From Podarcis gaigeae (taxonomy: Eukaryota): 64,000 nucleotides of DNA. The stretch lies in NCBI GenBank assembly GCA_964106915.2, contig OZ066916.1; one strand, 5' to 3'. The notes beneath the pieces were generated by a model. It was given only the letters and a program-made list of their open reading frames with translations, searched no databases and was not told the origin of the DNA. This document shows, one piece after another, positions 1 to 64,000 of the stretch (within the stretch, counting starts at the first letter, position 1; each line of letters begins with the position of its first letter). The translations under genes were made by a program, and so were the position numbers.

Positions 1-454
1 TGTACAGTGAACAGCAAGGAACACCGACTAACATGCACATGGATTTACAAACTGCTGTTCCAGCAACAAGCATTGAGGATTAAATTCCGTCTGGGCCAAT
101 ATAATTCTAGCCAGTTGGCAGCCCAAGAGAGATGGGGAAGATAGGAAGGGAGCCAGGACCATCTGCTGTAGCCAGAGGACTAGGAATACATGCGAACATT
201 TGAGGTTTTAAAAGGCTCTTAAGATCACCAAAGAGGATCAGACAGGAGGGACAGGAGCTCTAGTGTGCAGTACAAGGTTTGTTTCTGCTGCAGTTAGTAA
301 ACCGTTGTGGGTTGCTATGTTTTGCATTTAGGGGTTGTGGGTTTTTAGTGGGATTTTATGCATTGTTTTTGCCTTGTTTGATTATACTGCCAACCGCTCT
401 GTGGTTTGTGCAAAAGGTGATATACAAATCAACTAAAATAAAAACCCAGGAGAA

Positions 455-975
455 TAAAATGGTCTTCATTTGGTGCTGAAAAGACGTTGGAAAAAGTTCC
501 AGATGAGTCTCCAAGGGGAGCTATTCCATAGCCGAGGTGCTACCACCAAGAAGTCCTTTTCCTTAGTCACTACTCACTTCACTTGGAGGGGAACATAGAC
601 CACAGCCTCTAAGGAGAGCATGCATATATAAGAGAAGGTAATCATTTAGGTACTGTAACCTGGTTCCAAGAAATTAAGGGCTCTGTAACCTTTAGACGAG
701 CACTTTAAGTTGAACCCGCAGACAGACTGGGGGCCTATGGAGCTGAAGAAACATTGGCAGTGAAAGACAAAGTCCTAGTTAACAGTACTGTAGCCTACAT
801 TGAACCATCTGCAGTTTCTAGACTTTTTTTTTTTAAAAAAAGGCAACAATACCCACAATGTATTGCTGTAGTCTAAATAGGAGGTTACCAGAGCATGGGT
901 AACTGTTTCCAGGCTTTCTCCATCCTGCTGGATGGTTGCAGCTGCTGTATCAGCCGAAGTTGATAGAAGTTGCTC
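455..975 (-). mobile_element. Degenerate L2-clade LINE fragment
   Basis: Reverse complement resembles the 3' part of the L2 ORF seen intact at 34134-35103 (gtattgctgtagtctaa = antisense LDYSN; ttccatagccgaggtgctaccaccaagaag = antisense of the FSVVAP region). Boundaries approximate. Confidence 0.6.
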
Positions 976-1489
976 TATTCATCTTCTCAGTCCACCCTGC
1001 TAGCATGCGTCAAAACTGACCCAGCGGTCCTCCAGAAACAGTTCATTCCTTGGACGTGTTTAACCTTTTGCCTTGGCAGAGGCTGCCAACATGGATTAAT
1101 TAGTCATGTCAGCTGCAAGGGAACTGACTGAAACTTAGACTGACTTTTAAAAAATCCCCCGAAGCCTCAAAATGCACACAGACTACAATCCTAAATGCTC
1201 ATACTAGGGAGCAGCCTCACATAATATTTTGGGACTTACATCTGAGTAAGCAACATGTTTTAGAGTTGCATTCACAGCGATGTTGGTATTCCACGTATGT
1301 CTCATCTGGTGAGTCTTCTCATATCGTGAGTTACCAAAACACATTTGTTCATGAAAGTAGTGTTCGGTGAGCAGCGTTTGGGTTTCTGGTGGACCATATC
1401 ACTCCTAATAGAGAACTCAGTCAGTGAGCGGCAACAGGACTATTGCCAAAAAGGAGCCACTGGGAAACAAGAGGGAAGTATCATTGAAT

Positions 1490-1880
1490 GGCATCCATAT
1501 GTCCTGGGAGACCATGGAGGATGCACCTTTGGAGGTGAAGTCAAACTTTTGGAAGGTTACAGCACCTCCCGTGGCTGTAGAGACTGATGCAGGAGAGACA
1601 TGTTTTGTTGCAGCTGGGGCAGAGGTAGTGTCTGGTTGTGCTGCTGCAGATGCATCATGGTGTTTCTTCTCTCTGCGCCTCTCCCGGTGGCCATTCCTCC
1701 TCTGGTCACTGCTATGGATACATGACCTGACTGTCAGTCTCCAGGCAGTTGTCTGCAAGCGATTCCCACACAGCAGGGTTGATGTTACCAGGCTCATGTC
1801 ACATTTGCAGGCATCTTTGTAGCGCAGAGTTGGTCTGCCAGTGGGCCTCATGCCTGAAGCCAGCTTCCCATAGAGCATAT
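1490..1880 (-). mobile_element. RTE-clade LINE 3' fragment
   Basis: Minus-strand translation LYGKLASGMRPTGRPTLRYKDACKCD matches the C-terminal LYGEL..G.R..GRP.LRYKD motif of RTE reverse transcriptase ORFs. A second copy of its 3' end lies at 16927-17076. Confidence 0.8.
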
Positions 1881-3222
1881 TCCACGTGATTGAAGATCTT
1901 CATTGAAAGATTTCCAAAAGTACAAATTTCAAATTAAAGCTGTTTTTTTTATTATTATTATCATGAATTATGTAGGTTCACCTTCAAATGCATCAGTTTT
2001 CTCCTCCATGCCTCCCTATAACTCAGGATAACACTGCATGGATGGGACAAAGAGTCTGACCCCTGGATAAATAATAATCAGTTTTTAAAGTGCCACAGGA
2101 ACATTTGTTGGTATTGCTACAGCGGCCTAACCCAGATACCCCTCTGGAAATTGTTAAATGGAATGGGCGTTGAGAATTAGGTTCTCAGACTTAATTAAGT
2201 AGTAGCTGAAGCACAGGTATTCCTGGGGATTCATGCCTATATATAGTTCATTATTCCTGACATTTGTATAAGATGGAAATAAATAACAACCAAACCATAG
2301 AACTGACAGCCCTTAAGAGCATTAACAGATAAAGCAGGTGGTAAAAGTGCTGAGGAGACACGCTGTGTAAGCTCACCTCAGCATCCTGGTTAATTAACAA
2401 TGGAGTCTCTTTAAAATAAACTCACAGAGCAAAGCCAAAAGCTGAAAGGGTGGAGAGAGCTTTTTCCCTACTAATATTTCCTGTTGTCTACTACTGTATA
2501 GGAAAGATGGTTGTGGGGGGAGATTCCCTCCACAAAAATCTGCTTTACGAATTCTGATGTTGTCAATCTTAGAATATTTGCTGCTGTGTGACTACCATGC
2601 CTGAATCTTTCAGTGTCTGAAGGACCTGGATCTATAGTTGCCAGTCATACTGGAAAGGTATGGCTAGAGGTATGTTGGGAGATCTTCAAAAGCTGCCCAA
2701 AAGTCAATAGAGATAGGAATTCCTGTGGGTTGATTCCTTCACCTCCTGATAAAATGATATCTGCAGGAGCCCCCCCCCCCCCAAGAACACAGTAATTGAC
2801 TGGGTATTTAAGGGGTGAGGTGATGTGTCCTGATCTCAAAAGGTTTATACACTGACTAGTAGGAGCCCTCTGGGGTTTCAGATAGGAGTGTGTCCTCTAA
2901 AAGGCAAGGGCTTCCTATGGTTATCAACTTTTAGGAAGAAGTGTTCCTGTGTATTAAACCTTTGCTGAGCATACAGGAATTTAGCAAGTGAAGCTTTTCT
3001 CACCCCTTATATCCATACCAGAAAAAGCTTCGTCTATATTTCTGTGTGCCAGGCTTTCGTTACGTGCACCAGAGTTGGGAGAATAAATGAATTTGCTGTC
3101 TGAAGCTGGAGTCCCCAAAAACTTACATTCTGTACTTAGCAGCTCAGCCCTGTACATGTTTACCAGGAAGTAATTGCAGGTGGCAATTAAGGTGGCAATT
3201 AAGGTGACGCAGGTGGTGCTAA

Positions 3223-3587
3223 GGGACGCAGGTGGCGCTGTGGGTTAAAGCCTCAGCGCCTAGGACTTGCCGATCGAAAGGTCGGCGGTTCGAATCCCTG
3301 CGGCGGGGGGCGCTCCCGCTGCTTGGTCCCAGCGCCTGCCAACCTAGCAGTTCGAAAGCACCTCCGGGTGCAAGTAGATAAATAGGGACCGCTTACCAGC
3401 GGGAAGGTAAACGGCGTTTCCGTGTGCGGCTCTGGCTCGCCAGATGCAGCTTTGTCACGCTGGCCACGTGACCCGGAAGTGTCTCCGGACAGCGCTGGCC
3501 CCTGGCCTCTTAAGTGAGATGGGCGCACAACCCCAGAGTCTGTCAAGACTGGCCCGTACGGGCAGGGGTACCTTTACCTTTACCTTT
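3223..3587 (+). mobile_element. Sauria SINE, full length
   Basis: tRNA-like head with A box (ggtggcgctgtggg) and B box (ggttcgaatcc); (acctt t)n tail; 7-bp TSD taattgc at 3171-3177 and 3587-3593. Confidence 0.9.
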
Positions 3588-5529
3588 AATTGCTTTTGAG
3601 TTAAACGGGAATTGCCCTCAAGCAAAGGCACATTGAGATATAGATATAGGGTACTCTGGGCATATTGCAGTTTATAATATGGGACCCTTCCTTGTGTTCA
3701 TGTCTTAGCATGCAGACAATCAGTGAACAAAAATTTGCTACTCTCTAAATTGCTCACAACAGTATTGATGTAATTGTGGGATGGGAAGCAAAACTGACAA
3801 TCTGCTAATATTTTCTAATTGGTAAGAAGAGCTGACAGAGTCAATACTGAGATTGGCTAAACATCCTTGATGTTTAGTAAAGTTGTCAGACTTAATTTGC
3901 CAGTTTAGATGCCTGAATGGTTATGTTATTCCACACTTCAGTAAGTATGGTAACTTCTCAAAAGTCCAACAAATAATATTCCAGTCACCAATGTAGGTTG
4001 TGGGTGTAATGTTTGAATAGTCCCAATTTGTTAATTTGTAGGATTTTTGAGCAGTTATTGTATGTATGGAAGAAGAGAACTACACAGACCAAATAAGTAA
4101 ATAAACTAGCCAAATAAGCTAAATGAGTTTTGGGCTTATGCTCTCCATCCTGTGTTCATTCTCATCACTTAGAAAATTTTACAACAAATTATAGTTCTTT
4201 GCCATTTTTAGTCACAGTCAGTTATTGTCTTCAAACCATAGTTTTCTGTAAACCAAGAATGATTGCTGTGGAAGGCAAGAGCCCACAAACACAATGTTCT
4301 TCAAGAATTGTTCTTGGAACACCAAACCATGGTTTGGCAATGTTTTAATGTGCTCATTGCACCATTTGAAAATCCCTACTGATAAACAATTGCACGCTGC
4401 TGTCAATCTGCTGTTAAAACCACAAGAATAGGGGTAATGCAATAGTACACAACTCCAAGAACATGTAAATCCACATGGACAGCAGGGCAACAATAACGCA
4501 ATGCAATAAAAACAAGATGTAAAGTATCCTAAAAATGAAAACAAACCATAATAAAACTAAGAGATAGAAACTGAAAACCAAATATATGTAGTTGCTTTCT
4601 AATCACTGGGCAAAGAATCCTGTCTAAACCTTGTGCCCAAAGGACTGTAAGGTCGATGCCAGTCCGTCACAGCACCACCACAGTAAAGGTCTTTTCCTAC
4701 ATGCAAGCATGAGACACTTCAACAAGTGACAGTTCTTAGAGAAGACCTTAATGCAAGGGCAGGATAGTATGGGAGAAGGCAGGGCATGCAGGGCTCTATT
4801 TAGAACCTTAAAGGTAGGCGGCAGCACTTTGAAGTGTGACCTGAAGTGAATGGGCAGTCATTGAAATACTCTTAAGAAGTTCTATAATTACCCACGTGAC
4901 AGAATTCTGGCAGCCAAATTCTGAACTAAATTCTGAAACTTCTGAGTTATCTTTACGAGCAGCTCCACGTATACAGTTGTCCAAACGGGACATTGGCAGA
5001 CAAGTGTGGATCATTGTAGCTAAGCTACTTTAGCGGGTGAATCATTCCCTGGCATAGGGAGTTTCAGCTGCTCGATTTCTGCTTGGTTCTTTTGGCTACA
5101 GTCCATCCAAAGTTAAGCGCTTTGCAAGCCCCACTGACTTAACTGAGCCTCTTCCACTGAAATCAATGGCATACTTCGATTGACTGCTTCATACTCTTTC
5201 TCTGTACCGAATGTTAAATGTACTTTTATTCTTCATTTTGCGTTTCAGTAATTCAGGAGCTTAGGAGTGTGTGTCTAAAGCATGTGTTTGCTTGTTCTTT
5301 TAATGTACTCCTCAACCACATGATTTATCCCTGGTTTTCAGATACTTACATGTTCACTGATCATATGGATGATAACTCTCCCTGACATTCAATATTTCAC
5401 TGATATCTAAGATGCTTGTATGCCCTAAAGAACATATGAGCTCACTGGCACCATCCCAATATTTGTTATTGCTCCTGGCATTCTGAAACTTAGATGTGGG
5501 AACAACCCTATTACTATTTGTTTTTCCAG

Positions 5530-5629
5530 GTTGATGGATTTCTGACACTGCTGTTTGGTCTTGCTAGCATTAACACACTCACAGTGATTAGTGTGACTCG
5601 CTATATAAAAGGATGCCATCCAGACAGAG
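5530..5629 (+). CDS. OPN6: Opsin exon (TM3/IL2): VDGFLTLLFGLASINTLTVISVTRYIKGCHPDR
   Basis: Acceptor tttttccag, donor gtaagg; 100 nt; rhodopsin-class TM3 sequence. Not present in the ORF track. Confidence 0.9.
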
Positions 5630-6087
5630 GTAAGGTATTTTGGACAACACAAAATTATTAAGGCTTGATATCCTGTCTCACAGGTATTCCTTTCTTACAA
5701 TAGGCCATACTTGCCCTAATTTAAATGTTTTTAAAAGAAAACTGGGTTATTCCCTTCACCCTGATTCTACAGAATCTCTTATAGACACATTGTTCTAATT
5801 TGAGTGTAACAATAAACCATGGTTTATCATTAAGGTAGCAAGCTGCAGTGGATCTTAAACTTTTGCACACACACTTACCCTTTTCTCCTTTAGCAGGGCC
5901 AGGAGAATTTCAGAAGTTTTTTGCTTCCACTCAAGACTAATCACAGTTAAGCCTTGTGTCCAAACCTGGACAAAATGCAATTAGTCTTCACTATAGTTTA
6001 TGAAGCTTTCTTGTTTCAATTGACCATTGTTAAGATTAACCACAGTTTAGGGTTCTGGCAACACTGCTAATCTGTGGCTCATTGAAA

Positions 6088-6320
6088 GCCAGTGTGGTGT
6101 AGTGGTTAAGAGCGGTAGTCTCGTAATCTGGGGAACCGGGTTCGCAAATCCGCTCCTCCTTCTGGGTGACCTTGGGCTAGTCACACTTCTCTGAAGTCTC
6201 TTAGCCCCACTCACCTCACAGAGTGTTTGTTGTGGGGGGAGGAAGGGAAAGGAGAACGTTAACTTTGAGACTCCTGAGGGTAGTGATAAAGCAGGATATC
6301 AAATCCAAACTCTTCTTCTT
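6088..6320 (+). mobile_element. tRNA-derived SINE (Squam3-like)
   Basis: Head gccagtgtggtgtagtggttaagagc with B-box-like gggttcgcaaatcc; (ctt)n tail; 9-bp TSD tcattgaaa at 6079-6087 and 6320-6328. Confidence 0.8.
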
Positions 6321-6509
6321 CATTGAAATCTACAGCAAAACCTTTCAACCTAAGGGCTGCAATCCCAATAGTTCCATCAAAGGTAGGGAATCTACAAGGA
6401 TTCCTGGTCGCACAAATGTACCAGTGCCATTTTTCTTTGTTATGACTGTGTGCCTTAAGTATACAATAGCAAAATGAGTTAAGCACCAATCTTCTGCTGT
6501 GTATTTCAG

Positions 6510-6614
6510 GGCATTGTATCAACAATAGCAACATCAATGTGGCTCTTTTTCTTATATGGATAGCAGCTTTCTTCTGGTCAGTAGCTCCAGTCCTCGGATG
6601 GGGCAGTTACACAG
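6510..6614 (+). CDS. OPN6: Opsin exon (TM4): GHCINNSNINVALFLIWIAAFFWSVAPVLGWGSYT
   Basis: Acceptor tatttcag, donor gtaatt; phase 1/1; typical opsin TM4 W...P..GWGSY motif. Confidence 0.9.
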
Positions 6615-7308
6615 GTAATTAATTTCTCTCTAGGAGAAGGTCTTTGTGGGAATTTCTCTCTAAAGTATTTGTGGGAATCTGGAAACACAACAACCAATAT
6701 CTACAAGGAGCAATTTAAATCAGGTATTATTTTTACACTATTTTAGTCTAATAGTGCTGGAATCCAGGTCAGTTTTCTAGATCCAAGCATTCTAGATGTA
6801 GGCATCACCATTTTACAATTTAGACTGCAACTCTTTATGCACTTTCCTGAGTGTAAGCCCTATTGGCCTTACTTCTGAGTCCAACAGACATATTTGGGAT
6901 TGCATCACTAATCTCAGTTTTTTAGTCTTCAAAATCCCAAACTAGAGCTCACTGAAGGAGTCACATATATCTATCCTGAAAATCCATATGGATTTTTAAA
7001 ATTATAACTTAGCATTTTGCATTGCTCAGTGGGAACTATTTCAAAGGAACTCCTGTTGGTGGGGGGGATCACTTTGTCAGCACTGTCCATAGGAGCACTG
7101 TAGCACTACTGTGATTGTGCATCTTTCATGCCTCACCCACTCAAGAAGAAATATCTCCAAAGGAGGCTGGGAAGCTCTTTCCTTGTGCATTTTTACACCC
7201 CCACAACAGCGTATGGCTGTTTCGTTATTGCCACTTTTGGTGGTGGTGCAACCAAACCAGTTGCCATTTCTGTGCTAAAAAGGGCAGGTTGCAGGTGGTT
7301 GCTTATTA

Positions 7309-7675
7309 AAGGTAAAAGTAAAGGTACCCCTGACAGTTAAGTCCAGTCGCGGATGACTCTGGGGTTGTAAGCTCATCTCGCTCTATAAGCCGAGGGAGTC
7401 AGAGTTTGTCCGCAGATAGTTTTCCGGGTCATGTGGCCAGCATGACTAAACAGCTTCTGGTGAACCAGAGCAGCACATGGAAATGCCATTTACCTTCCTG
7501 CTGGAGCAGTACCCATTTATCTACTTGCACTTTGACGTGCTTTCAAACTGCCAGGTGGGCAGGAGCTGGGACCGAACAACAGGAGCTCACCCTGTCGCAG
7601 GGATTCGAACTGCCAACCTTCTGATTGGCAAGCCCTAGGCTCTGTGGTATAGACCAGAGTGCCACCCGCGTCCCT
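7309..7675 (-). mobile_element. Sauria SINE, full length
   Basis: Reverse complement of the 3223-3587 family; 14-bp TSD gtggttgcttatta at 7295-7308 and 7685-7698. Confidence 0.9.
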
Positions 7676-7897
7676 AAGTAATAAGTGGTTGCTTATTACT
7701 CTGGTGGAAAGCTAAACTAAAGTGAAGATTACGGCAATAACTCTGCTGTAATTCTTAGACTTCATTAAGACATTTCAATTTTCTTTTCCACCTGGAATTC
7801 TAAAGAGAAATTAATCTTGATGAATTTTAAAACTGGAAAATCGCAGCAAGCTGTATTAAAAAAGCCGAATGACTAACCAAGTTCTTTTGCTTCCTAG

Positions 7898-8121
7898 ATC
7901 GCATGTATGGAACATGTGAAATAGACTGGGCAAAAGCTAACTTCTCAACCATCTACAAGTCTTATATAGTGTCCATTTTCATTTGCTGTTTCTTCCTGCC
8001 TGTGTCTGTCATGGTTTTTGCTTACGTCTCCATCATCAATACTGTCAAGTCGAGCCATGCATTAAGCGGAGCAGGTGACCCAACTGATAGACAGAGGAGA
8101 ATGGAACGAAGTGTCACAAGG
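7898..8121 (+). CDS. OPN6: Opsin exon (EL2/TM5/IL3): DRMYGTCEIDW...RMERSVTR
   Basis: Acceptor ttcctag, donor gtcagt; overlaps ORF 7903..8169; conserved EL2 Cys and TM5 FFLP motif. Confidence 0.92.
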
Positions 8122-8667
8122 GTCAGTCTGGGCTTTTCTTTAGTCTGCATTGGGTGGAGAAACTTTTAAAAGCCATGGGCTGCATTTCCTTCAGAGAAGT
8201 GGTCAGAGCAGCGTACAAGGCGTGGGTGGAATTGAGGCCAGTGGTGGATGGGAGCTAAAGTCAAAAGCGGGGCGGACACTCCTTTTCTCTCTCTGCCACC
8301 CCCTTCCCTCTCAAACACACATGCACACAGTGTGGCTGAATACAAACCATGCATTTAAAGCACGCGACTTCCCCCAAAAGAATCCTGAAACCGTAATTTG
8401 TTGAAGGTGCTGGGAAATGCAGCGCTTGTGAGAGGCAAACTAAATTTTCTAATTTAAAATGCATGTAAAGCTTTAGACAACCTTAAAATGTGAGGTAGCT
8501 AGGAGGCAGATAATTCTAGAGGATTGAAACCTATTTATTAGGTCTGTGGGCCAATGAGACACTTGGAAATACTATCCAGGTCTCCCAGTTTTCCAGGACC
8601 ACCTTCTTTACAGGGATCTCTTGGGCAAGAAAGTGGAAACAGGCAAGTCTTGTTTTCTCTCCTCTAG

Positions 8668-9111
8668 GTCTCCATAGTCATTTGCACAGCCTTTATCACA
8701 GCCTGGTCCCCATATGCGGTCATCTCCATGTGGTCCGCCTATGGTTACTCTGTGCCCAATTTAACCAGCATCCTCGCCAGCCTTTTTGCGAAATCTGCCA
8801 GCTTCTACAACCCCATCATCTACTTTGGAATGAGCTCCAAATTCCGGAAGGACATCCTCGTCTTGCTGCACTGTGCCAAAGAGATCAAGGACCCCGTGAA
8901 GCTCAAGCGGTTCAAGAACCTCAAGCAGAAACAGGAGAACTCGCCTTCTCAGAGAGAGGAGAAATACGCGCCAGAAGTTCATCCTGCACTGAGTCCTGAT
9001 TCTGGTGTGGGGAGTCGTTCTAACACCCCGCCCCCTGTCAACAGGGAGGTGTATCTTGGTGCTTTTGATACCCCGTCCAACAACCCTGATATCGAATGTG
9101 ACAGGCTGTGA
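8668..9111 (+). CDS. OPN6: Opsin last coding exon (TM6, TM7, helix 8, C-tail to ...ECDRL*)
   Basis: Acceptor ctcctctag; AWSPYA, Schiff-base Lys in FAKSAS, NPIIY; TGA at 9109-9111. Confidence 0.93.
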   Translation, partial: VSIVICTAFITAWSPYAVISMWSAYGYSVPNLTSILASLFAKSASFYNPIIYFGMSSKFRKDILVLLHCAKEIKDPVKLKRFKNLKQKQENSPSQREEKYAPEVHPALSPDSGVGSRSNTPPPVNREVYLGAFDTPSNNPDIECDRL

Positions 9112-12013
9112 CCCGGCTGTTCAAAATGTGCAGCTGGTGAACACAACCCATAGGATACTCCTGCCCCAATTCCTTTCACCCCTGCCCTTTCCTCTAGCAC
9201 TTAACATGACATACCAGCTCGACTTCCAGTGAAGCAGGACACATAAAACCAGCACTAAAAGCATGTGCGGTACATAGGGGAGACTCATAAAAATTGCTGC
9301 GTGGCTGATTAAATATAAAGGTGAGCAGCACATCTAGCCTGAGCAGGGATTCGTTTCCCCCTCTGCAGCTGCAAGTGAAAGACGTTTTTGTGGGGAAATC
9401 CATTCACTGGCAGGTAAAAAAAGAAAAACAAAATTGCCAATATTTTCTCCACCTAAATAATATAATTCAGCAGTTACCTATCTTTTCGGCTGGTTTTATT
9501 TCTTGCTTAAAATCCTGGCTTTATTCACTTTGCTTGCAGTCCTCACAACAGTGCATTTACTCAGGGGCCGGTCAGGAAATAGCACTGCAATGCTGCTCCA
9601 CAGTCAGCCACCAGAGGGTGGATAATCTTTTAACATACTCCCTGTGGGAGACTAAACATTTCAGGTCCCAGGTGCTGCCTACCGGAGAGCAGTTATGAGA
9701 ACCAAAACCCTTGTTCTTAAGTCTGAAGGCTGCCGCTGAGCCACTAGAGCCGAAGTCCTGTGTCCTTAATCGCAGGTGCAATTAGGTCATTTAAGACTCC
9801 GGACTTAACGTTCTTATGGGGGAAAGCCCTCTTTAGATGGTAACATGCATCAATTCACTATCTTCCGAACGCTGCCTGCCAGCGGGGAGAAGGGGCCTTC
9901 CTGTTCCTCTTCTGAATGGGACCCTTGGACTTCTTTCCCCAAAGCCCCACTTTGACAGAACCTCAGGCCACAGGTGAGATGTAATAAACTGCCCTGCACG
10001 CCATATTGACAACCGGTGCTTTTCATGCCTGTTGCTATTGCTACCATGTTTTCCCGTCTGAATTAAGAAGTACAAATGACACCTTTGCCCTCCTAATTGT
10101 GGGTAATATGTAGAGGAGGCAGACTGAGGCAAGGAAACGGCTCCCTCTTTGTCTTCAGAAGCAGCTTCACCTAGCTTCACTGATTTATAATTATATCTAT
10201 ATACCGCCACTTCTAAAAAAATATCACAGCAGTTTACAACCATTGTACATAAAACCATATAATACAAACCATTATTCTATTTAAAAAAGACAAATCAAAG
10301 ATCAACTAACTACCACAGAAGTTTTTTTTCTTAATTGCCAACACCAGCTTCATGGCAAAACCACAACAGATTAAACCAAACCAAGAAATGAGTTTAATAT
10401 GTAGCAGGAAGGTATGTACCTTGTTTTGTCTTAAATAATTGCAGGTGCAGAAGAACCTAATTCTTACTGGGAAGACATACTTCTTTTTTTAAACAAGGCT
10501 CCAAAATACATGGGAGTGGGGGAGACTCTTCTGATAATTGGTGGGAGGCCGGTGACATCCATGGGTTGCCATCCCAGTAAGATTGAGGCTCCTTTATAAC
10601 CATTTGAGGAATAGCAAGTTATACAGCTGCATGCTATGTCCCTATTTTGGCCCTCATGGAATTATCTTATCTCTAAACCTTCTGCCAACCAGGACAAGAC
10701 CCTAATATTAATAAAAGAGAGAGATTGGGATTTGTATTGTTTATCTCTCCACTGAAAAGGGGGGTGTTGTTCATGCAGGGGGGAAGAAAATCCCCAGCAA
10801 AACCCTAATAGGCATACTTTATTTTTTGTGAAATAAACAGAAATTTCACAGGAGGGGTCTTATATTTATACAAAGGTGCTAAGGCTAAGTAGGAACTGCT
10901 GTTGTAGTTAGGAGTTAGTCTGGGGCATACAAATTTTAGGGTGTACCTAGGGTCTCTCTATGGCCAGCATTTGAGGGGTTCACTTGCCCTTCTATCAGAG
11001 AGCCCTTAAAATGCCAGTGATGAGACCAGGAGCCTGCAGTCATGTGCCATGAAAAGCACACTGCTTCACTATATAAAGAGAGCTCTTTGTGTTTTTAAAA
11101 TGATTTGGCACGGATTTCAGGCCCTGGTGCAGCATTTTCAACATGGATATGAACAACTTTCTTTCTCTTTTGGCTTTTTATACAAAGACTGCCATGACAA
11201 CAGCACAGTATCCATGAGTGGGCACATGTGATAAAGATCTGTGCTCTGGAATATTCTTTTTTATGCGCCTATTTGTATTTGTACATTTGACCAACAAATG
11301 TGGTGTGTGTGGGGTCATTATCATTTTTAAAACTTGTGGAATTTTACACTCACTGGCATGAAGGGAGGGGGCGGGGGGAGCCTAATGTGTCTTTGCAAAA
11401 GCTTCATTTTTCTATTTGTATTCCTTGGGATGGTTACAAAAAAACCTTCCTTTCCTCCCTCAGCATGTTTGTTTTGAGATTATCATCTCTAATTTCAATT
11501 TTAAAACAAATAAACTTTATAAGCAATAAGAAAGAGGACTATGATGTCTTTCATGGCCATAGACGAACTGAGGGCACATTCATTTTTAGGAGAAAATGGG
11601 AGATTTTTTTCTTGAGGGACTTCATTACCATGATTAATGAAAAGCTAATGCATATAGTGTGTTTCATCCTGGGTTCATTTCAGAAGCAAAATGAACCAAA
11701 TGATGCCAGTAGCCAAGTCTTTTCCTTGGAAGATGAAGCAGGATGAGGAGGCCATAGGATGGCTTAAAAAATGGTCCTGCCACTTCTTCCTGATGTTCAA
11801 CACAATGCTTCACATAATATGTCTGTGACAGATTATCCTTTTAGTTGCCCACTTTTGGTCTAGCAGCAAAAGCTGTCTTTCCCCCATTGTTTCTTTGTAT
11901 GGAGAATGCCACCAGATCTATGCCTCATTCTTTGCATGTGAGGCATTGTTTGTATAGGGCCAAAGGCCACAGTCCCTGGCTAGACCAGTCAGGTCCATAA
12001 TAACCATAACTAA

Positions 12014-12384
12014 GGACACGGGTGGTGCCGTGGTCTAAACCACTGAGCCTCTTGGGTTGCCAATCAGAAGGTCGGCGGTTCGAATCCCTGTGACGGGGTC
12101 AGCTCCTGTTGTTCGGTCCCAGCTCCTGCCCACCTAGCAGTTCAAAAGCACACCAGAAAGTGCAAGTAGATAAATAGGTACTGCTCTGGTGGGAAGATAA
12201 ATGGCGTTTCCGTGCACTGCTCTGGTTCGACAGAAGCGGCTTAGTCATGCTGGCCACATGACCCGGAAAAACTGTCTGCGGACAAACGCCAGCTCCCTCG
12301 GCCTGTAAAGCGAGATGAGTGCCACAACCCCAGAGTCGTCTGCAACTGGACTTAACTGTCGGGGTCCTTTACCTTTACCTTTTT
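12014..12384 (+). mobile_element. Sauria SINE, full length
   Basis: Same head (ggtggtgccgtggtctaaacc...ggttcgaatccc), body and acctttacctt tail as the other copies. Confidence 0.88.
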
Positions 12385-25720: not shown

Positions 25721-26895
25721 GTAATACTGATTGTTTCCCTATGTATGATTCATTTATGGCTCTAATTTTGGAAGGGAGAGAGCAAGCACATAATTCTATA
25801 TTTTGGATAATTCAATGCTTTGCATGTTAGGGGGATGCCCTGAGGGTAAGAAGTGTCTTTAAAATGAAATTGTGATGCAAATACCATCATTTCTATGCAT
25901 TATTGATATGCCCACAAAGTGCATGCACACATACACATACAGACGCACACAATGTCTACAAAGCTTTGATAAATCCATCATTTAAGTACTTTTACAGCCA
26001 AGTAAGTTGTCTGTAATTTGTTTAGTGCTTTCAGAACCATATTCCTTTTCTCAAGTAGAATTCCTCTCCTTTTTCTTTCTTTCTTTCCGTATTTAATAAC
26101 TAGCACTGCTAGTTTACAATTGCACAAATATTGAGCTAACTTGGGGCACTGATATATTTTTCTCCTTGCTGGGGGTTCCAATTGTCTCACTGGTTGTTAT
26201 ATAAATTTATGTGGAAAAAGAGGGTTGATAATGCAATGTGTGTGTGTAAGGCACTGGAATCATCTCTCTGCCTCTCCTTTCACCCCTGTGCTCCCCGCCC
26301 CGCCCCCAATATCCTTTTGTGTTGAATGGCTGCTATGCTAGTAAGACTTTAAAGAGGAATAGCATTATCAAGCCTGTCACAGCAGCTCACCTTCTCCCAG
26401 GGAGATTGGATTCTTGATAAGTCTCTGCAATGTGATTTGTGTCAGGCCAGTAGCAACATGTACTGATCACCCCAAGCGAAAATTCAGAGAAAAAAAGGTT
26501 TTTGTGGTTTTTTTAAAAAGGTTGGAGTTGGTTGTTGTTTTTTTTGTAATTCTAGTACTTTTGGATTGATAAAGAAATCACACTTTGGGACTGGGTTCTT
26601 GGGTAGTTAGCCTTCTTTCTGCCTTTCAGTAATTAGAAAACAAAACAGATCCTTCAGAGACTGGCAAATCAGAAAGCAGCTAAAATCCCATCATTCATTA
26701 GCTTGTCAAACTGCCCCAAAAGGAATTCAGTCAATGTCACAAGATTTTCAAAAGGGATTTTACAGCAAACAGAATCAGCCAGCTTCCATTTCACCATGCC
26801 ATGGATACAAACATTTTTTTTTTAAAGAAAGTGTGTTTGTATATCAAACAAAGAGTGAGTTCCAGCAATCCTTATTGGTGTGTGTGGTGGTGGGC

Positions 26896-26897
<2 letters not shown>

Positions 26898-26945
<48 letters not shown>
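26898..26945. repeat. (GT)n microsatellite
   Basis: Direct reading of the sequence. Confidence 0.9.
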
Positions 26946-26948
<3 letters not shown>

Positions 26949-29900
26949 TGTGAGTAATTAGGGGAAAGGAAATACAGGAAGTTTTATTACTGAAATTGCC
27001 CAAAATACAACATCATAACACAGGGCTGTTTTCTGAATGCGGATTGCTACCAGACTCTGAAGAGACTTGTTTCTCATTTCATTTTAATGTGATCTGACAA
27101 ATTGCTTGGCAGAGGTGAAGGTTCTGGGAGAAAATGGGAAATGCATTTAGACGTCTTATTTTTTTTATTTTAAAAAAGCATGCATAAAAGGAAACAAATG
27201 GAGGAAACATCACTTCCAAGATGATTTAACGTGACCCTGATGATGGGCTGAAATGAGGGTTGGGAGGACATGGTGCCAAAAATGGGGCAGGGGAAGAGTT
27301 GTGTAGGGATTTTGCCATTTGCAAGTGCTGCTGAGATCTGGTCATGGCTGATGTGGCAGAGTAAAACACCAACCCTCTATGAGGAGTTTGGCCAGCTTGA
27401 AGCAGCCTGAGGGAGGACCACATTACTGCTTATCGAAACTCTGCCCAAACCAAACATTTCAGTCAGTAGCTACTATCGTTGAGCTTATTCAGAGTTGTTG
27501 GAGAAGTGGGGGATTATCTCCTTACTTTCCTCTTTCACCTGGACAATTATTGCCACATTTTAATGTTGCTGATGGTTTTGGAAATTTGCCACCAGTTGCA
27601 TTCATCAATGGCTTGAAGTGGATCAATTTCTTTTGTACTGAGTAAATGTAAAACAATTTTGCTGGATTAAAGTAACTTTCCTTCTGAAGGTCCCTTCATG
27701 CTATAAGGTGGGGAATGGGAACCTCACCCTCTCATTGGCTGCTCTTCCTCCATTATATTGGTGGCAGCCTCACCAAAGAAGATGGGAAGATTGTTCTGGT
27801 TCTTCCGATGGGAGTTGTGGTCCATCATGGAGGGGTCCAGATTGGAGAAGGCTGGTTTAGATTTTTTTACCAGGCAAAAGTACAAAATTTTGCTACAAAC
27901 TCTTGGAAATGTCTGCAAAGAGATGTGGGCCAGGCAAAAACAGCTTCGAATTTCAGTTTTGCCAGGTTCTGGACATACCTGCCAGTGCTTTAAAAGCCAA
28001 GTTGGGCTATAAAAGTACTTTTTAAAAATACTCCATGAAGTTTATTAATTAAACTTCTTTAATTTAATTACTTAATTAACCTCTCTTTTTTGGTTCAGTA
28101 CACTGCTCAGGTTTATTTGCTTTTTTTAAAAAAATCTGGTTTTTAGGACTTTATTGACTGTTGCTAACTGTATTTTATTGTTCTTATGTAATCTGCCTTG
28201 AGATTTTTAACCAAATTACACAGTATACACTTTTAATAACTAAAATACATGTAATACACTTTTAATAACTAAATACATGTAATAATAACTTTGGTCCTGG
28301 AGGGGATAGACTAGTACCTTGAATTGTCTCATGCTAATGGCTGCTGGGGAGACTGGGTTGGGGGTGCCAGTGGTAGATGCATATGGAATCTGCCTTGGGG
28401 ATGTAGTCAACATAGCACTAAGAGACTGAGAGTATCCTCCATCCAGAGAACCCTGGGACGAATGCAAACAGTTAGCATGGGGTAATCTAACACATTGCAC
28501 TTGTGCCAGCACTTGCATCTCCTTGCCAAGCAATCAGGAGAAAGATACCTGATTAGAAAGATAGGTGTGATAGAATGTTCCTCACCATATGGAAGGGAAC
28601 TTCAGGCAAACAGATTTCCATGTTCAACATTTATTCCATGCACAATGGCATAACTTAACACCTGCCAATGAATGTCCATATTCAACCCTAATCTCAGATG
28701 TGTAAGGGCTTGTGGTTGCTCAAAGCTACACTTTTGTCCATCATTTCTTCACATAAAGACAAGCTATAAGGATAAGCACAGCAGCAATGAGCTCCATCTT
28801 AAATTAAGCCTATATCATTTTCAGATGATGGAAGTGTTACCCAGTTCAAATCATGTGTTCCTAACGTTTTCAGACTGCTTTTATGCTCCATATTGCATTC
28901 AACTGTGCATCATATGTCTTCTATATAAACATATCAATGCAACGTTGACACCAGGACACATGGTATGCCTACTCTTGAAAATCAGTCCAATTATGCTTGC
29001 AAACAAAACATTGGCAGGTATGGAATTTTTCAAAATAATATGCCATGTATGGTTTGCAGTTGCATTCAGAACCTATTACTTACTAATCCAATTTATCAGA
29101 TTGTTTCTATACCTTACTTCTGATACCAATAAATATTGAGAGCTATAGTTGTGTAGTAGTGTTGCACAAGGACTGGGAGAGTAGGGCTCAAACCACACAC
29201 ACACACACACAGCCATGAAACTTGCTGGGTGACTCTCGGCCAGTTAGTGTCTCTTAGATTAATTAACCTTCCTCACAGTGTGGCAGATTCACAAGACAAG
29301 CTATTAAAACGAAGACCTTAGAACTGCCCTTTTTGCTCCCTAGGCTGCAATCGCCATATAACCTCAAGGTTATTTTTTGTATGTTAAATGTTATTTTCAA
29401 ACATGCAAAAAGTAAGCTATGCTGCACTTTTTGGAAACCTCAAAGGACGTGTTCACACCTTGGTATAAATACAACCCAAGATTTTCACTCATTGTTAACA
29501 CTTCCACCAAGGAGTCTTTTTTGCACAATGCTGAATATATTGGGCACAATCCAACATATGCTGTTCCCACACAAATTCCACTGGAAAAAATGTGGTACTT
29601 GTGGGAGCAATAGCTGGGAGATTAGGCTCACTTATTGTTGCTGGCAACGCCAAGCGCAAGCATTCCACTCGTCTGATTTGGCATCCAGTTAGTCTAATGA
29701 GCTATTAATATCATACATCTAGATGCTTTATATTTTTGGTCAAAAATATATAGGCAAAGAAAATTTCCCATTCATCATGTGATATTTTTGCAGGAATCAA
29801 TGTATATCTAGCACCTGCGACCCCTTTCTTGATGCTTCCTATAGCTGGAATGTGCTGTTTGTTTTCTGGGATACAGTTCTCAATGCGAGAGGCATAACCT

Positions 29901-30158
29901 TTTCACAGGTGGATGGTTGTGAAAACTGCTGCTGAGCTGAGTTTTTCAGTTTGGCCAGTTACCAGCTGAGCTTACCACATTCCAGCTAGTGTGTAGCAGG
30001 CATCTGTGTAGGTGGCCAGTTATTATCCCACCAACATGGAGAGAGCTGTGTATCGTTACCAGGGCAGTGGACAGGAGATGCTTTATTTGATGAGGATTTA
30101 GTAAACACTGAGTTCTCACACTCCCATAGGACCTTCCACCAAACCTGAAGGTTGAGAA

Positions 30159-30187
<29 letters not shown>

Positions 30188-30189
<2 letters not shown>

Positions 30190-30465
30190 GCAGGTTTTGG
30201 TGTCCTCGGGTGTCTTCCCGTGTAAAAGTTGGGGTGTCTAGGCGACGTTTCGACGAGGTCTCACTCGTCATCTTCAGGCTGGTGCTTTCGGCTTCTTGTT
30301 ACTGGAACAGAGCTCTGTTCCAGTAACAAGAAGCCGAAAGCACCAGCCTGAAGATGACGAGTGAGACCTCGTCGAAACGTCGCCTAGACACCCCAACTTT
30401 TACACGGGAAGACACCCGAGGACACCAAAACCTGCATTCCTGTACCCGTGAAAATCTACGAAAGC

Positions 30466-30466
<1 letters not shown>
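30188..30466. mobile_element. Penelope-like element remnant: inverted pseudo-LTR pair forming a perfect 250-bp palindrome, inserted in (TA)n
   Basis: Arms 30188-30312 and 30313-30437 are exact reverse complements. They contain ctgaaga...gaaacgtc, and the right arm extends to ccgtgaaaatctacgaaagc, both typical of Penelope pLTRs. (TA)n flanks both sides. Confidence 0.8.
30346..30383 (+). ncRNA. Minimal type-I hammerhead ribozyme motif (mirror copy on the - strand at 30242-30279)
   Basis: CUGAAGA (30348-30354), U, stem II gacgag/ctcgtc with a 6-nt loop, GAAA (30374-30377), CG, UC cleavage triplet ending at 30381. Stem I is only 2-3 bp. Confidence 0.6.

Positions 30467-30538
<72 letters not shown>
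30467..30538. repeat. Compound (TA)n(CA)n(GA)n microsatellite; (TA)n also at 30163-30189
   Basis: Direct reading of the sequence. Confidence 0.9.
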
Positions 30539-30539
<1 letters not shown>

Positions 30540-32648
30540 TATCTAGTAAGCCGGAGCACTATTGCAAACAAAAGTTTCCTTTCCTGGCTCAGTTAGTCAC
30601 CTTGGGTAAATAACTCATGTTATACAATTGATACCATGAGCTCTTCCATTTCCTAGAGCACTTGTGTGCTCATTTATGATATACAAAAATTAAGAATATA
30701 ATTCTTGCTTAACATGGACACCCACACCCAAACATGCCAGCTAGAAGAAATGCCAAGCAGAGGGGAAGGTGATGTTATTTCTGGAGGCTAGAAAGCTGTC
30801 ATAAAATCTGATTGGTGGTGTGCCGGGGGGTAGGGGGAGAGAGAGAGAAGGGCCAAATATATAAAAGTATGCCTGACTCTTTAAACAGAAACATCAGAAA
30901 CTGATACCCTAATCTATCTGTCAATGCCCCAGTTTATAGACTATTCAGTATTCACTTAGCTTTTTACAAAATAGTTGACATCTCCCAAGGGTCAATCCAT
31001 AACATTTTGCTGCCTGAGATAAAGTACAGAAAACCACCAGTCTGACACAGTGGCAAAGCACCCATTGAGGGCAGCAGCAGGCTAGCTTGGGGTGGTAGCA
31101 AGGAAGCCACATGGCACCCACAGCTCTGTCATCTAACTGATCACCATCACTCTCTTGCCTGCCCCCCAGCACCTGCTGCCTGAGGCATCCACCTCAATTG
31201 GCAGGGGCAGCCCTGCTTCTATCCTGTGGATTCTTTTTTTCAGCACCTCCCAATTGACTCAGGCTTCCTGCATCACACCCTGTGACGTCATGGATCTATA
31301 GTCAGCAAACTGTTATTTAACTGAGGTGGCTCAGCCCTTTGCACTGTGATGTAAAGGAATATGACAGGTGACCAAAATCTCTGGGAATCAGCAACAAATA
31401 AACAAACAAATAAATTTTTATTTATACCCCGCCCTTCCCAGTTCAGAAAACCAGACTCAGGGAGGCTAACAACAAATTTAAAACACTTAATTGATGCAAC
31501 AAAAAACAGCATAAAATACAGTATAAAACAAGAATAACAATAAATTCAGAATTCAAAAAACAATTTAGGGGGGAAATCCATCCAATAAACATTAGATGAT
31601 CACCAGGGCTAGCTGGCTAAATTAGTCCTATTTGGGCCAGCGAGGAGACCAGGGGAGAATTAGCTGTGGGATCCCAGAGCGGGGGGTTTGCACCCCTACA
31701 TCAGTTAAAGAGCCCATTCCAAATCAATGTCATACTACAAGCTATGATTTTTTAAAAGTTCTGAAAAAATGGAAGTACAGCTAAATGTTCAAAAGCCTGC
31801 TTTTTGTTTTAGGCAGATGCTTAAAGGCCATAAAAAACATTACAGTAAAAATTAACTAACTAAAGGTGTGAATGTAGAGGGCAGGGAGATCGAGAACTTG
31901 ATTATGGCATAAAGCCACATTTATTCATATATTTTTAATCATAGCCTGTTTCAAATCATTAACCGGACTAGTTATACATCCTGGCTTTATATACATCCAT
32001 ATAAATGATTAATGTAGTTGCTTGTAGTTTTTAGAAAGATCCAGTCCTGGCTCCATGGCAATTCCCATTTCTACCTTGCCATCCTAATTATTAGTTTGCA
32101 CCCATGTTTGCAGTGATAAATTATCTAGGAGTTTTAAGGGACCAGAGAACGAACCTGTTTGACTTGATTCCTGCCAATGCTGTTCATTGTTCAAGTATCC
32201 CTATAGTACAACTCTGTACATGGTTTCCCACAAAGAACCCTGGGATCTGTAGTCGGGTAGAGTGCTGAGAATTGTTAGGAGACCTTTATTCCCTTCACAG
32301 AGCTGCAATTCCTCGAGTGGTTTATTAAGCCCAGTGCTTTTTTTCTAAAAAAATGTTTAGGGGAACTGAGGCAGAGAGAGAATAATTGGCCTTGGGTCAC
32401 ACAATGCATCCACTCACTCTGCTTCCCCCAAGTTTTCTAGGAATGGGAGACTATGGGAACAGTGCTTAGAATACATGACTAGAGAGGTACACAACTACAG
32501 GTCCCAGAGTTTCATGTAGCCACACCTGACTGAACGACAATGCCATTCTATGAATCAGCAGCGAGGATGTTTCCAAAATGGCTGCCAGACATTTCCAGAA
32601 CAAAAGAGAAGGAAAACATATGGAAGTGGTACAGGAGATGAGGAGGAG

Positions 32649-32733
32649 CAGGGCATTTTTCCCCCGGCTGGAACTGAACCAGGGAGGTCCTCAGGGTGAT
32701 ATCCAGCACTCTTTTTCTAGAAAAATAGCACTG
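32649..32733. mobile_element. Small hAT-type MITE
   Basis: Ends cagggcattttt / aaaaatagcactg; 8-bp TSD aggaggag / aggaagag. Confidence 0.55.
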
Positions 32734-34009
32734 AGGAAGAGGATTTCCTTTCCTATTTTTTCACACCAATACATAGGCCCTTGTACTATCCCACCATTCT
32801 GTGTTATCTGATCCAGAGCCATTTCTGAAGAGCAGCTTGTTGTTCCCGGCCTCTGTTCAGCTTCTCCCCTCACTACCAGCTGCTTCCTAGGGCCCCATAA
32901 AGCCTTAGGCACATCCTAGATGGGAGCCTCCCTAGCTTCATGTTCATCCATCTAACTGGATGCATATGCAACAAGTATGAGCAAATATCACATCATCCTG
33001 GTTCATGGAAGATGCTCTATTAATAAATCTGAATTTAGCACAAAACAAGTGAACCCAGACAGAGATCATTTTGCTTCAGCCAGTTAGAGACAATTATAGT
33101 GTATGATTAGCTCTACCGAGGGGAGACTGTATAAACAACACAGAGTTGTATGAAATTCTGCTCTTAAGCCCTTCTCTTCAGAAGGATGTCAAGCTCTGTG
33201 CGGACATGTAAGAAAAATTCATAAAATCAACCCTGGGGTGTTTTCTTTTTTTCCAAGGAGCAAAAAATCTTAGACGTGAATTCTTTGCTGCCATAGACTA
33301 AATATGTACCTTCAGGGGAAAGCTGGCACTGCAAAATCGTTCCTAGGTTGCAAAAAAGTACAATGCAGGTACAAGGCTTTGCTTTCTTTCATGGCCAGAG
33401 ATAAATCTAATAACTATACATTCATTTCTGTATTTGGTGTCTTTCTATACTGCATTTTGAGCGAAAACAGTTAGAAATGTGACATTTTAGATTCAGCCAA
33501 TGAAAACGGAAGCGCGAGACAGGTGTTCCCCTTGCATGGCGAGAATCACATGACAGAACACTGGGGCTGGGTTAGTGAGATCCAACCCTTCTGTTGTACT
33601 TCCACCACCTTGCCTTACCACCCTCCGCGAATTGAAGGGCAAACGGGTCTGCAGTAGGGAATCCAATGCATTTGAAGAGTTTTCCTGTGCAATGTAGAGC
33701 CCAAATTGTGTATGGTTCTAAATCACAATGGATAATACAACAGGGTCCCCAATACAGGCATTTTCCTGGACAGTGGTGGGACTGTGGACTAGGATGTGGG
33801 AGAAGTGGCAGAACTACTGGGGAGTCCCCCTCATCCTATGAGCAGAGAAACCCCTGAGTAGGGCTAGAGTTGCCCTCAAGTTAAAGCAATACATTTGCAA
33901 TGGATCCATTGGACATGTCTGTATCATACACTTAGAATCATAGAACGGATACAATCAGTTGAAAGCTGCACCCTGCAATTTCCACCCATTAGTCCTGGAA
34001 CAACAGAGA

Positions 34010-35180
34010 GCAAGCCTGCTCCAGCCCTTCAGTTATTTGAAGACAGCCATCATCTACCCTTAATCTTCTCTTTCCCCAGGCTAAACATATCCAACTCCTT
34101 CAATGATTCCTCATAGGATGTGACTTCCAGATCCTTTGGGCTGGGTGTTCATCAGTATGTGGATGATACCCAGCTCTACCTCTTTCAAATCAGAACCAGT
34201 GAAGGCGGTGAAGGTCCTGTGTGAGTGCCTGGAGGTGGTTGGAGGATGGATGGCGGCTAACAGATTGAGGTTGAATCCTGACAAGACAGAAGTACTGTTT
34301 TGGGAGGACAGGAGGCGGGTGGGTGTGGAGGACTCCCTGGTCCTGAATGGGGTAACTGTGCCCCTGAAGGACTAGGTGCGCAGGCTGGGAGTCATTTTGG
34401 ACTCACAGCTGTCCATAGAGGCGCAGGTCAATTCTGTGTCCAGGGCAGCTGTTTATCAGCTCCATCTGGTACGCAGGCTGAGACCATACATGCCCGCAGA
34501 CTGTCTCACCAGAGTGGTGCATGCTCTGGTATCTCCTGCTTGGACTACAGCAATGCACTCTATGTGGGGCTATCTTTGAAGGTGACCCGGAAACTACAAC
34601 TAATCCAGAATGCGGCAGCTAAACTGGTGACTGGGAGCGGCCGCCGAGACCATATAACACCGGTCTTGAAAGACCTACACTGGCTCCCAGTACGTTTCTG
34701 AGCACAATTCAAAGTGTTGGTGCTGACCTTTAAAGCCCTAAACAGCCTCGGTCCGGTATACCTGAAGGAGCATCTCCAACTCTATCATTCTTCCCGGACA
34801 CTGAGGTCCAGCGCCAAGGGCCTTCTGGCAGTTCCCTTGCTACGAGAAGCCAAGTTACAGGGAACCAGGCAGAGAGCCTTCTCGGTAGTGGCACCCGCCC
34901 TGTGGAACGCCCTCCCACCAGATGTCAAAGAGAAAAATAACTACCAAACTTTTAGAAGACATCTGAAAGCAGCCGTGTTTAGGGAATCTTTAAATATTTA
35001 ATAGGTTATTGTATTTTAGTGTTTTGCTGGAAGCCGCCAGAGTGGCTGGGGAAACCCAGCCAGATGGGCGGGGTCTAAATAAATATTATTATTATTATTA
35101 TTATACCATCCCAATCACCTCTCCCTCTTCAGCTGGTCAATGTCCTTAAAATGTAGAATCCAGAACTGTGGCCTGAACAG
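34010..35180 (-). mobile_element. Old CR1 fragment split by the L2 insertion (about 34010-34133 and 35104-35180)
   Basis: ggctaaacatatccaactccttcaatgattcctcatagga...ttccagatcctt resumes after the L2 tail with gtcaatgtccttaaaatgtagaatccagaactg, as in antisense CR1 ORF2 3' region. Confidence 0.55.
34134..35103 (+). mobile_element. L2-clade LINE, 5'-truncated, frameshifted RT C-terminus plus (TTA)n tail
   Basis: HQYVDDTQLY (YADD-like), NRLRLNPDKTEVL, LGVILDSQLS, LDYSNALYVGL, QNAAAKLVTG, HITPVLKDLHWLPV are spread over several frames; tail ends in (tta)n. Confidence 0.92.
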
Positions 35181-38100
35181 CTCTTTAACTGGTTTAATCA
35201 TTCTTCCTTCTCCCATGAAACTCTGGGACCTGTAGTTGTGTACCTCTCTAGTCATGTATTCTAAGCACTGTTCTCATGGTCTCCCATTCCTAGAATACTT
35301 GGGGGAAGCAGAATGAGTGGATACATTGTGTGACTCAAAGCCAATTACTCTCCCTCTTCCTCAGTCCCCATTTGTAAAATGGGAATCATACCACACAGGA
35401 TAGTTGCAAGAGCAACCTTAAATTATTTTATATGCAAATGAAAAGGAGTAGTGAGGTAGTTTGTAGGATCAAAGGAAAACTGTGCAAAAAAAATTATCAA
35501 ATAATAAAACCTCATGGATTTTGTATTCTGAACGCATGGCAGACTAGTCATTTAACTGCTTCGAATTAATGTACACTTCCCCTCCTGACTACCTAGGCGA
35601 GAATTATTGGAAGCATGCAAGTTCCTATGATGTGTATAATGAATGGAGGTGTGTGAGTGATGCTTGAATAAAAGTATAAACATTCCACAGGTGTCGGCCA
35701 GTTGGGATGTAAACTGAATAATCTGCAGGGGCTGGAGGAGGAGTTAATCATCCTAAGGTGATTTCACATTTCCGCCATTTAGAACTTTGCTATGTGGAGC
35801 CATAAGTTCAGTGTCAGGTGTTCCTATGAAATCCTATAGCAGAGCCCATGCTCAGGGCAACGCTTGAAAACAGCTGACACTCTGAATGAGTGTTTGTGAC
35901 ACTTTCATGGCAGTGCTTTAACAAGGGCTCTTTTCATGTGCAGCCCAGGCTGGAGCCGATTCAGCTTCAGTCAGTGCACCATGATTAAGGATGGAATACT
36001 AGTGTCATTTAGCAGTCCTCAACAGTGTGATAAGGCAAAGGACAGACTAACCACACAAGCAATAGTCATGCAAAGGTTTCATCTAAGGGTAGCCAACTTC
36101 ATACCTTCCAGGTATTTTTGGCTACAGCTCCATCATCCCTGGCTATTGGTCATGCTTGGTGCAACTTATGGGAATTGTAGTCCACAACATCTGGAGGGAC
36201 CACACTGACCACGCCTGAAACAGAGGATGCCTTCAAATACAGTAGAAGACTGTCTTCTGACAGCCCTTAAAATAGAGGGCAGTACTGGCTAAAGCAGGAA
36301 GCCCTGCAACCCTACAACTTGAATTGAGGGAACACCTCCAAGTAGTAGCCAGCAGCATGCAATCCTTGCTTGCAAAATGCAAGCTTGCTATACTAATGTT
36401 TAATATTTACTAGTGATACGTGTGTGTTCTACTTTGTTCCCGTCTTTTCTTCTTTTATAGGCTGAGCTCTGCTTATATTCACAGATACAAAACTACGTCT
36501 GGCAACTGCTTTTCTCTACCTTGGAAGCAGATGTGTAGGACTAACTTCTAAGAGGAAGGCGATCGAGTTGTTTATAGCCATGCAGGTCCCCCAAAATGGG
36601 ATCTATACAGCAGGCAAATGTATACCTTTTTAATGGACCAACTAATTATTCAGCAGCTGCACACTTTCAAACCTTGCAACTGAAAGTTCAGCTGAAAACT
36701 CACACCTTGCTTGAATGGTGTATTTTCTTTTGCCATTCCAGTTTTATAGGCTATGAAATTTGACACACTAAGCCACCTTCTCTGGCCAAGCTGTAACTGA
36801 ATCAACAATCCTGATAATTTCTTGGCTCTCTGAGCCTACAAAAATGCATGCCAAATCAACCATTGAGTCTCTAAGGTGTCATATGAGATTATGCCCAATG
36901 GTCTGGCCATGTAAGCCACAGCACTGAGAAATGGGATCCAAAAGAGTGACTTATTTCCTTGCACCAGCAAAGGGGTCCATTGTCACAACAGCACTGGTAA
37001 ATGCCCCCATGTCATAGATTCAGTGGCTGCCCTAATCATTTAACCATTTGTCTTTCCTAGAAAGATGCTCGGACTGGCAGGCTGTATAGTTTGCAACCCA
37101 TAATTGCCTAATTTTCCTTTTTGGAATCAGAGGGACTTTTGTCTTGTTCAAGTGTTAAACAAATCTCCTCCGTCTTGGTGGGCTTTTCCTTTATTGTACT
37201 GTTTCAGCACCATTTAGTATAGTTCCAACTAAAGGAAAATGCTCATCTTAAATGTTTGCACATTTTGTTCTGCCTAAGCCATATAAGACCCACACAGGTA
37301 TAAAGGCTCCAATATCACATCTTGTGACCCTCTAAACCGACTGCAGCCAATCATTCATGCTTGGGAACCTCTTGGAACTGCAAAAACAGAAATTATCAAG
37401 CGCCTGGCAGACTACAGTGTGGAAGTTGTGGCTGTATTACTAGCTGTGCAGGTCTGCTGTAATCAAAACATATGTCAATCTACCTCTCAATCACCTATTC
37501 CCATACTAGGCATTCTCTGAATCCCATATAAAACTATATTTAACTTCCAGCCCTGCATGCAAAGCTGAGAGTGTTTCCAATAAGCCACTTCCTCCAACTA
37601 TTTTTAAAATGACCATAGTCCTACTGTTTATTATGCTATTACTGAAGCAGCTTTATCACCAGTCTAAAGAGAGAGAGAGAGAGAGAGAAGGAAAACATCT
37701 GCATCTGTAAAAAAGATTGGGCAAACTTACTCCTGAAGATTAGTGACAGTAAACCACTTACATTGCCCTAGATAATCACATCATGCCCATAAAGAATTTC
37801 TGTTTGCACATGTAATCCACAGGTGGAAATCAAATACTGAAAACCAGCACCTCCATTTAAAAACATAAGATTAGCCATGGTCAAACTGCTTGTGAGATTA
37901 AACAATCCACTGGTAGAAGCTCTTTAATCTTCCAGCTCCTTCAAAGGGCATTCTAAAAGTCAGACTATCAATAACATAATTTAAAAGGAAGACATTCTGT
38001 GGCTTAGGTGTGGTTTCAAAACATCTATTTTCTTTTAAATGTTAAAACTTTCCCAATATTATTCTTCAAAAGAAGGAAAAGACTGTTGCTTTAAAAATAA

Positions 38101-38869
38101 AATCTCTTTTCAAAGAGATATCTGATTGTGTGATCAGTGTGTTCAAAGTGACCACCTTTCCAGGTTTTAGGGCAGTTTCAGCCAAGTGGGCTTGTGGGTC
38201 ATCAATGCTATGAATCAGAACTCCTGACCTGTCACACATCTTCAGAGTGCCCCAAATCCGCTACAATAAGTCAAAATCTCCACAAAAGCATCTCTTATAC
38301 GAAGTATGGTTGCTGTTTAGGTGCCAATACTGATACTCTGGTGTGATAGAAGCAACATGAAGCAAGTAAGGAGGTAAAAAAATGCCTTTTGTTGGGTCCC
38401 AGGATTTATCTACACAAGGTTTTGGAATGGTTGTATGATTCTCTAGATAGAATTACAGACTGGTTTTGTTTCTCCCACACCTATGTCCTTCCAAAAAGCA
38501 TTCACCACTGACTTCAACCTTAGAATGTTGCTGCTGCTGCTGCTACTAATATTATTTAGTCTTTAAATCCAACAAAAAGAAAACATGTTTTTTAAAAAAG
38601 CATGTATAGTATCCATTCAATGAAAAATAATTTCAAAAACCACATCCTTCTGATAAATGTGTCAGTTTTAAAAATAAATAAGCAGACATTGGAAGGAACT
38701 AGGGTACTCTGAAAGGACTTCAAGAAAGATAACCTTAATCTACTCAAACAATAATAAACCAACCACAGATGAATGGTAAGAAAATGAGATTTTTAAACTA
38801 AGTGAGGAAGAATTTGATATTTTATTTTTACTTTACAGTGAACCTGATTAAAATTCCAAGACTCTCATC

Positions 38870-38900
38870 ATGAAGTCAAGAACAATTGCAACAATATTTG
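38870..38900 (+). CDS. VIT: VIT coding exon 1 (MKSRTIATIF; exon starts at 38839)
   Basis: Acceptor ctttacag at 38838, ATG 38870, donor gtaagt; start of the signal peptide. Confidence 0.8.
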
Positions 38901-39459
38901 GTAAGTAACCAAGTAAGGGGCATACTTTCATATTTTACAATCTCTGCTTTGTTTGCTTGCTTATATATAGCCCACCCTATCCCACAAATTCAGGTTGGGT
39001 TACACCAATTCCATCAGAAAAGACAGATGAGCCACTCTCTCCAAAAGGGTTTTAAATCTAAGATAATTGATATACAAGGTTTGGAGCAACAAAGGTAGAT
39101 TGTAACAGTACTGATGTTTCATTTGGAGAATTTTAAAACCAGTATAAACAATAAGAGGCTGCAGTCCTATACACCAGGGTTATTGGAATGATGGGACTGC
39201 AACTCCTATCACCCCTGAATTTTGGCTGCAGTGCCTAGGACTGATGGAAGTTGGGGTTCAAGGATTTCTGGAGGACATCATGTCGGCTACCCGATATAAG
39301 CACACAACCTGGGAGTAAGCAGCATGGAACTAAGGGAAGCTAATCTCTGAGTACACATGCATAGGATTGCACTGTACATTCCAGAAAACATTCAATGTCA
39401 TGCAAACTGATGCTGCAAATGTCTGCTTCCCTCACATTGTCCAACTTGCTCTGTTCCAG

Positions 39460-39522
39460 CTCTGTTGCTGACTTGTATCTATGCCACCAAGGAAGCCACA
39501 AAGAAGAAAAAGTCCAAACTAT
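39460..39522 (+). CDS. VIT: VIT coding exon 2 (ALLLTCIYATKEATKKKKSKL)
   Basis: ttccag / gtaagt; hydrophobic signal core followed by a basic stretch as in vitrin. Confidence 0.88.
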
Positions 39523-39897
39523 GTAAGTGAAAATAGCAATGCACCTGACTGATGGAAGATGGGAGCTTTCAACCTCAACCCTGTGTGAGAATAGAGAGAG
39601 GCTTCATGTGTGGTATTCACTACACATCTTGCGGGCATATCAGATCTCTTCCGCTTAAAGCAAGTTACCAAAACTGAAGAAAAGTGCTGCTTGATCAGGA
39701 CAGAGGGCCATCTAGTCCGAATCCTGACTTACTCTTCTTTGCCTAAAAATGTACACCACTTGAGTACTAAAAACAAAAATGGCATTAAGTGTATATGAAC
39801 AAGCAGCTGCTGACATAACACTTCTGTGTTAATTGCATGATTCAATGCTACCAAGAGCACCAATATTAAAAATAACATTCCATTTGTGCCTTCACAG

Positions 39898-40054
39898 ATG
39901 TTCCTCAGATCGACTGTGACATCAAAGCTGCAAAGATCATCAACCCTGAATTTATCGCTAAGTGTCCCTCTGGATGTCAGGATGTCAAATATCGTGTCTA
40001 TGGCACCGATATCTATGCTTCTTTTTCCAGTATATGTGGCGCTGCTATTCACAG
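39898..40054 (+). CDS. VIT: VIT coding exon 3 (LCCL N-half: VPQIDCDIKAAKIINPEFIAKCPSGCQD...SSICGAAIH)
   Basis: ttcacag / gtcagc; LCCL motif VYGT.IYA..SSICGAAIHS. Confidence 0.95.
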
Positions 40055-40544
40055 GTCAGCAGAGTTGCCCTTCGATCTAAGACAGGGCACAGAACCACAG
40101 GGCAATGGAACCACAGTGATGGATTCCATGTTTGGGCCTTGGTTGGTCGGTATGTGCTGTGGGTAGAACTCATTGATCTTAATTTGGAAACTCTGAAATC
40201 TTTTTCTTGCGCATCAGGGTAGATTAAGCACGTGGAAGTGATTCACATCAGAGGTTTAGACTAGGTACATTCCACCTAAGAATTATCCTTAGTCCTGTAA
40301 TTATAAAGTAGCTTGCCAGATGGCTTTAGCACTGCACTGTGGAGTTAATGAGCACCAGAAAGCACAAAAACACACACACAACAACAACAACTATCTGTTG
40401 GGTTAGAACAAGTCCAGTTCTGAGGGGAGTCTGGAGAAAATGTGTAAGGCACCTGGAATTGTGCACCTGTGTGGGTTAGGCTTGCCATTCAAAAGCCATT
40501 CAGCATTCTAGGGTGTTTCTGAACTGAATGCCTTATTTTTGCAG

Positions 40545-40678
40545 TGGTATAATTGACAAGTCTGGAGGGAAAATCCTGGTTCAAAAGGTTGCTGGACAAT
40601 CTGGCTACAAGGGTAGTTTCTCCAATGGCATCCGATCGTTGTCTTTACCACGGTGGCGGGAGTCCTTCATTGTTTCAG
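40545..40678 (+). CDS. VIT: VIT coding exon 4 (LCCL C-half)
   Basis: tttttgcag / gtattt; GIIDKSGGKILVQKVAGQSGYKGSFSNGIRSLSLPRWRESFIVS. Confidence 0.95.
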
Positions 40679-42828
40679 GTATTTTTATAGCTAATCTCTT
40701 TGAAAACTAAAAATCAAATGATCTGATTATTGATACTGAAACGTTGATACACAACCATTCTGGAAACATAGTTCTATGATGGGAAAGTCTCAGCATCCTT
40801 AACTATAGTCCCCAGGATTGTTTGGGGGCAGTCATGACTGTTATCAGTGATATAATAACATTTTAAATGTATAATGCAGATGTGGTTTAAGTCTGCAGGG
40901 GTTATCTGGAATAATTTTGCTTTGGGGTATTCTTTCAAGTAATTCAGACAAGCCAGAGATTGAAACCAGTCTGAATCACTTGAAATTCTTCCCCTCTATT
41001 CAGTAATTCCCACTGCAAATACAAAAATTGCAATAAGTCATCTGTGAGTGACATCTAAATAGCAAGCCAAGCTAAGCTTGAGCAGTTGAGCCACATCCAT
41101 TGCAACTGAGCTCATTGTCTACAAGCCAAAAATAATGGCATTTCAAAGTTTAAAACAAAAACCATACTGGCAGCGTGTTTCCACTTAGCAAACAATTAGG
41201 AGTGTGGGATTTGCCAGCTTGGCCAATCAGGATCTGTACAAAGACCCATAGAAAAACAAAGAATTAGGGCTAGGAAGCCAAGCTAGAAAGCAGGATATTG
41301 TGAAGCGTGAAGAAGAGAGGCAAGTTCACAGGATTCAAATGATGAGCACGCTAGGAGGTATGCAAATTGGCTGGTACTCACTTTCAGAGTATTGAAATGT
41401 GCTGGCTTATGTGCAAACGAATAACTCCATTCAGATCAATGAGAGCTCCCTGCTAAAGTAACACAATCTGTTCTGGATGTCTTTGGGGAAGTTATGGACA
41501 TTATATTCATCTTAGTTTTCCATGCAGCAATTAAAGTATTCATTTGAAAAATGATGAAAACTAACTACATTGCCAATTGTTGTTTTTTTAAAATGTGTTT
41601 ACACATTTAGGGTTAAAACGAAAAACCAAAGAGTAGAGGCTACATGGCAAGCCAATCTAATTCACTCCCTCTGTTTGATTAATTACATGCTTAGTCTTGG
41701 GCATGTTGCAGTTTTATCACACATCAGCCTGAATTTCAGAGTTGTGTATATTTAAGCCCACTGAAATTAAGGAGCTTGATAGTGCAGTCCTATACATGCC
41801 TACTCAGATGTAAGCCACATTGAGTTCAGTGGGATTTACTCCTATTAGGTATATTTTATTTATTTATTTACTTAACAAAATTTACATACCACTTGATTGC
41901 AGTAAAACATCTAAGCATTATACATGAGAAATTAAAATTGTAAGATCAAATTCAGTTAAAACAGATATTTAAAAAGAGTTAAAATTAAAAATAGTAATTT
42001 AAACACATCTACATGTCTGGCTAGGTCTGGCATATGATTGCTTGTTGCTATAAAAGTGCTTAAGACATTTACTTACCACTGTAAATGTTAAAAACATTTA
42101 CCGTTTCTAAAAATGTTGCTATATAATGTAGTTTGATGTGGGAAATGTCAAGAGGTAACATGATGTGGCACAATGAAAGGTTTATGGTTTGTACCAGACT
42201 ATAACTGTCACAATCTCCCATATGTGGTTTAAATGTGAACTCAAATGTAGCTTACACACACACTGAATTCTTTCACTATTATCATGGTTATTCATGGGCT
42301 CTAATAACAATCTGTAATGAAACAGAATTTGATTAAAAATTATGTATGTGGTAAATAAGGGGAACCACCTAGAGGCATGGGGTATTTTTGTGAGGTAGTG
42401 TTTTACTTGCATCCATGACATAAATCTTGGTTAGTTCAGTGGAATAAGTTTTGTTATGTTACCCTTGCAAACAACCACCACCTCAGGAGACATGAATGGC
42501 AAAGCAATATGAAGTTGCTTGTTCTTTAATATTAAAGCAGTTTTACGCATGAAAGGTACTAGCCCACCCACATGTTCTTTTGTACCACAGAGCAGCTGGC
42601 ATGGCAGATCTTGCGGTGAATAACTGAAAGCCCTGGGGGAAATTGCAAAGGTCTAATTACCTGAAGGCTGATTTAAGAACTTATATTATGCTAAATATGT
42701 ATATCTTATACTGCATTAGATATATGCTGTAGATCTACTGGATTAAAATGTGTTTGCTTTATTGCAAGGTCATGTACTCTCTCCAATTTGGCTTTTCTTG
42801 TTTTTGTTTCTTTGTTTGTTTTCCACAG

Positions 42829-42903
42829 AGGGCAAACCCAAAAAAGGTGTGCAGTACCCATCAACACTTGAATATTCATCTTCCTCAAACACACCTGTTA
42901 AAG
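42829..42903 (+). CDS. VIT: VIT coding exon 5 (EGKPKKGVQYPSTLEYSSSSNTPVK), GC donor
   Basis: ttccacag acceptor; a phase-1 end requires the donor ag|gcaagt. Confidence 0.85.

Positions 42904-42907
<4 letters not shown>

Positions 42908-42986
<79 letters not shown>
42908..42986. repeat. (GT)n(GA)n microsatellite
   Basis: Direct reading of the sequence. Confidence 0.9.
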
Positions 42987-42991
<5 letters not shown>

Positions 42992-43362
42992 TGTGTGTGT
43001 TGTGTTCTTCCATATACAGCTCCACCTGCACTATACATTTAAAGCAGCATCTTACTGCTTTACGTAGTCATGGTTTTCCCCAAATAATCCAGAGTCCTCA
43101 AATTTGTTAAGTGCACTGAGAGTTATTTAGAGGCCCTATTCTCCTCTCAGAGCTTTTAGGGACTGGGAGCAAAGGCTGCCATATGAGACTCAGCAACACC
43201 ATGCCAAGTGTCCAATAAAGCTGGTAGCAACCACCACACACAAGCATCCCAAAGGAATGTGCGGCTGACACTAAATTCACAGCACCTATACTTTTGCATC
43301 TCTGCAAATGGCAGATAGCATTTTCTTTGATATTAATTCACTATATTTCTATACTAATATAG

Positions 43363-43584
43363 GAGGTTCCCAACGGAAAGAGTATCGGACAACTGCAGTG
43401 CCATTACAAACTACACAAGGTGCATTTACAACAGCAAAAGCTGCTATCAGGACAACCGAATTTGTCAGCACAACTCCAAAGCCAGCAACAATCCCAACTA
43501 CAGTCACGACAACCATCACTATCCAGGCAACTACTGGTGTAGCTACAAAGCCTCCAATTGCGATTCACAAGGTCAGGGACATAG
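43363..43584 (+). CDS. VIT: VIT coding exon 6 (Thr/Pro/Ala-rich mucin-like linker)
   Basis: aatatag / gtgagc; within ORF 43308..43673; phase 1/1, 222 nt. Confidence 0.85.
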
Positions 43585-44503
43585 GTGAGCAAAATGGCAG
43601 AGGTCATAGTGGCTTAACAATGTGTTTGTGCTATAACAGGAGTGAAGAAATTTCAACCTGTGGATCTAGTTAGGCCTCCCCAAGCTGTCACTTATAGTGT
43701 GACAAGTAAAATCTCAGCACAGCTAAATTCAAAAGGAAGACTCTGGCATGTGTTCAAGCCAGGTTGTGAATTCATAAAACTCTGAAGTCAAGCAAAGGCT
43801 GCAAAGGATTGGATTTATAATTTACCTGATGCCGTAGGATGGGATATCAGTTTAGTCGACAGTTGGGTGGCCATACCAGGCAGCATGTCAGTATGCCAAG
43901 TTCAACGCCTGAGGGTCAGTTCACACAACCAAAGTCCAAAATCCAAAGGTCAGGAAACAAGGTTCATGGTCATGCCAAGTCCAAAGTCCAGTAGTCGGGA
44001 TACAATACAGAGTCAAACCTGAAGCTCAGTCCTGTGGCGGTCCAGAAACACCCAAATCAAGGCCCATCAACATGGGCAGCTGAGAAAAAACAGCCCCTCA
44101 GCTCTGCTTCCCTTTTGTAATTTCCATGCTGATTGCAGCATCTGGGCTTGATGAGGCAGGTGACCCTCACCTGCTCCAAGCCTACTTCAGCTGAGCAATC
44201 ACACCCCGTCCTCCCAGAGCTAGTTAGCCCCACCTGGTCAAGTAGGGAGCTGGACTGTGGGCCCTTGCCTGTCTCAGCCTCCTAGAGTGCCACTCCCGCT
44301 GCTCCTACACCTCAGAGCTTCTGTATTCATCCTCCCCATCCTCTGCTCTTACTCTTACTCTTACAATTTAAAGAAGGATCATCATCTTCACAGAACAGTG
44401 CACTTTGGCCATTTGTTTTCCATCGCCTCATTCTCTGTTTTGCATACTGATTTTTCTCCTTTTCCATTTGCTATAGTGAGGGCTTCTCTGGTTTGTTCTT
44501 AGG

Positions 44504-44594
44504 GAACTGTTTAGGGAAGATTTAATGTTTAACAGAGTATTGTATTTTAATATTTTGTTGGAAGCCATACAGATGGGCGGGGTATAAATAATAA

Positions 44595-44640
<46 letters not shown>
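44504..44640 (+). mobile_element. L2 3'-terminal fragment with (TTA)n tail
   Basis: Matches 34975-35103 (tgtttaggga..ttt...attgtatttta.t.tttg.tggaagcc...cagatgggcgggg..taaata..(tta)n); flanked by ttagg at 44499-44503 and 44638-44642. Confidence 0.85.
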
Positions 44641-44641
44641 G

Positions 44642-44692
44642 GTTCTAGCAACGTCCATCCAGCTTACTCCTCAGTAGCAGCTGTAGCATCAA
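44642..44692 (+). CDS. VIT: VIT coding exon 7 (GSSNVHPAYSSVAAVAS)
   Basis: Acceptor (tta)n-g, perfect donor gtaagt; 51 nt, phase 1/1; its last base a completes AGG (Arg) with the next exon. Confidence 0.7.
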
Positions 44693-44994
44693 GTAAGTAC
44701 AGAGGCAGTGCATTGTCATATCACGACTGCAATCCTAGGAAGCCCAGGGAAATCAGTGGGTTTATGTCTGATTATACACCATGGGAATGTGTTTAAATGG
44801 CCATTGTTTTATCTCTTTCACTAAGGAAAAAGTAGCTTAAGGAAAAAGTAGCTTCAGTTATCCCTGTTTTATAAGATGTTCTCCATACCTTCCATCCATG
44901 CCATAGAACTACAGTTCCCAAGGTTCCCTGGAAAAAGATAATGACTGTTCAACTAGTTTGAATCTTTCTTGTGACTAGACCCATCTCTACATAA

Positions 44995-45119
44995 CAGGGG
45001 TGGGGAACTTTTTTGGACTTCCATGTGCTGTTGGACTCCAGCTCCTACTAAGCCACACTTGCTGAGACTGATGGGAGTTGGAGTCAAACATCTAGAGGGG
45101 CACAAGTTCCCCATTCCTG
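44995..45119. mobile_element. hAT-type MITE
   Basis: TIR-like ends caggggtggggaact / agttccccattcctg; imperfect 8-bp TSD ctacataa / ctaagtaa. Confidence 0.6.
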
Positions 45120-45216
45120 CTAAGTAATATATATCTCTCTGTAATTATTGTTTCATAAATCCTATATTTAATCTCAGTTGGTAGAGCCTGAGAATCTTAA
45201 TCTCAGGTTATGGGTT

Positions 45217-45749
45217 CTGAGCAGAATTCAAAGTGTTGATGCTGACCTTTAAAGCCTTAAACCAGGCATAGGCAAACTCAGCCCTACATATGTTTTGGGA
45301 CTACAACTCCCATGATTCCTAGCTAACAGGACCAGTGGTCAGGGATGGTGGGAATTGTAGTCCCAAAACATCTGGAGGGCTGAGTTTGCCTATGCCTGCC
45401 CTAAACAGCCTCAGCCCAGTATACCTGAAGGAGTGTCTCCACCCCCCATCGTTCTACCTGGACCGAGGGCCTTCTGGCAGCGCCGAGGGCCTTCTGGCAG
45501 TTCCCTCACTACGAGAAGTGAAGTTACAGGGAACCAGGCAGAGGGCCTTCTCGGTAGTGGCACCCGCCCTATGGAATGCCCTCCCACCAGATGTCAAAGA
45601 GATAAACAACTATATGACATTTAGAAGACTTCTGAAGGCAGCCCTGTTTAGGGAAATTTAGAATGATTGATGTTTTAATGTATTTTTAATCTTTTGTTGG
45701 AAGCCGCCCAGAGTGGGGAAAGCCAGCCAGATGGGTGGGGTAGAAATAA

Positions 45750-45802
<53 letters not shown>

Positions 45803-45803
45803 T
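45217..45803 (+). mobile_element. L2 LINE 3' fragment (same family as 34134-35103)
   Basis: QGTRQRAFSVVAPALWNALPPDVKE identical to the other copy; (tta)n tail. Confidence 0.9.
45263..45398. mobile_element. hAT-type MITE nested in L2
   Basis: 23-bp perfect TIR caggcataggcaaactcagccct; 8-bp TSD ccttaaac / ccctaaac. Confidence 0.9.
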
Positions 45804-46014
45804 ATGGGTTTGAGTCTCATGTTGGGCAAAAGATTCTTACATTGCAAGCGGTTAGACTAGATGACCTGTGTGCTTCTATGTTAAAAACTAAAGGATTAGG
45901 ACAAGAGTCTCTTACCTCCTGCAGCTATAAAATTATCACTTTTAAAAAGAAATGTCTTTTAAAAATAGTTTTGGGAACTGCAAATAACATTTTCTGTTTT
46001 AATGCATATTTTAG

Positions 46015-46053
46015 GGCAGGTTCAAGCTGTACAAGGAAGAACCCAGAATCAAG
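46015..46053 (+). CDS. VIT: VIT coding exon 8 (RQVQAVQGRTQNQ)
   Basis: attttag / gtatgt; 39 nt, phase 1/1. Confidence 0.72.
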
Positions 46054-46176
46054 GTATGTCCTAACTTAAATGGATATATATTTTCTTCATTTAAGCTAAG
46101 TTTAGTTTAAAGTAATCATATTTACTAATTACAATTTATTCAAGTTTATGTGTTGACCAGTAAAATATTTTTAAAG

Positions 46177-46233
46177 CATTCAGAGGCAGTTCCAGCCATG
46201 CAAGTAACAGAAATATCGCTCGACCTAATACAG
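46177..46233 (+). CDS. VIT: VIT coding exon 9 (AFRGSSSHASNRNIARPNT)
   Basis: tttttaaag / gtaaaa; 57 nt, phase 1/1. Confidence 0.68.
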
Positions 46234-46968
46234 GTAAAACCTTCATATGATTTTTAAAATGTTTTCCGGTTATAAAAAGCAGCAACCAGAGCCCACTCTT
46301 AAAGACGTTCTCTTGGAAGTTAGTTTCCCTGAGTTACCTACAATTACTACTTAGGAAATACGCCTAAGAAATACTGGATACAATTTAGCCCAAGTTAAGA
46401 ATTTTAATTCCCTGTTACTTCAGTAGAAGATATTGAAACACATGCTTGACTCTCCCTGTGAAATGGCTGGGATTTAAAATAAAAAGATTTGGCTGGATTG
46501 CAGCCATTCTGATTTTGCAGCATTTCTGTATTGTTATTATTTATTAAACTTATATACCACCCTATACCCACAGGCCTGTAGTGGTCTGCTAGTTATCCTC
46601 TAAAGTTCAAACTACTTGAGTCAAGTTATTTTGTAGGAGTTGAAATCCATAACCCATTTACATCGCCAGAGCAGTTCTAATAAAGTGAACAGGACTGGCC
46701 TGATTAAATTATGTATAGATTGCAACCCAAGCCCAAGAAACGTCAATTGACTTCCGTGTGACATTATGATAGCATTTCAGGCTGTAAATGCTGAGGGGCA
46801 GAGTGCCCATCCTATTAAAAATTGCTGAAGCTAAACTGTCTTGACGTACAGGGAAGTCCCTATTAATACTACCCCCATTTTAAAACTGGTGGTTCTTAGG
46901 TAATGAAACAGACTCACCAGAATTATGCCACTGTGTATTAAAGTTGACCCTTTTGACAAACCACACAG

Positions 46969-47031
46969 GTCTTCAACGGCAAGAGCCAATTGTCTCATTC
47001 CGGAAGCCTTCCACCTCTCCTGCCAATCTGG
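46969..47031 (+). CDS. VIT: VIT coding exon 10 (GLQRQEPIVSFRKPSTSPANL)
   Basis: cacacag / gtaagc; resembles the mammalian vitrin GIQRQDP...FQKP segment. Confidence 0.85.
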
Positions 47032-47241
47032 GTAAGCTTCCCCATAAACCAAGGCAGATTTTGACAGGATTTGTCACCCAGATTTCTCTGGGCTTGTTAG
47101 TCTGAACCAGAAGCACGACCTCCTCTCACCTCGTATGCAAAAAATCTATTGTTTTCAACAGAGCAGTGCTTGAGTCATCTGAGTATTCTTTTACATCCAG
47201 TTCCCTATGTCTGGTGCTCATTTCAGGCAGTTTCCTATATA

Positions 47242-47990
47242 TAGTGGTGCCTCGCAAGACGAAATTAATTCGTTCCGCAAGTCTTTTCGTCTTGCGAGTT
47301 TTTCGTCTTGCGAAGCACGGTTTCCCATAGGAATGCATTGAAAATCAATCAATGCGTTCCTATAGAAACCGCCTTCAGACCAGGTCCGGGGACAGTCTGT
47401 CCCCCGACCTCTTCTGAAGGCCGGTGGGGGGCGAAAGTCTTTGCTTCCCCCTCCCCCGCCTGCCTTCCCGGGAGAGCGGAGACTTCTCTGCTGTCCCGGG
47501 GCGATCTTAAAATGCTGGCGGGCGGCAGCGAAGGCAGCGCTGCGTTTCTCCGCTCTCCCAGGAAGGCAGGCAGGGGGGAGCAAAGACTTTTGCCCCCCGC
47601 CAGCCTTCAGAAGAGGTCCAGGACCTCTTCTGAAGGCGGGCGGGGGGCAAAAGTCTTTGCTCCCCCCGCCTGCCTTCAAAAGCCATCCGGGATAGCGGGA
47701 AGCGCTTCCCTGCTATCCCGGACTGCTTTTAAAATGCTGGCGGTGGGGAGCAAAGCCTTTCGGCCCCCGCCGGCCTTCCTGGACCTCTTCTGAAGGCCGG
47801 AGTGGGGGGAAAGGCTTTTCTCCCCACCGCTAGCATTTAAAAGAGGTCCCCGGAGATTTCCCTATGGGCTTTCTTCTTGCGAAGCAAGCCCATAGGGAAA
47901 TTCGTTTTGCGAAGCGCCTCCAAAACGGAAAACCCTTTCGTCTAGCGGATTTTTCGTCTTGCGAGGTGTTCGTCTTGCGGGGCACCACTG
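47242..47990. mobile_element. Tc1/mariner (Tigger/pogo-like) non-autonomous element with GC-rich internal repeats
   Basis: TIRs agtggtgcctcgcaagacgaa / ttcgtcttgcggggcaccact; TA flanks at 47240-47241 and 47991-47992; subterminal ttcgtcttgcga repeats. Confidence 0.88.
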
Positions 47991-48869
47991 TATGCAGAAT
48001 AAACTTTAGTCTTGATTAAAGTATTGTCTCTAAGGGCCTGGTGTTTCATTGCAGATCTGTACTGCAACATATTCTTGACATGATCATAGTGCATTAGTAG
48101 AGGGTTTAGCCTGCTTTGGTTTGTTCTGCAGTGTTTCCCAAAGCTATCTATCACATTATTGCTATCTGGAGGGGCCGTATTGCAATAAAAGCAAAAGCAA
48201 AAATAAATCAGAACATTTCTGGTTTAAAAAGCTATGGGATTTCATCAGGAAGTGGCAAGATATGCGGTTATTGGAAATAAAGCAAAAACCAAAAAACCTT
48301 TGCAGATGCAAACAGTATTGAAAAGGAGGTCACATATGACTGCCCCAATAGCATCATGAGCACAAATCACCCGTCTCACATCACAGTATCTGCCCAAACA
48401 CTGGAAATTGAGGCTGACAAAAAACAACACAAAAGGCAATTTCCATAGTGCATCAGCCCCTTCTTTGAGAAACAATCATTAAAAGAAATGGGACAAGCCA
48501 AAGACCCAGGAAACAGCTGGCTTGTCACTTTTTTGTTGTTGGAACAAACAGTATGAACAAAGCCACATAAGTACCCTCCTCAAAAGTTCATGTCAAAACT
48601 ATAAAAAAAAATCATTTGTTTCTGGCACAGAATGTCTCTTAACTTAATATTTCACTTAAGGAAGGATCTGTCATATCCATGTCATGCTCTATTTATTCTG
48701 CTTCTTACATATACTTCTGCTTATTCTCACATATACTTCATTTTACAAAGTGTCTCGCCTAAAGGAACAGCATTTGTTCTGTTAACTTCAGATTGGTTTG
48801 GGTTAGTGGTTTGCTTTTGTTTCTTTTACTTTTAAGTAATTACTGTTTCCCCCCTCTTTTGTGTGGAAG

Positions 48870-48917
48870 CTATAGAAACAGACTTGTGGAAACTGGGATC
48901 AAGCCTTTTTGACACAG
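48870..48917 (+). CDS. VIT: VIT coding exon 11 (AIETDLWKLGSSLFDT); alternative in-frame acceptor at 48876
   Basis: ggaag|ctatag|aaac tandem acceptors, donor gtagta; D.WK.GS motif. Confidence 0.72.
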
Positions 48918-49535
48918 GTAGTATTACACAATGTTTTCTAATCACCAACTGTGTCATTTTAAGGCTTTCGATTGGAGCTGCATCTTTACCTGCCTCACAC
49001 GAGACGTAGGTGGGCGTGGCTTGATAAGCCAAATTAGCACCCCTAATTGCAAGACCTAATTAAGTCCGCAGACTAGAAGCTCCCCCACTTGCTGCTTTAG
49101 GAAGAAATTACAAGGCCCTTTTTACATGAGAAGCATTTGCATGCTATATGCAAGAAATCTGCCTGTATGATCATCACACACATTATAAATTTCCACAGAA
49201 ATGTTGTGAACAGTGGCTATCCTGAGTATGAATTGGGCGAATCCACACTTACTTTTTGGCCTGGGCTTTCAAGGCACAGGTCTGCACTTCAAAGCTATGT
49301 GTCCAAGCACTCTTTCTTTTGCAATTCACAATTTGGGTTTCCAATGGATTGGTATTTGTGCCAATCCAATGGTGAGGAGTCGGTTTTTGTGGGGAAAGCT
49401 CCAGAGCAAAAAACAGAGCCACTCCGACATGGAGCTTTAAAGTACGGACCATGCCTGGAAAATGTGGAGGAAAGGGTGGACAAGCCCTTTTGTGCCCATT
49501 TGGACAAGCAAATGGAATGTAGGAAAAGAAAATTG

Positions 49536-49537
<2 letters not shown>

Positions 49538-49587
<50 letters not shown>

Positions 49588-50075
49588 TAGACCCTGCTCT
49601 CCTCAGCCAAGGCCAGGTTCAGGGTGGCTAACACCAAATATATAATACATTAAAAACACAAAATCAAACGATTAGTTTAAAATACAATTTGAATCACATT
49701 TAAAATCAAAATAGAATTAAGTGGGAACCCACAAATCATAACCATAGGGGTAAGGAATTAAAAGCTCACCAGGCCCGGCCACTCATGCTGGTCCCATATG
49801 GGCCGATTACATACAGGGTCCTATAGAAAGAAGGGAGTCGACTGGGCCCGCACCAAAGGCCTGGCAGAACAGCTCCATCTTGCAGGCCCTGCGGAAAGAT
49901 GTCAAATCCCGCAGGGCCCTGGTCTCTTGCGACAGAGCATTCCACCACACTGGGCCAGGGCTGAAAAGGCTCTGGCCCTGGTCAAGGCCAGTCTAACTTC
50001 CTTGAGGCCCAGGACCTCCAAAGTAGTATTGTTTGTGGACCATAAGGTCCTCCACGGCGGGGCATACCAGGAGAG
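49538..50075 (-). mobile_element. L2-like LINE 3' fragment with (TTA)n array
   Basis: Minus-strand translation includes FDIFPQGLQDGAVLPGL, a shifted frame of the L2 3' ORF; agagcattccacc...gggccaggg.tgaaaagg is antisense of the AFSV.AP.LWN region. Confidence 0.7.
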
Positions 50076-51775
50076 GCCTATATTAAGCTATGGCAAGAGA
50101 GGCAATTTGTTTTCATACATAGGTCTGCATGTGTGTGCTATAAAATGAAGCCTTTCTAAAAATCAGACAGCAGAGTCACAACTGAAACGTGAGGTTGGAA
50201 TGATGAATCTGCAGATGAGGGGTCAACGTTATGGAGGATCCTGCCATACATGAAACAGAAAGGGATTTTAACTTAATCCGCCCAAAAGCAGATTCATCAC
50301 ATGAATCTTGTAGGTTGTGTAAGTCATTATGTTGCAGTTACTGAGTACATGTGCTTGTGAACACACCCCTAGTCCTATTCCATAATGTTTTAGCTATGCT
50401 TTGCCCTTGCTTGTTTGCTAAAGTGGGAGAGTTGTGTGAGGATGGGCTTGCATAGGCAATGCATCCATATACCCAGGTCAGAACAGCCAACAGGTTTACA
50501 TTTCCAAGTTGAATCTCAGCACATGTATCAGGATGTTAAGAGATTACCATCAACAGAAAGTAAAAACACTCTAAATGTTCAGGTGGATGTCTGGATATCT
50601 ATTTGCAGGCAAGATTATTCATCACACAGCTTGAGGTGAGAAAAGGGAAATTTTCCAAGGGACCAGAATACAATAAAAAATTAGCTCAGTGATTAAGTTT
50701 GATGCATGCTGATTATCACTTCAAAGAGAATTATTTTTAGTTTGTATGTGACAAGTATTGCCTGAGTGGAGATTTAATGAGCCTGGACAGCTGTGACAAC
50801 TCAGTGGTGAAAAAGCTTAATTGGCTTGCAGTGAAGCACCAAGGCACAGTGAGGGAATATTCCCAGGACTGACAATACAGTCTTCAAGCCAGCCTGGGAA
50901 CCTAGAAGGGCTCACTAGAAAGGGCTGCCTTTTCAATGTATTGCCTTTTCTCAGTGATACATGATGGGTGGCATTTTTATTAAAAAGAACTATATAATTA
51001 TCTAATTGCATTCAAGCAGTGGCCTGAAAGCCAGGCTGCAAAGGAAAGACTTTGCAGCCTCAGCTTAAACTCAAACAATCGCTGCGGCTGCAAAGTCAGA
51101 ATGAGAATGCACTCCCGACTCTTTTTCAGCTGTGAATCGGCACCAAATTCAAAAAGCACCAGACCTGCCACGGAAAGGAAGAATTAGGAGTGCAGCTAGA
51201 GCACACTCTCAGTGCTTTCTTTTCAGTTTTATCTTGTGAATTTACCTGTCCATGACACCTGGTGATGGATGGGGAGGGTAAAGGGCACGGATTGAGCCAA
51301 GCCATACTGTGAGGTGAAGATTTCCTACTGCTGATCTAATTTTCAGCTTTCTAGAGGTGTAAAGTTCAAATAAAGATAAACACCACATGGACCATGTTGT
51401 TCATGTTTCAAAATGAAATTGTTGTGGGGTAAATTCCATGTAGGATGACACAGTGCATAAACAGAGTCTAATGTGCGGAACAGAGTCTTGTTAGCCCAAT
51501 TTTGTGGTATGCCCCAAAGTGCAAGAATACCTAGTGATAATTTACAGTTCATTGTGGCGAGACAAGAATTTACAGTTCATTGTGGTGAGACAAGAACTCC
51601 TTTCTATGTTTCCTCATGGCACATGTAATTATCCTACCTCTTATATCAGCAAGTAGGGCTGTGAATTTTAATCAGTAGGTGAATGAACCACACATATAAC
51701 AGCCTAACATCCATGAATTTTGAAGTCAAAAAAGCTAGTAGCTACCACTATATCTCAGATGTATGTGGTACATAT

Positions 51776-51990
51776 TTTATTATTTATACCCTGCCCATCT
51801 GGTTGGGTTTCCTCAGCCACTCTGGGTGGTTCACAGCACATGTCAGAACATACTAAAACATCAAACATTTAAAAATTCCCAATACAGGGCTGCCTTCAGA
51901 TGTCTTCTAAAAGTCAAATAGTTGTTTGTTTCCTTGACATCTGAAGGGAAGGTTTTCCACAGGGAGGGCTCCACTATTGAGAAGGCCCTC
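51776..51990 (-). mobile_element. L2 3' fragment
   Basis: Antisense of the 34880-35090 tail (ataccctgcccatctggttgggtttcctcagccactctggg; cagggctgccttcagatgtcttctaaaag). Confidence 0.8.
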
Positions 51991-52063
51991 AAAAATATTA
52001 TTATGTCATCATCTCATGCCCTTTGCATTTAATAACCAACAGTGTCATTATTGATCATTCCAG

Positions 52064-52126
52064 GTTTCAGTTCCAAGGAAGACGTGGTCCCCAAACCCCT
52101 GGAACCAGTTTCACAGGGAAACCCAA
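52064..52126 (+). CDS. VIT: VIT coding exon 12 (GFSSKEDVVPKPLEPVSQGNP)
   Basis: attccag / gtatgt; LEPVS.G.P motif precedes VWA1. Confidence 0.9.
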
Positions 52127-52584
52127 GTATGTGCACCAGTAAAGTATTGGCACCTGAGAGTCTGCCCTATCAAGGCTTCAGCCATTGGGAGGAAGGGAGA
52201 GCCTTCTTAGAGGGCTTCCCCATTGTGATTTCTGGGGGAAGGGAAAGAATGCATGTATCAGGGTTCAAAGATGTCATCCGGGTTGCAGTGGAATCCACAT
52301 TTTGCTAATGAGCTTAATTTTTGCTGAATCCATTCCAAAGTTAGCTGAAGAGAAATCACCCAGGACTAGTTATTGGTTTTTACTGCTGCAGACTGAGCTG
52401 CTGTTTAACCTAGTTGTGATTTTCAAGATAATATAAACTGGATGTTTGAGGCACACATTTGCAAGAGCTGCAAAAGTTTGCCTAAAAATTCAGTGAAGCA
52501 GCCCAGGGTGTTACTCCTCTCGGCCCCAGACAGCATGCTCAACGGGCAACCCACCCTTTTAGCTAGAGGGTTTTAGTCCTGGAG

Positions 52585-52906
52585 CATAGGTAGGCAAACT
52601 AAGGCCCAGGGGCCAGATCCGGCCCAATCGCTTTCTAAATCTGGCCTGCGGACAGTCCGGGAATCAGCGTGTTTTTACATGAGTAGAATGTGTCCTTTTA
52701 TTTAAAATGCATCTCTGGGTTATTTGTGGGGCCTGTCTGGTGTTTTTACATGAGTAGAATGTGTGCTTTTATTTAAAATGCATCTCTGGGTTATTTGTGG
52801 GGCATAGGAATTCGTTCTCCCCCCCCAAAAAAAAAATATAGTCTGCCACCCCAAGGTCTGAGGGACAGTGGACCGGCCCCCTGCTGAAAAAGTTTGCTGA
52901 CCCCTG
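52585..52906. mobile_element. hAT (Charlie-like) MITE with internal tandem duplication of about 64 bp
   Basis: Ends cataggtaggcaaact / agtttgctgacccctg; gtgtttttacatgagtagaatgtgt...ttatttgtggggc occurs twice. Confidence 0.75.
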
Positions 52907-54802
52907 ATCTAGAGGATCACTGGTCCCCTATCCTTGGTCTCTTGCCATGGTAAAACCATCAGGGGCTCCTGAGCAGGCATTATATATACAGTATCTGATT
53001 ATACAGTAAGGTTTCTTTTTTCTGACCCAATATAGAATTCTATTTAAAATGATGCTTTATCCTAACTTAGGGGTTGAACTGCTATGTTGTTGGACTGCAG
53101 TTCCAATATCCATGAACATTGATTATGCTGTGGAGGCAGAGCATAGCCATCATGGGCCACAAGCCTGTTTATCCTCTCTCCCTGCCCCAGAGACATTAAT
53201 TTCATTCTCAAAACGTGCCCTCCTAATTCTTGCTCTTAATGCCATCAATATCAATCTTAGATTATGGCTACTCAGGGACAAAATTTATGAATCACCTTTA
53301 AATAGCTGCAGGAAAGTGCTAATTTTCCTCCTAAAATAGCAACGCGGGTGTATCTGCCTCACCAGGTTTTATCACAGTTCTCCGCAAATAATTACTGGAT
53401 TTTGTCAGGGGTTTGCTTCTGGAGCCAATCTTGTAATGAAAGGAATGTCATGCAGGAGCCAGGAACAATTTCAGCACACAGTACAAATCCTGAATCGGAG
53501 TAAGGAAGTTGGAACACACTCGGAACAAGATCACTCACAAAGGGTTTTGTAAAGGGCATGGGGAATTTTTGCAAGCCTGGCACCTCTTCAGTGAAATATA
53601 CCTTTATTGGCACATCTGTCTTGGTGGGAGCAGTTTCAAAGAAAACCATACAAGAAGCCTGACTAGGAACAAAAACCATTAATTGCCATTTAGGCTTATC
53701 CAGACGTTGATCCCTTTCAAGGAAGAGTATTTTCTCAGCAGCTTAGAGCAAAAGAAGAATAGACTATTTCTTGAAGACACTCCTTGCAGGTCAAAATGAA
53801 TAAATTTGGTTACTTAAAAAAAAAATAGAGAGAAGAGGTTGCTTTAGCTTTGGTGTTTGTCTACTGTTCTGCAAGCCAAAATAGCAAGATGAGTGAGGAC
53901 ATGTGCATTTAATAGACTACAATCAAGTTTTTAAATATCCAGACTGGAGAGGCAGATCTGAAAGCCACAAAGGAGATTATCATTCTTTGAATTACTTCCA
54001 TGTCTGGCAAAATAGCAATTCCCACTTCAATAAAGAAGGAGGTTTTTTTGTTCCAGCACTAATTAAAGAACACTTTTTGTGTATGTGTTGGGGGTGTGTG
54101 TTTTTTTAAAAAAAAAATAGCTATACAAATCAGAATGCAGGAATGGAGAATACAACCACAATGCACACTAAAATGCAGGAAGGAAAGTGTGGTAAAACTT
54201 TCATGTGGTAAGACTGCTGCTGGACTGTAACACTTCAGACTTGGTGAGAGGGGGGTAGAACAATTGAATGCTCCTTCCTATAAAACACACAGTGCATATA
54301 GAAAATTAGCAGAGAGGAGAAAATTATACTGTCGCTAACTCACAATATGCTCATCTTATAGGTGCAAGGAAAATGTTGTTTATTAGTTTGGGTTCGTTCT
54401 GTGGAGACACAACTAATTATTCAACCTCACACCACCATCCTGAAGTAGCTCAGTCCGCATGAGTCACATATAAATAACTGCTTGTCTAAAGTGCCTCTGA
54501 AGTCCAAGTCTTGCAAAGTTGTCAAATCTTACACAATCATTTAATGACATGATTTGAATATGACTGCTCCTGATGTATTCAAATAGCCCACATGGAGCTC
54601 AACCCCATTATACATCTTCTGAGAAGTTGGCCTCATTAGGTTTAAATGGAATTTAGTCCCAGGTAAGTGTGCATAATATGGCTGTATCCTTAGGGTATGT
54701 GGGGACTCCTAAAAGTGCCTTCTGAGCTAAGGTTTCCTTTCAAAGGTCTGTGTGATTTCAAGGTGGCCTGTATCAGCTGAGATAGCAGAAGTAGAAGGAA
54801 GA

Positions 54803-54902
54803 ATCATAGAATTATAGAGTTGGAAGGAACTCTGAGGATCATGTAGCCCAACCCCTTGCAATGCAGGAACATTGCAGTTGTCCCATATAGGGATCAAACC
54901 TT
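54803..54902 (-). mobile_element. SINE/CR1 3' tail fragment
   Basis: atcatagaattatagagttggaaggaac...aaccccttgcaatgcagga, the same tail as 25030-25171. Confidence 0.65.
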
Positions 54903-55480
54903 GGCAGATTGGGAACCATTGGTAGATATGGATGCAGTCTGCAGTAGATCGTTAAGGGTTTCTGACTTCTGATTGTCAAACCATAGCAACAGCCAAACAA
55001 CTTTCCCCACCTGAAATGAAGTGGACCAGGAAAAGAGAACTTTTGGGTTTAAGAACTGCAAACTTGGTTCAGTTCTGGTAATAAAAACACATTTCAAAGC
55101 TCAGACTGTGCTCCAAGGCACCATGTTCAATAATCATGTTTGTCTTTTATACTAATTCTGGTTGGTAAAATTTGGGGTGGGGGTGGGGGAAAGAAAAGTA
55201 TATTAAACAATCCTGAAGTTTGCCCAGCTCTGTGGATGGAACCTTTATAGAAACAGAATTCTTTCTGAACAGAAACAGAAACACCAATTCTTCTCTACAT
55301 GCCAAGTAGGCTTATTGTTATCTATGTCAAGTGAAGCTTTGTAATCTTTGGTAAATTCTGTGAATGATTGAGTACATGCTCTGTTATGATTTGAGGTGTG
55401 TTTTTGTAGTCATGCAGGAAAAACACAAAATATATGCAAAAGGACCTCCAAAGTTACTGTAATCTATTCTTTTTTTTCAG

Positions 55481-55628
55481 ATTGCAAAGTTGATTTATCC
55501 TTCCTGATAGATGGCAGCTGGAGCATTGGCAAGCGCCGCTTTCAGATCCAAAAACAGTTCCTCAAAAATGTTGCTCAAGCCCTGGATGTGGGCCCAGCTG
55601 GTCCTCTTATGGGCATCATCCAGTATGG
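55481..55628 (+). CDS. VIT: VIT coding exon 13 (VWA1 start, MIDAS DGSWS)
   Basis: ttttttcag / gtaaga; CKVDLSFLIDGSWSIGKRRF. Confidence 0.96.
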
Positions 55629-56315
55629 GTAAGAGAGTATGATGTATTTTCATAACATCTGTGCTGCCTAACATCCATCTCCATGTCTGTGGCAATACCA
55701 CAGAAACTTCTTGTGGCAAACTACTTAATACACTTTTTTTTTTTGTTCTACAAATTGAAGCAGATATGTATCTCACATTGCTAGACTGCACCAGCACTGC
55801 ATCATAAAAATCATATATCTTAAGTTAGGACCTTGTTAGCTTTTTTGATATATCCAACCATGGTCAAAATCCAGTCTTAATCTCCATTGTCAGAAAAAGA
55901 TTTCCAAATACAGAGATTCTTGATTGTTCCACAACCTTTCTGCAGATCACTTGAATGGAGTGTGTAGACCACAATTTGAGAACCTCTCTAATATCCCATA
56001 CTTCAGGGATTATGTGAGTCCAACAACAATGGGGGAGACCGCAGGTTCCTCACCCCTCACCCATCAAGGGCAGTTGCCCCACCTACATACATTTTTTTTG
56101 TTAAATAATTTATTTTAAAAAGCAGCCACAAACATAGGTTTCACGTATGACATGTTTACACATTTCTATGAAAACACAGGAAATATTCATGCGAAATTAC
56201 TATAAATTACAACTAGTATCATTAATGTGTTAAGAGTTAGTGCCATATTGTGTATGAACTTATTTTCCTGAGGATAACACAAGACAAAATTGCTCCATTT
56301 TCATTTTACGAATAG

Positions 56316-56419
56316 TGATGACCCTTCAACTGAATTTAACCTGAAGACCTATACAAACTCTAAGGATCTGCAAAATGCCATAGAGAAAATACTACAGAAA
56401 GGAGGATTGTCCAATGTTG
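56316..56419 (+). CDS. VIT: VIT coding exon 14 (DDPSTEFNLKTY...QKGGLSNV)
   Basis: gaatag / gtatgt; frame consistent. Confidence 0.95.
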
Positions 56420-56703
56420 GTATGTATCCTGCACAATACATCCACAGCAGTTTAATAATCAAAAGATGTTGGTATGCTAGATGTTCTAGGCAGATTGAGG
56501 TCAAGACCACAAACTGTCCTCACTCATTTCTGGTTCCTCTTCCCTTAGTTTGGAAAATACTTTGTCTTCCAGAGAATCAGGATTTAATATCTGAAAGTTT
56601 TCTCTGAATAGCTTGTCCCTTTCACAGTGCAAATATAGCAGATTGGTGAGACACCAACCACCATAGAGTTCCAAACAGAAATTAAAATACCCCGTACCTT
56701 AGT

Positions 56704-56850
56704 CAGTGCTTTTTTCCTAAAAAAATGTTTAGGGGTACTACCATTTCCCTACTCATATTGAAATACTGCCCCTCAATGAGGCCAAACTTAGATTCACAAA
56801 ATGTTTAGGGGTATGTGTACCCCTGCTTCCCCCCAGAAAAAAAAGCAGTG
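56704..56850. mobile_element. hAT-type MITE
   Basis: TIRs cagtgctttttt / aaaaaagcagtg; 8-bp TSD accttagt / actttagt. The same left end occurs truncated at 32333-32363. Confidence 0.75.
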
Positions 56851-57410
56851 ACTTTAGTTCAGTATCCCTTATTGCAAATCTATTCCCTCTTTCGGCTTTT
56901 AAAACATATCAGGCAGAAGTTAGAGACACATTTGACCAAGCAAGCAAGGAAGGAAGACACACACATATAAGAAGATTCCACGGCAGGTTCCGTTATTGGA
57001 CGAGGGATCGCATGCAGATGTGGGATGTGAATGCACAAATGAGATTTGCATCAACTTTGTTATGCACATTTGGATGTGAGGCAACCCTCTGACATAACAT
57101 GGCCCTGGTGGGGGCATATATGTCCATTTCCATGTGGATAGAAAAATGTATCCTCAACCAGCAACTTAGATTGAATGTGCTTTTTTGCCTGTAACTAGAT
57201 CTGGGCCACTGATGATTTGAGAGAATCCTCAAATTGTTGTTGCTCCTGTCCTCAATTTTATAGTTTCTGTTGTTAGTTATAGACAATAATAGGCAAAACA
57301 ATCATACAAATGGCAAGGAGCTCAGGTTCTAAGAGATTTTAACGTTCCTTTTCATTGTTTTGCTCAGCAAGTTACAACTCTTACTTCCCCCCATCCCCAT
57401 CTTCATGCAG

Positions 57411-57637
57411 GAAGAGCGCTGTCCTTTGTTAACAAAAACTTCTTTGAGGATGCTAATGGGAACAGAGGTAGTGCACCCAACGTTGCTATAGTGATGGTGG
57501 ATGGGTGGCCTACAGATAAAGTGGAAGAGGCCTCTCGGCTGGCAAGGGAATCCGGCATCAACATTTTCTTTGTCACCATTGAAGGACCAGATGAAAATGA
57601 AAAGCAGAATGTTATTGAAACAAACTTTGTGGACAAG
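57411..57637 (+). CDS. VIT: VIT coding exon 15 (VWA1 C-half)
   Basis: catgcag / gtaagg; GNRGSAPNVAIVMVDGWPTDKVEEASRLARESGINIFF. Confidence 0.96.
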
Positions 57638-58940
57638 GTAAGGAATACATTGGGATCCATCAAGAAAGAGGCATGATTTCTTGATTCTGATGAAAGGTGG
57701 GATCCGAACTCTTCATCACATGTAGGTGAGTCAATATAAAAGTGAGACATCCTTGCCAGGCCAAAAACCCACAAGTATGAGTGAGCAAACTGGCTACCAC
57801 TCTGTTCCAACAATATCCAGCAATAGCTATATCGTTCTCTCTTTGAAATATTCACATGCTACAATAGTCACCATATTGAGACTCAATACAGCAAAGTTTT
57901 ACAAGATCCCCGGTATAAACAGGATGCATCTATGTACGATTAGTTCTTCAGTGGAGTCACACAGGACAGATTATGAAGGTTCAGCAAGTGGGACTGCAAG
58001 ACTCAAGCAATCAACTCACTTCAAAGCCTCAATCAAGTTGTGTAGTGTTAGACCATGTTTACTGAACACTGTGTACTCTTGCCTCCAGTTTTCCTCCAAA
58101 ACACACAAAAGTTCTGGATACACTTCAGTTAGAACTCATTCTCACAAGCTATGTAGTATAGGTCAGGTACTCATGACAAAATGCCTTTTCAGCTGAGTGG
58201 TGTTAGTCTGGCATGTATGTAGTCTTTCCTGGAAGGTTGGCAAATGAGCCCAAGTTCAGGAAGCAAAGTGGACTTTGAGAACTGTCCTTCAGAATACATC
58301 TTTCCCCCCCTCCCTCTGGACACCCTTTCAGATAATTTTGTGCACTTTCCACTGTGTCTGTGCCATGAAATACATTTCCTATTAACTTCAAAGCCCCTTA
58401 ATGCCTTCAACCTGGGAAGCCTCCAGACTGAATTGGACTGGCTGATGGTCTCGATTTCCTTTAGGTTTGAATGGGGGAAGAGCCACAGTAAACCTCTGTG
58501 CACTTGCCAGACTGGGAAAGTAGAATGAGGCAAGAAGCCCTGTGTTCATACATAGTGACTTAATGGTAGCTGTATCTTAGAAAATGGAAATAACTTTAAG
58601 ACATGAGAGCAAACACACCTGCAATGAATGTTAAGCCTGTTGACAGAAGTAGAGTCAATTCAGATGCTAGTTTTGCAATGTGGCAGATACTCGAGTAGCA
58701 AGTATAAATGCAACAGTCTACCATTTAGCTGCCTTTAAGCTGGATGTAGACCTCATCATCTAAGAAACTATAAGGGCGGGTATTATTCAGCTGTGTTTTC
58801 TACCAGTTTGATGCAATACCAATTTGTCTCATAAAAAGGCTGTCGTAAGGTGAAATCAATGACTGATAGTAATAAGTTGCCTCCATGAATTTTGCTGTAA
58901 CTGCTCTTGAAATTCATTGCTTTTGTTTCCTCTCTTTCAG

Positions 58941-59454
58941 GCTGTGTGCAGGACCAATGGGTACTATTCCATCAATGTGCCCAGTTGGTTCAGCTTACAC
59001 AAAGTAGTGCAGCAGTTAGTGAAGCGAGTCTGTGACTCTGATCGCCTGGCATGCAGCAAGACCTGTCTCAATGCAGCGGATATTGGATTTGTCATTGACG
59101 GGTCCAGCAGCGTTGGCACTGGCAACTTCCGCACCCTCCTCCAGTTTGTCGCTAACATCAGCAAGGAATTCGAGATTTCCGATACAGACACCCGCATTGG
59201 AGCTGTGCAGTACACCTACGAACAGAGGCTGGAGTTTGGCTTCGACAAGCACAGAACGAAGCAGGATGTCCTAAACGCTATCAAGAGAATCAACTATTGG
59301 AGCGGAGGAACCAGCACCGGAGCAGCCATCAACTATGCCTTTGAACAGCTCTTCAGCAAATCCAAACCAAACAAGAGGAAGATAATGATTCTTATTACAG
59401 ATGGCAGATCATACGATGATGTCCGGGGGCCGGCTGCAGCGGCACATCAGAATG
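58941..59454 (+). CDS. VIT: VIT coding exon 16 (VWA2, MIDAS DGSSS)
   Basis: ctttcag / gtaagc; within ORF 58917..59552. Confidence 0.97.
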
Positions 59455-60035
59455 GTAAGCCAGAAGACCCTATAAACACCTATTTTAGGGGTAGGCAACC
59501 TATAGTCCTACAGATGTCACGGAACTACAGCTCCCATCATTCCCAACCATAGCTTATACTGGCTGGAGGTGATGGGATTTGGAGTCCTGCAACATCTGCA
59601 AAGCACTGAAGAACAGAAGAGTCCTGTTCCATCAGACCAAGGCCCATCTACGCCAGAACCCCTCATTTATTTTTAAAAAAGCTTAGCATAAAGCACCCAA
59701 ACAATGGGGCTCTGGATCTAGAATATGGCATCTAAGTTTTGCAAGCCAGAAATCCAAATTTGGTATAATAAAAAAAGTAGTGTATTTGTATATTCTTGGT
59801 GAACATTAAGCCCTTCAATTTTTGAAACACAGGAAGGACATGTATGAGTCATTCAACAAGACAATAGGGAATGGGGAACAACAAGTCTGGGGATTGGAAG
59901 GCCTCATTTATTTAAGTTTAAACACCTCACCACTTCTGATAATATTTTTGGGCCCTTATACGGATATTACTTTGAATGCAATATTGTTTCAAATAAGGCA
60001 TTAACTTCATTATGTACTCATGTTTCTCACTTCAG

Positions 60036-60214
60036 GAGTCATAGCCTATTCAGTAGGAATTGCATGGGCTGCCCAAGATGAGCTGGAAGCCATTGCTACT
60101 GACCCCGACAAAGAACACTCCTTCTTTGTGGACGAGTTTGACAGCCTCTACAGATTTGTTCCTAGGATCATCCAGAATATTTGTACCGAGTTTAATTCGC
60201 AACCACGGAACTGA
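60036..60214 (+). CDS. VIT: VIT last coding exon (...IQNICTEFNSQPRN*)
   Basis: cttcag acceptor; TGA at 60212-60214. Confidence 0.96.
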
Positions 60215-61399
60215 AATCAGCAGCAGGCTCCAGGAAACACTGCATCACTACATGAGAAAATGTTCGGCAAGCAGGGCCAGCCAGGAGGTTTAAAGGCATC
60301 TGTGGCTAAGAGCCAATGCCAGCTCTATTCTCCATGCATGGCAATAATGGGTGTAGACTGATCAATCTCCTCCCCCCCCCCTTGCTGGTTTCAAAACTGA
60401 TTCAATAGAGGAGCTGGCTACAGTCCTTGGTTAGATAATTCACTTGACTCAAATCTATAGTTTGGAGTTAACTTCCACATAGAATAGGAGACTAATAGGT
60501 CTAAGGCTGTAACCCAGATGGACTGGACTTAGTGGGCATGCCAGAGATGGCATTTGTTGGGTACCTCCCCATTTCAACTCTCTAGTGATGCAGAGGGGAG
60601 TAAATGGCTAACCAACAGCTGACTTTAAAATACTGCATGGCGCTTTGAACCCGGCCTTTAATTAAGAGTTGTTGGCAGACACATGAGGACAGGAAGCAAG
60701 CAAAGGACAAGAGACTACAACAAGCAGGGCAGATCAGGATTTGGTTCTAGGGGAAAAAAATCAGTATCAACAAAGATGGAGTGTGGCACTCACACCAGCT
60801 GTCCACAATTGCTTTGTTGGGCATAATAGCATAAGTGTTGAAAGAATAGTTTGGGGGAAATTGAAGCTTACAGATTGTTTAATTACACATCACAGAACGT
60901 TCAACTGAAGTTAGTTGCAATGCAGGCCAGGCAGACAGAGTCTGTAACCTGGCACCAAAAGAGCAAGGCAGTAAATTATATATATGGTTCCTACCAGTTT
61001 CCTTCCTGTCTTCATAAACGAGTCCAGAGAGCAGCTTCTCACATGCCTAGTTCAGTGACATCATATTCCTTCCATCTCTTCAGATTCTAAAATCAAGCCT
61101 CCGCCTAAGACGGAATCTGCAGTTTTTACAGATGCTTCTAGGGTTGGTGCTGTGATGCATTACAAAAAGCATCAGTGGTAATCTATTATTTATTCTATAT
61201 CCCATGAGCCAGAGTATTTATCATTGGACATCAGCATCAAATGCCCTCTGCTGATTTTACAACTGCTGTCACAAGCAACAGACCCTGTCAATTCTCTTTG
61301 ATTTTAATATATAGCTATTAGCACTCAGGCCCAAGAATAGTTTTATCAGCAATTTGGTCCTGAAGTGGGCCTTTGGTGTGTAGCATAAGATGTCAAATA

Positions 61400-61530
61400 G
61401 ACGTTTATTCCTACTCTCTGCTTCCTGTTCCACAAGAGAGCTTGTTCTCTTACCCCATGACTGCTAAGTTTACTCAGGAGCCTTTGGAGAGTGATCTTAT
61501 GATTTTTTAAAAAGTCTTGAGTATTCACTA
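61400..61530 (-). mobile_element. Degenerate CR1 RT fragment
   Basis: Minus-strand QRLLSKLSSHGVR...LW.NRKQRVGIN is the CR1 RT motif (H.RLL.KL..HG...W.....RKQRV.IN). Confidence 0.75.
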
Positions 61531-64000
61531 GGCTTCCCATATGTCAGGAAAATCCCTGACATATCCAGGTTTTCAGGTGCAAATATGGCATCAGGGGGAA
61601 TTTTGCCAGCAAAATGCCACAGAAAACCCTGGTGTTTATGCACCGCAGTGTAAACAGCTCCAAAAGCTTAAAATGACTATTTGGGGGGGAGGTTTCTCCC
61701 CCAAAAGCCCAACAATTTTGGGGTCTTCCTGAAAAAAGCTCAACACCTTTGCAGGTGCCAGAAATTTTACTTTTTGAAATATGGCAACTGTAGTGCTTAC
61801 TGTCTAGTGGATCACACCTATGTGCTTGTTGACAGGACTCAGCCTTTAAAGAATTTGTTGTGAGTCAAAATATCAGTACTGAGGAGCATTTGGTTTTGCA
61901 TATGGACTACAGCTACATGGTCAGCCTTGAGTATTGACCATGCTGGTTGGGGTTAATGGGAGATGAAGCTCAGCGACAGCTGAAGGGTCCAAGGTTCCCT
62001 ACCAATTGTGTATCTGCTAGTTGTATCTTTCATGTTTTTCATCAGTTTTCCTAGAACAGATGTTAGGTTTTTTGGCTTGTGAATTCCTGGATTTCCTCCC
62101 CCACAAGTGGTGCTGTGTTGCCTATTTCCCAGCTCTCAGGTACAGAGGCCTCTTACATATTATTACATAAGAGCAGCAATATCACATCTGAGTTATTTTA
62201 AGAACTCTTGGGTGTCTACACCATCCAGGCTTGGAGATTTATTTTTAAATTGTCATTAGGACTTAGAACTTTATCTCATCATCATCATTTGCCTTGCCTC
62301 CCTGAAAAAGTCGGTTTATACACGGTATTTCTCCGCATCTTCTGCAACGAAGACAAGTGCAAAGAATGCAGCTGAATGCAAACATTTGCAAAGGATTTGT
62401 GGATGAAACATGAGTTTGTAAATATTATTTTAACTTTCCCCTCTCTGCACATGCACCTACATTAAAGAGCTTTTTTAAAAATAACTTGCTGTACCCTTTC
62501 GCAATAAAAGTTACAAAAAGGGTGTCCTAGATCTCATTTGCTTTGGAGGAAAAAGAAAGCTTACACAAACCCAATAAACCTTTCCCCCCCTCTAACTCCT
62601 GAAACTAAAGCCTGTGTATGGACTTTTTCCCTTGTAAAGAAGGCATGAGTAGACCCTTTTTGCTTCCTAGGATTGTGAACATAAGAAGCTGCCTTGTGCT
62701 GCATCAGATCCATTGGTTTATGTTGCTCAGTCTGGCTCTCCGAAGCACTCCAGGGTTGCCGCCTGGGTCTTTCGCAGCAATACTACTGGAAATCCTAAAT
62801 GGGAGGGAGTCTTTCAGTAAGTCAAGCATGTGTTCCACTCCAAGCTTGGACCCTCCTCAAACATCCAGACTGGTCCATTCTTAAATAGCCTTATAATTCT
62901 GACTAGATGGACCACTGTGTTATTCTACATTGCATTAGTGCTGAAAGTTTTACAGTGGGATTAAAGTAATGGCTGAAGAAGCCTGCACTGCATTCCAACT
63001 GCATATTCTCAAGCTTACTTGTGTGCCAGGATTCAACCCCAACATGTTTTCATGGGCCTTAGTGCAGTGTATGAAAGTGGCTTCAAATGTGTTTACTCTC
63101 AGCAGTACTTTATTTACTTGCAGTATTTATGGTCCACATGCATGAAGCGTTAGGGAAAGGGCTTCCAAATCAGTAAAGTGCTCTACATAGTTTTGTTTCA
63201 AAAAAACAACATAGAAATTATTTGTACTTCATAATCTGTGTGAAATACCCCATTCACTTCAGTATTAAAGTGCAATATAGAGCAACCCAAGACATTCCTA
63301 TGTGCTATCATTATTTGTTGATGGCTCAGGCAAGTTACAAGCATCAGTATTTTCGGCTTTAGCAATTAATTCACAATTAATTCCAAGAGAATGGAAGTGT
63401 CAACTTATTACATCACACAGTTTTCTCTTGTGACAAGGCAGAACATGTGGTTTTTTAAGGGAGAACCACCATTTTGACACTTTCATCCAGCAGCCCTCAA
63501 TGCAAACTGCAATCTGTTTTGTATTTAGCATATCCTTAATTAATTTAGCCTGCTAACGCATGCTGCATAAATAACTACTTAAAAAAAAAAAAGAATACTC
63601 CCTTGTTCTGCCAAATACCCAACTTAATTAAGAGTTCTGGAGAATTCTGGAGATATTCTGTTTGATACGGATTAAAAGCATTTTTTAATTTAAAAGTGCT
63701 TATAAACTGCTTAATGTTTTAAAAAATCTAAGTGGTGTACAACATAACAATAAAATAAAAATAACATAAAAACAAACAAAAACAGGAATTCAAAGAAATA
63801 ATTGCCCTATGGCAGCTTTTGATATTTTTCTTTTCCAGTGGACCAACATGGTTACCTCTGAGTTTTCTGAAGTAAAAATGTAATTCATAAAGTCTGTGGA
63901 GCAAATGATGACATATAAAGAGGCTTTTTTCACCTATGGCTTGTATTTTTGGAGAGGTTCCATAAACTGTAATATACATTTAGAACACACACAAAGATGT

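Follow-up and report, generated by a model that had tools for sequence, protein, structure and literature searches.

A perfect palindrome in a (TA)n run upstream of vitrin

The stretch of Podarcis gaigeae DNA analysed here in full, a 64-kb segment that we refer to as the window, contains the vitrin gene (VIT). Its best relatives are the vitrins of lacertid lizards (99% and 98%), and its exons map from the ATG at 38870 to 60211. The first coding exon is preceded by an acceptor near 38838, and a non-coding exon must therefore lie upstream; a donor-like site is found near 25720. The insertion that is the subject of this study is located 8.4 kb upstream of the start codon and, as we would guess, within the first intron of VIT. 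A rhodopsin-family 7TM gene (Pfam 7tm_1) is represented in the window as well, by a pair of exons at 7873-9108 (plus strand), ~30 kb upstream of the VIT start; we take them to be opsin-like.

The window contains several further repeats. An inverted pair of 156-nt repeats (32361-32516 and 35214-35369; 93% complementary, 2.7 kb apart) lies between the palindrome and the VIT start. A 136-base inverted-repeat element at 45263-45398 (58-nt arms, 90%, 20 apart) splits a LINE-like fragment that is also present at 34696-35104, and a CpG-rich nest of direct and inverted repeats is found inside a VIT intron at 47406-47837. This nest includes a 47-nt arm pair (47573-47667) that is 98% complementary with its arms 1 nt apart, and its long frame has no Pfam match.

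The insertion itself spans 30188-30467. Sequence comparison of its two arms, 30188-30312 and 30313-30437, confirmed what the preliminary description had reported: they measure 125 nt each, are 100% complementary and are separated by 0 nt. It is the one zero-spacer palindrome with an arm of >13 nt in the 64-kb window, the next-longest being the (TA)n run itself. We found no second copy of the repeat elsewhere in the 64-kb window, and the tandem-repeat table of the window lists no tandem array of it at the locus. The observed/expected ratio of CpG is 1.02 in the arm and 0.23 across the window. On the VIT strand (+), the first bases of the right arm (30313-30323) are pyrimidine-rich, end in CAG and resemble a splice acceptor; this stretch would sit at the tip of the hairpin.

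The two ends of the insertion are asymmetric, since the right copy continues beyond the palindrome with a tail (30438-30467, plus strand) that is absent from the left arm. An extension of about 29 nt had been noticed at first; the extension stands, and its length is now given as 28 unambiguous bases, to 30465, or as 30 nt when measured between the GCAT motifs that close both ends of the insertion (starting at 30434 and 30464). The tail contains a predicted 4-bp hairpin at 30447-30460 (RNA folding). The insertion thus comprises one copy of 125 bases and another of about 155, both lying within a (TA)n run. That both ends abut (TA)n, as first described, is borne out by the sequence and the tandem-repeat table. 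On the left, the run covers 30163-30189 (13.5 TA units, the final two letters overlapping the arm end) and is likely part of the target site; on the right, a compound microsatellite (TA)n(CA)n(GA)n covers 30466-30538 and is likely the remainder of that site. Both ends being inside (TA)n, a target-site duplication is not readable. The GCAT shared before (AT)n at 30434-30437 and 30464-30467 would be explained if, at each of the two reverse transcriptase (RT) start sites, the template matched the (TA)n primer over 2 bases.

One hammerhead motif per arm, predicted to be masked in the read-through RNA

Each arm carries one minimal hammerhead core, as had been noted, beginning at 30348 on the plus strand (30348-30381, type I) and at 30277 on the minus strand (30244-30277, located by motif scan). 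In the right arm, the core CUGAAGA is followed by an extra U, a stem II of 6 bp (30356-30361 with 30368-30373) and GAAA, and the cleavage triplet ends at C30381, after which the cut is predicted. The place of stem III is taken by a self-complementary ACGU. Stem I is indeed as short as first stated (2-3 bp), with 2 bp measured (30346-30347 with 30382-30383). A scan with a minimal-hammerhead consensus gave two matches in the window, one in each arm, and none in 60 simulated windows in which the dinucleotide make-up of the window was kept; a looser scan added one weak match, at 32694. Compared by eye, the core agrees with the consensus in Fig. S3 of the part of the PMC4209133 supplement available to us. 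The Infernal/Rfam models gave the assignment no backing: the 25 matches with an E of up to 10 included no hammerhead family, and none reached the gathering score. The best Rfam matches were miRNA models fitting the hairpin, together with sok models, all below the gathering score. Motif scans gave 0 hits in metagenome contigs and 0 in viral contigs.

RNA folding predicts very different fates for a single arm and for the whole insert. In a single arm, stem II has a pairing probability of 0.98-1.0 and stem I one of at most 0.014, and a self-duplex of the ACGU with a second molecule amounts to -3.1 kcal/mol. When the insert is folded as a whole, its arms form a 123-bp duplex (-264.6 kcal/mol), the probability of stem II drops to 0.0, and 29 kcal/mol would be needed to force it. 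The masking of the ribozyme in a read-through transcript, put forward in the preliminary description, is thereby supported. Its reading of two opposed motifs can be refined: the motifs lie on opposite strands, and each transcript strand carries one sense hammerhead. Because any RNA strand holds one sense motif, no dimer in cis is possible, and we rejected a cis-dimer of the two hammerheads. Since the junction is head-to-head, a polymerase arriving from either side always transcribes the antisense arm first; with one sense motif per strand, folding during transcription would therefore not rescue the ribozyme. According to these models, the ribozyme would be locked off within the 123-bp duplex of the read-through RNA, and this copy is predicted not to self-cleave. 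The hammerhead would then be a passenger at this insertion.

The hammerhead opens a reading frame with relatives in snakes

An ATG at the entry of stem II (30354) starts a frame that remains open through the tail (30354-30465, plus strand) and that translation and protein matching identify as the putative first 37 codons of the ORF of the element. Counted from this ATG, the cut site lies at +28, the short end at +84 and the tailed end at +112. A phmmer search of 1.84 billion proteins with the window frame returned three matches. The top match (P0121), a repetitive fish protein with 28-35% identity, was rejected as spurious. The second (P0122) is a gene model from a sea krait whose end matches the frame at 29 of 45 residues. 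At its end (residues 195-239), this model, annotated as a Laticauda MFS transporter, carries the element end in translated form. By sequence, a related family would thus be present in snakes, with the P0122 copy apparently exonised or mis-annotated.

The third match (P0123) shares the starting methionine with the window frame and is identical to it at 25 of 37 residues (E 6.4e-4 in 1.84 billion proteins); it then runs on for 150 residues past the matched start. P0123 in turn leads to a single longer protein, the rattlesnake protein P0127 (65% identity over 97%, E 8.5e-64), and the window frame, P0123 and P0127 have 18 invariant columns in common. P0127 carries DKG at 283-285 and ends soon after; its last 25 residues resemble the first RT motifs. 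The DKG motif has been named as diagnostic for Penelope-like elements (PLEs) (PMC8557442, in the part available to us). The similarity to PLEs expected from the preliminary description is therefore supported by the path from the frame through P0123 to P0127 with its DKG. By this homology, the frame that begins in the hammerhead corresponds to the N-terminal part of longer proteins, which ties the hammerhead to an ORF by way of related sequences.

A 47-residue search of longer proteins with the window frame yielded two candidates, neither of them scoring. In Pfam, neither P0123 nor P0127 matched an RT or GIY-YIG family; P0123 matched no family at all and P0127 two weak, unrelated ones. The PDB yielded two ribosomal S13 chains (E 0.04), which we took as chance. 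The ESM Atlas returned nothing for P0123 and, for P0127, unnamed eukaryotic clusters with DUF8422. The single-sequence fold predicted for P0127 (pLDDT 42) was too poor for use. Neither metagenome nor viral contigs contained a locus matching P0127 as a whole or the 110 residues at its end, and two short P0127 matches in bacterial MAG contigs were rejected, no PLE ORF being present around them. At the start of a bacterial MAG contig (L001:1-111), 37 codons resembling the end of P0127 stand in frame with an unrelated bacterial ORF; this is probably a chimeric contig end.

The palindrome belongs to an abundant, uniform repeat family

Among the 24 sequencing runs listed, none of which is recorded as RNA, 23 contain the stretch or part of it, and 13 contain at least half of its words. 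We aligned the contigs of four runs on 29650-30497, namely X1 and X2 (one organism), X4 (a second) and X20 (a third; we guess RNA). The repeat mask hid 30153-30197 and 30458-30497 in the run contigs, covering the tailed end and the empty site. Summed depth peaks on the element at 634,200 (X1), 1,232,596 (X2) and 604,037 (X4), with flank depths of 11.6, 69.1 and 7.13, respectively. In these three DNA runs, the element therefore reaches ~10^4-10^5 times the depth of the flank, a ratio that is not a copy number; X20 covered the element but no flank. By depth, the element is a very abundant repeat.

The family is also highly uniform. Contigs at least 99% alike make up 233 of 271 in X1, 1207 of 2269 in X2, 298 of 346 in X4 and 16 of 62 in X20. 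One variant place is listed within the element (30402), reaching at least 5% only in X20, and the window copy has the majority letter of the family at every covered place. Uniform contigs and a majority-letter copy point to a young family, and in lacertids it looks young, uniform and abundant. The youth claimed at the outset, from undiverged arms and many intact CpGs, is supported by these family data. In the literature searched, we found no description of this lacertid family, which may well be catalogued in Repbase or Dfam; a literature search with three short sequence motifs returned only papers that were unrelated by title.

The contigs further define the ends of the element. In X1, X2 and X4, respectively, 6, 24 and 9 contigs stop at 30437 and continue as (AT)n, which equals the end of the left arm; others have (AT)n followed by an element start at 30376, 30377, 30396 or 30427. 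In X2, X4 and X20, some contigs match one base beyond the centre (30312/30313) and continue with other, mutually similar letters. The element is therefore longer and was truncated at this locus, and the central GC is native to it. From the sequence, the depth of the family and this upstream continuation, the right arm (30313-30437, plus strand) is recognised as a 5'-truncated element end corresponding to the 3' part of the pLTR. The left arm (30188-30312, minus strand), as its 100% mirror, is an inverted and likewise 5'-truncated element end without the tail. At 30311-30314, both 5' truncation points meet head-to-head with zero spacer, as seen from the sequence and the contigs of other copies.

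Inversions of this kind recur in the family. Among the 10 joints listed, eight are inverting and connect the left arm to the right arm at other truncation points. Their smallest offsets are 1, 15, 6, 17, 2, 0, 0 and 79, with the proviso that for 8 of the 10 listed joints, letters between the joined sides may exist. The two truncation points are <=17 nt apart in 7 of the 8 inverting joints (chance about 0.001 (0.0014) for independent ends) and <=2 nt apart in 4 of the 8 (chance about 0.0003, likewise for independent ends), both thresholds having been picked after the fact and the ascertainment of the joints being uncertain. With thresholds chosen afterwards, the two truncation points are tightly coupled across the family. 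Several contigs, in addition, join a truncated copy to another over a short (TA)n or return within the element; these are nested or partial-tandem insertions of the same family.

At the locus itself, none of the pieces listed is a contig spanning its own centre (30312/30313). A 3256-base contig matches the left flank without a difference up to 30152. X1 is identical to the window in the flank and may have been the source of the window, in which case it would not be independent. At 30078-30085, X2 has an 11-base insertion and a substitution that it has in common with X4, and X1 has the sequence of the window; these two flank haplotypes would be useful for typing the empty site.

Origin of the palindrome

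We are confident that a Penelope-like retrotransposon with an endonuclease left this palindrome as a stump when it inserted, in a single recent event, and that the stump is made up of two head-to-head 5'-truncated copies. The terminal hammerhead, the 5' truncation, the recurring inverted copy, the one-sided tail and the ORF start are all features of EN+ PLEs, whose single ORF is expected to encode a telomerase-like RT and a GIY-YIG endonuclease; a CX2-5CxxC linker between these two domains and RT phylogeny distinguish the Neptune clade from Penelope/Poseidon. Family data, protein homology and published work alike uphold the initial interpretation, in which a pLTR stump of Penelope-like type, young and paired with an inverted partner, sits in (TA)n. 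The extra right-hand bases correspond to the known PLE tail, and both the architecture of such inversions and their siRNA consequence have already been published. Such elements ordinarily yield truncated, inverted insertions, and this copy, having no complete ORF, cannot move by itself.

How might such a structure arise? The protein of the element would nick (TA)n DNA, and reverse transcription would be primed at two start sites inside the element RNA; the tailed end (+112 from the ATG) would stem from one of them and the short end (+84) from the other. Synthesis would then have stopped early, leaving the 5' truncation. The mirror arm was presumably made in the same event and tied to the same truncation point, because both copies are truncated at one point here and other copies show coupled truncation points; it could have formed when a single cDNA folded back or when the ends of two cDNAs annealed. 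Self-priming has been proposed for the inverted PLE junction (PMC3846280, in the part available to us). A simple fold-back of one strand needs a loop. As a proposal of this analysis, two cDNAs from one broken RNA that anneal at a self-complementary end would explain the zero spacer better than self-priming. The dinucleotide GC, which is self-complementary, is found at this centre and at one other zero-offset joint. We tentatively suggest, as a scenario that we would not yet bet on, that one broken RNA was copied twice, from both RT start sites on both nicked (TA)n strands, and that both cDNAs ended at one base and primed on each other through this dinucleotide.

A palindrome this perfect could also be artificial, produced by fold-back at a copy of the repeat during library preparation or assembly. 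The 100% identity of the arms and the missing contig over 30312/30313 among the pieces listed would fit such an artefact, and PLE insertions often trouble assemblies (PMC8557442, in the part available to us). However, the mirror halts at the short end of the family, exactly where the 6, 24 and 9 contigs also halt, and neither the tail nor the flank is copied. Moreover, two other runs show similar inversions elsewhere in the element, in 8 of the 10 joints listed, the 3256-base contig agrees with the left flank, and a one-sided tail is a published PLE feature (PMC8557442 and PMC3846280). We therefore regard an artefact as very unlikely. In three DNA runs, the very high depth is confined to precisely this stretch. 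This raises another question, namely whether a non-autonomous, MITE-like or retrozyme-like palindrome moves as a whole 280-base hairpin, all the more as reptiles are among the hosts of pLTR-related retrozymes (bioRxiv 10.64898/2026.07.22.740005). Against this, other copies pass the centre and invert at eight different points, which shows that the centre is not fixed; the ends are asymmetric, no tandem array is present at the locus, and the sequence is the start of an ORF. We rejected a MITE or other fixed palindromic element on account of the asymmetric ends and the differing inversion points, and a non-LTR retrozyme on account of the absent tandem array, the ORF start and the variable 5' ends. 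That the hairpin is itself the mobile unit thus strikes us as extremely improbable.

The VIT start codon lies 8.4 kb downstream of the insertion, in an exon preceded by an acceptor, and this position invites the idea that the PLE stump has been kept for an effect on vitrin, as a source of double-stranded RNA, an editing site, a ribozyme switch or a cruciform. A 123-bp duplex is predicted for RNA read through the site, and siRNAs match inverted Penelope regions in Drosophila (PMC3681739, in the part available to us), which would suit such a role. Yet the letters agree with the family majority wherever covered, giving no sign of age or constraint, and the stump is one among very many copies. We give selection for an effect on vitrin hardly any credence.

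With the recent PLE insertion as the preferred reading, the single locus matters little, being one stump among very many copies with a published anatomy. The lacertid family is of some use, as its geometry is the same as that of the one PLE studied in vitro. Its inverted junctions form a natural data set on the origin of tandem and inverted PLE structures and on microsatellite targeting, an open question according to PMC8557442 (in the part available to us). If the family is truly abundant and young, the two-cDNA model would be testable by counting junctions in one lizard genome. Each such stump is a potential long double-stranded RNA, if transcribed. The coupling of the truncation points across the family is the one lead worth following.

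Comparison with known elements

The comparisons below refer to the parts of the cited sources that were available to us. Metazoan PLE hammerheads occur in opposite-strand pairs 100-700 bp apart, with motifs in snakes and a turtle, and the minimal hammerheads of PLEs show no cleavage as monomers and low cleavage as dimers (PMC4209133). The motif described here shares with them the core, the extra base before stem II, the G-C first pair, the long stem II and the self-complementary stem III. Its stem I of 2 bp differs from the 4-5 bp of Schistosoma and resembles the 2-bp Drosophila Penelope rows, and the snake row in Fig. S3 of that paper is another sequence family. The non-LTR retrozymes (bioRxiv 10.64898/2026.07.22.740005) are likewise short, hammerhead-bearing, pLTR-related and reptilian; they are tandem or monomeric units, whereas the present locus is an inverted truncated pair from a family that runs on upstream and into an ORF.

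A further parallel is offered by PAc (Poseidon), a PLE of Anolis carolinensis (PMC11167929), whose ORF starts at stem II and in which RT starts 111-118 nt into the ORF. The PAc protein cuts and extends both strands of AT-rich DNA, two RT start sites delimit the tail, and no homology is reported at the RT start site. The PAc hammerhead requires the protein for cleavage, and insertion in vitro proceeds without it. Both elements share the ATG at stem II, an AT-rich target and a small 3' stem-loop. The cut site lies 28 nt from the ATG here and 26 nt in PAc; the tailed end at +112 compares with the RT start of 111-118, and the two ends are about a tail apart in both. PAc seems to be another family: when its RNA sequence, as printed in Fig. 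S1, is compared with the tail by eye, the likeness is limited to short motifs.

In general, PLE insertions contain an inverted 5'-truncated copy and a one-sided tail of 30-40 bp and favour (TA)n, by a mechanism that is still open (PMC8557442). A tail of 31 bp, first ORF codons within the pLTR and palindromes at the inverted junction have likewise been described (PMC3846280); in rotifer elements, the junction palindromes measure 18 and 38 bp, with an overlap of 15 bp (PMC8557442 and PMC3846280). The locus studied here has the same 5' truncation, the same inverted copy joined at the 5' ends, a one-sided tail of 30 nt, ORF codons in the pLTR, a position in (TA)n without a readable target duplication and a palindrome at the junction. 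It differs from the EN+ PLE insertion unit of these papers in that both copies are so short that the insertion consists of the palindrome and its tail, with zero spacer.

Follow-up and report, generated by a model that had tools for sequence, protein, structure and literature searches.

A LINE end with a (TTA)n tail at the splice acceptor of a conserved vitrin exon in the lizard Podarcis gaigeae

How is an exon spliced when the end of a retrotransposon stands between it and the pyrimidine tract of the preceding intron? The question arises in the vitrin gene (VIT) of Podarcis gaigeae, within a window of 64,000 nt from contig OZ066916.1 (assembly GCA_964106915.2); the features of the splice site described below are all on the + strand. 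The answer that we favour, with moderate confidence, is that a 134-base LINE end, likely of the L2 clade, was inserted long ago at the acceptor, and that the exon is still spliced at its own AG, with (TTA)n as a weak substitute for the tract.

The gene is identified as vitrin by the LCCL and VWA domains found in a domain search. It has an LCCL domain, a Thr/Ser-rich linker and two VWA domains, its best hits are named vitrins, and the named lacertid vitrins align exon by exon over 38870–60211, hits that fit a host of wall-lizard type. The exon upstream of the insert (43363–43584), encoding part of the Thr-rich linker, is 97–99% identical to named vitrins (two best hits); it is covered by RNA-type contigs of two runs (X17 and X18), and ends in phase 1 before a GT donor at 43585. 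The exon in question (44642–44692) comprises 51 nt and is symmetric (phase 1/1). It is followed by the consensus donor GTAAGT (44693–44698) and by a 39-nt exon (46015–46053) that is also present in RNA-type contigs, and is thus the in-frame exon with a perfect donor that the first-pass annotation had described. Its peptide is found in 120 of the 176 vitrin entries examined, so the exon is real, and by comparison of these sequences it is conserved from lizards to birds. That orthologues share it was a premise of the first-pass reading, and they do. Elsewhere in VIT, the donor of the exon that ends at 42903 is GC (AAG/GCAAGT) and runs directly into approximately (GT)19(GA)23 (42900–42991), a second microsatellite touching a splice site of the gene. 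Upstream of VIT, the window contains the last exons of a rhodopsin-family receptor (7873–9108, 7tm_1 domain), which from its appearance we take to be opsin-like.

The insert that abuts the exon is formed of 134 bases in two parts. The first (44507–44595) is a 5′-truncated LINE end, comprising the last ORF2 codons and the 3′ UTR with a 23-nt internal deletion. The second is the tail (TTA)15 (44596–44640), which is free of AG and occupies the position of the pyrimidine tract. The insert is a high-copy repeat, giving 43 scored matches from 467 candidates in the genome; its last 32 bases have 3982 exact genome matches (0 for a control), and a piece of ORF2 gives 41,043 candidates. The majority of the matching copies extend upstream into ORF2, which makes the insert a LINE end rather than a SINE. 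One long copy encodes an RVT_1 domain (E 9e-38), and its closest database proteins are from Podarcis (95–97% identical), one of them carrying PF03372/PF14529 (APE-type endonuclease). The copies (60 usable of 68) have variable 5′ ends, a common 3′ end and (TTA)n-type tails, as in 5′ truncation. On these sequence grounds the insert is a 3′ fragment of a non-LTR retrotransposon. The family is likely to be of the L2 clade, given an ORF2 C-terminus that we take to be L2-like in look and nearest non-reptile hits of the reverse transcriptase that are coelacanth and teleost proteins (42–49%); no named L2 reference appeared among its protein and solved-structure matches. The L2 3′ end of about 135 bp with (TTA)n claimed at first pass therefore stands as a LINE 3′ end with its tail, while ‘L2’, which draws on general features of the clade, is only likely.

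The 23-nt deletion was considered as a subfamily marker and rejected, because it recurs in copies of different backgrounds. Two further sense-strand, 5′-truncated copies of the family lie at 45212–45805 and 34282–35100, the former with an (ATT)18 tail that stops some 210 nt short of the next VIT acceptor. L051 has two long copies in the same orientation (3717–9375), 4.8 kb apart, one with an open RT frame of 443 codons. In L057–L086 several LINE subfamilies have the 3′ end of the insert in common; some of these subfamilies have copies 0–2% apart, so the family was recently active and polymorphic insertions are likely.

The insert is flanked by the sequence TTAGG on both sides (44499–44503 and 44638–44642), a candidate target-site duplication. 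The right-hand repeat includes the acceptor AG (44640–44641), with the exon start at 44642 taken from contig arithmetic (see below). Homology to other copies starts at 44507, making 44504–44506 three extra bases. The left repeat and these bases (44499–44506) together form an 8-mer that recurs within the LINE at 44511–44518, a match seen for 0.9% of random 20-mers of the window, and the extra bases are also complementary to the flank. Either origin points to a 5′ end that would have been joined by templated synthesis, and PMC4245944 describes 5′ extra bases of L2-clade elements as often templated from the flanks. The same source gives duplications that peak at 3–5 bp for the L2 clade, and of 5 bp for ZfL2-1. 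A 5-nt duplication would thus fit an L2-type insertion, but by itself it is at chance level, with a repeat of at least 5 nt in 13 of 120 swapped-flank controls for the insert’s own flanks. Nor is there an excess in the family (4 of 60 copies with at least 5 nt, against 7% in the null), in a survey with rough breakpoints from which 8 of 68 other copies were dropped for lack of a tail anchor. The repeat that the first-pass annotation likened to a target-site duplication is accordingly present on both sides, and alone does not exceed chance. Duplications are scarce in a squamate SINE whose end is L2-like (PMC7983390), and for reptile Bov-B and Sauria elements PMC13295347 reports that the first duplicated base agrees with the tail repeat.

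The old AG (44501–44502), the (TTA)15 and the new AG are base for base where the first-pass annotation placed them, and the LINE end does separate the exon from a host tract. Its proposal that the (TTA)n tail supplies the 3′ splice site itself is not borne out. At least the G at 44641 should be host DNA, and under target-primed insertion all of TTAG would be. On that reading of the junction the acceptor TTAG is host sequence, and the tail would replace only the tract and the branch point.

The assignment of the old acceptor can be questioned, since a second and stronger-looking one, TAG at 44474–44476, lies upstream of the insert. It is preceded by a branch-point-like heptamer (A44450) and a 15-nt pyrimidine run, the whole element (44445–44476) being unique in the genome; its use reads into a stop, and its AG is absent in organism D (44476 G>A). 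If this were the ancestral acceptor, only TAG would be duplicated, 44477–44506 would be a 30-nt templated filler and the ‘old AG’ would never have served the host. The element has the best branch-point-like motif, at −26, and a 76-nt AG-free zone, and a decoy acceptor this good 26 nt before a real one is unusual. The filler would moreover hold the LINE 8-mer (0.9% background) and a weakly LINE-like 16-mer, but the latter is not significant (4.5–8.5% of controls), 44483–44500 is itself a good tract with 15 of 18 pyrimidines, and a 5-nt duplication with three extra bases, from a LINE copy or flank fold-back, is a simpler junction. We consider an ancestral TAG distinctly unlikely. The stretch 44477–44498 was also tried as LINE-derived and rejected, as it is not significant against controls and is unique in the genome.

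The insert is shared with other organisms. Fourteen sequencing runs contained at least half of the words of the region, and four DNA runs were examined (organisms A, B, D and G, leaving aside C, E, F and H). In all four a contig (44331–44550) crosses the left junction unbroken, at a depth of 9.8–12.5 that corresponds to single copy (10.6–13 to the right of the exon), while the right-hand contig starts at the skipped repeat. No empty-site joint is present among the 15 of 25 joints listed for these runs, so with the depth at the left junction the insert is shared and apparently homozygous in each of the four. Their flanks differ from the window by 0.2–1.0% (hand count). All four lack one 6-nt unit of a tandem repeat at 44346 and have different letters at 44330/44331, so the genome of the window has private indels in 44330–44364. 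A metagenome scan for the exon gave 0 hits.

The subfamily of the insert is old, as judged from the divergence of 18 copies, of which nearest neighbours are 4.4–13.9% apart, the median of all pairs is 9.9% and none are near-identical; the set (18 of 26 copies with at least 200 aligned bases) was chosen by similarity to the insert and is small compared with the family. Other subfamilies include pairs at 0–2%. The age of the insert itself is poorly bounded, because its first 60 bases have only one mismatch from two other copies. Dating from its own 82 aligned bases was abandoned as too noisy, with five differences from the majority, several of them shared with other copies.

Transcripts were sought in four low-depth runs presumed to be RNA, all from organism I (X15–X18), none being listed for the organism of the window itself; of these, X15 and X16 have no coverage of the exon. 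The join 44692>46015, with GT and AG at the intron ends, is present in X17 and X18, which come from two studies. In record 24 of X18 there are 147 letters between 43584 and 46969, which is what exons of 51, 39 and 57 nt add up to, and this places the entry into the exon exactly at 44642; X17 is consistent, and the 43584>44642 junction is read from the length arithmetic of this one contig. None of the joints 43584>44503, 43584>44573 or 43584>46015 is among those listed for X15–X18, an absence that carries no weight, as contigs drop rare forms at this depth, rows at repeats were dropped and 13 further joints went unlisted. Organism I differs from the window at about 40 of 1535 intron letters (2.6%, or 0.5–4.1% over seven pieces, by hand count). 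Its contigs cover neither junction of the insert, and an empty allele may be the source of its RNA. The divergence of the subfamily exceeds this 2.6%, however, and the insert therefore likely predates the split; on this basis we think it quite probable that organism I is a carrier. An X16 contig runs into a different LINE copy at about 45212, so organism I has at least one of the copies of the next intron in common with the window.

Vitrin proteins provide a broader view of exon use. The survey covered 176 entries, two clusters being listed for 15 of 16 and 15 of 42 members. Precise skipping of the 51-nt exon is found in 7 of 19 lacertid entries and inclusion in the other 12. The skipping entries are from Lacerta agilis, Podarcis muralis and P. 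lilfordi, one being an older version of another, and the exon is included in all three Zootoca entries and the one of P. raffonei. The alternative forms of P. lilfordi were annotated from RNA-seq and Iso-Seq, according to PMC10214862. In the 157 non-lacertid entries the exon is included in 108, skipped in 3 and not scorable in 46, many of which are partial bird models lacking both this exon and the next short one. The three (of 111 scorable) are a hypothetical protein of Phrynosoma and two UniRef bird entries, and in anoles, geckos, snakes, turtles, crocodilians and birds none of the RefSeq isoforms examined skips the 51-nt exon alone. The ratio of 7/19 to 3/111 is a hint, though not a test, that the insertion may have made an always-used exon optional; it concerns a single lineage with uneven annotation, and would hold only if the skipping species carry the insert. 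A model of zebra finch (UniRef, P0084) apparently enters the exon at the equivalent of an in-frame CAG at 44661–44663.

The candidate acceptors were compared by simple counts (pyrimidines of 18, longest run, AG-free zone). The tract of the new AG has 12 of 18 pyrimidines, within the range of 9–17 for 14 other VIT acceptors, and its pyrimidine runs reach no more than 2, shorter than at any other acceptor scored in the gene (4–15). There are 67 nt free of AG upstream and no yTnAy motif within 90 nt. The presumed ancestral tract and AG (44483–44502) are now out of frame, and folding predictions have the tract paired with the start of the insert, the unpaired fraction being 0.23 compared with 0.42 in the inferred empty allele. 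The predicted local hairpin has −14.1 kcal/mol, equalled or bettered by 14 of 500 shuffles in a window chosen post hoc.

Competition between the old AG and the new had been suggested to give a poison isoform targeted by NMD, with TTA length tuning the output of vitrin. The premature stop is there in silico (44523–44525); it lies far upstream of later junctions, and the old AG has the better tract. In cancer, exon skipping shifts when the tracts at U2AF sites change in length (PMC11304650). Use of the old acceptor would nevertheless define a 190-nt exon, with its tract predicted to be paired. The new tract is homogeneous, so above about seven repeats the 20 bases before the new AG are constant, which argues against tuning by length. 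Poison isoform and length tuning are both unsupported, and we regard this regulatory scheme as improbable. Of the three outcomes expected at first pass, inclusion at 44642 and skipping do exist in lacertids, but the other candidate acceptors bring the possible outcomes to more than three.

One such candidate is carried by the LINE, whose 3′ UTR has a branch-point-like motif (A44550) and a CAG at 44570–44572 (the element spanning 44545–44572). This is the only upstream AG whose use stays open, with an in-frame extension of 23 codons including 15 Leu, so that the vitrin linker could gain 8 further residues together with about 15 Leu in a run of variable length. The yTnAy lies 22 nt before the CAG, and changes of a 3-nt repeat cannot break the frame. 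Yet the CAG is preceded by no more than 10 pyrimidines in 18 positions and by an AAG 8 nt away, the one informative contig lacks the extra bases, and the extension is absent from the protein entries examined (0 of 19 lacertid entries with such a Leu run), all of which makes this isoform highly improbable.

The weakness of the new tract bears also on whether carriers use the exon at all. The insert might be confined to the clade of organisms A–G and absent from organism I and the named species, the carriers largely skipping the exon and the skipping in lacertid proteins being older and unrelated. Such a history gains from a tract whose run length is the weakest in the gene, from NF1, where Alu elements that land in the AG or tract of an acceptor lead to skipping (PMC3219598), from the harmlessness of in-frame skipping, and from the presumptive nature of organism I’s carrier status. 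A clade-confined insert sits poorly with a subfamily older than the divergence from organism I. In the rows listed, none of the four carriers has a change in the exon or its donor, which speaks against skipping there, with little power at about 1% divergence. We judge this history unlikely, and inclusion of the exon behind the (TTA)n tail reasonably likely.

Our preferred explanation, an old insertion at an acceptor that still uses its own AG, would proceed as follows. The bottom strand would be nicked just before TTAG, and the freed end would prime reverse transcription on the (UUA)n tail of the RNA through a 3-nt microhomology. A second nick 5 nt further on would duplicate TTAGG, and the 5′ end would be joined with three templated extra bases. 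The exon would then keep the host TTAG and lose its tract and branch point. The consensus donor 51 nt away could support exon definition, the 67-nt AG-free zone would leave no nearer competing acceptor, and the stranded old tract would be partly paired with the insert, as predicted. Since the exon is in frame and encodes part of a low-complexity linker, skipping it part of the time would do no harm, and so the insertion could have spread and persisted. A more ambitious combination can be formulated, in which (TTA)n-tailed LINEs generally prime on TTAG acceptors and repair them by keeping the host AG and lending the tail as tract. The VIT event would fall in an ancestor of Lacerta and Podarcis, turning into a cassette an exon always included in other reptiles and in birds, and the LINE CAG would yield a vitrin isoform with a poly-leucine stretch, perhaps membrane-retained, that lengthens and shortens with the microsatellite. 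That all of this holds together is very unlikely.

A genome has of the order of 2 × 10^5 acceptors. With 3 × 10^9 oriented positions and at least 4 × 10^4 copies, about three exact hits would be expected before selection, a number that would rise if TTA is preferred in priming. A LINE family of this size is thus expected to produce a few such hits in each genome by chance; a hit on an acceptor is unremarkable, and the interest lies in its persistence. The VIT insertion is real, shared and tolerated, and represents a variant within a phenomenon already known. It would offer a natural, dated example of a retroelement that struck an acceptor and was tolerated because the tract was replaced by the element’s own tail, and a route from constitutive to alternative exon that can be tested. 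It also probes how weak a tract vertebrate exon definition can carry, having no run above 2 pyrimidines and no consensus branch point. Its reach is limited, since it concerns 17 residues of a low-complexity linker, in a matrix protein that has been little studied, and no phenotype is attached to it. A literature search that excluded most subscription journals and supplements turned up no report on this locus, nor any on a trinucleotide tail of a LINE that serves the acceptor of a host exon.

Several known systems share parts of this arrangement. In the exonization of retroelements the poly(T) of an antisense Alu can act as a pyrimidine tract, and MIR and Alu elements are said to provide examples. 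The VIT tail likewise would supply the U-rich element of an acceptor; exonization, however, creates an exon derived from the element, whereas here the element stays intronic, is in the sense orientation and would serve an old host exon. In CFTR the TG/T tract is a microsatellite at an acceptor that modulates skipping. The VIT tail resembles it, and the microsatellite acceptors of PMC11304650, in placing an unstable repeat at the U2AF-binding position. Effects have been measured for those tracts, which are poly(T) or (TG)n(T)n, whereas the VIT tail is known from its sequence alone. Like ZfL2-1 and ZfL2-2, as described in PMC4245944, the insert combines a candidate target duplication in the range of 3–5 bp, 5′ truncation, templated bases or microhomology at the 5′ junction and a short-repeat tail; unlike them, the lizard family has no detected excess of duplications, and its membership of the clade is only likely.

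The closest parallel is with the Alu and L1 insertions of NF1, where, according to PMC3219598, human Alu insertions into acceptors cause skipping and one acceptor was hit twice by retroelements. In both genes a target-primed retroelement in the AG or tract of an acceptor would cut the exon off from its signals. The NF1 insertions arose de novo and are pathogenic, causing skipping, whereas that in VIT is common to several organisms and precedes an exon that is in frame. Unlike the NF1 cases, the VIT insert brings as its tail a sense-strand, U-rich, AG-free trinucleotide repeat, which could take the place of the tract that it displaced.
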